A DNA stretch of 64,000 bases. Source: an uncultured bacterium (GTDB taxonomy: Bacteria > Babelota > Babeliae > Babelales > Babelaceae). The notes under the pieces are model-generated. The model was not told the origin of the DNA. It saw nothing but the letters and a program-made list of their open reading frames with translations, and made no database searches. Positions 1-64,000 of the stretch are shown one piece after another; position 1 is the stretch's first letter, and each line of letters starts with the position of its first letter. Position numbers and translations under genes: made by a program. The stretch lies in NCBI GenBank assembly GCA_963819815.1, contig CAWFXL010000001.1:32001-96000 (forward strand). Direction: 5' to 3'.

Positions 1-124
1 CCGGATTCTGCTCGACGATGTACGCGTCGTCGTAGGTGAACCGTTGACGATGCCGATCGCCGACGACGCACAGCGCGAGCGAGCACGACCGACGGCGCCG
101 CCGCGCGGCGCAGCGACCGCTCAT
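1..124 (-). CDS. 5' end of a probable membrane protein (TMTC/GT-C-like N-terminus), runs off the window edge, probably frameshifted
   Basis: ATG at 124 overlaps the GT2 stop; reads ...[13 protein letters not shown], matching the F-x-x-DD-x-x-I-x-x-NP luminal-loop motif of GT-C/TMTC-like proteins. Confidence 0.4.
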
Positions 125-880
125 GAGAAGAGATTGAACTTGGTGATGTGCCAGAACGCCGCGATGCCGTCCTTCCATCCGATCTTCTTGCCTTCGGCGT
201 AGGTGCGGCCCGAATAGGAGATCGGCACCTCGAAGATGCGCGCACCGGCGCGCGCGAGCCGCGCGGTGATCTCGGGCTCGAAGCCGAACCGGTTCGGCGT
301 AGGAGCGGCGCAGCGAGCGCGCGATGTCGCCGCGCATCGCCTTGTAGCAGGTCTCCATGTCGGTGAGGTTGAGGTTCGTCAGCATGTTGCTGTACGTCGT
401 GAGGCAGCGGTTGCCCACCGAGTGCCAGAAGTACAGCACGCGGTGCGGCCCGCCGAGGAAGCGCGAGCCGAAGCACGGCGTCGGCGCGCCCGTCGAGGAT
501 CGGCTCGAGCAGCGCCGGGCCAGTCGTGCCGGGTCGTACTCGAGGTCGGCGTCCTGCACGATCACGACGTTGCCCGGTGCTCGCGGCGAGAGCGCCTGCG
601 GATCGCCGCGCCCTTGCCGCGGTTTTCCTGGATGGCGGATCGAGCTGGTCGATGCGTCCCTGCGCGAGGAGCCGCTCGAGGATCTCGCTGCGTGCCGTCG
701 GTCGAGTGGTCGTCGACGCAGATGATCTCCTTCGCGCATCGGCGTCGCGTGCACCTGATCGACGATGAGATCGATCGTGTCGCGCTCGTTGTAGACGGGC
801 ACGAGCACCGAGAGCGTGACGACGGCGCGGTCGAGGGCGTGCGCGCGCGACGGTTGGGCGAGCGCGGGCCGATCGCTCAC
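121..880 (-). CDS. Glycosyltransferase family 2 (DPM1/ArnC-like), multiple frameshifts
   Basis: Hand translation of the minus strand gives [65 protein letters not shown] and [22 protein letters not shown] in changing frames; TGA at 121-123. Confidence 0.85.
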
Positions 881-2258
881 GCTTCGACTCCGTAGCGCGA
901 CGAGCTTGCGATACAGCGTCGACGGATCGATGCCGAGCACCTCGGCGGCGCGCGACTTGTTGCCGCTCTCGCTCTGCAGCACCCACATGATGTACGCGCG
1001 CTCGACCACCTCGAGCGTCGGGTTTGGCGGCGTGCGCGTCGACACGAGCGGCTCGGCGCGTCGCTCGGTGACGCGCTCCGGGAGCGCGCTGACGTCGAAT
1101 CTCGTCGCCTCGGCGTCAGGATCACCGCGCGCTCGAGCGCGTTCTCCAGCTCGCGCACGTTGCCGGGCCAGTCGTATACTCGATCATCACGTCGAGCGCC
1201 TCGTCGGTGAGGTGCTTCGGCTCGGCTTCCGCGCCGTCGGCGATGCGATGGAGGAAATGCTCGACGAGCAGCGGGATGTCGTCGCGCGCTGGCGCAGCGG
1301 CGGCAGGTGCAGCGCGATGACGTTCAGCCGGTAGAAGAGATCGCTGCGGAAGTTGCCGACGCGAATCTCCTCGTCGAGATCGCGGTTCGTCGCGGCGACG
1401 ACGCGCGTGTCGACCGGGAATGGCATCCGTCGCGCCGACGGGAATCACTTCGCGCTGCTGCAGCACGCGCAGCAGCTTCACCTGCGTCGCCGGCGTGGTC
1501 TCGCCGATTTCGTCGAGGAAGAACGTGCCCTTGGTCGCCGCGCCGAAGAGACCGATCTTGTCCTTGATGGCGCCGGTGAACGATCCCTTCACGTGACCGA
1601 ACAGTTCGCTCTCGAGCAGGCTCTCGGGAAGCGCGCCGCAGTTGATCGAGAGAAACGGCCCTTCGGTGCGCGTCGACAGCTCGTGGATGTAGCGGGCGAT
1701 GACTTCCTTGCCGGTTCCCGACTCGCCCTGAATGAGCACGGTGGAATCGGTCGGCGCCACGGTCTCGACGAGGCGCAGCACGTCGAGCCACGTCTTGCTC
1801 GTGCCGACGGCCGACGCGATCGCCCTGCCGCTCGTGGCGTCGAATCTCCTGCTTGAGCGACTTGTTCTCGACGCGAAGCTTCCGATGCTCGGCGGCGCGC
1901 CGCAGGATCGCGACCAGCTCGTCGTTGCGGAACGGCTTCTGGATGTAGTAGAACGCGCCCTCGTTCACCGCCTGCATCGCCGACTGCAGCGTGGCCTGCG
2001 CGGTCATGAGGATGACCGGCACGTCGGGATCGCTCTGCCGCGCGGCCGCGAGGATCTCGACGCCGCTCACGTTCGGCATGCGGATGTCGGTGAGCACGAT
2101 GTCCGGCGACAGCTCGCCGATGCGCTCGAGGCCCGCCTTGCCGCCGTGCGCGATGATGCGGGGCGAATCCCTCGTTGCGCAGCAGGATGTTGAGCGAGTC
2201 GAGAATGCCCGTTTCGTCGTCGACGACGAGCACGCTCGGCTTGGATGCAATCGGTCAC
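877..2258 (-). CDS. Sigma-54-dependent response regulator (NtrC/PilR-like: REC + AAA+ + Fis HTH), frameshifted
   Basis: VLVVDDE receiver; [62 protein letters not shown] spread over ORFs 1589-2233, 1324-2286, 1122-1781, 1187-1426, 877-1158. Confidence 0.9.
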
Positions 2259-4031
2259 GAGAGACTTCCTGGCCGCTGGCGGCCAATTGGGCGACGCGGT
2301 GTGCCGGCTGTGGTCGCCAGGCTGCCGCATCGCAACCGGTTTGGCGGAGGGAGAATCACGGTGAAGCGCGTGCCCGCGTGCTGCTATCGACGAACACGAG
2401 TCCGCGGTGCGCCTCGATGGCGCGGTGCACGACGGCGAGACCGAGGCCCGCTGCCGTTCGCTTTCGTGGTGAAGAACGGATCGAACATGCGGTCGCGGAT
2501 TTCGGCGGGGATGCCCGGGCCCGCGTCGGTGACGCGCGAATCGACACCGTGTCGCCTTCGAGGCGCATGCCCGACGGAATCTGGTCGCCGCCGACCACGC
2601 ACGACTTCGATGCGCACCTCGCCGCCGGTCGGGCGACGCCTGCACCGCGTTGAGCGCGAGGTTGAAGATCGCGCGGTGCAGCAGATCCTCGTCGCCTTCG
2701 ACGCGAATCGGCCGTCGCCCTCATCGACCTCACGCGACACTTCGACTGTCGGCGGCGATCGGGATGCGCGCCGGCGAGGCTTGCCGCGCCGCGCGCGACG
2801 TCGCGCCGAGGTCGACCGTCTCCGTGCGCGCCACGCGCACGCGCGCGAAGTCGAGGAACTCGGAGAGGAGTCGCGACAGACGATCGGACTCGCGCATCAC
2901 GAGGACCGCTGAGCGTCTTGTGATCGTCGGAGATCGCGGGCATCCGCGAGATCTGCTCGACGGCGCTGCGAATCGACGCGAGCGGATTCTTGATTTCGTG
3001 CGCCAGCGACGCGCTCAGCTCCGCGATGCCCTCGAGGCGCTCGGCGCGCAGCCGCAGGACTTCGAGGCGCTTCTGGTCCGAGATGTCCTGGAAGATCGCC
3101 GTCGCGGTTCGCCCGCCTCCGTCGTCATCGTGCTCGGTGTAGGTCGTGGTGACGCCGACCGACAGGCGACGCGTGGCGTTGGTGACGAACAGCTCTCCGC
3201 GCGTCGTGCGAATCTTCGACTCGGCGGCCTGGCGAATGGCGTGCGACAGCTCTGGGGCAACGCGTCCGATCACGTCGAGAATCGGCTCGCCGATGCGATC
3301 GGCGAGCTCGAGACCGAGCAGTTGCTCGGACGTCGGATTGGCGTAGAGCAGTCGACCGGCGACATCCACGGTGACGACGCCGCTGCGGATGTTGCGCAGA
3401 ATGTCTTCCGCCTGAAGTCGCGTGCGCTGGAGGGCGGCGACGAGTTGGTCGGTGCCCTCCCCCGTCGCGCGCAGCTCGGCGCTGAGGTAGCGAATGACGA
3501 GCGCGACGATCGCGATGATCGTGATCTGTAGCCAGACCGTCGGATCGGGAAGCCAGACGGCGCGCGGCGTCGTCGGTGGCCGCAGAAAGACCACCACTTC
3601 GACGAAATAGAAGACCAGTCCCACGGCCGCCACGAGCAAGCCGCCACTCGCGGGAACGAGCAGCGACGACGTCGCGATGACCAGGATGTAGAGCGCCGAG
3701 AACGGCGAGCCGACACCGTTCGTGACATGGACGACCGCGGTGACGACCGCGAGGTCGAAGATCGCCTGCGCGTACAGAAAGCTCTGGCTGAGCGGCTTTT
3801 TGTATATTTCCGAGTGGACCGCCGACGCCACCGTCACACGGTCGACAGCGCGAAGACGAGCGACGGCGACGAGCGTGCGATCGGCCGTCGATCTCTGACC
3901 AGCGGGAGATCGCGGCGATGAAGATCGCGACTCGCGAGACACATTCGTCCGATGTAGACCCATCGGATGAGTCGTCGCGGGTCGAGAATTAGCTTGAGCG
4001 CCGGCTGAGTTTGGCGGGACGCGAGTCGCAC
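2255..4031 (-). CDS. Membrane sensor histidine kinase with PAS domain (PilS-like), frameshifted
   Basis: N-terminal TM helices, PAS-like segment, H-box [19 protein letters not shown] and FDPFFTTK (ORF 2384-2740), GLGLAVV G2 box; inferred stop overlaps the regulator GTG start. Confidence 0.85.
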
Positions 4032-4168
4032 GTGGTGTGGAGTTGCAAACTGCTAGAGTTTCCGAGCGGCGCTAACCATTGCAATCTGCTATACGAGCGT
4101 TGACGATCCGCGCGGGACTCTGGTTACTGGCGCGCAGCGCTAAATGTTTGGCGCCCGAGGAACGTGAA

Positions 4169-4602
4169 ATGGACGACGCGACACATCTGAACGTGACTCC
4201 GACGCTGTGGATTCCACGCGGTCGAGTTGAGCTATCGGGCGTCGCGCGCCGGAGGCCCGGGCGGACAGCACGTCGAACACGTCGTCGACGCGGATCGAGC
4301 TGATTTGGGATCTGCCCAACTCGCGCGCCGTTTCAGACGATGAGCGAGAGCGGATTCGGACGAAACTCGCGTCGCGACTCGACTCCGACGGGAGCGTTCG
4401 CGTGGTCGCGAGCGACCGACGCAGCCAAGGGCAGAATCGGCAATCGGCGGAGATCAGGCTCGCGTCACTGGTTCGGCACGCGCTGCACGTTCCCAAGACC
4501 CGTCGGGCGACGAAACCGACGAAGGCATCCAAGGAGCGGCGCCTGACGGACAAGAAGCGGCAGGGAAATAAGAAGCGCGACCGCCGCGGCGACGCCGACT
4601 AG
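4169..4602 (+). CDS. arfB: Alternative ribosome rescue peptidyl-tRNA hydrolase ArfB (YaeJ), frameshifted
   Basis: GGPGGQHV(N) region around 4250-4280 (ggaggcccgggcggacagcacgtc), RSQGQNR, basic tail PKTRRATKPTKASKERRLTDKKRQGNKK. Confidence 0.85.
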
Positions 4603-5318
4603 GCGCTTTGATGGACGCGGCTCTTGAGCGCTGCGAGGGCAATCCGAGCGTGCTTCGCCGCGGGTAGGTCGGGATATCGTTCGACGAGGCGGCGCAGTTC
4701 CACCAGCGCGCGTCCGGGATCGGCCAACGGACCGGCGCAGAGGTCGACCAAACGGTTGGTTGCGTACACGTCCTCCCCCGGTGTGACCGTGGGGATGCGC
4801 TGTACTTCGCGAAACAACTCGGCGGCGCGGCGATAGTTGCCCTTCTCCTTTGCATACAACTCGGCGGCCTTGATCCGCGGATCGATCGCCTCTGGCTTCT
4901 CGATACAAATGGCTTCGAACGAGCGGAGGGCTTCGTCGACCTCACCGCGCATGACGAGCGCCTGCTCTCGCGAGTACTGCTCCCGATACGGCGTGCTGTC
5001 GCCGCCCATCGTGAACCTGTTGAAGCCGTTTCCGGCCGCCGCGGAGGCGGCCAATCCAACGCCGATCGCGCACGCGCCTAGCACCGCACCGCATACGAGG
5101 CTGAATGCAGCGGCGGTAATGGGCGACATCTGCGGGTTGATCTTGTGGGCGATCGCCGCGCCAAGCGGGAGGGAAACCCCGAAGGTCGTGAGGCCGAACC
5201 CCGACGCGCGAAGGATCAATCCCGCGTCTGGCCCCAGCCGATCGAACATCGTGCGCTTGTACGGCGCGGCTGAATCACTCTTCGATTCGACGTTTTCGGG
5301 ACGCAGATCGGCGGACAT
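4599..5318 (-). CDS. Two-TM membrane protein with C-terminal TPR-like helices
   Basis: ORF 4599-5459; two hydrophobic segments followed by TPR-like helices (GEVDEALRSFE, GNYRRAAELFRE, GRALVELRRLVERYP); start uncertain (ATG 5318 chosen). Confidence 0.65.
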   Translation of the reverse strand: MSADLRPENVESKSDSAAPYKRTMFDRLGPDAGLILRASGFGLTTFGVSLPLGAAIAHKINPQMSPITAAAFSLVCGAVLGACAIGVGLAASAAAGNGFNRFTMGGDSTPYREQYSREQALVMRGEVDEALRSFEAICIEKPEAIDPRIKAAELYAKEKGNYRRAAELFREVQRIPTVTPGEDVYATNRLVDLCAGPLADPGRALVELRRLVERYPDLPAAKHARIALAALKSRVHQSA

Positions 5319-5510
5319 TGCGTGGGATGAATTCAATGGGACGGCATTGGTTGCGAGCGCCTGAGTAACAACGACCACTCGGCCGCCCTCTGGGCAACGA
5401 TAAACAGACGCACTGGGAACGACGACCGACATCGTCGCAAGTCGTAGTCGGGCTTTCACACGTGTCTACGTGACGTGCGCGCCCCGTCGGACGGTTGTTG
5501 GGATGTCGAA

Positions 5511-5529
5511 CCGGCATACCAAATGCCGG
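5511..5529. promoter_or_regulatory. Palindrome with GG-N10-GC (sigma-54-like) spacing on both strands, between divergent genes
   Basis: ccGGcataccaaatGCcgg and its reverse complement ccGGcatttggtatGCcgg. Confidence 0.3.
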
Positions 5530-5660
5530 CCCGCACCCCGTTCCGGTCCCTTCCCCCCGGCCACATGTTAGTAACGCGCCGCTTCGCTCCCACGCGGTGC
5601 CCCGGCCCGGGGAGTTTGGCCCCGAGCTTTCCCCCCAACTCCCTTAGGGAGGCGTGTACG

Positions 5661-8600
5661 ATGACATCGATGAGGCTTCGACGCCTCGCCATCAGTGCGG
5701 CATCTGCCGCGCTGCTGACGACCGCTGCCGCTGTTGCAAGCGCGCAGGGTACGCTCACCGGCACTGTGACAACGCAGCCCGGTGGTACTCCACTTCAAGA
5801 AGCTCGAATCCTAATTCTAGGAACGAGCCGCGTCGGTTCGAGTGGACCCGACGGCAAATACTCCATCCCGGGAGTGCCAGCCGGCACCGCGGAAATCCGC
5901 GTGATTCGCGTCGGCTATCAGGAGCAGAAGAAATCGGTCCGCATTCTCGACGGTCAGAAGGCGGTGCTCGATTTCGCGATGAGCACCACGGTCGTGCAGC
6001 TGCAGGAAGTCGTCACGACGGCGACGGGTGAGCAGCGTCGCGTCGAAGTCGGCAACGCGGTGGAAAACCTCTGCGGTCGCCAAGCTCACCGAGACGCGCG
6101 CCGGTCCGCACGATCTCCGACGTGCTGAACTCGCGCGTCCCGGGCGTGATGGTGCAGCAAGGCACGCAGACGGGCGCTGGTCAGCGCATTCGCGTGCGAG
6201 GCGTCAGCAGCATCAGCCTCTCGAACGAGCCGATCTTCATCATCGACGGCATCCGCATGAGCTCGAACAACGGCTCGACGTCGTTCGGTAACGGCGGCGC
6301 GGATTTCAGCCGTCTTGGTGACATCAGCCCAGAAGACATCGAGAATATCGAAATCGTCAAGGGCCCGTCAGCGGCAACGCTCTACGGCACCGACGCAGCG
6401 AACGGCGTCGTCGTGATCACGACGAAGAAGGGTCGCGCTGGTTCGTCGAAGTGGACCGCGTATGGTGAAGGCGGCGTCCTCGACGATCGCAACTGGTATG
6501 CGGACAACTATACGCTTGCCGGAATGAACCCGACGACCAAGGCGAAGCTCGTTCTGTCGGGTCAGTGCAATCTCGTCATGGTCTCGCTCGGCACGTGCGT
6601 GAAGAGCGACGGCACGAAGGGCTACGACAGCCTTCGCGTCTACAGCCCGATCAAGGATCCGACGGTCACGCCGCTCGGCCTCGGCAACCGCCAGGCGGGC
6701 GGCCTTCAGGTGAACGGCGGCACGGAGCAGATTCGCTACTTCATGTCGGCGGGCCGCGACAATGAAGTGGGCGTGTTCCAGCTCGACCCCTACGAGCGGA
6801 ACCGCTTCGACTCGCTCGGCATCACGATCCACCCGTGGCAGGAGCGTCCGAACAGCCGCCTCCTGAACAACTTTCGCGCGAACGTCAGCGCGCAGGTCAA
6901 CCCGCAGTTCGACGCCGCCATCAACTTCGGCTACAACACGGTCGAAGCGCTGACGAGCAACGAGTCGAACAACACGGTGGGCATCGGCTCGCAGGCATTC
7001 GGCGGCCCTGGATACCGGAACAATGGTCTCATCAGCGGTCTCACCGACTCGCTGGTCGGCTATCGCGCCGGCACCCCAGGCCAGATCTGGGCCGAGAAGC
7101 TGCAGCAGAACGTCAACCGCATGGTGCTGTCGTCGAACCTCAACTGGCGTCCGACGAGCTGGTTGCAGACGAGAGCGAACCTCGGAACGGACTTCGCCGA
7201 TCGTAACGACACGCGCCTTCACATGAACGGCGAAGGCTGGCCGCTCAGCACGACGTATCGCGACGGTCAGGCGTTCAATGCCCGTACGAACATCACCAAC
7301 CTGTCGGCCGACCTCGGCGCGACGGCGAACTACAATCCGTCCCGCTTTTCGTGGCTGAACTTCAAGACCACGCTGGGCACGCAGTACAGCAACTACCGCC
7401 TCGATCAGAACAGCGCGGGCGGCACGACGCTTCCGCCGGGCGCCGTCACGGCGAGCGCCGGCGCGACGGCATCGGCCTCGGAAGGCTTTACCATCCAGAA
7501 GACGTGGGGCATTTTCGTCGAGCAGTCGGCCGCGTTGCGCGATCGTCTGTATCTGACCGCCGCCGTCCGCTCCGACCAGAACAGCGCGTTCGGCACCAAG
7601 TTCCAGCGGGTGTTCTATCCGAAGGCGAGCCTTTCGTGGGTCATCTCCGACGAGGATTTCTTCCCGCGTAGCAGCATCTTCCGCGCGATCAGCAACCTCC
7701 AGCTGCGTCTCGCGAACGGCGCCTCCGGCGTACAGCCTGGCCCGAACGACGCGCTTCGCACCTACTCGGCGAGTTCGGCCAGCATCAAGAACACCGACAC
7801 GCCGATTGAGACGTTCACTGCCATCGGCAACGACAGCCTGAAGCCCGAACGTTCCACCGAGTGGGAAACCGGCTTCAACTCGAAGCTCTTCGACAACCGG
7901 GTCCAGCTCGACGTCACGTACTACTCTCGCGTGACGCACGACGCGCTGATCAGCGCGATCATCGCGCCGTCGCTCGGCTCCGGATCGACGAGACAGAACA
8001 CCAATCTCGGCTCGATCAAGAACGCCGGGTTGGAAGTGACGCTTGGCGGTCAGCTGCTCGATCGCAGACAACTCGGCCTCGACTTCCATCTGACGACGTC
8101 GATGAACGCCAACAAGGTCGTGAGCCTTGGTTCGACCGCGCCGCAGATCGGTGTGTCGAACTGGATCGTACCGGGCTATCCGATCAGCGGCATCTGGGCA
8201 AAGCCGATCGTCGGGTGGGACGACAAGAACGGCGACGGCATCCTGACCGTGGATGAGGTCAAGATCGTGTCGGACACCGTCTGGGCCACCGATCCGAAGA
8301 CCGGCCTCAAGTCCGTCCTCGGCGTCGGAACGTTCCGCGGATATGCCGAGCCCCGCTACCTGACGTCGTTCACGTCGGGCATCGACCTGTTCAACCACAG
8401 GATCCGCATCCAGAACCTGTTCGACTGGCGCGGCGGCAATAAGTACTACAACAACACGGAGCGCATTCGCTGCACGCGCCCGAACTGCAACGGCCTGTTC
8501 AACCCGGCCGCGTCGCTCGAGGAGCAGGCGATGGACGTGGCGGCGATCTTCTCGCCGGAAAAGACGCTCGACGGCTACATGCAGCCCGGCGCGTTCGTGA

Positions 8601-8833
8601 AGTGGCGCGAAGCCACCGTGACGCTCGAGATCCCGCAGGCGCTGCTCTCGCACACGCGTGCGCACGGCGGCAGCCTCGTGTTCGCGGCCCGCAACCTCAA
8701 GAAGTGGACGAACTACCGCGGCAGCGATCCGGAAAGCGACTACACGGCAACGGGTGGCGGCGACGCGCCGAACGAGTTCCAGACGTTCGCGCAGCCGACG
8801 ATTTTCCAGTTCCGCCTGAACTTCAACTTCTGA
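5661..8833 (+). CDS. susC: SusC/RagA-family TonB-dependent outer membrane transporter (frameshift near 6070-6120)
   Basis: GGAGG RBS, signal peptide, CarboxypepD_reg-like N-domain, LQEVVTTATG, plug signature IRVRGVSSI...NEPIFIIDG...DIENIEIVKGPSAATLYGTDAANGVVVITTKKG, LKPERSTEWE, C-terminal Phe (FRLNFNF). Confidence 0.93.
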
Positions 8834-8852
8834 CCCTTCGCCAACCACTGAT

Positions 8853-10301
8853 ATGAGATTGCAAATGAGAAGTGGCCGAGCGGTCACTACGACACTCGCC
8901 ATAGGGGCCGTCCTCGGTCTCTCGGCGTGCGATACCCTCAAGGACAACCTGCTCGAGGCGATCAACCCCTCGATCATCGATCCGTCCTCGGTGCAGTCGG
9001 CCGCGGGCGCAACGGCGGTGCGCAACGGCGCGCTGTCGCGGCTCCGCACCGCAACCGCTGACGGCGAGAGCTCCTGGCTGTTTGGCGGCCTTCTGGTGGA
9101 CGAATGGGCGACCAGCTCGACGTTCGTGCAGAACGACGAGACCGACCAGCGCCAGATCCAGCTCAACAACTCGACCGTGAACAACACGCTGCGCGCACTT
9201 TACCGTGTGCGTACGTCGGCGACCCAAGCGATCGGCTTGCTCAACCAGTACAAGCCGTTGCCGTCGTCGGACATCGCCGAGATGTACTTCGCTCGCGGAT
9301 TCGCCGAGATGCAGTTGGCTTCGGACTTCTGCAACGGCATTCCGCTCAGCGACGGTGCCAGCGAGACGGCTACGCTTGGCAAGCCGCTGCCGGTCAAGGA
9401 CGTGTTCACGGTGGCGAGCGCGTCGTTCGACACCGCGATGACCCTGAGCAGTGGGACCGACGCGGCCAGCGTTACGATCAACCGTGCGGCGCGAATCGGT
9501 AAGGCGCGTGCGTTGCTCGGAATGGGGCTGAGCAACGCGGCGGCCGCCGCCGCGCTGGTCACGGCGATTCCGACGACCTTCCGCTACGACGTCACGGCGT
9601 CGCTGACGGGTGGCACAAACACGCTGTGGGATCAGCCGACCAGCCAGAATCGCTACACCGTTGGCGACAGCATTCAGGGCAACGGACGCAGCATTCTGGT
9701 GAAAAACGCAATCCCGTTCTTCTCGGCGAATGACCGTCGCGTTCCGGCGCACTACAAGATCGGATCGAACGGAAAGGACACCGTGAAGTCGCAGGATGGC
9801 GGCACGTTCGTCATCCAGGTCGACAGCCTGTGGGGCCCGTCGACGGCCGTTGCCATCACCGCCGGTCTCGACGCGCGCCTCATTGAAGCAGAAGCAGCAC
9901 TTCAGGCGAGCAACCCGGCTGGAATGATGACGATTCTGAACGCGCTTCGCGCGGCGCCACAGCAGCTTACCGCGTCGAGCCCAACCTCGACCGGAACGCA
10001 TCCGGGGTGGACGACGCCGGCGTTGCCGGCGCTCACCGACCCGGGCACGACGGACACTCGCGTCAACCTGCTGTTCCGTGAGAAGGCGTTCTGGACGTTT
10101 GGCCGGGGATTCCGGCTGGGCGACCTCCGCCGGCTCATTCGCGACTACGGTCGCGCGGCCGACGGTTCGAACGCCGGTGGCTACCCGATCGGCACGCACT
10201 ACAAGGGTGGCGTCTTCGCTGGTGATCTCCAGCTGCCGGTCACGACCGACGAGCAAAATGGCAATCCGAACTTCAGCGCCTGTCTCGATCGGAAGGCGTA
10301 G
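8853..10301 (+). CDS. SusD/RagB-like outer-membrane lipoprotein
   Basis: Lipobox LSAC, directly after susC; ARLIEAEA, LNALRA, REKAFWTFGRGFRLGDLRR and C-terminal P...EQNGNPN typical of SusD C-termini. Confidence 0.85.
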   Translation: MRLQMRSGRAVTTTLAIGAVLGLSACDTLKDNLLEAINPSIIDPSSVQSAAGATAVRNGALSRLRTATADGESSWLFGGLLVDEWATSSTFVQNDETDQRQIQLNNSTVNNTLRALYRVRTSATQAIGLLNQYKPLPSSDIAEMYFARGFAEMQLASDFCNGIPLSDGASETATLGKPLPVKDVFTVASASFDTAMTLSSGTDAASVTINRAARIGKARALLGMGLSNAAAAAALVTAIPTTFRYDVTASLTGGTNTLWDQPTSQNRYTVGDSIQGNGRSILVKNAIPFFSANDRRVPAHYKIGSNGKDTVKSQDGGTFVIQVDSLWGPSTAVAITAGLDARLIEAEAALQASNPAGMMTILNALRAAPQQLTASSPTSTGTHPGWTTPALPALTDPGTTDTRVNLLFREKAFWTFGRGFRLGDLRRLIRDYGRAADGSNAGGYPIGTHYKGGVFAGDLQLPVTTDEQNGNPNFSACLDRKA

Positions 10302-10343
10302 GATTGGGGGCACTCGTTGGGCTTCGGCCTGACGAGGGACGGA

Positions 10344-10382
10344 GAAAGGGGAGGCGGGCTTCCGCCTCCCCTTTTCTTTTTC
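10344..10382 (+). terminator. Rho-independent terminator after susD
   Basis: GC-rich stem aaaggggaggcgg / ccgcctcccctttt followed by a U tract. Confidence 0.8.
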
Positions 10383-10389
10383 CTAACCT

Positions 10390-10525
10390 GACGGCCGATC
10401 CCGCTCACCGGGGAAGTCGACGGGTGAAGTGTCTAGAGGGAAATCGCCATGATGACGGTAGGGTGCTTGCCGTGAGGCAAGGCGAACCCGGCAGGCATCT
10501 TGACGGAACGGGGGATCGGTTAGTC
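10390..10525 (+). ncRNA. Candidate structured ncRNA (long irregular closing stem plus GNRA hairpin); family unassigned
   Basis: 5' gacggccgatccc pairs with 3' gggatcggttagtc; gacgggt pairs with acccggc; internal cttgcc-GTGA-ggcaag; G-U pairs favour the + strand. Confidence 0.3.
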
Positions 10526-10623
10526 CTTCTGTGGTATTGGTAATGGTGTGGTGGTGGGCGGCACCCGGGAGTTCGACGCGTTGGGGCTTGCGCCGTTCTC
10601 GGCGAAATTCGGCGGAGTTTGGT

Positions 10624-10640
10624 GGGGCACGTCCCTTGCG
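10624..10640 (+). promoter_or_regulatory. Sigma-54 (-24/-12) promoter candidate
   Basis: ggGGCACGtcccTTGCg vs consensus TGGCACGN4TTGCW, about 90 bp upstream of ATG 10728. Confidence 0.55.
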
Positions 10641-10727
10641 CCCCCGGGCGAGGGCAAAACCCCGAGTGACCAACCGCTTGGATCTCGGAAAGACTCTTTG
10701 CTGCGGATCGTTCCGCGGGGACCTTCA

Positions 10728-13700
10728 ATGACCCGACTTCGCATGCGCTGGGCAGCGGCCATCGTGCCGCTCGCGGCGCTTTTTGCGTCCACTCCAGCCC
10801 AGGCCCAGGAGTACTTCGGCCGGAACAAGGTCCAGTATGAGACCTTTGCCTGGAAAGTCCTGAAGTCGGATCACTTCGACAACTTCTTCTATCCGCCGGA
10901 GTCGCTGATCGTGCACGATGCGGCGCGCATGGCGGAACGCTGGTACTCGCGGCACTCGGACACCTTCCGGCACGCGTTCGACCGCAAGTCGCTGGTGTTC
11001 TACGCCGACCACCCGGACTTCGAGCAGACCAACGTCATCGGTGAGCAGCTCGAGGAAGGCACGGGCGGCGTGACCGAGTCGAACCGGACGCGCGTGATCA
11101 TGCCGTTCACCGGCAGCTACGCGGACAACGAACACGTGCTCGGCCACGAGCTCGTACACGTTTTCCAATACAACATCGCTGAGGGCACGCCTGGCGGCGG
11201 ACTGATGCGCCTCGACGCGCTCCCGCTCTGGCTCATCGAAGGTATGGCCGAGTACTTCTCGCTCGGCCGCGAGGATCCGCTGACGGCAATGTGGATGCGC
11301 GACGCCGTGATGCGGAACAAGTTCCCGACGATCAAGCAGCTGACGATGGACCCGCGCTTCTTCCCGTACCGCTACGGCCAAGCGCTGTGGGCGTACGTCG
11401 GCGGACGCTGGGGCGATCGCGCGATCGTCGACGTGTATCGCTCGGCGCTGCGACTCGGGTGGGATGCCGCGCTCGTGCGCGTGCTCGGCGAGAACAGTGA
11501 TTCGCTGTCCAAGGATTGGGCCGCCGCGAATAACGCGATGTACCTGCCGCAGGTCGCCGGCCGCAGCATCCGGACAGCATCGGTACCAGGCTCGTTGGTC
11601 TGACGCGCAGCGGCGACTACAACCTCGCGCCGACGCTCAGCCCCGACGGCAAGTTGTTCGCGTTCTTCTCCAGCACGAAGAATCTGTTCGGCATCGATCT
11701 ATTCGTCGGCGACGCGACGACCGGCAAGATCATCAAGAAGCTCGGTGGCCCTTCGAGTGATCCGCACTTCGACGCCATCAGCTTCATCAATTCCGCAGGC
11801 GATTGGTCGCCGGACGGAAGTGAGTTCGCGTTCGTCGTGTACGCCGAAGGCTCCAACGAAATCGCGATCCTCGACACCAGGACGACGAACGTCGAACGCC
11901 GCATCAAGCTTCCCGGCATCGGCGCCGTGAACAGCGTGTCGTGGTCGCCGGATGGGCACACCCTCGCCTTCTCCGGCCAGGCCGGCGGTATCAGCGATCT
12001 CTACCTGCTCGATCTCAAGGCCGAGACGATTCGTCAGCTCACGAACGACCGCTACGCGGACATTCAGCCGACGTGGTCGCCCGACGGCAAGACGATCGCC
12101 TTCTCGACCGATCGCGGCGCCCAGACGGATTTCAATACAGCTCAAGTTCTCGCCGCTCCAGCTGGCGACGTACGATGTCGCGACCGGTCGCATCAGCGTA
12201 TTCTCGCCGTTCGCGCACGGCAAGCACATCAACCCGCAGTTCTCGCCGGACGGCAAGGAGATCTTCTTCGTCTCGGATCAGGACGGCTTCCCAGACATCT
12301 ATCGGCTGAATTTGGCCAGCAGTCAGGTCTTCCGAGTCACGACCGTTGCGACCGGTGTCAGCGGCATCACGGCGATGTCACCGTCGCTCTCGGTGTCACG
12401 TCAAACGGGAAAGCATGTTGTTCTCGACGTTCTACGATCAGGGCAACGAAATTCGTGGATTCGAGGCGTCGCAGACCGTGGGTACGGCGGTGGCCGCGCC
12501 ATCGGTTGCGTGGGAAGGCGCTCAACTACCGCCACCGCAGGTGACGCGCAGCCTGGTCTCGAGCTATCTCGCGGATCCCTTCGCCGGACTTCCGAGCGGC
12601 AACGAGTTCGTCGTCGAGCCGTACCAGTCTTCGTTCTCGCTCGACGCCATCGGTCAGCCGAGCTTGGGCGTCGTTGCCGGCGGACCGTTCGGCACCGGCG
12701 TGGCGGGCGGCGTATCGATGATCTTCGGCGATCAGCTGAGCGACCGTCAGATCTTCGCGGCCATCCAAGCGAATGGAACCGTGAAGGACATCGGCGGCGC
12801 TCTGCAGTACTACAACATGAAGAATCGCTGGAACTACGGCGGCGGCGTCGAACACATCCCGTATCTCACGGGGCAAGTCTACCTGAAAGACACGACGTTG
12901 AGCTCGCAGGGCGGCCCGGTCGCCGCGTACTCGATCAATCAGATCCTGCAGCGCGTCTACATCGATCAGGCGGCCGCGTTCACTCAGTATCCGTTCTCGA
13001 TGACGAAGCGACTCGAGATTACGGCCAACATCACGCACTACGGCTTCGACACCGAGTTGTTCAAGACGACGTTCGTCGGCAACACGATCGTCGATCAGAG
13101 CGATGAAAAGCTGACATCGGTCTACCAGCCCGTCTGGTTCGCCGAGCCCTCCATCGCGCTCGTCGGCGACAACTCGTTCTCGGCGTTCACCTCTCCGGTC
13201 CAGGGTGAGCGTTATCGCATTCAGCTCACGCCGACGTTCGGATCGGTCCAGTACCAAACGGCGCTGGTCGACTACCGGCGCTACATCTTCATGCGTCCGT
13301 TCACGGCGGCCTTCCGCGGTGTATCGCTCGGCCGTTACGGAAGCGGCGCCGAGGATCCGACCACGACATGGCCGATCTACCTGGGCGACGAGACGATGAT
13401 CCGCGGGTACGGCTACAGTTCGTTCTCGAACGACGAGTGTCAGGTCAATGGCACCACGCGTGGGCAGCGCGGCTGCACAGGTCGGGTGCCCGACGTTCCA
13501 GCGTCTGTTCGGCAGCAAGGCGGCCGTGTTCAACGCTGAACTCAGAATTCCGCTCTTCGGAACAGAGGGATTTGGTCTGATCAACTTCCCGTTCCTCCCG
13601 ACGGAAGTCTCGCCGTTCTTCGACGGCGGCGTTTCATACACGAACAACCAGGCGCCGGATTTTCGGCTGACGCGGTCGGCAAACGACATTCCGGTCAAGT

Positions 13701-13906
13701 GTCAGGCGACCACGAACTCGACGCCGGCGCAGATTCAGCAGCAGGCGTACTATCCGTGCGCGGATCGCATTCCGGTGTTCTCGACGGGCCTCTCGTTCCG
13801 CTTCAACCTGATGGGCTACGCGATCATGGAAGCGTACCTCGCGCATCCGTTCCAGCGCCCGCAGAAAAATTGGGTCTGGGGATTCCAACTCGCGCCAGGC
13901 TGGTAG
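10728..13906 (+). CDS. Secreted zinc-metallopeptidase-like (HExxH) + TolB/PD40 beta-propeller + Omp85/BamA-type barrel protein, about 4 frameshifts
   Basis: Signal peptide; QEYFGRNKVQY, HELVH...WLIEGMAEY; repeated WSPDG/FSPDG; C-terminal IRGY, NAELRIPL, FFDGG, FQLAPGW; ORFs 10548-11603, 11654-12544, 11952-13106, 12346-13539, 13448-13906. Confidence 0.85.
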
Positions 13907-13910
13907 AAAC

Positions 13911-13938
13911 CTAGGCGCTAGACACTAGGCGCTAGAAA
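13911..13938 (+). repeat. Heptamer tandem repeat (CTAGRCR-like x4)
   Basis: ctaggcg ctagaca ctaggcg ctagaaa. Confidence 0.7.
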
Positions 13939-13943
13939 TTCGG

Positions 13944-13979
13944 AAGGCGCGGAGCCGTTGGCTCCGCGCTTTTTATTTT
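13944..13979 (+). terminator. Rho-independent terminator
   Basis: aaggcgcggagcc-gtt-ggctccgcgcttt followed by ttatttt. Confidence 0.8.
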
Positions 13980-14047
13980 CTCCGCGGGTTCGACGATCGA
14001 GGTCTGTTGCGCGGCGATGGTTCGCGAACCCACAGCTCTCCGAGACC

Positions 14048-14411
14048 TCATGACCCCTCGACGCGCTTGCGAAAGGCGGTGATCATCGCGGCGAGCTCTC
14101 CCGGCTCGCCCATGAGATCCCGATCCTCGGCTCTGAGCAGGCCAACGTCGTCGAGCTCCTCGATCGCATCATCGACCTCGTTCGCCGACGCGCATGCAAT
14201 GCGCAGGCAATGCGCAGAAACTGCGCAAACTGAGCCGGCGTTCCTCGGCCAGAGCCCTCCGAGATATTGTATCGAATCGAGATCGCGGCACGAATGAGCT
14301 GATCTCCTCGACGAAATCGCTCCTCAGGCGGAAGGCGTGGACGAGGCGGTGCACTCGCGTCGTCAGAACGCGTGCACGCTGCCAGATCGCGAGTTTTCTG
14401 AAGTCGCTCAC
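14048..14411 (-). CDS. Four-helix-bundle protein (23S rRNA IVP-like family), frameshifted
   Basis: GTG start, MSDFRKLAIWQRA; QLIRAAISIRYNISEGSGRGTPAQFAQFLRIA (family motif SIxxNIAEG); ends MITAFRKRVEGS. Confidence 0.75.
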
Positions 14412-14499
14412 TCGGCGCTCTCTGGGAATCAGGTGCGCCTGTATTCGCCATGCCACGCGCACCAGCACAACCAAAGGCGCGCAGCGCCAATCCTTATCT

Positions 14500-14527
14500 C
14501 TGGCGCCTGGCGCCTAGCGCCTAGTGC
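14500..14527 (-). repeat. Heptamer tandem repeat, inverted copy of the 13911 tract
   Basis: ctggcgc ctggcgc ctagcgc ctagtgc; the reverse complement of ctaggcg is a rotation of ctagcgc. Confidence 0.7.
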
Positions 14528-16836
14528 CGAACGACAGGTCCCCAATCATACAGTTCGCGATATACTTCCGCGTTCCGCTGCACGAGCCGCACATAGTCCC
14601 TCGTCTCGGCGAACGGAATTCGCTCGGCGAACAGCTCGGGATCGTCGGCGCCGGCCTTCGTCACCCAGCGCGTGACGCGCGAGCCGCCCGCGTTGTACGC
14701 CGCGAGTACGCGCGGCACGGCGCCGTGCTGCTTGATGAACGTTGCGAGATGCGCCGTGCCGAGCTGCAGGTTCGCGTCGGGGTCGAAGAGTAGCGCGGGA
14801 TACCACATCGGATAGGTGAGCGCCCGCGACACTTCTTCGCCGACCGACGGAAGGACTTGCATCAAGCCTCGAGCGCCGGCAACGGAGACAGCGCGCGGAT
14901 TGAAGCCCGACTCCTGTCGAATCAGCGCCGCAACGAGCACCGGATCGAGCGCGTTCGTCTTCGCGTCGAGTGCGAGCTCGTCGAGATCGAATACCGGAAA
15001 GAGCAGGCGGTACGTCCGCGCATCGCGGTGTCCCGCGTCGACGAGCTTTTGCGCGAGGCGAATCGCCCGCGACGATTGGCCGCGCTGAATCAGCGCGAAC
15101 GCGGCGGCGGCGAGACGTTGCGGCGATCCGTTCGCCGCGTCGTCGAGCGCATCGTATTCGAGCCGCGCCTCGACGTCCATCCCGAGCCGCTCGAGCAGCG
15201 CGATGCGCGCGACCGCGCTGTCTATCGCAGCGATGCGCGGCACTGAATCGCCGGCGCTCGCTGGTGCCCACGGTTTGCCGCCTAACCGCTTCGCGCTCGC
15301 GAAGGCGTAGTACGAGATGGGCTGCTGCGCCATCACTCGCTGCCACCGCTCCTTCGCCGTCGACTGATTCCCCGCGTCAGCCCAGGCGCGTCCACTCCAG
15401 AAGGTCGCGGCAAGCGACTCGTCGGAGCGCGGCATCAACGTGGTGAGCGAGTCGAACTCCTGTGCGGCCGCCGCGGCATTGCCGGAGGCGAGAGCGATGA
15501 TCGCTGCATTGAATCGCGCGTTCGCGGCGCGTGCGCTCGTCGGATAGGCGTGATAGAGCTGCTGATAGAGCGTGCGCGCCACGTCGTCGGTTCCAGCGTC
15601 GGTCGCGAGATCGGCGAGCAGGAAGAGCGCGGCGCTCGCCGACGCAGTATCCATCGGAAACCCAGCGACTGTGGCCCGAAGCGCGGCGATCGTTTCATCG
15701 CGCGTACCCGACGTCAACAGCACGCGCCCACGCTGATACGCGGCCTGTCCGGCCAGTGGTCCCTGCACTGCTTGTAGTTGTGCGAGCGCGTCCCGCGTAC
15801 GACCGACGCGCGACAACGCCTGCGCGTAGAGCAGGTGATCGTTCGGCACGATCAGCGTCGGCACGCCGAGCGCACGCGCAAACGCGGTGACGGCGCGCGC
15901 CGGCGTTCCCGTCGCCGTGCCACGCGCTATTGTGATTTCCTCGGCGGGCGTGAATGACGTGAAGCCGCGGTCGAGCACGTCCACGGCGCTGCGTGCGTCC
16001 ACAGTGTTCGGGTGCGCGCGAATGACGGCGAGCAATTCGTTCTTCACGACCTCGCGCGTCGCGGTATCCGGCGCGACGGACAGCCGAAGACGAAGCGACT
16101 GCACCGTGGCGCCGAGCGTCGCGAAGCGCGATGCGGCGCCGAGCGCGTCGCTGAATCGCTCTCGCGCCTGCGCCTCCGTCCACGCGACTCGGGGCTTGGC
16201 CGGCGCGAGTGAGACCTTTGCGAGGAGCTTGGCCCGCTGCACCGAGTCGACCTCGCTTCCCGCCGCGCGGAGGAAGAGCCACGACCGAACGGGGACAAGG
16301 GTCTCGGCGGCAAGCGTGTAGGTGGCCGCCGCGCTGTCGAACATGTTGTTGCGCTCGAACGCGCGCGCGAGAAGCGTGAGACGCACGGCGCGAATCGTCG
16401 GGTTCTTGGCGTCGCGCAACGCGGCCGCCGCGCGCGGACGTGCGACCGTGTCCGCACCACGCTCGAGCGCCGACCGCGTGAGCAATTCGCGTCCGTCGCC
16501 GCCGAACTCGGTGTCGAGCCATGGTTCGTTGGCGATCAGCTTCTCGACCTCGGGCCAACCGCCCCATCCGGCGGCAGCGCGAGCGGCCACGAGCAACGCC
16601 GCGGGCGTTCGCTCGCGCGAGTCGCGAAGCACCCGCGCCATGATCTGCGTCGCCCGCCACGGATGTCCCTGATCGATCGCGGCCTGCGCCTGCTTGAGCG
16701 GCGTGCTCTGAGCAATCGCCGAGGCAGCAGGGTCCTCACCGAGTGTCACCGACGCGACATCTCCGCCGGCATTCGACTCATGTGAGGAATTGCAGGCGAG
16801 CAGACCGGCGACAACGAACAGAAGAAAGCGCTTCAT
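14521..16836 (-). CDS. Soluble lytic murein transglycosylase (Slt70-like, TPR superhelix + SLT domain), lipoprotein
   Basis: Lipobox LLAC; TPR helices; ALIRQESGF (catalytic Glu), GARGLMQV, AAYNAG, IPFAETRDYV. Confidence 0.9.
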   Translation of the reverse strand: MKRFLLFVVAGLLACNSSHESNAGGDVASVTLGEDPAASAIAQSTPLKQAQAAIDQGHPWRATQIMARVLRDSRERTPAALLVAARAAAGWGGWPEVEKLIANEPWLDTEFGGDGRELLTRSALERGADTVARPRAAAALRDAKNPTIRAVRLTLLARAFERNNMFDSAAATYTLAAETLVPVRSWLFLRAAGSEVDSVQRAKLLAKVSLAPAKPRVAWTEAQARERFSDALGAASRFATLGATVQSLRLRLSVAPDTATREVVKNELLAVIRAHPNTVDARSAVDVLDRGFTSFTPAEEITIARGTATGTPARAVTAFARALGVPTLIVPNDHLLYAQALSRVGRTRDALAQLQAVQGPLAGQAAYQRGRVLLTSGTRDETIAALRATVAGFPMDTASASAALFLLADLATDAGTDDVARTLYQQLYHAYPTSARAANARFNAAIIALASGNAAAAAQEFDSLTTLMPRSDESLAATFWSGRAWADAGNQSTAKERWQRVMAQQPISYYAFASAKRLGGKPWAPASAGDSVPRIAAIDSAVARIALLERLGMDVEARLEYDALDDAANGSPQRLAAAAFALIQRGQSSRAIRLAQKLVDAGHRDARTYRLLFPVFDLDELALDAKTNALDPVLVAALIRQESGFNPRAVSVAGARGLMQVLPSVGEEVSRALTYPMWYPALLFDPDANLQLGTAHLATFIKQHGAVPRVLAAYNAGGSRVTRWVTKAGADDPELFAERIPFAETRDYVRLVQRNAEVYRELYDWGPVVRH

Positions 16837-16906
16837 CCAGGAGCGAGAAGATCAGAAACCGTACCGCCCGGTCCGAGCAACAGCGACCGCTCGACGATCT
16901 CTGAGA

Positions 16907-18205
16907 TTAACGCACAGCTCGCAGCGTCGCTGGAGTCAGGCCCAGGGCGCCGCTGTCACGGCGCGCTCTGTTCTTCCGGTTCCCCTTGTCGACGTACATC
17001 GCCCGGTCGGCTCGCTCGATCGCCGTGGACAGCTGCTCGGAACTGGCGTAATCGGCGGTACCCAGGCTGACCTGGAGACCAATGGCGTCGCCCGACGCGG
17101 CGCGCGCCGGCTGCGCCTCCTCGATGGCCTGTCGAAGGCGTCCAAGCACGTTTGACGCGTGCGCTGAGGGCAGCACGACGAGGAATTCGTCGCCTCCCCA
17201 GCGATACAGCTTGTCGTAAGGACGAAGCGCACCGCGCAGCACCTCAGCGCACCGGCGAATGAGCTGATCGCCGACCGCATGACCATGCTGGTCGTTGGCT
17301 CGCTTCAGATTGTCGAGGTCGGCGATGACGACCGTGCCGAACGTGGCGCGAACCATCTCGAGTCCGACGCCTTCGGCGAACGCGCGCCGGTTGAGCGTGT
17401 CGGTGAGCGGGTCGTAGAGCGCGGCTCGCCGTAGACGGTCGTGCGTCAGCCGAAGCTCGGACTGGGCGTCGTCGACTTCTCGCTTCGCGTCCTCCATGAG
17501 CAGGAGGATCATCGCGTAGCCGAGCAGCACGTTGAGCGACAGATCGAGATACGAATTGTACGCAGTGATCCAGAGCGAGGCGTCGATGAAGGGGGTCGGC
17601 GCGCCAAGCAGGACGATGACGAACACGCCTCCGTAGATGCACCAGAGGACCGCGAGGAGTCCGAACGCTGCGCCGGTCGCCGTGCTGCCAACAGTTCGGC
17701 GCGGTCGCGGCAGCGACAGCATCGTCCACGCGCAGTACCCGAAGACAGGGAAGGCGACGGCGCTCTGCCAGACCACCATCTCGTTCAGGCCGCGGTGCAC
17801 GAGCATCGACGACACGGTGCCGAACAGCGCGGCGAGGAGCCAGAGATGCCGCGTGGCGCGAACGCCCGCCGTCGTTCCGACGAGATAGATCAGCGTGCCG
17901 CGGACGAAGAGCACGAACCCGACGACCTTGCTCGCCTGATAGACGAGGTAGAGGTAGCGAGTTGTAAGGTCGCCCTCCTCGAGTTGCACCCCGGTGATGC
18001 CGGGCACGAGGATGTAGCGAAGCACGAGCGCGGTGATCGCGATCGCGAACGCCACCCACGCCGCTGCCCACGCGGTGAAGTACGCTCGCCGCAAGACGAA
18101 CCGGCGAAGCGTCAGGAACAGGGCAATCAGCATCAGGGCGCCGCCCAACTGCACGACTACGCCCACGAACGCGAGGACGGGAAAGGTTTGCTGGTGAGGC
18201 TGCAT
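16907..18205 (-). CDS. Membrane-bound diguanylate cyclase (about 7 TM + GGDEF)
   Basis: Multiple TM helices, coiled coil, DPLTDTLNRR, DLDNLKRANDQHGHAVGD, RWGGDEF, ADRAMY. Confidence 0.9.
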   Translation of the reverse strand: MQPHQQTFPVLAFVGVVVQLGGALMLIALFLTLRRFVLRRAYFTAWAAAWVAFAIAITALVLRYILVPGITGVQLEEGDLTTRYLYLVYQASKVVGFVLFVRGTLIYLVGTTAGVRATRHLWLLAALFGTVSSMLVHRGLNEMVVWQSAVAFPVFGYCAWTMLSLPRPRRTVGSTATGAAFGLLAVLWCIYGGVFVIVLLGAPTPFIDASLWITAYNSYLDLSLNVLLGYAMILLLMEDAKREVDDAQSELRLTHDRLRRAALYDPLTDTLNRRAFAEGVGLEMVRATFGTVVIADLDNLKRANDQHGHAVGDQLIRRCAEVLRGALRPYDKLYRWGGDEFLVVLPSAHASNVLGRLRQAIEEAQPARAASGDAIGLQVSLGTADYASSEQLSTAIERADRAMYVDKGNRKNRARRDSGALGLTPATLRAVR

Positions 18206-18339
18206 TGCGGCGTCGGCGCCGGTCAGAGGAGGTCGAACAGCCTTACGTAGCTCGACGCCTGATATCCCGAGTCGTCACGCGATGCACGACGCCGGAACCA
18301 ACGGTCGCAAAATCCATGAGTCATCGGGCTTCCTGCAAG

Positions 18340-18380
18340 CGAAACAACGGCCTGAAGCAGAGCTTCAGACCGTTGTTTCG
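18340..18380 (-). terminator. Long hairpin downstream of the Spy-like gene
   Basis: cgaaacaacgg-c-ctgaagc-aga-gcttcag-a-ccgttgtttcg; the mismatch becomes a U-G pair on the minus strand. Confidence 0.65.
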
Positions 18381-18448
18381 TGCCGCGGAGGAGAGGACGT
18401 GCCCACCCGCACGCCCGCGCTCACTCGCGCGTCGGAACTGTTGGAGCC

Positions 18449-18967
18449 CTAAAGGCCCTCTGAGCCCGGCTTCCCGAACCCTGGGCGACCACGGCCCTTG
18501 GCCCCTCGATTCGCCGCATGCTTTTGGAGTTGCGCGACATTGGCGTCGAACTTCGCCTGGTTCTCCGGCGAGAGCGCGGCGCGAACGTCGTTGCGCTGCG
18601 AAAGCATCAGTTGCTGCATCTGGTCGCGCTGACCTTTCGACTTCTCCCACAGTGCTCGCACGGCAGCGGAGTCTCCGCGCTGTCGGGCCGCACGCATGGC
18701 TTCCATGTCGGGTTTGTCCTGCTTGCGAAGCGCCTTCATCTGCGCCGCGTGCTGCGCGTCGATCGAGTGGAGCTTCGCCTTCTCGGCGTCGCTCAGCGTG
18801 ATGCCGCGGAGCAACGGATCGCGACCTGGGCCCTGTCGCCGAGCGCCGTGCCCGGCCCCGTGTGCTTGGGGAGTTTCGGGGGCGGACGTTGGCTGCTGGG
18901 CAGACGCGACCGCGACAGCACCGAACGTGAGCAGTGCCGCGGCCAGCGTCGAACGAATATGACTCAT
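18449..18967 (-). CDS. Spy/CpxP-like periplasmic chaperone
   Basis: GGAGG RBS, signal peptide ending ASA-QQ, LTxxQ-like motifs ITLSDAEK and LSPENQAKF, helical Met/Arg/Gln-rich body. Confidence 0.75.
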   Translation of the reverse strand: MSHIRSTLAAALLTFGAVAVASAQQPTSAPETPQAHGAGHGARRQGPGRDPLLRGITLSDAEKAKLHSIDAQHAAQMKALRKQDKPDMEAMRAARQRGDSAAVRALWEKSKGQRDQMQQLMLSQRNDVRAALSPENQAKFDANVAQLQKHAANRGAKGRGRPGFGKPGSEGL

Positions 18968-19018
18968 GGTGGACCTCCACCATTCAAGGTTGGGGCGCGC
19001 GTTTGCGCCTTCACCCGG

Positions 19019-19045
19019 TAGACGCCTGCCTTTTGCCCACGTTAA
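19019..19045 (-). promoter_or_regulatory. ECF sigma promoter candidate for the Spy-like gene
   Basis: Minus strand TAAC-N16-CGTC (taac gtgggcaaaaggcagg cgtc), the general ECF -35 AAC / -10 CGT pattern. Confidence 0.5.
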
Positions 19046-19111
19046 TGGCCCGTCTGTGAGAGCCAAACCCAACGGGCGCTGGAACTTTGGAACAAACTTA
19101 GTGTGACTGTC

Positions 19112-19513
19112 TCACGCGTTCGGGGAGTACGCCACGGCGCTTATCTCGACGAGGATCCCCCGCAGATTCGCGCCGAGCGCGGTCCGGGTCGGATAGGGCG
19201 ACGGCATGAGCTCCTTGTACGCGGTGTTGAAGCGGCCCCAATCGTCGATGTCGGCCAGGTAGACGATTACCGAGACCACCTCGGTGAGCGACGCCCCCGC
19301 CGCGGTCAGCGCACGTTGTACATTGGCAATGACCTGCTTCGTTTGGGATTCGATGTCGTCGCCGACGAGCGCGCCCGTCACCGGGTCCCGCGGCACCTGT
19401 CCCGACACGAAGACGAAACCGCCCGCGCGCGCAGCCGGTGAATACGCGCCAGCCGGCGGCGGCACATCGCCGCCGAGCATCACAGGTTGCCACTGCCGTT
19501 CGCGCTCTGTCAT
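19112..19513 (-). CDS. ridA: RidA/YjgF family enamine-imine deaminase
   Basis: PAGAYSPA, FVFVSGQVP, QTKQVIANV, FNTAY, PYPTRT (catalytic Arg), LVEISAVA. Confidence 0.9.
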   Translation of the reverse strand: MTERERQWQPVMLGGDVPPPAGAYSPAARAGGFVFVSGQVPRDPVTGALVGDDIESQTKQVIANVQRALTAAGASLTEVVSVIVYLADIDDWGRFNTAYKELMPSPYPTRTALGANLRGILVEISAVAYSPNA

Positions 19514-19550
19514 CTTCCGTCTCCACTTGATTGAGGGTCGTGCACCGAAA

Positions 19551-20132
19551 ATGCCGCTGACGATCGCTGAGCTCGAGACGCCAATTCCCGTCGTCGACCT
19601 GGACCGCCTCGCTCGTAATCTCGACCGGGCAGCCGAGTACGCAAAGGCGCACGGCCTGGGGCTCCGGCCACATATCAAAACCCACAAGTCACCCCGCATC
19701 GCGGGTGAGCAGCTGACCCGCGGCGCCGTGGGCGTAACGTGCGCGACCCCGTACGAGGCCGAGGTCATGAGCGAGGTGTGCAGCGACATTCTCGTTGCCT
19801 ACCCACCGGTCGGCCCGAAGCGCGCCGCGCGACTGGCCACGCTCGCGAGGAAGGTGCGACTCACCGTCGCGCTCGATTCGATTCAGGCCGTCGACGATCT
19901 GGCGCGCGCGGCGACTGAGGCCGGAAGCAAGATCGGTGTGTGCGTCGAGCTCGATCTAGGAATGCACCGCGTTGGGCTCCCGGTCGTCGACGACGCCATC
20001 GCGCTCGCGCGCGCGGTGCGTGAACGGCCGTCGCTCGAGTTTGCCGGCATCGCGTTCTATCCGGGGCACGTGCGTGAGCCAGTCGATCAGCAAACACTCA
20101 AGCTCGACCAACTCAAGACGACGATCGGCGCG
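19551..20132 (+). CDS. D-TA/DSD1-family PLP-dependent enzyme (alanine racemase fold), truncated at the junction
   Basis: LETPIPVVDLDRLARN, LRPHIKTHKS (PLP Lys), VELDLGMHRVG, FYPGH; only about 194 codons before AT-rich sequence begins. Confidence 0.85.
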
Positions 20133-20140
20133 GTTTTAAC
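20125..20140. other. Junction between GC-rich and AT-rich genomes
   Basis: ...acgatcggcg|cggttttaacccttc...; both flanking genes are truncated and composition switches abruptly. Confidence 0.9.
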
Positions 20141-22275
20141 CCTTCTTGATACTCATAGACTGCATTATTAATCATTTCACCAATATCATCACCACTGAAT
20201 CCTTCGGTTGCCGAGAGAATCTTATCGTAGAAGTCAGGTGATAGGGCATGTGGGGTACGAGAGACGACCTCAATACTATTTTGATGAAGATAATAGTTAA
20301 TAATTTTCTTCCTTTTTGCATAGTCTGGAAGAGGAATTTCAATAGTCTTACAGCGACGCATCACTGCGGGATCAATGTTTTCAGGATAGTTAGTCGTACA
20401 TATAACAAATATACGAGGATCATGTCGATACTGGTCAAGTGTGGTGATAAACGATTTAAGTGCTCTGTTATCCTCTTGGGTGCTACCATGAGGTTGTAAG
20501 CGTGAACTTGTTCCATCGATTTCATCGATGAGAATGATACAATTACCCAGTTTTAATGCTTCTGCAAAGAGGGCATCTAATTTCGCTTTACCGGAGCCTT
20601 GGTAGGCGTCCCTAAAGTCACCACCACCTGCATAGACAATTTTTCTACCAGCAGCACGTGCCATGACTTGAGCGATCGTACTCTTACCAGTACCAGGAGG
20701 ACCATAGAGGAGGAGACAATTTTTAAGTTTAGTGCCAGCTGATCGGGGAGCAGCTTCTCGTTTCATCTGCTTAATACAGATGGCTACCTCATTAGGAATC
20801 TTGCCACCAAAGAGATCCTCCAAAGAAGGAATTTCGTCGTCTCTGAGGTTCACTAATGGCGCATCATAATTCACACTATTTTTTTTAGCAGCGGCAGTGG
20901 TATCGGTACTCGCTTCCTCTTTTTCTCCCAATAAGTCTTTAATGAAATCATCTTTCTTTTTTTCAGGAGCAAGTTTTTTCGCGATTTGGAGCGCCTCTTG
21001 TACCGTATCTACAAGCGCAGTTATGGCTTCTTCATATTGGCGATCTTTATTGTGCGGATCAGTTACGGTAAACGTTACCTTATCATGCATCTTGGTAATG
21101 ACACATGAGGTCCATTGCTTTTCAAAGCTTATGAGGAAAAGCGCCTGAAATTTCTGAGGTTTTTTTTCAAGCTCAGTGCGGAGCCATGACAGTTCAAGAT
21201 TATTGGAGATACGTTCTTCAAGAGGGTGCTGACTCGTATACTCTAAGAAATGAATGTTTTCAAGGGCAACCGCTGAAAACTGATCAGGTGGATAGTGTGG
21301 AGGAATTGAATTTTTCGTGATCGCTTCTGCGAGCTCTTTTATTTCTGTGGCCGAGAGCCAGCTGCCATCGGGAAAGGATGAAGGTGAAGGACCGTAAGTT
21401 AAAGAGTAGACCCTAGTTCCGTTAACGTGCAGTTCATTGTGATTTTTTCCTTGTTTGAGCTCGCCCTCTAGAGAAGGTACAGTTGCAAGGTAGGATTCAA
21501 AGAGCTGACGTCCGAACGCAACTCCTTTTTTATTGTTTGTTTCGGCTGACTCTTGTTCGAGTGCTCTATAAAGGTCTTCAGTAGTTATGCGAAAGGTACC
21601 CCCTTTTTGAGAGTGCGCATGAGCTGCTCGCTGTGCAGCCCCAGGTATAAGACGTGCGAGATAATCTATTTCAGTGCGTTGAAGTGGTGTTCTGTCATCA
21701 TTAATAACGACTACAGCCTTTTGAGTTTGCAGAATATAAAAGTCCATCGAACTAATTTCTTTATACGGAATCGCATGAGTGCCCAATAGATGCAATAAGA
21801 ACTGATCTTCAAGATACCCTTTTAAGGTGCTTTCAAATCGATTTTGAATAATAGTTGAGCGCCATGCTGACTTTTCATGCGCAAAGAGCTGTTCAGCTAA
21901 CGAGCGATCATGCATTTTGCGTAGAAAGGCATTTTTTTCAGGTTCTTGTGCATAAGGAAGCACACTAGAGATAAGGCCATTATGGAGCGCGACATATCCT
22001 GAGCTTGCCTTAGTTTCTTCATAGCCAGAATCTTCACCACCAAAGATTGCGCTCAAATATTGAGCATAGGCGACATCTTTAATCTTTGCATGAACTGGTT
22101 CTGTAATTTCCAGAAGAGATTGTGCGGGTACTAGCTCAGGTAGGTCATTTTCATCTTCATCAAGACCCTGGTCAGATAATGCTGAGGTATGATCTAGTGT
22201 CGGATCTGGGTAAAGCGAGCCAGTAATACCTATAACTAAGAGTAAGCTAAGTAGAGATTTCTTAGGGATCATCAT
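20131..22275 (-). CDS. Signal peptide + uncharacterised (pseudo-protease-like) domain + classical AAA ATPase; C-terminus cut at the junction
   Basis: GPPGTGKS, ILIDEID, pore loop YQG, TTN, DPAVMRR, TEGFSGDDI; collinear with 26553-28874 up to EGLKP. Confidence 0.85.
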
Positions 22276-22496
22276 GGGTCACCTCATGAAATTGGAGTAG
22301 GATATTTTTTATTATCAGTACTACATTCCTGTCTCTAATCATATATGATTTTATGATTTTCGGAAGTTTATTTTTTATGGATTTAAAATCAAAGTTTGAT
22401 TCATATGACTAGAAATGATTTGGATCGGAGCTAGACAAGAAGGGATGGCGTTAGCTATTTTAATTGAATCGTCATAAGGAATCCCATCTCCTCGTT

Positions 22497-24206
22497 TCAG
22501 GAGCAGGTTTTTTGATCGGCTTGCAGCGCCTCTTGTACTAAATCTACAAGCTTAGTTATGACTTCTTCATTTTGGCGATCTTTATTGAGCGGGTCAGTGA
22601 CGGTAAACGTTACCGTATCCTGCATCTTGGTGATAACACACGAGGTCCATTCCTCTCCGAAGTTTTTTATAAGTAGGAGCGCCTGAAACTTCAGAGGTTT
22701 TTTTTCAAGCTCGGTTTGGAGCCAGGATAGGGTAAGATTATTACGGAATTCTTCAAGAAAGGTCTTACTTGGATATTCTAAGCAACGAATGTTTTTAGGC
22801 AGAACCGCTGTTACTGTAGTTTTCTCCGGATATCCTAAGAATTGAATTTGTCCAAGAGTAGCCGCTATATCTACGACTGAGAGCCAGCTACCATCTTGAA
22901 AGGGTGTAGGCGAAGGACCACGGGTTAAAGAATGGACCATGGCTGAGAGCCAGCTACCATCTTGAGAGGTTGCAGGTGAAGGACCATAGGTTAAAGAATG
23001 AACCATAACTCCATTAACATACAGTTCGTTATGATTTTTTCCTTGTTTGAGCTTCCCCTCTAGGGTGGGTATCTTTGCAAGATAGGTTCCATAGAGTCTA
23101 AGTACAAACATCTCGGCCTCTTTATCGACCGGGTTGTCCGAGTTCCAAGCGGCTGGATTTTCTTTTAAAATTGCTTCATAAAGGAGTGCAAAAAAGACAT
23201 CTGGAGGAGTGATTATAAATTCTTTTTTAAAGTACTCATGGGCTGCTCGTTGTGCACACCCTGGTATAAGTTTTGTGATACACTCAATTTGAGCCCGTTG
23301 TAGAGGTGTTGCATCATCATTAATGACGACAGCACCCTTTTTTGTGCCCAGAATAAAAGGTTGCAATGCGGAATCATGAGGACCAAATTCTTCAATATGG
23401 GTTCCCGAAAGATGCAATAAGAAGTGTTCTTGAAGATACTCAGCTAAGATTCTTTCAAGTCGACTCTGCATGACAATTGAGCGCCATGAAGAATTCTCAG
23501 AAACAAAGAGCGGTGCTGCTGTTAATTGACTATGCATTGAACTAAGCAACCAACATAGCTCAGGTCCCTCAGCATAAGAAAGCATACTAGATATGATACC
23601 ATTATACAGTGCAACGTATCCTGAGTTTGCCTTAGTTTCTTCATAGCCAGAACCACCAAAAATGGCACTTACATATTGGGAATAGGCGACATCTTTAATC
23701 TTTACATGAACGGGTTCTGTGATCGCCTGTGCGGGTACTAGCTCAGGAAGATCATTTTCATCAAGAGTTTGGTCCGATAATGCTGGATTGCTTTGGATGA
23801 CTTCTTGTGTCAGCGGCAGAGGGGACAGAATTGAACCATTATTAGTTGAAATTTGATTACCTTTGGTAACTGATAACGCTGCTGCCCCTGGCAGAGTGGT
23901 CAACGCCCCCGTATTTTGCAGCGCAAGAAATGCCAGTGCTATTTTCAATCGATGTTTTCCGGCAATTTGTGCCCCTGACTTGAAGAGCTCAAAAACTACT
24001 TGCATTGCTTTGGGGCCATAGGAAAGAGCATCTAGAAGTATATCTTCGTCAAGCAGCTCTCTGTTTATAGGCTGTGAATCGGGACCGGACTCACTTTCAA
24101 GGCTGCGAGGAAGCTCAATAGAAGCTGCTGCTAGTGATGTGACAGGAGTCGCCATCACAGTAAACAGCATCCCTATCGCATACCATTCTTTCAACCGCAT
24201 TGACAT
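22497..24206 (-). CDS. Secreted paralog of the AAA family, N-terminal domain only
   Basis: Shares DLPELVPAQ, SGYVALYNG, LKQGKNHNEL, DGSWLS, WTSCVITK...VTDP.NKDR with 20131-22275; no Walker motifs. Confidence 0.8.
   Translation of the reverse strand: MSMRLKEWYAIGMLFTVMATPVTSLAAASIELPRSLESESGPDSQPINRELLDEDILLDALSYGPKAMQVVFELFKSGAQIAGKHRLKIALAFLALQNTGALTTLPGAAALSVTKGNQISTNNGSILSPLPLTQEVIQSNPALSDQTLDENDLPELVPAQAITEPVHVKIKDVAYSQYVSAIFGGSGYEETKANSGYVALYNGIISSMLSYAEGPELCWLLSSMHSQLTAAPLFVSENSSWRSIVMQSRLERILAEYLQEHFLLHLSGTHIEEFGPHDSALQPFILGTKKGAVVINDDATPLQRAQIECITKLIPGCAQRAAHEYFKKEFIITPPDVFFALLYEAILKENPAAWNSDNPVDKEAEMFVLRLYGTYLAKIPTLEGKLKQGKNHNELYVNGVMVHSLTYGPSPATSQDGSWLSAMVHSLTRGPSPTPFQDGSWLSVVDIAATLGQIQFLGYPEKTTVTAVLPKNIRCLEYPSKTFLEEFRNNLTLSWLQTELEKKPLKFQALLLIKNFGEEWTSCVITKMQDTVTFTVTDPLNKDRQNEEVITKLVDLVQEALQADQKTCS
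22877..23006 (-). repeat. In-frame 66-bp tandem duplication (22 aa)
   Basis: MVHSLTYGPSPATSQDGSWLSA / MVHSLTRGPSPTPFQDGSWLSV. Confidence 0.9.
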
Positions 24207-24261
24207 TTTTGCTCCTCGATTTTCTACCAGCTATATTCTAGCATATTTATTTTCCAGAAAT

Positions 24262-24400
24262 CATCAAGCGCTAACCTGGTTTACGAGTAATTCCAACAAA
24301 TCCCCCGTTTAAGCGAATTCGCAGATTGCACTTCGTCATAACCAGCTCCAAAGTCGTTGGCAATCCGTGGTGTATATGCTGCGTATGGATATAGTGGAAT
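24262..24400 (-). pseudogene. Degenerate fragment of the adjacent methyltransferase
   Basis: YTPRIANDFGAGYDEVQSANSLKRG vs HIPPGIAIDFGAGYAGVESAYLLKRG in 24577-25251; boundaries approximate. Confidence 0.7.
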
Positions 24401-24576
24401 TTGTTGAATGCTGGTTATTTCTTGTACTACGGGCGTACGTGAGGTGGTTGTCCACCGAAAGTCCATAGATTCATGAATCCGAACACAGCATCAGAGATAA
24501 AGAGAAGGCTTATGTAGATCCAGAAGAGTGAGCAGGCTCCCAAAGCCTAAAGTGATAACCTTGCATCGGTAATTCC

Positions 24577-25251
24577 TTATTTTTTTCTTGCAATAACAGA
24601 ATAATAAGGAGGGCCTTCTTGCGGCTCTTCATTTGTCTTTGGTAGCAATGCATTAAGTTCATCAAAATACATAATCTCAAAATCATCAAAAAGCTTTATG
24701 AGCTCGTTTTTTGGCAGTGGAGGAAGATCTCCTACAAAGAAGCTACCGGGCTTGATATGTGCCACTATCTGTTTCCACACCTTTGGAAAATCTTTCACCC
24801 CTTTACTTGATAAAGAGTAGAATGCTATGAAAAGATCGACTTGAGGGATGTAGGTCCAATTGAGATCTTCAAACCGGGATGCTATGGTTCTTAACTGTGA
24901 ACGATAAGGATATATAGCCTTCTGGGAAGCAAGCACTTGAAGCATTTCTTTCACGTGGTCGATAGCAATAACCTGGTATCCGCGCTTAAGCAAATACGCA
25001 GACTCCACTCCCGCATAGCCCGCTCCAAAGTCGATCGCAATTCCTGGCGGTATATGCTTCATTTGAATGTACTCAAAAGCTTTTATTAAAAGTGGGTTTG
25101 CTGGCCTCGTAGGGGCTTCGCGGGGAATAAGGCTGTAAATTAAGTTGCTTTTCGCACGCTTTCTTGCGACTTGAAGAGTTAAAGCAACAGTAACTATGCT
25201 GACTAAGCTGATTCCGATGATAAAATGAAGTTCGCTAAACCTATATTTCAC
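24577..25251 (-). CDS. Class I SAM-dependent methyltransferase (TehB-like) with N-terminal TM helix
   Basis: GGAG RBS + GTG at 25251; motif I AIDFGAGYAG, YQVIAID, VDLF, IKPGSFFVG. Confidence 0.8.
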   Translation of the reverse strand: MKYRFSELHFIIGISLVSIVTVALTLQVARKRAKSNLIYSLIPREAPTRPANPLLIKAFEYIQMKHIPPGIAIDFGAGYAGVESAYLLKRGYQVIAIDHVKEMLQVLASQKAIYPYRSQLRTIASRFEDLNWTYIPQVDLFIAFYSLSSKGVKDFPKVWKQIVAHIKPGSFFVGDLPPLPKNELIKLFDDFEIMYFDELNALLPKTNEEPQEGPPYYSVIARKK

Positions 25252-25347
25252 AGGCTCTCTCCGTTGTTTGTATTGCACAAGTATAGTACAAGATACGATG
25301 TAGAGGCCATAGTTTCTCCTCATGATGCACTTGGGCCGGACCTTGAC

Positions 25348-25405
25348 TTATCGGCATACTTAAATGGATGATTCTGCCGATAACATGCCGATAACATGCC
25401 AATAA
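25348..25405. promoter_or_regulatory. Operator-like array upstream of fic: one inverted and three direct TGCCRATAA boxes
   Basis: ttatcggca (25348); tgccgataa (25375, 25386) and tgccaataa (25397) at 11-bp period; TTGACT at 25343. Confidence 0.6.
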
Positions 25406-26505
25406 AAAACATGGTAAGATTTAAGCCTTTCTATACGATTACATCAAAGGTTGCTCAGGGTCTTATGCGGATTGAAGCAGTTAAAGAGAAGGTACTGTAT
25501 GTACCATTAACTCCTTTTGTTTTAGCTTCGTTGCGTCAATCCGCGAAGCTCTATTCAACTCACTATTCTACGATGATTGAAGGCAATGTCCTTACCCAGG
25601 ATCAAGTAAAAGAAGTAGTTGAACACAAAGGACATTTTCCTGGACGTGAACGCGACGAGCAAGAGGTGAAAGGCTACTATGCGGCGTTAACCCTCGTTGA
25701 ACAATGGGCAGCTCGTGGTACGTCTCTTACCGAAAAAATGATACAAACACTTCATGCTCTTGTGATGTCTGGAGGGCAAGCAAAAAGTAAACCTAGCCCC
25801 TATAGAGACGGTCAAAATGTAATCCGTGATGGAAGAACTGGAGCTATCGTCTACTTGCCTCCTGAGGCTCAAGATGTTTCGAATCTCATGAAGTTATTGG
25901 TTCATTGGATAGATAAAGCAAGTGACGTTCCATGCCCGATTGTTGCTGGTATTGCTCATTATCAATTTGCTACCATTCACCCTTATTATGATGGCAACGG
26001 AAGAACAGCAAGGTTACTCACTACGTTTCTACTTCATCATGGTGGGTTTGGTCTCAAGGGACTTTTTTCACTTGAGGAATATTATGCACGTAATTTAGGT
26101 GCTTACTATGAGGCGATAAGCATTGGTGATTCCCATAACTACTCTATGGGACGTGCAGAAGCAGATATTACGCCGTGGATTGAATACTTCATAGAGGGGA
26201 TGGCGGTCTCGTATGAAACTATATTGAAGCATATGGCTCACTTAGCGGCAAAAGGAACATCTGATCACCGTGATCTGATCAGAGACCTTGACCCAATGCA
26301 GCGTAAAGCGCTTGAGCTGTTTCAAAATTTTAAGATTGTCACGAGCAAGCAGGTTGGAGAGCTCTTTGGATTTAAGCCGCGTACCAGCTCACAGCTCTGT
26401 GCAACATGGGTTGAAAACGGTTTTCTTGAGATTGTAGACCCTTCAAACCGAGGGCGGAAATATAAGCTCTCAAAGCACTATGAAGCCTTGCTTACAAGTT
26501 TATAG
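25396..26505 (+). CDS. Fic family protein (class II-like) with C-terminal wHTH
   Basis: Fic motif HPYYDGNGRTAR; N-terminal autoinhibitory STMIEGN; C-terminal HTH-like segment ending GRKYKL. Confidence 0.92.
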   Translation: MPIKNMVRFKPFYTITSKVAQGLMRIEAVKEKVLYVPLTPFVLASLRQSAKLYSTHYSTMIEGNVLTQDQVKEVVEHKGHFPGRERDEQEVKGYYAALTLVEQWAARGTSLTEKMIQTLHALVMSGGQAKSKPSPYRDGQNVIRDGRTGAIVYLPPEAQDVSNLMKLLVHWIDKASDVPCPIVAGIAHYQFATIHPYYDGNGRTARLLTTFLLHHGGFGLKGLFSLEEYYARNLGAYYEAISIGDSHNYSMGRAEADITPWIEYFIEGMAVSYETILKHMAHLAAKGTSDHRDLIRDLDPMQRKALELFQNFKIVTSKQVGELFGFKPRTSSQLCATWVENGFLEIVDPSNRGRKYKLSKHYEALLTSL

Positions 26506-26552
26506 GTGTGGAGCCTACGAGATCAAGTAGGTACCAAAGATATTATTTTAAA

Positions 26553-28874
26553 CTATACGTTGATACCCATAGAATTGAAGAGCGCTTTCCAACCACCTCG
26601 GACGAGTATTTGCCAGAAGCTTTCCTGAACGAGGTTCGTCGCGTAATCATAGTTCCGATTGACAAGTCTGGTACCGAATGGTTCTTTTGCATACTTATCT
26701 GAAGGGTCATTTTTACGCTCATTCTTTTTAAGGTCATTGCGAAGTTTAACTTGTCGCATATAGGCTGAATACACATGCTTATCAAGATCACTTTCTCCCA
26801 TCACCATAAAGAGAGGGATCAAGGGAAGGCGTGCAAATTCACCAAGATTTGAGATGATAGACTTATTAAACAGGTCTATTCCTTGCGTTCTAAAATCAAT
26901 GTTTGGGTGAGGATTTTCGGGCTTTAAGCCTTCTTGAAACTCATAGATTGCATTGTTAATCATCTCACCGATTTCATCACCACTGAATCCTTCAGTTGCC
27001 GAAATAAGCTTATCATAGAAGTCTGGTGAGAGCGCATGTGGAGTGCGCGAAATGATCTCAGTAGCATTTTGCTTAAGATAATAGTTGATAATATTCTTCC
27101 GCTTTGCATAATCTGGAAGAGGAACCTCAATCGGTATGAAACGACGGGTAACCGCAGGATCCATGTTCTCAATATAGTTAGTGGTACAGATCACAAATAT
27201 ATCAGGATCATAACGGTACTGATCAAGACTTGTAATAAATGATTTAAGTGCCCTGTTATCTTCTTGGGTGCTTCCATGGGATTTTATACGCGAACTTGTA
27301 CCATCGATTTCATCGATGAGAACCACACAGTTGCCCAGTCTTTTTGCTTCAGCAAAGATGGCATCTAATTTTGCTTTGCCCGACCCTTGGTAGGAATCTC
27401 TAAAGTCACCGCCACCTGCATAGACAATATTTCTGCCAGCAGCTCGAGCCATGAGTTGAGCAATCGTACTCTTACCCGTCCCGGGAGGGCCATAGAGGAG
27501 GAGACAGTTTTTAAGTGCTATTCCAGAAGGCCGAGGAGGAGCCGCTTGCCGTTTCATTTTCTTTATGCAGATGGTTACTGCATTAGGAATCTTTTCACCA
27601 AAGAAATCATTTAAAGAAGGTATCTCATGGTCCTTGAGATGGGCAAGAGGTGGATCATAGTTCACCTTGTTAGCAGCTGGTTTTTCTTCCTGCTGTACTC
27701 TTCCGAGATTTCTTAATGGATTTTCGTTCTTTATTGGAGGAGCTTTGCGTGGTGTAAGCGCATCCTGAATTGTCTGAGCAAGAACGACCAAGCCCTTTTC
27801 TGTATGACGATCTTTATTCTGAGGGTCAGTCACCATAAAGGTTATCACTTGGCGAAACTTTGTGATGACGCATGAGATCCATTCTTGGTCAAAACGTATA
27901 AGAAAGAGAGCTTGGAACTCGTGTGGATTTTTGACCAGCTGGGTTCGTAGCCACGTAAGCTCGGCATTATTCATTTGATGCTCATCTGGAGTGAGCGTCT
28001 CACTAAATTCTAAGAAGTGGATGTCCTTAGGATGAGTGCCCTCAGGTGAATTTTTCAGTTTATGTTCAGCCAGGTCCTTAAGATCTAAGGCCGTGAGCCA
28101 ACTACCATCGGGGGAGTCGGAGGTATCTTCGCTCGGTCCATAGGTTTCTTTGAGAACCTGCTTTTTGTCTTCATAAATCTCATGTTGATTGTTGCTGCAC
28201 CTTAGTTCTCCTGATATTGGCTTCAGTTCACTAAAATATTTCATGCAGATGCTTTCATCAAAAGCATTTCTTGGAGCTTTTGCCTGTGCCTCTTGTTCAA
28301 GTGCTGTGTAAAACTCTTGAGGGGTAAGCGTAAAAGTTCCCGCTTCGTACCCATGAGCTTTTACAACGCGATCTGTGGCTCCTGGCAAAAGATCTGATAC
28401 ATACATTATTTCAACAAGGGAATCACCATCAAGAGCTTTCTGCATGATGCCGACTTGCAATTGAAAAAGATGCAGATATTTAAGGTACAAATAATTAATA
28501 AAGAATTCCTCTAGACGATTCTTAATAACATGCGATCGCCAGTCTGCAACACGTGCGGTACATGCCGATCGGTCCTGTAGCTTTTCAAATAGGGCGGTTT
28601 TTTGTTCCCCATGTGCCTTAGGTACACTCTGCATAATAAGACCACAATAAAGGGCTTCGTACCCAGAACTCGCTGATCCTTGGGGTAGAGAGAGCTCACC
28701 AGAATGAGTTGAGCGGTACTGGTTATAGGTACTTTGTAAGACTTTTGCTGAATACAGAGGATCAACCTGTGCGCTGGAATTACCAAGCTCTGGCTCTTGT
28801 GGACCTGCATAGAACTTTCCTGCAAGACATATGGTGAGACATATTATGATACAGAAATATCTTCTAAAAAACAT
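26553..28874 (-). CDS. Signal peptide + uncharacterised (pseudo-protease-like) domain + classical AAA ATPase (full length)
   Basis: Hydrophobic N-terminus; GPPGTGKS, VLIDEID, YQG, TTN, DPAVTRR, TEGFSGDEI. Confidence 0.88.
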   Translation of the reverse strand: MFFRRYFCIIICLTICLAGKFYAGPQEPELGNSSAQVDPLYSAKVLQSTYNQYRSTHSGELSLPQGSASSGYEALYCGLIMQSVPKAHGEQKTALFEKLQDRSACTARVADWRSHVIKNRLEEFFINYLYLKYLHLFQLQVGIMQKALDGDSLVEIMYVSDLLPGATDRVVKAHGYEAGTFTLTPQEFYTALEQEAQAKAPRNAFDESICMKYFSELKPISGELRCSNNQHEIYEDKKQVLKETYGPSEDTSDSPDGSWLTALDLKDLAEHKLKNSPEGTHPKDIHFLEFSETLTPDEHQMNNAELTWLRTQLVKNPHEFQALFLIRFDQEWISCVITKFRQVITFMVTDPQNKDRHTEKGLVVLAQTIQDALTPRKAPPIKNENPLRNLGRVQQEEKPAANKVNYDPPLAHLKDHEIPSLNDFFGEKIPNAVTICIKKMKRQAAPPRPSGIALKNCLLLYGPPGTGKSTIAQLMARAAGRNIVYAGGGDFRDSYQGSGKAKLDAIFAEAKRLGNCVVLIDEIDGTSSRIKSHGSTQEDNRALKSFITSLDQYRYDPDIFVICTTNYIENMDPAVTRRFIPIEVPLPDYAKRKNIINYYLKQNATEIISRTPHALSPDFYDKLISATEGFSGDEIGEMINNAIYEFQEGLKPENPHPNIDFRTQGIDLFNKSIISNLGEFARLPLIPLFMVMGESDLDKHVYSAYMRQVKLRNDLKKNERKNDPSDKYAKEPFGTRLVNRNYDYATNLVQESFWQILVRGGWKALFNSMGINV

Positions 28875-29129
28875 AGAGGGCTCCGCTCATTTTTATATCT
28901 TGAGTTGGATCGTAAACCATTTATTAATTATCATGATACGCAAATATGAAATTTTAGAAAGAGGCCAGGTATAATGGGCCTATTAAGGACAGGCCTGCTC
29001 TATAAGTCTTTGGGCAGAGTTTTTTGAAATAAGGGATGCTTCTTCGACCGCTGGGGTTGATAGCTATCAATAATCAGTGCCAAGGGCAATCAAAGCCTCG
29101 TGCGACAGGGTGAAAAGGGAGTTTTTCTC

Positions 29130-31571
29130 TCAGGGGACCACAATCGTTTCAGAAGGTTCTTTGTGAATTCCGTTTCCCGGTTCCCGAGCTAGGAAGGGTA
29201 TAACTGAGTCTCCATTTAAGGAAAGGGCACTTATACCATGCTCAATGAGAATGTCGGCTACTTCAGGGTAGTCGGAGGGAGCTTGACCACAAATGCTCAT
29301 TGGAGTACCAAGGGCTTTCGCTTTATCAAGCGCCATGATGAGCATTTTAATGACGGCAGGATCCCGTTCATTAAAAAGATTGGTGAGCTTTTCAGAATCA
29401 CGATCTACCGCGAGCGTAAATTGAGAAAGATCGTTTGATCCGATAGAGAACCCATCAAAAGAAGTACTAAATTCTTCAAGAAGGATAACATTTGAGGGAA
29501 TCTCACACATCATAAGAATCTCAAGGTTATTCTCGCCGCGGATAAGACTATGCTCGGTAAGTGCTGCCAACGTGCAGCTTGCTTCATAGAGGTTCCGTAC
29601 AAAGGGGACAAGAATCTTAATATTGGTAAATCCCATCTCTTCACGAGCCTTTTTTAGGGCACTACATTCAAGTGCGAACGCGGGGGCATATTCAGGATCA
29701 CAATAACGCACTGCTCCTCTAAATCCAAGCATAGGATTTTCTTCAATCGGCTCAAAGTCTTCACCCGCTAGAAGGTTTCGATATTCATTGGTCTTAAAAT
29801 CCGAAAGGCGTACTGTCACTGGTCGTGGGTAAAAGGCAGCAGCTATCATGCCGATGCCCTGCGCAAGAGTTTCTATAAAGAACGTCTTTGGATCGTGCTG
29901 GTAGGGAATACTGAGGGTCTCGATTTTTTTCTTAATATGCGGATCAGAAATGAGATCAGGCCTACAAACCGCCATAGGGTGCACCTTGATAGCATTTGAA
30001 ATAATAAATTCAACGCGGGCAAGACCAACACCTGACACCGGTAAAAAGGATTGTAGATAGGCTCGGTCGGGATCTGCAATATTGAGAAAAATAGGAACCC
30101 GTGGCTTGGGAAGTGAAGTAAGCCTAGTTTTAGTAATGGTGTACCCAAGAGATCCCTCATACACATAGCCTACGGCACTATGGCTCGTATCGATCGTTAT
30201 CATATGAGAATCATTGATAGTACTTGTAGCATCGCCAGTGCCGATGACTGCAGGAATGCCAAGCTCACGACTTACGATAGCAGCATGACAAGTGCGGCCC
30301 CCTTTATCGGTGACAATAGCTGACGCTTTTTTCATAAGAGGTACCCAGTCAGGATCGGTCATGGTTGTAACCAGTACATCCCCTTGATTAAACTGAGCAT
30401 GTTCATGGATATTTTTTAAGATACGAGCCTTACCTCGGGCTATGCCATGACCAATACTGAGCCCTTTTGTTAAAAGGTGGCATGGACCTTCCTCTAACTT
30501 ATAGTGGACGAGCATATCCATATCTTTTTGGCGACTATACACCGTTTCTGGCCGAGCTTGTACAATATATAGCTGCTCGTCGATGCCATCTTTAGCCCAC
30601 TCGATATCCATAGGGGACCATCGGCCGCTAAGCGTAGTATAATAGTTTTCGATGAGGATGGTTTGCCGAGTGAGCTCAAGAATTTCGTTATCAGAGAGTG
30701 AGAATGAATGTTGCATCTCAAGAGGAACGCTTACATTATCAAGAGAGTTGCCCTTATCTCCATAGATGAGCCGAAACTCTTTCGTTCCAAGCTGCTTTTT
30801 TATAATAGGTCGATAGCCAAGTTCAAGTGTTTGCTTATGCACATGGAATTCATCAGGGTTAACAACCCCTTTCACAATGTTTTCACCAAGTCCATAGGAC
30901 GAGGTAATCACCACGACTTCCTTAAAGCCTGTATCAGTATCGAGAGAAAAAATCACGCCCGAGCTTCCTTTATCTGATCGGACCATCTTCTGGATTCCTA
31001 CAGAGATGCCGACTTTGAAATGATCAAAGCCCTGTTCGATACGATAGACAAGTGCTCGATCGGTAAAGAGTGAAGCCATACATTTTTTTACCGATTCAAG
31101 AAGCTCATGAGAACCTTTAATATTCAGATAGGTATCCTGCTGACCTGCAAAAGAGGCATGAGGAAGATCTTCTGCCGTTGCTGAAGAGCGTACGGCGACA
31201 TCAATGTTTTCTTTTTCATAATGAGAGGCGAGCTGCTCATAGGCCATGAGAATCTCAGTCATAAGCTCATCCGGTAGGGGTGCTTCGTCGATTAGTGCTC
31301 GCAAGGAGGCACCTACTTTTTGTACATGGGTAATCGATGAATCTCGTTCTAGCTGTGCAAGGATACTCCTCATTTGAGGAACAAGCTTATTCTGTTCAAG
31401 ATGGTCCCAGTAGGCTTGTGTGGTTATTGCAAAGCCTAAGGGAATACGCATCTTATGTTCAGGGTCAAGTGCCATAAGATGTTGGATCATCTCTCCCAAT
31501 GAGGCATTCTTACCACCAACAAGAGGTACGTCCTTCATTGAAAGTTCAGTATAGAACTTTATGTATTCCAT
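29130..31571 (-). CDS. ppsA: Phosphoenolpyruvate synthase
   Basis: VGGKNASLGEM, VAVRSSATAEDLP, DIEWAKDG, GGRTCHAAIVSRELG (phospho-His), EENPMLGFRG, FSIGSNDL. Confidence 0.97.
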   Translation of the reverse strand: MEYIKFYTELSMKDVPLVGGKNASLGEMIQHLMALDPEHKMRIPLGFAITTQAYWDHLEQNKLVPQMRSILAQLERDSSITHVQKVGASLRALIDEAPLPDELMTEILMAYEQLASHYEKENIDVAVRSSATAEDLPHASFAGQQDTYLNIKGSHELLESVKKCMASLFTDRALVYRIEQGFDHFKVGISVGIQKMVRSDKGSSGVIFSLDTDTGFKEVVVITSSYGLGENIVKGVVNPDEFHVHKQTLELGYRPIIKKQLGTKEFRLIYGDKGNSLDNVSVPLEMQHSFSLSDNEILELTRQTILIENYYTTLSGRWSPMDIEWAKDGIDEQLYIVQARPETVYSRQKDMDMLVHYKLEEGPCHLLTKGLSIGHGIARGKARILKNIHEHAQFNQGDVLVTTMTDPDWVPLMKKASAIVTDKGGRTCHAAIVSRELGIPAVIGTGDATSTINDSHMITIDTSHSAVGYVYEGSLGYTITKTRLTSLPKPRVPIFLNIADPDRAYLQSFLPVSGVGLARVEFIISNAIKVHPMAVCRPDLISDPHIKKKIETLSIPYQHDPKTFFIETLAQGIGMIAAAFYPRPVTVRLSDFKTNEYRNLLAGEDFEPIEENPMLGFRGAVRYCDPEYAPAFALECSALKKAREEMGFTNIKILVPFVRNLYEASCTLAALTEHSLIRGENNLEILMMCEIPSNVILLEEFSTSFDGFSIGSNDLSQFTLAVDRDSEKLTNLFNERDPAVIKMLIMALDKAKALGTPMSICGQAPSDYPEVADILIEHGISALSLNGDSVIPFLAREPGNGIHKEPSETIVVP

Positions 31572-31579
31572 CGTTTTTC

Positions 31580-32494
31580 CTAAAGATTATCCTGAATCAT
31601 TTTTGCAGGGTTATAGAGGAACGATTCAGGGGTATCTACATCGGCAAGGAATTTGCGTAGAGCAGGACCAAGTTCTGGGTCCTGTAAACTAGTACCTACA
31701 ACAGCTTTTATCCAGCCTAGATGAGAGCCAATATCATAGCGCGTACCCTGTACTTTGTAAGCAAAGATACGTTCACCACTATGTAATAAATTGGTGATAG
31801 CATCAGTAAGCGAAAGAGTTTCTTGGTCGTAGGCCATCATCTCGTCGATGACGGTCATTATTTTTGAGGAGAGCACATAGCGTCCTACAATCGCCAATGA
31901 AGAAGGAGCATCTTTAGGTTGAGGCTTTTCAACTACTTGAGATACCTGGAAAAGGTTTGGTGTAATTGCTTTCTTAATGCCGATGACGCCATACGAAGAG
32001 ATGCATTCTGAAGGAACCTCCTGGACCGCAATAACGCTCGCTTTTTCTTGGCGGGCAATTCGTATGAGCTGACTTAAAGCAGGTAGTTTTCCAAAAATAA
32101 GATCGTCAGGATGGGCTACAGCGAAGTATTCTTTATGAATACAGTTGCGGGCAAGCCATATGGCATGGGCAGTTCCAAGCGGCTCATACTGTGCAATTTC
32201 AGTGATTTGTAGTGAGCGACTTACTTTTTCAAGGGCACTTAATTGTTCAGACAGATCAGCGTCCTTAAGCTGATGCTCTACGGAACCTGGATTGAAGTGA
32301 TCGAGCATCATGCCTTTTCTTTGCGAAGAAATAAGGATGAGATTGAGAAGTTCCGAGGCAAGTGCTTCTTCAGCAATATGCTGTAATGCTGGCTTGCGTA
32401 AAATAGGCAGCATTTCTCGTGGAACTGATTTGCTATAGGGAAGAAAGCGTTCTCCCGTTCCTGCCGCTGGTACGATAACTTTACAGATCTCCAT
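31580..32494 (-). CDS. galU: UTP--glucose-1-phosphate uridylyltransferase (GalU/GalF family)
   Basis: VIVPAAGTGERFLP, EMLPI, QYEPLGTAHA, VVEKP, LAIVGRY, LTDAI, RYDIG. Confidence 0.88.
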   Translation of the reverse strand: MEICKVIVPAAGTGERFLPYSKSVPREMLPILRKPALQHIAEEALASELLNLILISSQRKGMMLDHFNPGSVEHQLKDADLSEQLSALEKVSRSLQITEIAQYEPLGTAHAIWLARNCIHKEYFAVAHPDDLIFGKLPALSQLIRIARQEKASVIAVQEVPSECISSYGVIGIKKAITPNLFQVSQVVEKPQPKDAPSSLAIVGRYVLSSKIMTVIDEMMAYDQETLSLTDAITNLLHSGERIFAYKVQGTRYDIGSHLGWIKAVVGTSLQDPELGPALRKFLADVDTPESFLYNPAKMIQDNL

Positions 32495-32506
32495 AGATAC
32501 TTTCCT

Positions 32507-33541
32507 TTAAAATTGTGTAAGAAAATCCAGTTTATTTGAATGTAATAATCTAATATCAGTAATTCCATACTTAAGCATGACAAGACGGGTCAGCCCAAGA
32601 CCAAAGGCAAAGCCGCTATATATTTCTGGATCTAGATCGCAGGCTCGTAATACATTGGGATGGGTAAGTCCAGCACCGCCGATTTCGATCCATCGACTTC
32701 GCTTGCAGACAGAGCATCCTGCTGTACAGAACGGGCAGCTCATATCAAATTCTATCCCCGGTTCTACAAAGGGGAAATAGCTTGGCCGTATCTGGATCGT
32801 CAGATCCTTTTTTTCAAAGAGCGTTTGAAGAAATGTTTCCATCGTTGCTATTAAATGAGCTAAAGAGACCCCTTTATCAACATACAGTCCTTCAAGTTGC
32901 ATGAACATAAAATCATGCGAAGCATCTGTCGCCTCATTTCGGTAAGCGCGCCCAGGTACGGCAATTGCAATCGGCGGCTTTTGCGACCTCATAGTATGAA
33001 TCTCAACTGATGAGGTATGTGTGCGCATGACATGCGAAGGGAAATTTAACCAGAAGGTATCTTGCATATCTCGAGCAGGGTGACCAGCAGGGATATTCAG
33101 TGCCTCAAAATTATAATATTCTGTTTCAAGTTCAGGTCCGTCGACGATATCAAATCCCATACTTATAAAAATATCTTCTACACGTTCAACAACGTGTGTA
33201 TAGGGATGAAGGGATCCCATCTGCTGTAGGGGTTTATATGCGGTGACGTCAAAGTTTTTACTTCGAAGTTGTTCAAGATGAATACGTTCATCAACGAATT
33301 TCTGCTCGCGAGCTTTATAGGCCTGTTGTAGGGATTCCTTGAGTGTATTGACGAGCGGTCCTACGATTTTTTTTTCTTCAGTATCGAGTGATTTAAGACG
33401 GTGCACAAAATCTTGCAGCAAGCCTTGACGGCTGAGATGCTTGATTCGAAACGTTTCTAATTCATCTAAACTTCTTACCAAGGAAAGCTCTTCAAAAAAA
33501 GCATTTTCATAGAGCTCAAGCTGGGACGACATTGTTGACAT
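32507..33541 (-). CDS. pheS: Phenylalanine--tRNA ligase alpha subunit
   Basis: HPARDMQDTF, RTHTS, YFPFVEP, FAFGLGLTRLVMLKYGITDIR. Confidence 0.97.
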   Translation of the reverse strand: MSTMSSQLELYENAFFEELSLVRSLDELETFRIKHLSRQGLLQDFVHRLKSLDTEEKKIVGPLVNTLKESLQQAYKAREQKFVDERIHLEQLRSKNFDVTAYKPLQQMGSLHPYTHVVERVEDIFISMGFDIVDGPELETEYYNFEALNIPAGHPARDMQDTFWLNFPSHVMRTHTSSVEIHTMRSQKPPIAIAVPGRAYRNEATDASHDFMFMQLEGLYVDKGVSLAHLIATMETFLQTLFEKKDLTIQIRPSYFPFVEPGIEFDMSCPFCTAGCSVCKRSRWIEIGGAGLTHPNVLRACDLDPEIYSGFAFGLGLTRLVMLKYGITDIRLLHSNKLDFLTQF

Positions 33542-33819
33542 TGTTACAACCTTGGTTATCAATTATTCACCAGCTCTAATCCTACCAGAGAGAGCTCTAC
33601 TTGGCAATGTATATGCGCATAGCAAAGTTTCCAAGGTTGAATGCGGATATATTTTTAATAACTCTGAGCGTATGAGCTCAGAGATCAGGTTTTGACAGGT
33701 GTTTGGTAACCTTAAGGAGAAGTGTCGCATCAAAATGAGGGACTTGCGCTTGGTTGGAAAGCTTGATGAGTTCAGGACTTAGTGGGATAAGCAACTGTTA
33801 TCCTGAAGTTTGTAAGATG

Positions 33820-34947
33820 CTAACTCTTAAACAAAGAGGCATATATTCCATAGCCTTCTTTCTCAAGATCAGCAGCAGGTATAAAGCGCAAAGCAGCAGA
33901 ATTCATACAATAACGTAATCCTGTTGGTGGTGGTCCGTCAGGGAATACGTGTCCAAGGTGTGAATTGGCATGCTTACTCAATACTTCAGTACGAGTAGTA
34001 AACCATCCATTGTCTTCTCGCTCGATAATATTTGCTTTCTCAAGAGGTTTGGTAAAGCTTGGCCAGCCGGTGTGGGCATCATATTTATCAAGAGAACTAA
34101 AAAGAGGCTCCCCAGAGACGATATCAACATAGATGCCTGGACGCTTGTTATCCCAGTACTCATTTTTGTATGCAGGTTCGGTCCCCTTTTGCTGGGTCAC
34201 TTTATATTGCAGAGGAGTGAGCTTTTTTCTCAGTTCTGCATCAGAGGGTTTTTGATAGGTTGAGTGCGATGATACTGCATCTTTGAGAACTGTAGATTGG
34301 ACCGTGAAGTTTGAGGGCTTACTCCAGGCTTTGGTAAGAAATGCATCTCGTCCGGAGCGGTATCTAAAGAACTTATAGCGTATAGGATTCTTTTTATAGT
34401 AGTCCTGATGGTACTCTTCAGCAGGGTAAAAGATGCTCGCAGGTAAGATTTCCGTTACAATGGGCTTATCAAATTGATGGGATCCTTGAAGGGCCTCTTT
34501 AGAAGCTTGGGCCTCTTTCTTTTGCTCCTCAGAAGCATAGAAGATTGCAGATCGATATTGAGGACCGCGGTCGACAAATTGTCCTTGAGCATCGGTTGGG
34601 TCGATATTATGCCAAAATACTTCAAGCAGTTTTCCGTAGGAAATGGCCTGAGGGTCATAGGTTACCTGTACAACTTCGATATGTCCTTTTTGTGCATAAT
34701 CCTCATAAGTAGGATGGGAGCCAGAACCGCCCATGTATCCAGATACCACGCTTTGTACCCCATTAAGGGTATCAAAAGGGTGAACCATACACCAGAAGCA
34801 TCCGCCTGCAAATGTGGCTTTTTCTGTTTTCATTGAGGAACCTTTCTTGTTGAGGGACGTATGCATAGGTTTTTGAGCTTTCCCTATATAGAGATAGCCA
34901 AATAGGAGAGTAGCTAGGCCTAGTACTACGATGATACTTTTTTCCAT
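33820..34947 (-). CDS. msrAB: Fused methionine sulfoxide reductase MsrA/MsrB with N-terminal membrane anchor
   Basis: [44 protein letters not shown]; hydrophobic N-terminus. Confidence 0.95.
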
Positions 34948-35059
34948 AAAGATATTTTCGAAAGAGGTTTAAAAAAGCGTAACAAAGTTGAATTTCGAAA
35001 GGTAGTTGGAAACGCCAAAGCGTTTCCGACTATCCGAGCTTATACTATTACAGCTCTAT

Positions 35060-35584
35060 TTATTGAATTATGTACTTTGTGGATTCAGTAGCCTTGTCCA
35101 AATCTGTGATAATCCGCCCGTACGTCTTAGCTTCTGAACCGAGTACCGAGTGTTCACTGCCAAAGTACCTTTGTATTACTTTAACGTATGAGTCTCCAAA
35201 CGCATGAAGAAATCGGGCTTTATCAGAGTCATTGCCAAACAGAAGCAACATATGAAGATACAATAATGAAGAGGCTGCCGCCTCAAGTTCTCTGTTGCTA
35301 GGATTCGGTTCTTTAGCAATCTTTTCTGCCTTATTAATTATATCTCCAGCGGCGTTTGCGAGTTCGGCTGATATTTTCTCGAAATATTGTGGGTTGCTTT
35401 TGAAGAATAATGCTTCGTCTCGTAATTCGTGAGAGCTAGGCCAATTGAAATGATTCAAATAAGAATAGGTTATTTGATTAATTAAGTTCTTTGCGTCCTC
35501 TTCAGCAAGCACTGCTTGGGCGGCTGAGAGCGAGCATGAAACAATAACTGATAGTAAAACACTTGCTATATAGTGATTTTTCAT
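35060..35584 (-). CDS. Hypothetical secreted protein
   Basis: GAGGAG RBS, signal peptide ending SLSA-AQ, 174 aa, no recognised motif. Confidence 0.7.
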   Translation of the reverse strand: MKNHYIASVLLSVIVSCSLSAAQAVLAEEDAKNLINQITYSYLNHFNWPSSHELRDEALFFKSNPQYFEKISAELANAAGDIINKAEKIAKEPNPSNRELEAAASSLLYLHMLLLFGNDSDKARFLHAFGDSYVKVIQRYFGSEHSVLGSEAKTYGRIITDLDKATESTKYIIQ

Positions 35585-35999
35585 GGGGGAATCTCCTCGT
35601 TAAGTTATTATGGCCAATATAAAATCGCATATTGGCTTTGTAGACCTATTCTTAATCATACAGTATATCGACAATTTATGCAATAATTACATAAATTTTT
35701 TTTATAAACATTTCTATTCGTCGTGGCCTCGTCAGGTCTAGTTGCAATGGTATTCTCATTACACATAGGCTAAGGACTTGCAGGTACGCCTATGCGGCCT
35801 ACTAACTGATATAATTGCTTTTAAAGGAGGTTGAAATATATGGTATTGGGTGATCACTCTTAAAAAAAGCCGTTGCAGCAGAAGTGCAATAAAAGTTTGA
35901 TGTTTTTTTTGGATTTACGGAAGCGATAGAATATGAATTGCAAAGTGTGCAATCGGCACTAGATCTCATTATTGTTGACCGTAAAGAAGGTTTAGAAAG

Positions 36000-36027
36000 T
36001 TGACAAAAAGGCGCAAGAGGGTAATCT
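36000..36027 (+). promoter_or_regulatory. Sigma-70 promoter of tRNA-Phe
   Basis: TTGACA-N16-TAATCT, 10 bp upstream of the tRNA. Confidence 0.6.
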
Positions 36028-36037
36028 ACCTATATAC

Positions 36038-36112
36038 GCCGAGGTAGCTCAGTGGTAGAGCAGAAGCCTGAAGAGCTTCGTGTCGATGGTTCGATTCCGT
36101 CTCTCGGCACCA
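36038..36112 (+). tRNA. tRNA-Phe (GAA)
   Basis: Acceptor gccgagg/tctcggc+ACCA, D arm gctcagtggtagagc, anticodon arm gaagc-ctGAAga-gcttc, T loop GTTCGATTC. Confidence 0.97.
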
Positions 36113-36120
36113 AAATATAA

Positions 36121-36153
36121 CGATCTCCTGTGATTCACAGGAGATCGCTTTTT
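36121..36153 (+). terminator. Terminator after tRNA-Phe
   Basis: cgatctcctgtg-att-cacaggagatcg followed by cttttt. Confidence 0.85.
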
Positions 36154-36211
36154 AAAAAAGGGGGAAGGTGATGCTTCTAAAATTTTTTACAAGGAAAAAA
36201 TCACCTTATCT

Positions 36212-36232
36212 GGCCCGTGCACTGCACGGGCC
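36212..36232 (-). terminator. Perfect hairpin 10 bp after the small Cys-rich gene
   Basis: ggcccgtgc-act-gcacgggcc. Confidence 0.6.
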
Positions 36233-36241
36233 TAAGGATAC

Positions 36242-36421
36242 TTAGTTACAGCAGCTTGAACAGCTAGAGCAACTATCGCAACCACAATCGTTACCACAAT
36301 CATTATAGTTGTAATTATAGCAGCTGTTACAACATCCGCCGCCTCTTCCAAAGAAACCAAATGCTGTAGTTGGAACTATCAAAGCTGCGCCAAGCGCAAT
36401 TAGGGTCAATACTTTTTTCAT
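36242..36421 (-). CDS. 59-aa secreted cysteine-rich peptide (not in the ORF track)
   Basis: AAGGA RBS; MKKVLTLIALGAALIVPTTAFGFFGRGGGCCNSCYNYNYNDCGNDCGCDSCSSCSSCCN*; 10 Cys in the last 30 aa. Confidence 0.8.
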   Translation of the reverse strand: MKKVLTLIALGAALIVPTTAFGFFGRGGGCCNSCYNYNYNDCGNDCGCDSCSSCSSCCN

Positions 36422-36564
36422 GGTATATCCTTTTATTTTGGGTTTTACTTGTATTACTACTATACCTATCTTAGAATATTTCTTTTCTAATTGTCAATAA
36501 TTATGGCAAAAAGAATACCATGCGGCCTTAGGGTCACATAGTATCCTTTTATGGAATAGTTATC

Positions 36565-37053
36565 TTAAATCGTGTCGAGCGCTTCTTCCATAGGTTGGGT
36601 AGGTGCGGCCGGTTTTGCTGGACCTGCTGGTGCAGGAACTCCTGTTTCTGCTAGAAAAGAGCCATTTTCATCAAAGGTTTCATACCCGTTTCCTTGAAGG
36701 CATGGCGCAGGCTCACAAGGAGGCGCTATAGGTGGGCAGCAAGCTGGACGTGGTCTGCAGCAGCGCAGACGTGGACAGCAGGTACGTTTCGGTCTGCATT
36801 TGGGCCTACATTTACGAGCTCTTGGACCGCAGCAGTTACGCCAGCGTTGAGAACCGGTATATCTTCGACCACCACATTCTTGTTGTGGGCAACATGATCG
36901 TTCGCTATACGTTCTTGGGCAACATGAATATGGCTTTTCGCAGCCGCTTTGAGTGCAGCAGCTGCTTGACTCTGAGGTATACATCACGTCTTGTGCCAAT
37001 ACGCTTGCTTGGGCGATCATCGTAAAGAGGAGTGTGATAATTTTTTTGTTCAT
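36565..37053 (-). CDS. Secreted Cys/Arg/Pro-rich protein (20 Cys, 7 CC pairs)
   Basis: AAGGA RBS, signal peptide ending VLA-QD; CCP/CRP repeats; acidic Pro-rich tail. Confidence 0.8.
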   Translation of the reverse strand: MNKKIITLLFTMIAQASVLAQDVMYTSESSSCCTQSGCEKPYSCCPRTYSERSCCPQQECGGRRYTGSQRWRNCCGPRARKCRPKCRPKRTCCPRLRCCRPRPACCPPIAPPCEPAPCLQGNGYETFDENGSFLAETGVPAPAGPAKPAAPTQPMEEALDTI

Positions 37054-37194
37054 GAGTATTCCTTTTATGAATAACTTCTAATTGTACGATACTAGCCAAA
37101 CTACTAGTTCTAGCTTACCTAAAGGTAAAGAAACAAATCAAGATTTGACTTATATTACAAATGGAATAATTGGGGGGCTATCTAGAAGATACTC

Positions 37195-37425
37195 TTAGAA
37201 TCGATGCTTAGAGTAACGCTTTCGACGAGCACGGGCTAGAAGAGCGGTAAGGGGGGTGCAGGACAGGACCCTTCGGAAAATAAGAGGAATAGCTTTATAC
37301 AGAGGAAAGTCTTGAAGCATAAGACGAGCATATTTTGTGCAAGACAATTTATAGCGGCAGCATCCAGGTGGCCCAACTAGTGGCCGTAAAAGCGTTATGA
37401 ATGCAACTATTAGAATCCGCAACAT
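37195..37425 (-). CDS. yidD: Membrane protein insertion efficiency factor YidD
   Basis: CRYKLSCTKYA and RRVLSCTP match the YidD CRFxPTCSxYA / RILRCHP pattern; downstream of rnpA. Confidence 0.8.
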   Translation of the reverse strand: MLRILIVAFITLLRPLVGPPGCCRYKLSCTKYARLMLQDFPLYKAIPLIFRRVLSCTPLTALLARARRKRYSKHRF

Positions 37426-37459
37426 GAGTATTTCCTCGATAGTAGTAATATTAGTATAG

Positions 37460-37828
37460 CTACTTCGAAGGTACACTTCTAGAGGGTAATTTTCTTGATG
37501 CTTCAAAAAGGATGGCCTTGAGGTCTTCAAAAGAGAGATCTGCAGATCCTTTTCGAGAATACACAACAAAATCGTATGAGTAATTAAAAATTTTCTCTTC
37601 CCGGAAAATAGCTTTAAGCCGGCGCCTCAAGAGATTGCGCTGGGGGGCGTTACCTATTTTCCTTGGGGTAATTATAAGAATTCGTCCCGGTAGGCGGGAC
37701 GAATCTGAATCTCGTGGTCGTGAACGTATGTCGAGCTCATCTTGTCTGTGAATAAGATGTGCAGATCGTAGCAGAAGTCTTCGTTCTGGAGGCGTTAATC
37801 GAAAAGGAGATTGAATATCCTTAGGCAT
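37460..37828 (-). CDS. rnpA: Ribonuclease P protein component
   Basis: [22 protein letters not shown] (RNR-motif region), YDFVV; overlaps the rpmH stop. Confidence 0.9.
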
Positions 37829-37961
37829 GCACGGCTAAACGTTTTCTGCTTTTTGCACGACGGCGGTTAATAATCTTTCTTCCATCATGTGTTGACATAC
37901 GATGGAGGAATCCGTGTTTTCTATTTCTTTTTTTGCGCTTGAGCTTAAACGTTATTGACAT
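37821..37961 (-). CDS. rpmH: 50S ribosomal protein L34 (not in the ORF track)
   Basis: [46 protein letters not shown]. Confidence 0.95.
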
Positions 37962-38146
37962 AGTGGTTCCTTAATTGTTTGTGCTTCTTATCCTAGTGTA
38001 TAGCATTGTGAAATTTTTTCAAAATATCGGAAAAGGTACGTCATCAGCTGGCTTACCTTAGCATGAAATAGATCTTTCTTCAAAGCTCGTAGTTTTTGCA
38101 TGCGAGTATGTGCTTCATCTACGTTTCTTTGTCGTTATGTGCATAC

Positions 38147-39889
38147 TCATAATGAGCCTGTATGGCCTAAGAACCAATCTGCTACCCCGAAAACAAAGGA
38201 CGTGGTTAGCTCTGCATTAGAGCATGTGCCTTGCACTATTGACACACTTCGATCCCAACATTGTTGGGGGTTTATTTTTCTTGCAGTATATTTCTGAAGC
38301 ACTCCCCAGATTTCTTCAATATGATCTTGATCGAGTGATGCTATATTTTGTAAAATATGAGCAGTTTCGATCTTACAGATCACGATCTTTCCATTTGAAA
38401 GGCCGAGAACTACTGTATCTCCGTCAATTGTGCCTATCACAGAAATTCCTGCTCCATGGTGTGTGCATCCTAGTTGTGTACCCGAGGTATCCAAGATACT
38501 GAGCGTGCCATCTAAAGAGCCTATGACTATCTTATTATTGAAAACATGGAGGCTCGAAATCGAACTTTTTCGTTTACTAGCAAGCAAAGTGGCGGATGCA
38601 TCCCAGAAGCAGAGCTCCCCCCTATGAGCAGCAGAAACAATGATACCGTCGTTTGTCGTTACAATTGAATTAATAGAGCAACCTTCAGGTGGTGCATTAC
38701 CTTTACTTCGTTTATTGTCCAAGGTATTCCATATAGTCACTCCATGCGCAGTTGTAACAATCTTTGAATATTCTATTATGTTATAATCAACGGCAGCTGT
38801 TACTACCTTTCCGTCATTCATAATACCCATTGCACTAATATGCTTACTAGAAGTATCCTCGGCTAGCAGTTGGCCTTGTATATCCCAGATGTGAATTGTG
38901 CCATCGAGAGTGTATGCAACTATCCTATTATCACCGGTACATTGTACGCAAATGATTGCCTGCACACGTCCACCCTGACATATAATACCATCAGTGGCTC
39001 CTATCTTCCAAATGCGCACGAGCCCATCATAAAATCCCATAACTATCTTATTATCTGGACCGGCACAAATGGAAGAGAGCCCAGGCGTTGCCTTGGAAAA
39101 GATATTGTGCCCTTGCGTATCCCAGATATCTAATGAAGCAGTGCAAGCGACGACAATGTTATTGTCTGATGTTACACACATAGATTCGATATCTGTGCTA
39201 TGAAGGCATTCAGCAATAAGCATACCTTCCATATTCCAAATTCGAATGGTTCGATTATCAGAAGAACGTGTGACTATCTTATTGTCGTGAGTAACGCATA
39301 CTTGACTGACATCTTTATGGGCTTGCCACTGAGCTACCGTACGAATCGAAAGAGTCTCTTTGTTCAATAACGTAGCAAGTTTAGAGACTTGATCATTAAC
39401 GAGAGAAGTACTCAATTGGCTTGGAAGCGCTTTAATGTTCTGTGTAGAAATTTTATCGGGTGTAAGCTTTCTTACCATCTCATGAGCTATCTTAGCAAGA
39501 ATGGGAATATCTAAGTAATCTACCGCCTGTAAGAACTCAACGAGGGTGTCTCCGTCAAGGTCTTGTAATCCTCTTTTGATTTCCTCGATTATCGCAGAAT
39601 CATCTTGCTTTGTATGTATGTACACATTGCCTAATTGCTGAGCAATCAACTCACCGATCTTTTTTGATACCCTCGGCAAATCTAACGTATCAAGATCCAT
39701 CTCCACAAGCGTTCTACATCCCTGTATAAGCAGTGCATGATGGCGTGGGATTTTTATGGGTTCTTGAGATTCACCCAGCAATAGAATTATTTCTTCTTGC
39801 GTAGTAGATGCAGCATTTTGTGCAACAGTAGTCATGGCATGTATATGAAGATTCCATGCGAGTAGTCCAAAAATAAGAACTGTTTTCAT
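38147..39889 (-). CDS. Secreted SKP1/BTB-like + WD40-repeat protein
   Basis: Signal peptide; LVEFLQAVDYLDIPIL resembles Skp1 LFELILAANYLDI; WD repeats (TIRIWN, LDIWD, VRIWK, IHIWD, LCFWD). Confidence 0.8.
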   Translation of the reverse strand: MKTVLIFGLLAWNLHIHAMTTVAQNAASTTQEEIILLLGESQEPIKIPRHHALLIQGCRTLVEMDLDTLDLPRVSKKIGELIAQQLGNVYIHTKQDDSAIIEEIKRGLQDLDGDTLVEFLQAVDYLDIPILAKIAHEMVRKLTPDKISTQNIKALPSQLSTSLVNDQVSKLATLLNKETLSIRTVAQWQAHKDVSQVCVTHDNKIVTRSSDNRTIRIWNMEGMLIAECLHSTDIESMCVTSDNNIVVACTASLDIWDTQGHNIFSKATPGLSSICAGPDNKIVMGFYDGLVRIWKIGATDGIICQGGRVQAIICVQCTGDNRIVAYTLDGTIHIWDIQGQLLAEDTSSKHISAMGIMNDGKVVTAAVDYNIIEYSKIVTTAHGVTIWNTLDNKRSKGNAPPEGCSINSIVTTNDGIIVSAAHRGELCFWDASATLLASKRKSSISSLHVFNNKIVIGSLDGTLSILDTSGTQLGCTHHGAGISVIGTIDGDTVVLGLSNGKIVICKIETAHILQNIASLDQDHIEEIWGVLQKYTARKINPQQCWDRSVSIVQGTCSNAELTTSFVFGVADWFLGHTGSL

Positions 39890-40209
39890 ATTTTTTGCCT
39901 TTCTATAAACAACTTATGTCATTATTAGAGTATCGCATTGAAAAATTCTGTCAAATTGAAAATTAAATAAAAAGAGTAAGAGAATCGTTAGATCTTAATT
40001 GCTCTATCATGAAACCTGTGATTTTATCGAGTTATAGGTGTAGAGCAAAGAAGAGAAGCTTTATAAGCTACCTATTAAGAAAAAAGACTACCCTAGGTAC
40101 TGAATGACGAACCATAGAGCATTTAAGGGAAGTCGTGCGACGAATCAGCAATGACTTAGCGTTATTTCAAGGAAATAGATTAACTAAAAAGTTATCTGGC
40201 AGCCAATTT

Positions 40210-41271
40210 TCAATGTTTTTCTAGGGCCTGTGGTTGATCAACTAGGTTCTTTTTAGAATCTTTATTGCTCATATAATAGTACAAGAGCCCTGCGCTAGCG
40301 ACGAGTGCTGTAACTCCCAGAGTCTTACCCATCGACCATTTGGCCTTCTTGTCATCGTTATTAGATTTGGGAGGGGATTCCAGGATTGGATTTGGTTTTG
40401 TCAGAGTTGCATTTGAGATCTTAAAAAGATTTGACACGTCATCTCTCTTGAGAGCATCAATTCTTTGAGCTAGTGTTCTTGTTTTAGAAGCATCATAGTA
40501 AATTGTGCGCACATCGGCTTTGACAAAGTCTTGCCATTCTTTTAGATCTGCAAATAACGTTGGATCGTTTTCATAGGCCTTAAATAACGTTACCGATACT
40601 GAATGCTTGTTTGAGCGGGAATACTGTGCAAGTTTTGCAAAGTCTAAAGCCTTTTTTCTAAGTTCATTCATACTTTTGGTCTTATCTTTACCGGTTGAAT
40701 CATCGGTTGGTTTGGAGACGTGGACATCCGCCAAGCTGCGTAGGGCACCAAATACTGCAGCCAATACTCCTTTCTTTTGAGCCTTCTCGCTCATGCTTAA
40801 ATGCTCTGCAATACGATCACCAATGGTCTTGCCCGGATTCTCAGTATCATAGTCTGTACTATCTATATCTCCTGGATCGTAGAAATTAAGATAACGTCCA
40901 ATATCAAGCCAATCTTTAAGGTACCAAAGTGCCATTGAATCTTCTTCGTAGGCTCTATATAAGGTTCGAATAACCGCTCCCCGATCTGTTCGCCTACATT
41001 GCACAACTTGAGCAATAAAAAGAGCTTTTTGTGTATTAGTGAGCAAAGCCTCATCAATGAGCTGCCCTACGGTCTTACCTGGCTCAATACAAAGTGTATC
41101 AACATCGCACATATTATTTATGAAATGATATTTGAAGCCTGTATAAGCATTGAAATCAACAAGAGCCTTTTCAAGATGTTCTTTAAAAGTAGGGTCAACC
41201 ATATTCATAGCTTGCGTCGATCCAAGGCCTGAGATCATGAGGATTGCAATTATAAGTTGTTTGAATGGCAT
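40210..41271 (-). CDS. Hypothetical protein with signal peptide, internal duplication and C-terminal TM anchor
   Basis: AAGGA RBS + ATG 41271; TLYRAYEEDSMALWYLKDW vs TLFKAYENDPTLFADLKEW; tail TLGVTALVASAGLLYYYMSNK. Confidence 0.7.
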   Translation of the reverse strand: MPFKQLIIAILMISGLGSTQAMNMVDPTFKEHLEKALVDFNAYTGFKYHFINNMCDVDTLCIEPGKTVGQLIDEALLTNTQKALFIAQVVQCRRTDRGAVIRTLYRAYEEDSMALWYLKDWLDIGRYLNFYDPGDIDSTDYDTENPGKTIGDRIAEHLSMSEKAQKKGVLAAVFGALRSLADVHVSKPTDDSTGKDKTKSMNELRKKALDFAKLAQYSRSNKHSVSVTLFKAYENDPTLFADLKEWQDFVKADVRTIYYDASKTRTLAQRIDALKRDDVSNLFKISNATLTKPNPILESPPKSNNDDKKAKWSMGKTLGVTALVASAGLLYYYMSNKDSKKNLVDQPQALEKH

Positions 41272-41427
41272 ACTATTCCTTAGCGCACGTGTAAGTGTAT
41301 CTTTTTCAATTGTATTTCCAGTTATTACCATAGCATGAAAAAAGTCTCTCTTCAAAGCCCCTTGTTTTTGCTGAATACACATGTTTTGCGAAATGCAGGT
41401 TACTCGAGTTGCTGTAGTTGCAAGGCT

Positions 41428-42357
41428 CTAGAAACCCTTATGTTTAAGATAGCGCTCTGCATCAAGAGTTGCTGCACATCCTGAGCCCGCAGCTACGATT
41501 GCCTGCCTATAGCGGCTATCAACAACATCCCCAGCTGCAAATACTCCTTCTACAGAAGTCTGTGTATGCTCTAATAGATGAAGATAGCCATTGGGAGCCA
41601 TATCAAGCTGACCTTTAAAAAGATGGGTATTGGGGGTTAATCCGATGGCAATAAATACCCCATTAACGTCAAGCTTATGGCTTTCATGGGTCTCTTGGTT
41701 GGTGACCGTTACCTCGGTTACTTTTTTGCCGTCGCCTTCTATTGCAGTTACGGTACTTGAATAAATAATCTTAATATGAGGGTTATTGATGACTCGTTCT
41801 TGCATCGCATAGGAAGCACTCAGCTTCTTAGATATATGGACGATAGTTATAAATTGCGTAAAGTTCGTCAGAAATGATGCATTTTCCATAGCGGTATCGC
41901 CGCCACCGACGATTACGACCGGTTTATCTCTGAAAAAGACTCCGTCACAGACGGCACAGGTCGTAACTCCTTTGCCCCAATAGTCAGATTCCCCCGGGCA
42001 ATTCAGTCTTTTAGGAGTAGCCCCAGTTGAAATAATAAGGGCATGAGTATGAATTTCAGTTGATTGGTTCGTCATGAGAGAAAAAGGACGACGTGAAAGG
42101 TCTACCTTTGTAACCGTTTCATCGAGGAATTGAGTCTTATAGTGCGCAGCATGGGTGCGCAACTGTTTCATAAGTGCAGGTCCCTGAATACTTATTTCTC
42201 CAGGCCAGTTTTCAACGAGTGTCGTGGTCATAAGTTGGCCACCTGGCTCATGGCCTTCAATAACTAAGGGTGATAAACCAGCGCGACTTGCATAGATTGC
42301 AGCAGTCAGCCCTGCAGGTCCTGAACCGAGGATAACGAGTTTTTCGTGTTTGCTCAT
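41428..42357 (-). CDS. trxB: Thioredoxin reductase
   Basis: ILGSGPAGLTAAIY, CAVCDG, VGGGDTA, GVFAAGDV. Confidence 0.97.
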   Translation of the reverse strand: MSKHEKLVILGSGPAGLTAAIYASRAGLSPLVIEGHEPGGQLMTTTLVENWPGEISIQGPALMKQLRTHAAHYKTQFLDETVTKVDLSRRPFSLMTNQSTEIHTHALIISTGATPKRLNCPGESDYWGKGVTTCAVCDGVFFRDKPVVIVGGGDTAMENASFLTNFTQFITIVHISKKLSASYAMQERVINNPHIKIIYSSTVTAIEGDGKKVTEVTVTNQETHESHKLDVNGVFIAIGLTPNTHLFKGQLDMAPNGYLHLLEHTQTSVEGVFAAGDVVDSRYRQAIVAAGSGCAATLDAERYLKHKGF

Positions 42358-43667
42358 AAGCTTGTATCGGAAGTAACTTCTCGTATAAGGTGATTAAGTG
42401 TTTTTTCTCTAAAACAGTACCTCTTTAAAAGTGCGCTTGAGAGGGGGATTTCATGCCCCTCGACTTTAGGTTGAGGCACTTTAAAATAAATAAAGTTTGC
42501 CACACGAGGTCTCTTCAAAAGATTAAGATACGCGCAAATGTCTTGAGAATCAACTGTAATTCCCATTTGGTACCCGATCGAGTCAGTGATAATAGCTTCC
42601 TTGAGCTGTTTTTCAGCAAGAGACTTAATTTTCTCTTTAAAATCATCAAGCGCTTTGTATACCAGATAGTCTGGGGTATTTTGTACGGTATGAAGAACCA
42701 TTTCTTGCTGTTGTTGAAGAAGGTGTGGAGGCAATGAGAAAAAGTATTGTTTATTAAGGAGCTTGAAAACTGCCTCTATGGTCTCTTTTCTGAGTGTTAT
42801 GTCATTGCGTGTTGAAAATACTTCAACGAGCTTTGCGGGAATTTCGATATCATCTTGAAGATCAAATTGATGCTTAAAAAGATCAAGTGAAAAGAAGCTT
42901 CCATGGAGTTTCTGCTTAATCTCGACGAGAAACCCATATTCAATGTCGGATGCTGTGCTTACATACTCTTGCAGGAATACTGCATCAGAAAAGAAACGGT
43001 CTCCAACTTTTTTGTCTAAGAGAAGCTCATGGAGGTTTTTGTCATCTTCTCCTGCTTGTAAACAGACCCAAAGGTCACTTTTAAAGCCAGGAATCAAAGC
43101 ATTCTTTTCGCAGTCAAGTATCGATACCTCAAAGTTGACCCAATCATCAATTCCGATGGTATCGTTGTAAGGGGACTTTTTTTGAAAGGTGAGCTCTTCA
43201 TGCATAAAATGCTCTACTTGCCGATCAAGGTCTTTATAATTCTTACGATTTAAAGGCTTGAGATGAACCTTTTTCCAGCGCTCTTCATTATCAAAATTTG
43301 CCGTCGCAAGCTGAAACACAAACTCAGCGTTACCTTCTGGCTCGAGCCTAATATCTATAAGGTCTGGATCGCCCACAATGACTATTTTTTTGGTACTTAA
43401 TGAATCATAGAGTTGATGTACCACACAATGGGTAAAGAGAAGCTCTTTCAAATGCTCAATAATGTGTGCCCTAAAATTTTGCTCGATGTACTGCATGGGC
43501 GTACTGCCTTTTTCAAACCCATACGTTTTTTCTTGCTTTTTGCGTGAGAGCAGTGCTTCATGATATAAAGCATGGACATATTCTTTGCCGATGACAACGG
43601 TAGCTCTTTGCCTTTGTGGTTTTTCTTCGACAACAGAAAACCCAAAGCTTCTTCCTAACTCTTCCAT
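42354..43667 (-). CDS. tig: Trigger factor-like protein (divergent)
   Basis: About 437 aa, GFEKGSTP at the GFRxGxxP position, FKBP-like middle (DDWVNF, LLDKKVGD), directly downstream of tRNA-Leu as is common for tig. Confidence 0.7.
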   Translation of the reverse strand: MEELGRSFGFSVVEEKPQRQRATVVIGKEYVHALYHEALLSRKKQEKTYGFEKGSTPMQYIEQNFRAHIIEHLKELLFTHCVVHQLYDSLSTKKIVIVGDPDLIDIRLEPEGNAEFVFQLATANFDNEERWKKVHLKPLNRKNYKDLDRQVEHFMHEELTFQKKSPYNDTIGIDDWVNFEVSILDCEKNALIPGFKSDLWVCLQAGEDDKNLHELLLDKKVGDRFFSDAVFLQEYVSTASDIEYGFLVEIKQKLHGSFFSLDLFKHQFDLQDDIEIPAKLVEVFSTRNDITLRKETIEAVFKLLNKQYFFSLPPHLLQQQQEMVLHTVQNTPDYLVYKALDDFKEKIKSLAEKQLKEAIITDSIGYQMGITVDSQDICAYLNLLKRPRVANFIYFKVPQPKVEGHEIPLSSALLKRYCFREKTLNHLIREVTSDTSL

Positions 43668-43689
43668 CTCTCTCCCTTTTGTATATGTA

Positions 43690-43774
43690 TGGTGCAAGAG
43701 GAGGGACTTGAACCCCCACCCCTTTCGGGACTGGATCCTAAGTCCAGCGCGTCTGCCAATTTCGCCACTCTTGC
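43690..43774 (-). tRNA. tRNA-Leu (TAG)
   Basis: GCAAGAGTGGCGAAATTGGCAGACGCGCTGGACTTAGGATCCAGTCCCGAAAGGGGTGGGGGTTCAAGTCCCTCCTCTTGCACCA; long variable arm. Confidence 0.97.
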
Positions 43775-44117
43775 AAACTTTAAGCCCTTGATTTCTTACT
43801 TCATTTTAAAAAACGAGGCTTACTGATTTATACAATCAGCCTAGATAACTATAGCAGACTTTGAGGAAAAAAAGAAGATTAAACAAGGGAGATTGCTTGC
43901 CTTATCTTGTCTGCACGGAGCAACACTGTAGCCTTGCCGAGCAAATAGTTGGCTAGAGCAAGAATGTCTACAAAGGCATTTGCTTAACGAATTAAAGGAT
44001 CTGGGAATTGCTTATTGCGCGTGAACCCAGCTTCTGAGCGTTAATGGCAAGCCTCAGACAAGAAATAACTGAGCTCGAGCTAACTCGCAAGATAGGATCA
44101 AGGTATTGTAGATAGAT

Positions 44118-44780
44118 CTATCCAACCTTTTTGATCCAATAAGGCAATGGGTGATCTTGTACACGAGATGGTCCTTCCACTTGAATCGTATTCCAGGCAG
44201 CGTATGTAACCAAATTCGTTTTGTGGTAACCAAGATGCGCCCACAAAGCATCTAATTCTTTATATCCTTCGGGCTTAAGTGGGTGATGCTCATGAGATTC
44301 GCTCGTAAAACATACATAGCCAAAACCTACAGACATACTGTATGTTTCTACACACTCTGTTAAACGGGTGGCTAATGATTTTCCTCTGTGTTCTTCGAGA
44401 ATAATTATATCGGTAATGTAATAAAAGCAATCAGGATCTATGCCATGACTTTTAAATAGCTCGACTGATCCCATAAAATGCGGTCCATACAAAGTGAAGG
44501 GTATTCCCAGGGCACACCCAACAGGAACATCTTCATGAAAAGCGATAGCAAATGTTGCATAGGGAACTTGAGCATGCCACTCTAATAGTTCATAACCTTC
44601 GCTGAGATTACCTTCATAGAGGTAGGGATATCCACGGTATGCATCAACTCTCTGTTGAGCTATAAAGGGAATCATATACTGCATAGCATTGCCGGTGAGA
44701 AGCCTTACGTGATAGCCTTCGTGAGCGGCACTTGCAACATTCAAGTAGCTTACTAGTACTAAAATAAGTTTACAATTCAT
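44118..44780 (-). CDS. GNAT family acetyltransferase with signal peptide
   Basis: YRGYPYLYEG, IIILEEHRGKSLA (acetyl-CoA motif A), HPLKPEGYKELDALWAHLGY; GAGG RBS. Confidence 0.8.
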   Translation of the reverse strand: MNCKLILVLVSYLNVASAAHEGYHVRLLTGNAMQYMIPFIAQQRVDAYRGYPYLYEGNLSEGYELLEWHAQVPYATFAIAFHEDVPVGCALGIPFTLYGPHFMGSVELFKSHGIDPDCFYYITDIIILEEHRGKSLATRLTECVETYSMSVGFGYVCFTSESHEHHPLKPEGYKELDALWAHLGYHKTNLVTYAAWNTIQVEGPSRVQDHPLPYWIKKVG

Positions 44781-44900
44781 TTCCACCTCTTCTGTGCACA
44801 ATTAACTAAGCATAACTATAATAGACTTTGGAAAAACATGGTGATTGGTTGCATCGTCTAGAGGCTTGCCCTTACAAATGCGCTATCGGCAGAGCCTTGG

Positions 44901-46367
44901 TTACAAAGGGCGAGCAAATAATACCTCCATCGTCATTTGATTATCAACTGCAGATGCATATTGTGCATTCTCAACAGCGCCATAAGGAGTAATCATTGTG
45001 GTAAAAAGGCTGCATCTGGTGCCAGTTACTCTTCGAAAACATTCCTTTCTAAAGCGTAACTTCTCAGCATATTCTTTAGTAACCACAAAAGGTGCGTGGG
45101 CATATTTGATTTCACATAGGTTTATGCAATTGTCTGCACGCTTTAGGACAAGATCGATGTGTGCTCCTTGGTCTGTGCTGCCATTATGAGCATGGTATCG
45201 CCAGCTACTTGCTTTTACGGAAACTCCACTGATGCCGAGCCCAATAAGTATATTTTTAATGTGCTTCAGGCATATACCTTCAAACGTATAGCCGGCCCAA
45301 GCGCGGTATGAAGGGGAATCTTGCGCCTGTTGCCAATAGTGCTCTTGCGTGCCTTTGACACTTCCTTCAAAAGATGGCTGTATCCAAGTAAGGTAAAAAA
45401 GTGAATATTCATCGATCAACCGATATTGGGCTTCTCGCTTCTTTTTTTCGAAGTTAGGGATTGCTGCAATAAAACCAGAAGCTATAAGTTCATCTAAGAT
45501 TCTGGAAAAACTTCCTCCAGTATTTAATCCTGTGGCTTCTAGTAACTCGTTTTGGGTCAGGCCTTCTCGGTGCTTTGCAAGGGCTTTTACAAGTGCAAGG
45601 TGCATTTCAGAATGATCAAAAAGTGATGAGAAGAGGCGGCCAAATTCGTTAGCTAAAGGGGCATCTGGCGAAAAGCATGCTTCTTGAATGATCTGTACGG
45701 GCGATTTGCCTCGCACAATGGTATCAAGATATTTGGGGATACCTCCAAATGCCATATAGAGCTCAATAATCTGCTTGCGCTCTAACTCGACTCCCTTTGC
45801 CCTGCAAAATTGTTCCGTTTCTGAAAGTGTGTAAGGCTCGAGCCTTATTTCTGCTGTTAGGCGACCATAAAAGCCACCCTGATCATTAACAATTTTTTTT
45901 AGAATCCACGATGCAGCCGAACCGCACACAATAAGAATAACGTTAGGCATGCGTGATAAATATCTATTCCATACATGGTCTAAAGCTTGCAAAAAACCAG
46001 AACGTGCAGACGCAAGCCAGGGAAGTTCATCGAGGAAAATAGTAACTTTTTGTGAGCTATCAATCATCTCAATCTGTCTACGTAGTATGGTAAAGGCTTC
46101 CTGCCAGTCACGTGGAGCTGGCTGCATATGCCCCTCAAAAAAAACGTCTGCAAGTTCCACTGCAAAGTTTTGTAACTGGACTTTTGTGGTTGCCTTTTTA
46201 ATGCCTGCCACCTCAAAATAGAAGCTTTTGGGTTTGAAGAAGCGGCTGATAAGGAATGTTTTTCCTACCCGTCTTCTCCCGTAGATTGCTAAGAATTCTG
46301 CTTTATGCGATGTATACAGTCTTTCTAAGATGAGAAGTTCGCGCTGACGACCAATTATATCCTGCAT
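44901..46367 (-). CDS. ATPase (archaeal-type AAA/ATPase_2) + wHTH + C-terminal PD-(D/E)xK-like domain
   Basis: IIGRQREL, YGRRRVGKT, IFLDELPW, LIVCGS, FGGIPKYL, FEGIC, HIDLVL...LCEIKY. Confidence 0.88.
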   Translation of the reverse strand: MQDIIGRQRELLILERLYTSHKAEFLAIYGRRRVGKTFLISRFFKPKSFYFEVAGIKKATTKVQLQNFAVELADVFFEGHMQPAPRDWQEAFTILRRQIEMIDSSQKVTIFLDELPWLASARSGFLQALDHVWNRYLSRMPNVILIVCGSAASWILKKIVNDQGGFYGRLTAEIRLEPYTLSETEQFCRAKGVELERKQIIELYMAFGGIPKYLDTIVRGKSPVQIIQEACFSPDAPLANEFGRLFSSLFDHSEMHLALVKALAKHREGLTQNELLEATGLNTGGSFSRILDELIASGFIAAIPNFEKKKREAQYRLIDEYSLFYLTWIQPSFEGSVKGTQEHYWQQAQDSPSYRAWAGYTFEGICLKHIKNILIGLGISGVSVKASSWRYHAHNGSTDQGAHIDLVLKRADNCINLCEIKYAHAPFVVTKEYAEKLRFRKECFRRVTGTRCSLFTTMITPYGAVENAQYASAVDNQMTMEVLFARPL

Positions 46368-46404
46368 AGTGTTCCTCGGTTTCTTCTAGACAACTGGCTC
46401 AACT

Positions 46405-46565
46405 TTGGCGATAAGTCTATAAAAAACATACTTACCGCCAAATATACATCCAACTTGGCGATAAGTCTATAAAAAACATACTTACCGCCAAATATACACT
46501 CAACTTGGCGACAAGTAGTAAAAAAAACCACTTATCGCCAAATATGCGCTAAACTTGGCGATAAC
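46405..46565. repeat. 50-bp tandem array, each unit an inverted pair TTGGCGATAAGT-N13-ACTTAYCGCCAA (7 half-sites)
   Basis: Half-sites start at 46405, 46430, 46455, 46480, 46505, 46530 and 46555, alternating in orientation. Confidence 0.92.
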
Positions 46566-46691
46566 TTTTTTTAGGAAGTATTTTTTTTCGTCTTCTTCTC
46601 CAAGGAAGTACGTATACGGCATTTTTTTTTGTCCCAGAAAAAGCGGTTCTAAGGTGGCAGCACTTGATTGCGTGTTTCAGGACCTCCAAAT

Positions 46692-46717
46692 AAAAAAGGG
46701 GCTTTCATAGCCCCTTT
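46692..46717 (-). terminator. Terminator after frr
   Basis: aaaggggct-ttcat-agccccttt with an A tract (U tract on the minus strand). Confidence 0.75.
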
Positions 46718-46735
46718 CAAATGAGTGCGATGTAC

Positions 46736-47323
46736 TTAGAGTGATTTAAGTTCTTGCTCTTTCTTTTCACCTATATCATCAACTTTTTTGATCATGCGGT
46801 CAGTAACTTTTTGAAGTGAGTCTTGTACACGCCGCCCATAGTCTTCTGATATGGCTTTTGATTTTTCAAGATCTCTTAATTGATTATGAAGCTCTTTTCG
46901 AACGTTTCGTATGGCGATTTTTGCTTGCTCGATTCTTTGGCCTACAACTTTTGCTAACTCATCGCGGCGAGTGCTACTCATTTTAGGCAATTGTATTCTA
47001 ATAACATTACCATCATTTGCTGGAGAGAGCCCCAATTCTGAGGTTGAGAGAGTTTTCTCGATAGCAGGAATATTTTCTTTATCCCAAGGTTGTACCATAA
47101 GAAGAGCTGCATCAGGAGCTGAAACGGCTGCAATCTCTCGTAATGGCATAAGCGTGCCATAACTTGGCACTTTAATGTCTTCTATCATAGAAGGATGAGC
47201 TCTGCCAGTGCGTATTTTAAGAAGCTCTTTTTCAAAACTACTAATATGACTTTCCATCTCTTTTTCTACGGTGGCTTCGAATTGCTTTACAGGAGCATTT
47301 TCGGTGAGGGTAATTTTTAGCAT
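46736..47323 (-). CDS. frr: Ribosome recycling factor
   Basis: IRTGRAHP, VQPWDK, LGLSPANDG, RRDELAK, IAIRNVR. Confidence 0.96.
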   Translation of the reverse strand: MLKITLTENAPVKQFEATVEKEMESHISSFEKELLKIRTGRAHPSMIEDIKVPSYGTLMPLREIAAVSAPDAALLMVQPWDKENIPAIEKTLSTSELGLSPANDGNVIRIQLPKMSSTRRDELAKVVGQRIEQAKIAIRNVRKELHNQLRDLEKSKAISEDYGRRVQDSLQKVTDRMIKKVDDIGEKKEQELKSL

Positions 47324-47339
47324 TAAGAATCCTTCTGGG

Positions 47340-48047
47340 TTAGGCCTGGCAAATTGTGCTGCCAAATTCTTTGTTGTGAGCTGCTTCAATCAAGGCGTTT
47401 TCGATAAAAATGTTAAATATTCGTAACGGCAAACTATGAACCTCTGCGAGCGCATAGGCAGCAGAGTCCATAATAGTAAGGTTCTCATCAAGTGCTTCTT
47501 TGTAACGTACTCGTTTTAAAAGCTGAGCATGGGGGTTTTTCAACGGATCTTCAGAATATATGCCATCCACTTTTGTTCCTTTCCACAGTTCAGTAGCCTC
47601 CATTTGCAGTGCTCGTATGACGGCAGTTGTGTCGGTACTGAAGTATGGGTTTCCCGTACCACCTACAAAAATAAGGCACTTTTGCTGTTTGAATGCTTTA
47701 TTGAGTGCTTGCGGTGATGGCAAGATACCTACGGGATCACAAGGAACGGCAGTAAACAGGGTGGTTTCGATACCTGCCTGTTCAAAAACATCTTGCACAA
47801 TGAGCCCGTTCATCATCGTTGCAATCATTCCTACAAGGTGTCCTGTTTGTTCACTGATGCCGGAATGTTTGCTTTGAAGCGATCCACGAAAAATATTTCC
47901 GCCGCCTACCACGATACCAAAGCTGATCGAGGTACTCAGTTTCTTAATTTGGAGAGCAATACTTTTTAACGAAGAAGTATCGACACCTTGAGCGGTATGC
48001 TCAAGAAGATTGCCGGTAAGCTTAACTAAAATCTTCTTACGTTCCAT
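47340..48047 (-). CDS. pyrH: Uridylate kinase
   Basis: ILVKLTG, VVGGGNIFRG, GMIATMMNG, GTGNPYFSTDT, VDGIYSEDP. Confidence 0.95.
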   Translation of the reverse strand: MERKKILVKLTGNLLEHTAQGVDTSSLKSIALQIKKLSTSISFGIVVGGGNIFRGSLQSKHSGISEQTGHLVGMIATMMNGLIVQDVFEQAGIETTLFTAVPCDPVGILPSPQALNKAFKQQKCLIFVGGTGNPYFSTDTTAVIRALQMEATELWKGTKVDGIYSEDPLKNPHAQLLKRVRYKEALDENLTIMDSAAYALAEVHSLPLRIFNIFIENALIEAAHNKEFGSTICQA

Positions 48048-48065
48048 ACATAGCCTTTAAGGACT

Positions 48066-64000: not shown

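Follow-up and report, generated by a model that had tools for sequence, protein, structure and literature searches.

Three neighboring genes of a Dependentiae bacterium, an amoeba-parasite-type organism, encode paralogous proteins (P1, P2, and P3) that combine a signal-like N terminus with a domain whose assignment as a circularly permuted Ulp1/SENP/SseL-like peptidase (C48, clan CE), its Cys helix moved to the N terminus, is supported by sequence comparison. The peptidase of this lineage appears to be dead, Cys being replaced by Ser and His by Gln or Glu, and a classical AAA ATPase module follows in P1 and P3. With a probability that we put at roughly 0.55, these members of a Dependentiae family with a dead permuted Ulp1-like domain and usually one AAA module act as exported readers of ubiquitin-like proteins (UBLs) that feed their own unfoldase. 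The architecture has been in print since 2015, when Pagnier et al. (Biol Direct 10:13; PMC4378268) described, by sequence analysis only, a signal peptide, circularly permuted Ulp1-like peptidase, and AAA ATPase in Babela massiliensis; they termed the domain a derived Ulp1 homolog (peptidase family C48) with circular permutation, "inactivated in several members," and called the family unique to Babela. New here are the spread of the family beyond Babela (56 clusters at 50% identity plus two further genomes), a Ser-for-Cys lineage with several losses of His, and purifying selection on the dead domain.

Locus and anatomy of the three proteins

The window (the whole 64,000-nucleotide stretch of DNA analyzed) consists of two unrelated pieces, with a GC content of 0.61–0.68 up to about position 20000 and 0.40–0.44 beyond. 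A Dependentiae locus, L001, gave an alignment (92.7% nucleotide identity) that extends down to window base 20131 and ends exactly there, so P1 is cut after ...EGLKP; the last five residues and the stop codon of its ORF (20113..22275, 720 aa as read) come from the foreign, high-GC piece. The full-length P1 ortholog measures 836/837 aa (P0002, 836 aa), and P3 is identical to database protein P0001, encoded on a 1,604,641-base contig. P2 contains an internal 22-residue tandem duplication (at about 22878–23009), and its ortholog in L001 (573 aa) likewise lacks the AAA module. The two intervening genes, methyltransferase-like and Fic, are syntenic in L001. When all six-frame ORFs of the window with 60 aa or more were searched with a profile of the three N-domains, P1, P2, and P3 were the sole matches.

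Table 1. Features of the locus (window coordinates).
Feature	Position	Strand	Description	Basis
P1 paralog	20131..22275	-	3' end cut by junction; 715 real codons; signal-like N terminus, dead domain (S92, W306, Q387, W388, D406), AAA beginning near residue 488 and ending at the cut	ORF, Pfam, alignments
P2 paralog	22497..24206	-	569 aa, no AAA module; signal-like N terminus, additional N-terminal stretch of roughly 100 aa, putative dead permuted Ulp1-like domain (S195, W419, E519, W520, D538)	ORF, Pfam, alignment
SAM-methyltransferase-like gene	24577..25323	-	248 aa; N-terminal hydrophobic segment	Pfam Methyltransf_11, E 5e-6
Fic-domain protein	25396..26505	+	369 aa	Pfam Fic, E 1e-17
P3 paralog	26553..28874	-	complete gene, 773 aa; signal-like N terminus, putative dead permuted Ulp1-like domain, and AAA ATPase, with roughly 115 aa beyond as a C-terminal extension	ORF, Pfam
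P3 signal-like N terminus	28803..28874	-	residues 1-24, with two Arg ahead of an uncharged hydrophobic run of 14 residues	hydropathy heuristic
P3 pseudo-peptidase domain	27750..28757	-	about residues 40-375	AF2 model, column census
P3 key codons	28719-28721; 28665-28667; 28098-28100; 27882-27884; 27879-27881; 27825-27827	-	Q52; S70 (Cys site); W259; E331 (His site); W332; D350	
P3 classical AAA module with lid	26904..27602	-	about residues 425-657	Pfam, structure-sequence matches
P3 C-terminal extension after AAA lid	26556..26903	-	kept in full-length relatives; no family assignment; no 19-residue window of P3 has a mean hydropathy over 1.4	alignments

The original prediction had recognized three paralogs by shared motif blocks and signal-like N termini, with an intact classical AAA module in two of them, and these observations held. 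In a three-way alignment, every motif block quoted consisted of invariant columns (P3 numbering: Q52, Y53; A68, S70, G71, Y72, A74, L75, G78; D256, G257, S258, W259, L260; F320, Q321, A322, L323, L325, I326; W332, S334, C335, V336, I337, T338, K339; T345, F346, V348, T349, D350, P351, N353, K354, D355, R356). All three N termini carry two Lys/Arg residues ahead of a hydrophobic stretch of 14–23 residues that contains no charged residue, and 49 of 58 family rows are signal-like by a crude hydropathy rule.

The AAA profile PF00004 matched P1 (E 6e-29) and P3 (E 3e-28; residues 458–579) as well as 36 of 55 relatives scanned. P3 aligned with the VAT ATPase (5vc7) at Walker A (GPPGTGKS), Walker B (LIDEID), sensor-1 (TTN), and GFSGDE, with TR-RF opposite RRPGRF of VAT and a pore loop of YQG versus YYG/WVG. 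P3 has every motif for nucleotide binding and hydrolysis, and the module is intact in P1 and P3. The best solved relatives of the P3 module were VAT, Cdc48, and p97 (E 1e-38 to 1e-33).

Relationship to Ulp1-like peptidases

Searched against 1.84 billion representatives, the N-domain profile matched 56 proteins at E ≤ 1e-3. The N termini of two, P0033 (E 2e-8) and P0050 (E 1.7e-4), are those of Babela_gene_562 and Babela_gene_16 as printed in Additional file 13 of PMC4378268. The C48 profile PF02902 had no match in P1, P2, or P3 at E ≤ 0.1; it was listed for five of 55 relatives and reached its gathering score (20.7) in three (P0049, 28.6; P0011, 21.4; P0023, 21.0), the match in P0049 starting at its GDWLD motif. 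Among solved structures, SseL gave the N-domain profile its best sequence match (E 0.0086, in the HW strand), and hhalign against Escherichia coli ElaD aligned a block of strand, HW strand, and D strand (E 0.0033, probability 9.6%). N-terminal Cys segments of 10 members matched no peptidase family at E ≤ 10, and so the basis for the permutation in our own data is the order of motifs and of secondary-structure elements. In the HHpred output printed for Babela, PF02902 positions 2–135 correspond to the GHW...HW...DS half and 148–182 to the N-terminal Q..CGYHAL block, the link for this Cys half being modest (probability 75; PMC4378268).

In an AF2 model of the P3 N-domain (pLDDT 88.9, pTM 0.86), a helix begins with S70, a long helical hairpin follows this nucleophile helix, a strand starts at E331/W332, and the strand after it ends with D350. 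Foldseek of this high-confidence model against the PDB gave zero matches at E ≤ 0.001; weak clan CE chains were among the matches listed (SseL, rank 5, probability 0.30; mpox I7L, rank 12, 0.54; CidB, rank 41, 0.57). The model of P0056, a minimal Cys/His/Asp member, returned noise only.

The likeness to Ulp1/SENP and bacterial clan CE enzymes (C48; SseL, ElaD, ChlaDUB, CidB) comprises the succession helix (behind WL(N)D), strand, helix, and three strands with HW and D-S, together with two tryptophans and weak to moderate profile matches. In SENPs, these tryptophans clamp the Gly-Gly tail. The family differs in having its nucleophile helix before the His/Asp sheet rather than after it, with about 170 residues (modeled as helices and a small beta-meander) inserted between the two, and the window proteins differ further in the missing catalytic Cys and His and in the fused ATPase. 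Permuted bacterial OTUs are reportedly on record. The EmcB family of Legionellales, circularly permuted OTU deubiquitinases with a moved Cys helix, offers a precedent for circular permutation of DUB folds in effectors of intracellular bacteria, although its fold family is different (OTU, clan CA), its helix moved the opposite way, to the C terminus, and its members, unlike the window proteins, are active Dot/Icm substrates without an ATPase (PMC12501173).

With the Babela family, the window proteins share the signal-like N terminus, the N-terminal Q...[C/S]GYHAL block followed by G-x-W-L ... HW ... DS, the C-terminal classical AAA module, several paralogs per genome with some members inactivated, and the Dependentiae lineage. 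In contrast, all three window proteins appear inactivated at both Cys and His, P2 lacks the ATPase, and all fall in a Ser-for-Cys branch apart from the Cys-rich branch containing the Babela hits (SH-aLRT 91).

The catalytic site and its conservation

The proposal of a pseudo-protease with Ser for Cys and Gln/Glu for His was supported by relatives that retain the catalytic residues: of 58 family rows from the profile search, 19 have Cys, His, and Asp(Asn) at precisely the sites that are Ser, Gln/Glu, and Asp in the window proteins, the Cys falling in the S70 column and the His in the E331/Q387 column. The remainder of this census, in which four rows were corrected by hand, comprised S/H/D (13), S/non-His/D (18), and unreadable rows (8); zero Cys-bearing rows lacked His. 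Among 30 aligned rows, the Cys column held Ser in 23, not Ala or Gly, and Asp in one, and the Trp after the His site was invariant (30/30), corresponding to the "gatekeeper" aromatic of DUBs (PMC7391069). The second Gln of Cys-type members is also gone in the window proteins.

In a quick tree of 46 rows, P1, P2, and P3 belonged to a group of 10 rows (SH-aLRT 91), none of which has the His, and His was lost at least three times on the Ser side. Comparison of the window with L001 yielded a dN/dS of 0.15 for the P1 N-domain, 0.007 for the P1 AAA module, and 0.50 for P2; the value for P2 could reflect decay instead of function. Purifying selection has kept the Asp, W259 of the G-x-W-L motif, W332 following the His site, and the remainder of the fold. 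With the loss of His and the second Gln, the pocket may be remodeled for a different ligand.

Alternative readings and proposed mode of action

Arranged in the order Gln, Cys site, His-Trp, Asp, the sites follow clan CA, and Josephin, like the P3 model, has a long helical hairpin behind its nucleophile helix. The original prediction was accordingly of a Josephin/papain-type, ubiquitin-binding pseudo-protease, paired with its ATPase as ataxin-3 is with p97; a domain of the ubiquitin/UBL-protease kind without nucleophile and base stands, but its fold family does not. Although the His-aromatic motif is common to Josephin and clan CE (PMC7391069), the Josephin profile PF02099 matched none of five window proteins (E ≤ 0.1), 55 relatives (E ≤ 0.01), or 10 Cys-motif segments (E ≤ 10), no Josephin chain was among the Foldseek matches listed for the P3 and P0056 models, all peptidase signals were C48/Ulp1 and ElaD/SseL (clan CE), the G-x-W-L motif lines up with WLND, where the C48 profile starts, and published HHpred gives Ulp1 for both halves (PMC4378268). 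This assignment was rejected as barely credible. It is improbable as well that the domain is still an enzyme, using Ser as a nucleophile (a serine-type Ulp-like hydrolase) or performing other chemistry such as the acyl transfer of some clan CE members. The preference for Ser in the Cys column would suit such activity, as would the 13 rows keeping Ser, His, and Asp, including an 872-aa relative in L002 that also keeps the second Gln, and the clan CE acetyltransferases that use the same site (PMC7391069). However, Gln or Glu occupies the His column in all three window proteins, which would therefore lack a general base; their whole group lacks His, which was lost repeatedly on the Ser side, and the Asp in the Cys column of one row would fit a structural role, Asp, like Ser, being a good helix N-cap.

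Retention of the proteins by the bacterium (in the periplasm, at the surface, or by an uncleaved N-terminal anchor) is unlikely; they would then be membrane-associated AAA remodelers running on host ATP, with the dead domain binding a bacterial or imported protein. Consistent with retention, Babela signal peptides were described as "somewhat atypical" (PMC4378268), the AAA module also resembles membrane-anchored FtsH (TIGR01241, E 2e-23 to 3e-27, far under the family cut-off), and five Cys/His members that stand alone carry a hydrophobic tail at their end. The earlier argument that the periplasm lacks ATP, implying action in host cytoplasm, is weak for energy parasites such as Dependentiae, which depend on host ATP (Deeg 2019, PMC6561590); periplasmic ATP is plausible because host ATP must cross the outer membrane. 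Against retention, the hydrophobic runs of the family, mostly 12–19 uncharged residues with Lys/Arg before and acidic stretches after, match the pattern of signal peptides, not of a 20-residue anchor; the domain relatives Ulp1, SENP, SseL, and ElaD act on eukaryotic ubiquitin-like modifiers, absent from bacteria; and ankyrin and other eukaryote-type proteins of the phylum carry the same kind of signal (PMC6561590, PMC4378268).

The sequence data show the anatomy, the homology, the condition of the catalytic residues, and the selection. For the exported reader that we favor, the mode of action we infer comprises export to the host, ring formation, the ligand, and coupling of binding to unfolding. 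Export would probably proceed via Sec plus a type II system; C. destructans has a Sec system and signal peptides on 44% of its CDS (Deeg 2019, PMC6561590), and in Babela no secretion system other than type II was reported as found (PMC4378268). The arrangement is alike in concept to Cdc48/p97 with Ufd1-Npl4, Otu1/YOD1, and ataxin-3, and to proteasomal Rpn11-Rpt, where a UBL reader or trimmer is coupled to a classical AAA unfoldase; unlike Cdc48/p97, the family has one AAA module instead of two, a YQG pore loop, no double-psi-barrel N domain, and a catalytically dead reader fused in cis, and it is bacterial with a secretion signal. In the cytoplasm of the protist host, the AAA modules would assemble into a ring, with the dead Ulp-like domains as built-in readers of the C-terminal tail of SUMO, ubiquitin, another ubiquitin-like protein, or conjugates. 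The bound protein would be passed to the pore, with its YQG loops, and unfolded or pulled out of complexes without deconjugation, while P2, without an ATPase, may be a stand-alone binder or decoy.

Genes, junction, and family

The domain shared by the three minus-strand paralogs P1, P2, and P3 (N-domain) was searched as a profile against all six-frame ORFs of the window, and the matches were exactly P1, P2, and P3. The motifs quoted in the original prediction were all found as invariant blocks in a three-way alignment of the paralogs. GC content is 0.61-0.68 until ~base 20000 and 0.40-0.44 thereafter, with the change at 20130/20131, and the alignment of the window to a Dependentiae contig (L001; 92.7% identity) ends exactly at 20131; the window is therefore two unrelated pieces joined. 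P1 is truncated by this junction after 715 codons, its last five residues and stop being foreign DNA, and the C-terminal extension of P3 is also present in the P1 orthologue, which is 836/837 aa long. The junction also cuts an alanine-racemase-N-like ORF on the high-GC side, which includes a GGDEF protein.

Gene order in L001 is that of the window (Fic, methyltransferase, P2, P1), the Fic and methyltransferase-like genes between the paralogs being syntenic. A convergent type II/IV secretion ATPase gene directly follows the P1 orthologue in L001; the window counterpart of this region was lost at the junction. At a second locus (L002), on the 1.73-Mb chromosome of an uncultured bacterium, an 872-aa relative lies within a few genes of PEP synthase and nucleotidyl-transferase genes, the same ones that flank P3; a large ankyrin-repeat gene is nearby, and the PEP synthase is syntenic with the window. 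The low-GC part otherwise contains housekeeping genes interspersed with ankyrin, WD40, and TPR proteins, a mix described for the phylum in the Babela (PMC4378268) and Chromulinavorax (PMC6561590) papers. Membrane proteins adjoining Babela family members were also noted by Pagnier et al. (PMC4378268).

Coordinates of the paralogs, neighboring genes, and features of the window and the two related loci
Feature	Sequence	Coordinates	Strand	Remarks
High-GC part	window	1-20130
Low-GC part	window	20131-64000
GGDEF protein	window	16907..18205
Alanine-racemase-N-like ORF	window	19284..		cut by junction
P1	window	20113..22275	minus	ORF, 720 aa as read
P2	window	22497..24206	minus	ORF, 569 aa
Tandem duplication in P2	window	~22878-23009		P2 residues ~400-443
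Methyltransferase-like gene, N-terminal hydrophobic segment	window	24577..25323	minus	Pfam; between P2 and P3
Fic-domain gene	window	25396..26505	plus	Pfam, E 1e-17; between P2 and P3
P3	window	26553..28874	minus	ORF, 773 aa
C335 of P3	window	27870-27872
WD40, ankyrin-repeat, and TPR proteins	window	38147-39889, 48955-50244, 54257-55711		among housekeeping genes
Region compared with P2	L001	2521-4242
Type II/IV secretion ATPase gene	L001	7353-8579		T2SSE, E 7e-111
872-aa relative	L002	9740-12358

A word-index search retrieved P3 and the P1 orthologue and nothing else; the family surfaced only with an exhaustive profile search, which yielded 56 proteins at E ≤ 1e-3 (one of them P2 itself) and 27 at E ≤ 1e-10. 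P0055, which carries phage-tail domains according to Pfam, was discarded as a false match. The family extends beyond Babela: it comprises 56 clusters when grouped at 50% identity, two further genomes carry it, and its consensus reads Q ... [C/S]-G-Y-H-A-L-K-N ... G-x-W-L ... H-W-x-S-C-[VI]-x-x-K ... T-D-S-x-N-x-D-R. The predicted signal-like N terminus was present in all three paralogs, and in 49/58 aligned family members including those of the window, as judged by a crude hydropathy rule. P0038, P0044, P0052, P0057, and P0058 are stand-alone Cys/His/Asp(Asn) relatives without the ATPase that end in a hydrophobic, transmembrane-like tail, and their sequences suggest membrane-anchored active proteases within the family.

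The AAA domain PF00004 was detected in 36/55 scanned relatives. Within the window it matched P1 (E 6e-29) and P3 (E 3e-28), one module each, and was absent from P2, in agreement with the predicted intact classical module in two of the three paralogs. Residue-by-residue alignment of P3 to the archaeal ATPase VAT (5vc7) identified Walker A (GPPGTGKS), the pore loop (YQG), Walker B (LIDEID), sensor 1 (TTN), the two SRH arginines lacking the Pro-Gly normally found between them, and GFSGDE; Pfam also gave a weak AAA_lid_3 match. The closest solved relatives of the P3 module are VAT, Cdc48, p97, NSF, and AFG2, while in NCBIfam it scored far too low for any named AAA family; for CDC48 the scores were 67-75 bits, where 803 is required. 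Cdc48, p97, and VAT combine two tandem AAA modules with a double-psi-barrel N domain, whereas P1 and P3 have one PF00004 stretch each.

Probable assignment of the N-domain to clan CE

No Pfam family matched the N-domains of P1-P3, PF02902 included (E ≤ 0.1), and NCBIfam gave no match for the domain. Among the relatives, PF02902 was listed for 5/55 and reached its gathering score of 20.7 in three (P0049, 28.6; P0011, 21.4; P0023, 21.0), and ElaD/SseL-like_C was listed for 2/55. The top solved-structure match of the N-domain profile was SseL (E 0.0086), on the HW strand, and hhalign against Escherichia coli ElaD aligned the strand/HW-strand/D-strand/helix block at E 0.0033 and a probability of only 9.6%. 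Leads from the ESM Atlas, all sub-threshold, were giant-virus hypotheticals (0.83-0.81), ElaD (0.79), and RickCE (0.78). The peptidase signals point to clan CE only. A Josephin/papain-like fold had been predicted for this domain; PF02099 matched 0/5 window proteins (E ≤ 0.1), 0/55 relatives (E ≤ 0.01), and 0/10 Cys-motif segments (E ≤ 10), and no Josephin chain (ataxin-3/JOSD) was among the Foldseek matches listed for models of the P3 N-domain and of P0056. Josephin (peptidase C86) was rejected as an assignment on these two grounds.

The P0049 match to PF02902 begins at profile position 1, on a G-D-W-L-D motif, which equates the G-x-W-L block of the family with the opening of the Ulp1 catalytic domain. 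Clan CE enzymes have the order His, Asp, (Gln), Cys, whereas in the window proteins the order is reversed, the Cys-site block coming first, ~260 residues ahead of the His site. Circular permutation of this Ulp1-like domain is described in PMC4378268, in which HHpred placed PF02902 2-135 on the GHW...HW...DS half (probability 89) and PF02902 148-182 on the N-terminal Q..CGYHAL block (probability 75). The published match of the C48 C-terminal half was not reproduced here, since in Pfam no peptidase family matched (E ≤ 10) when stretches of 82-85 aa spanning the Cys motif were taken from 10 members.

An AlphaFold model of the P3 N-domain (pLDDT 88.9, pTM 0.86) is predicted to comprise a hairpin bearing Q52; a helix with S70 as its first residue; ~170 residues of long helices and a small beta-meander; a helix right after W259/L260; a strand, then a helix; three successive strands, with E331-W332 at the start of the second and D350 at the end of the third; and a final helix. 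From the G-x-W-L helix on, the order of elements is that drawn for Ulp1 in the alignment of PMC4378268, and in the model it is the N terminus that, in contrast to the Ulp1 order, provides the hairpin and nucleophile helix. Foldseek returned no PDB match at E ≤ 0.001 for this model; the top rows were P450s, noise attributable to the long helices, and SseL, mpox I7L, and CidB appeared at E 0.19-0.56 only. Because Foldseek aligns in sequence order, a permuted fold is penalized. Nor was there a match at E ≤ 0.001 in BFVD, where the best row was an uncharacterized 908-aa Hokovirus protein (A0A1V0SFN0; E 3.1e-3, probability 0.94, TM 0.29/0.13), which, with the ESM Atlas leads, gives a hint of relatives among the giant viruses that infect protists. 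P0056, a naturally minimal member with Cys, His, and Asp, was modeled to drop the helical insert (pLDDT 76), and this model gave CorA/ZntB noise only.

The window N-domain profile matches P0033 (E 2.0e-8, profile 50-397) and P0050 (E 1.7e-4, 61-398), whose N termini are those printed for Babela_gene_562 and Babela_gene_16 in PMC4378268; the window proteins are therefore members of the published Babela family. In that family the order is Q...C-G-Y-H-A-L before G-x-W-L ... H-W ... D-S, and P1-P3 keep it, Ser taking the place of Cys and Gln or Glu that of His; the C-terminal AAA of the Babela proteins is likewise found in P1 and P3 but not in P2. At that time, Pagnier et al. (PMC4378268) termed both the fusion and the permuted form 'unique to B. 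massiliensis'. No later literature on a permuted Ulp1 plus AAA family was found after the 2015 paper in a search largely outside subscription journals. The window proteins add members to a kind known from computation alone. The original observation is confirmed and its interpretation partly supported, the pseudo-protease, AAA module, and signal-like N terminus being right, the protease family wrong, and the mechanism hypothetical.

Catalytic-site loss and selection

Clan CE peptidases use a catalytic Cys and His; the window proteins lack both and keep the Asp (D406 in P1, D538 in P2, D350 in P3). Their Ser column (S92, S195, and S70, respectively) is Cys in distant members, and their Gln/Glu column (Q387, E519, and E331) is His in most members. 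A census of 58 aligned rows, four of them assigned by hand since the search pattern had caught the G-x-W-L motif, found Cys/His/Asp or Asn in 19, the retained triad that had been sought among relatives, Ser/His/Asp in 13, and Ser/non-His/Asp in 18; eight were unreadable (fragments or pattern misses). No Cys-bearing row of the 58 lacked the His. On this census, the earlier description of a thiol-protease-like domain that has lost its nucleophile and base holds.

Even where the His is gone, W332 (P3 numbering) is Trp in 30/30 aligned rows and W259 in 24/30. In SENPs, the Gly-Gly tail is clamped between the Trp after the His and the WLND Trp. The WLND and HW motifs of the Ulp1 family, as aligned in PMC4378268, fall in the same blocks as W259 and W332. 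C335, four residues past the His site (H-W-x-S-C), is Cys in 28/30 aligned rows and is probably structural; the H-W-x-x-C spacing also occurs in SseL, a solved clan CE enzyme. The 872-aa relative at L002 keeps His, Asp, and a second Gln further upstream; Ser in place of Cys is its sole difference from the Cys-type members, making it a candidate serine-nucleophile form. In P2, the G-x-W-L motif is doubled by a 22-residue tandem duplication of the G-P-S-P...D-G-S-W-L block, and the same duplication is found in the L001 orthologue.

A quick tree of 46/58 rows (12 were omitted for a domain segment <230 residues or an unreadable triad) separated a Cys-rich side (18 C/H/D, 2 S/H/D, 1 S/x/D) from a Ser side (16 S/x/D, 9 S/H/D) with SH-aLRT 91. 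P1, P2, and P3 fall within a 10-row group (SH-aLRT 91) in which all rows lack the His; P1 and P2 are nearest paralogs (support 100), and P3 is farther. Judging from the well-supported branches, the His must have been lost three times or more. The tree was midpoint-rooted for drawing only, and we infer the direction Cys to Ser from the Ulp1 relatives.

Between the window and L001, dN/dS in P1 was 0.15 for the N-domain, 0.12 for the linker, and 0.007 for the AAA module: the dead domain is kept by selection. P2 gave a dN/dS of 0.50 at 84% amino acid identity, as compared to 0.09 and 96% for P1 at the same divergence; this faster evolution of P2 reflects either relaxed constraint or diversifying pressure. 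New here, on a modest scale, are the spread past Babela, a large Ser-for-Cys branch with repeated His loss, and selection on both the dead domain and the ATPase.

Proposed action and alternatives

In the most likely mode of action, export would proceed via Sec and a type II system, the only secretion system found in Babela (PMC4378268); a T2SS/T4P-type ATPase gene adjoins the P1 orthologue in L001. The AAA modules would assemble into a ring, and the dead Ulp-like domain would serve as an integral reader that recognizes a modifier such as SUMO or ubiquitin by its tail. The bound conjugate would then pass to the pore to be unfolded or extracted, and P2, without the ATPase, might be a free binder or decoy. 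In a bolder reading, to which we assign a probability of roughly one in five, the window proteins would be secreted, self-contained segregases of an intracellular parasite, in which the dead, permuted Ulp-like reader catches conjugates of host SUMO, ubiquitin, or NEDD8 by the C-terminal tail and feeds them to the AAA unfoldase. This bacterial unfoldase would act in the host cytoplasm on host ATP, as a bacterial stand-in for Cdc48 plus adaptor, and the S/H/D sisters would be the earliest known case of a serine nucleophile in the Ulp fold.

A rival to action in the host is that the bacterium retains the protein, which would then be periplasmic or surface-located. The original prediction had argued against such a location on the ground that the periplasm lacks ATP; this argument carries little weight for an energy parasite, which, judging from PMC6561590, must bring the ATP that it imports through the periplasm. 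A second alternative retains catalysis, with the Ser acting as nucleophile. Such catalysis is plausible in S/H/D sisters like the L002 protein but improbable in the window proteins, in which the His is absent. The Josephin reading is disfavored, every test run having gone against it.

To our knowledge, few bacterial effectors join a ubiquitin-like reader to their own ATP-driven unfoldase. If the proteins act in the host, they would represent a new interference with SUMO/ubiquitin signaling, by extraction or unfolding rather than deconjugation, and a natural case of a protease turned substrate-trapping adaptor. The spread of the family, the repeated His loss, and the selection on dead domain and ATPase are reasons why the dead forms, beside the active-looking ones, merit testing.
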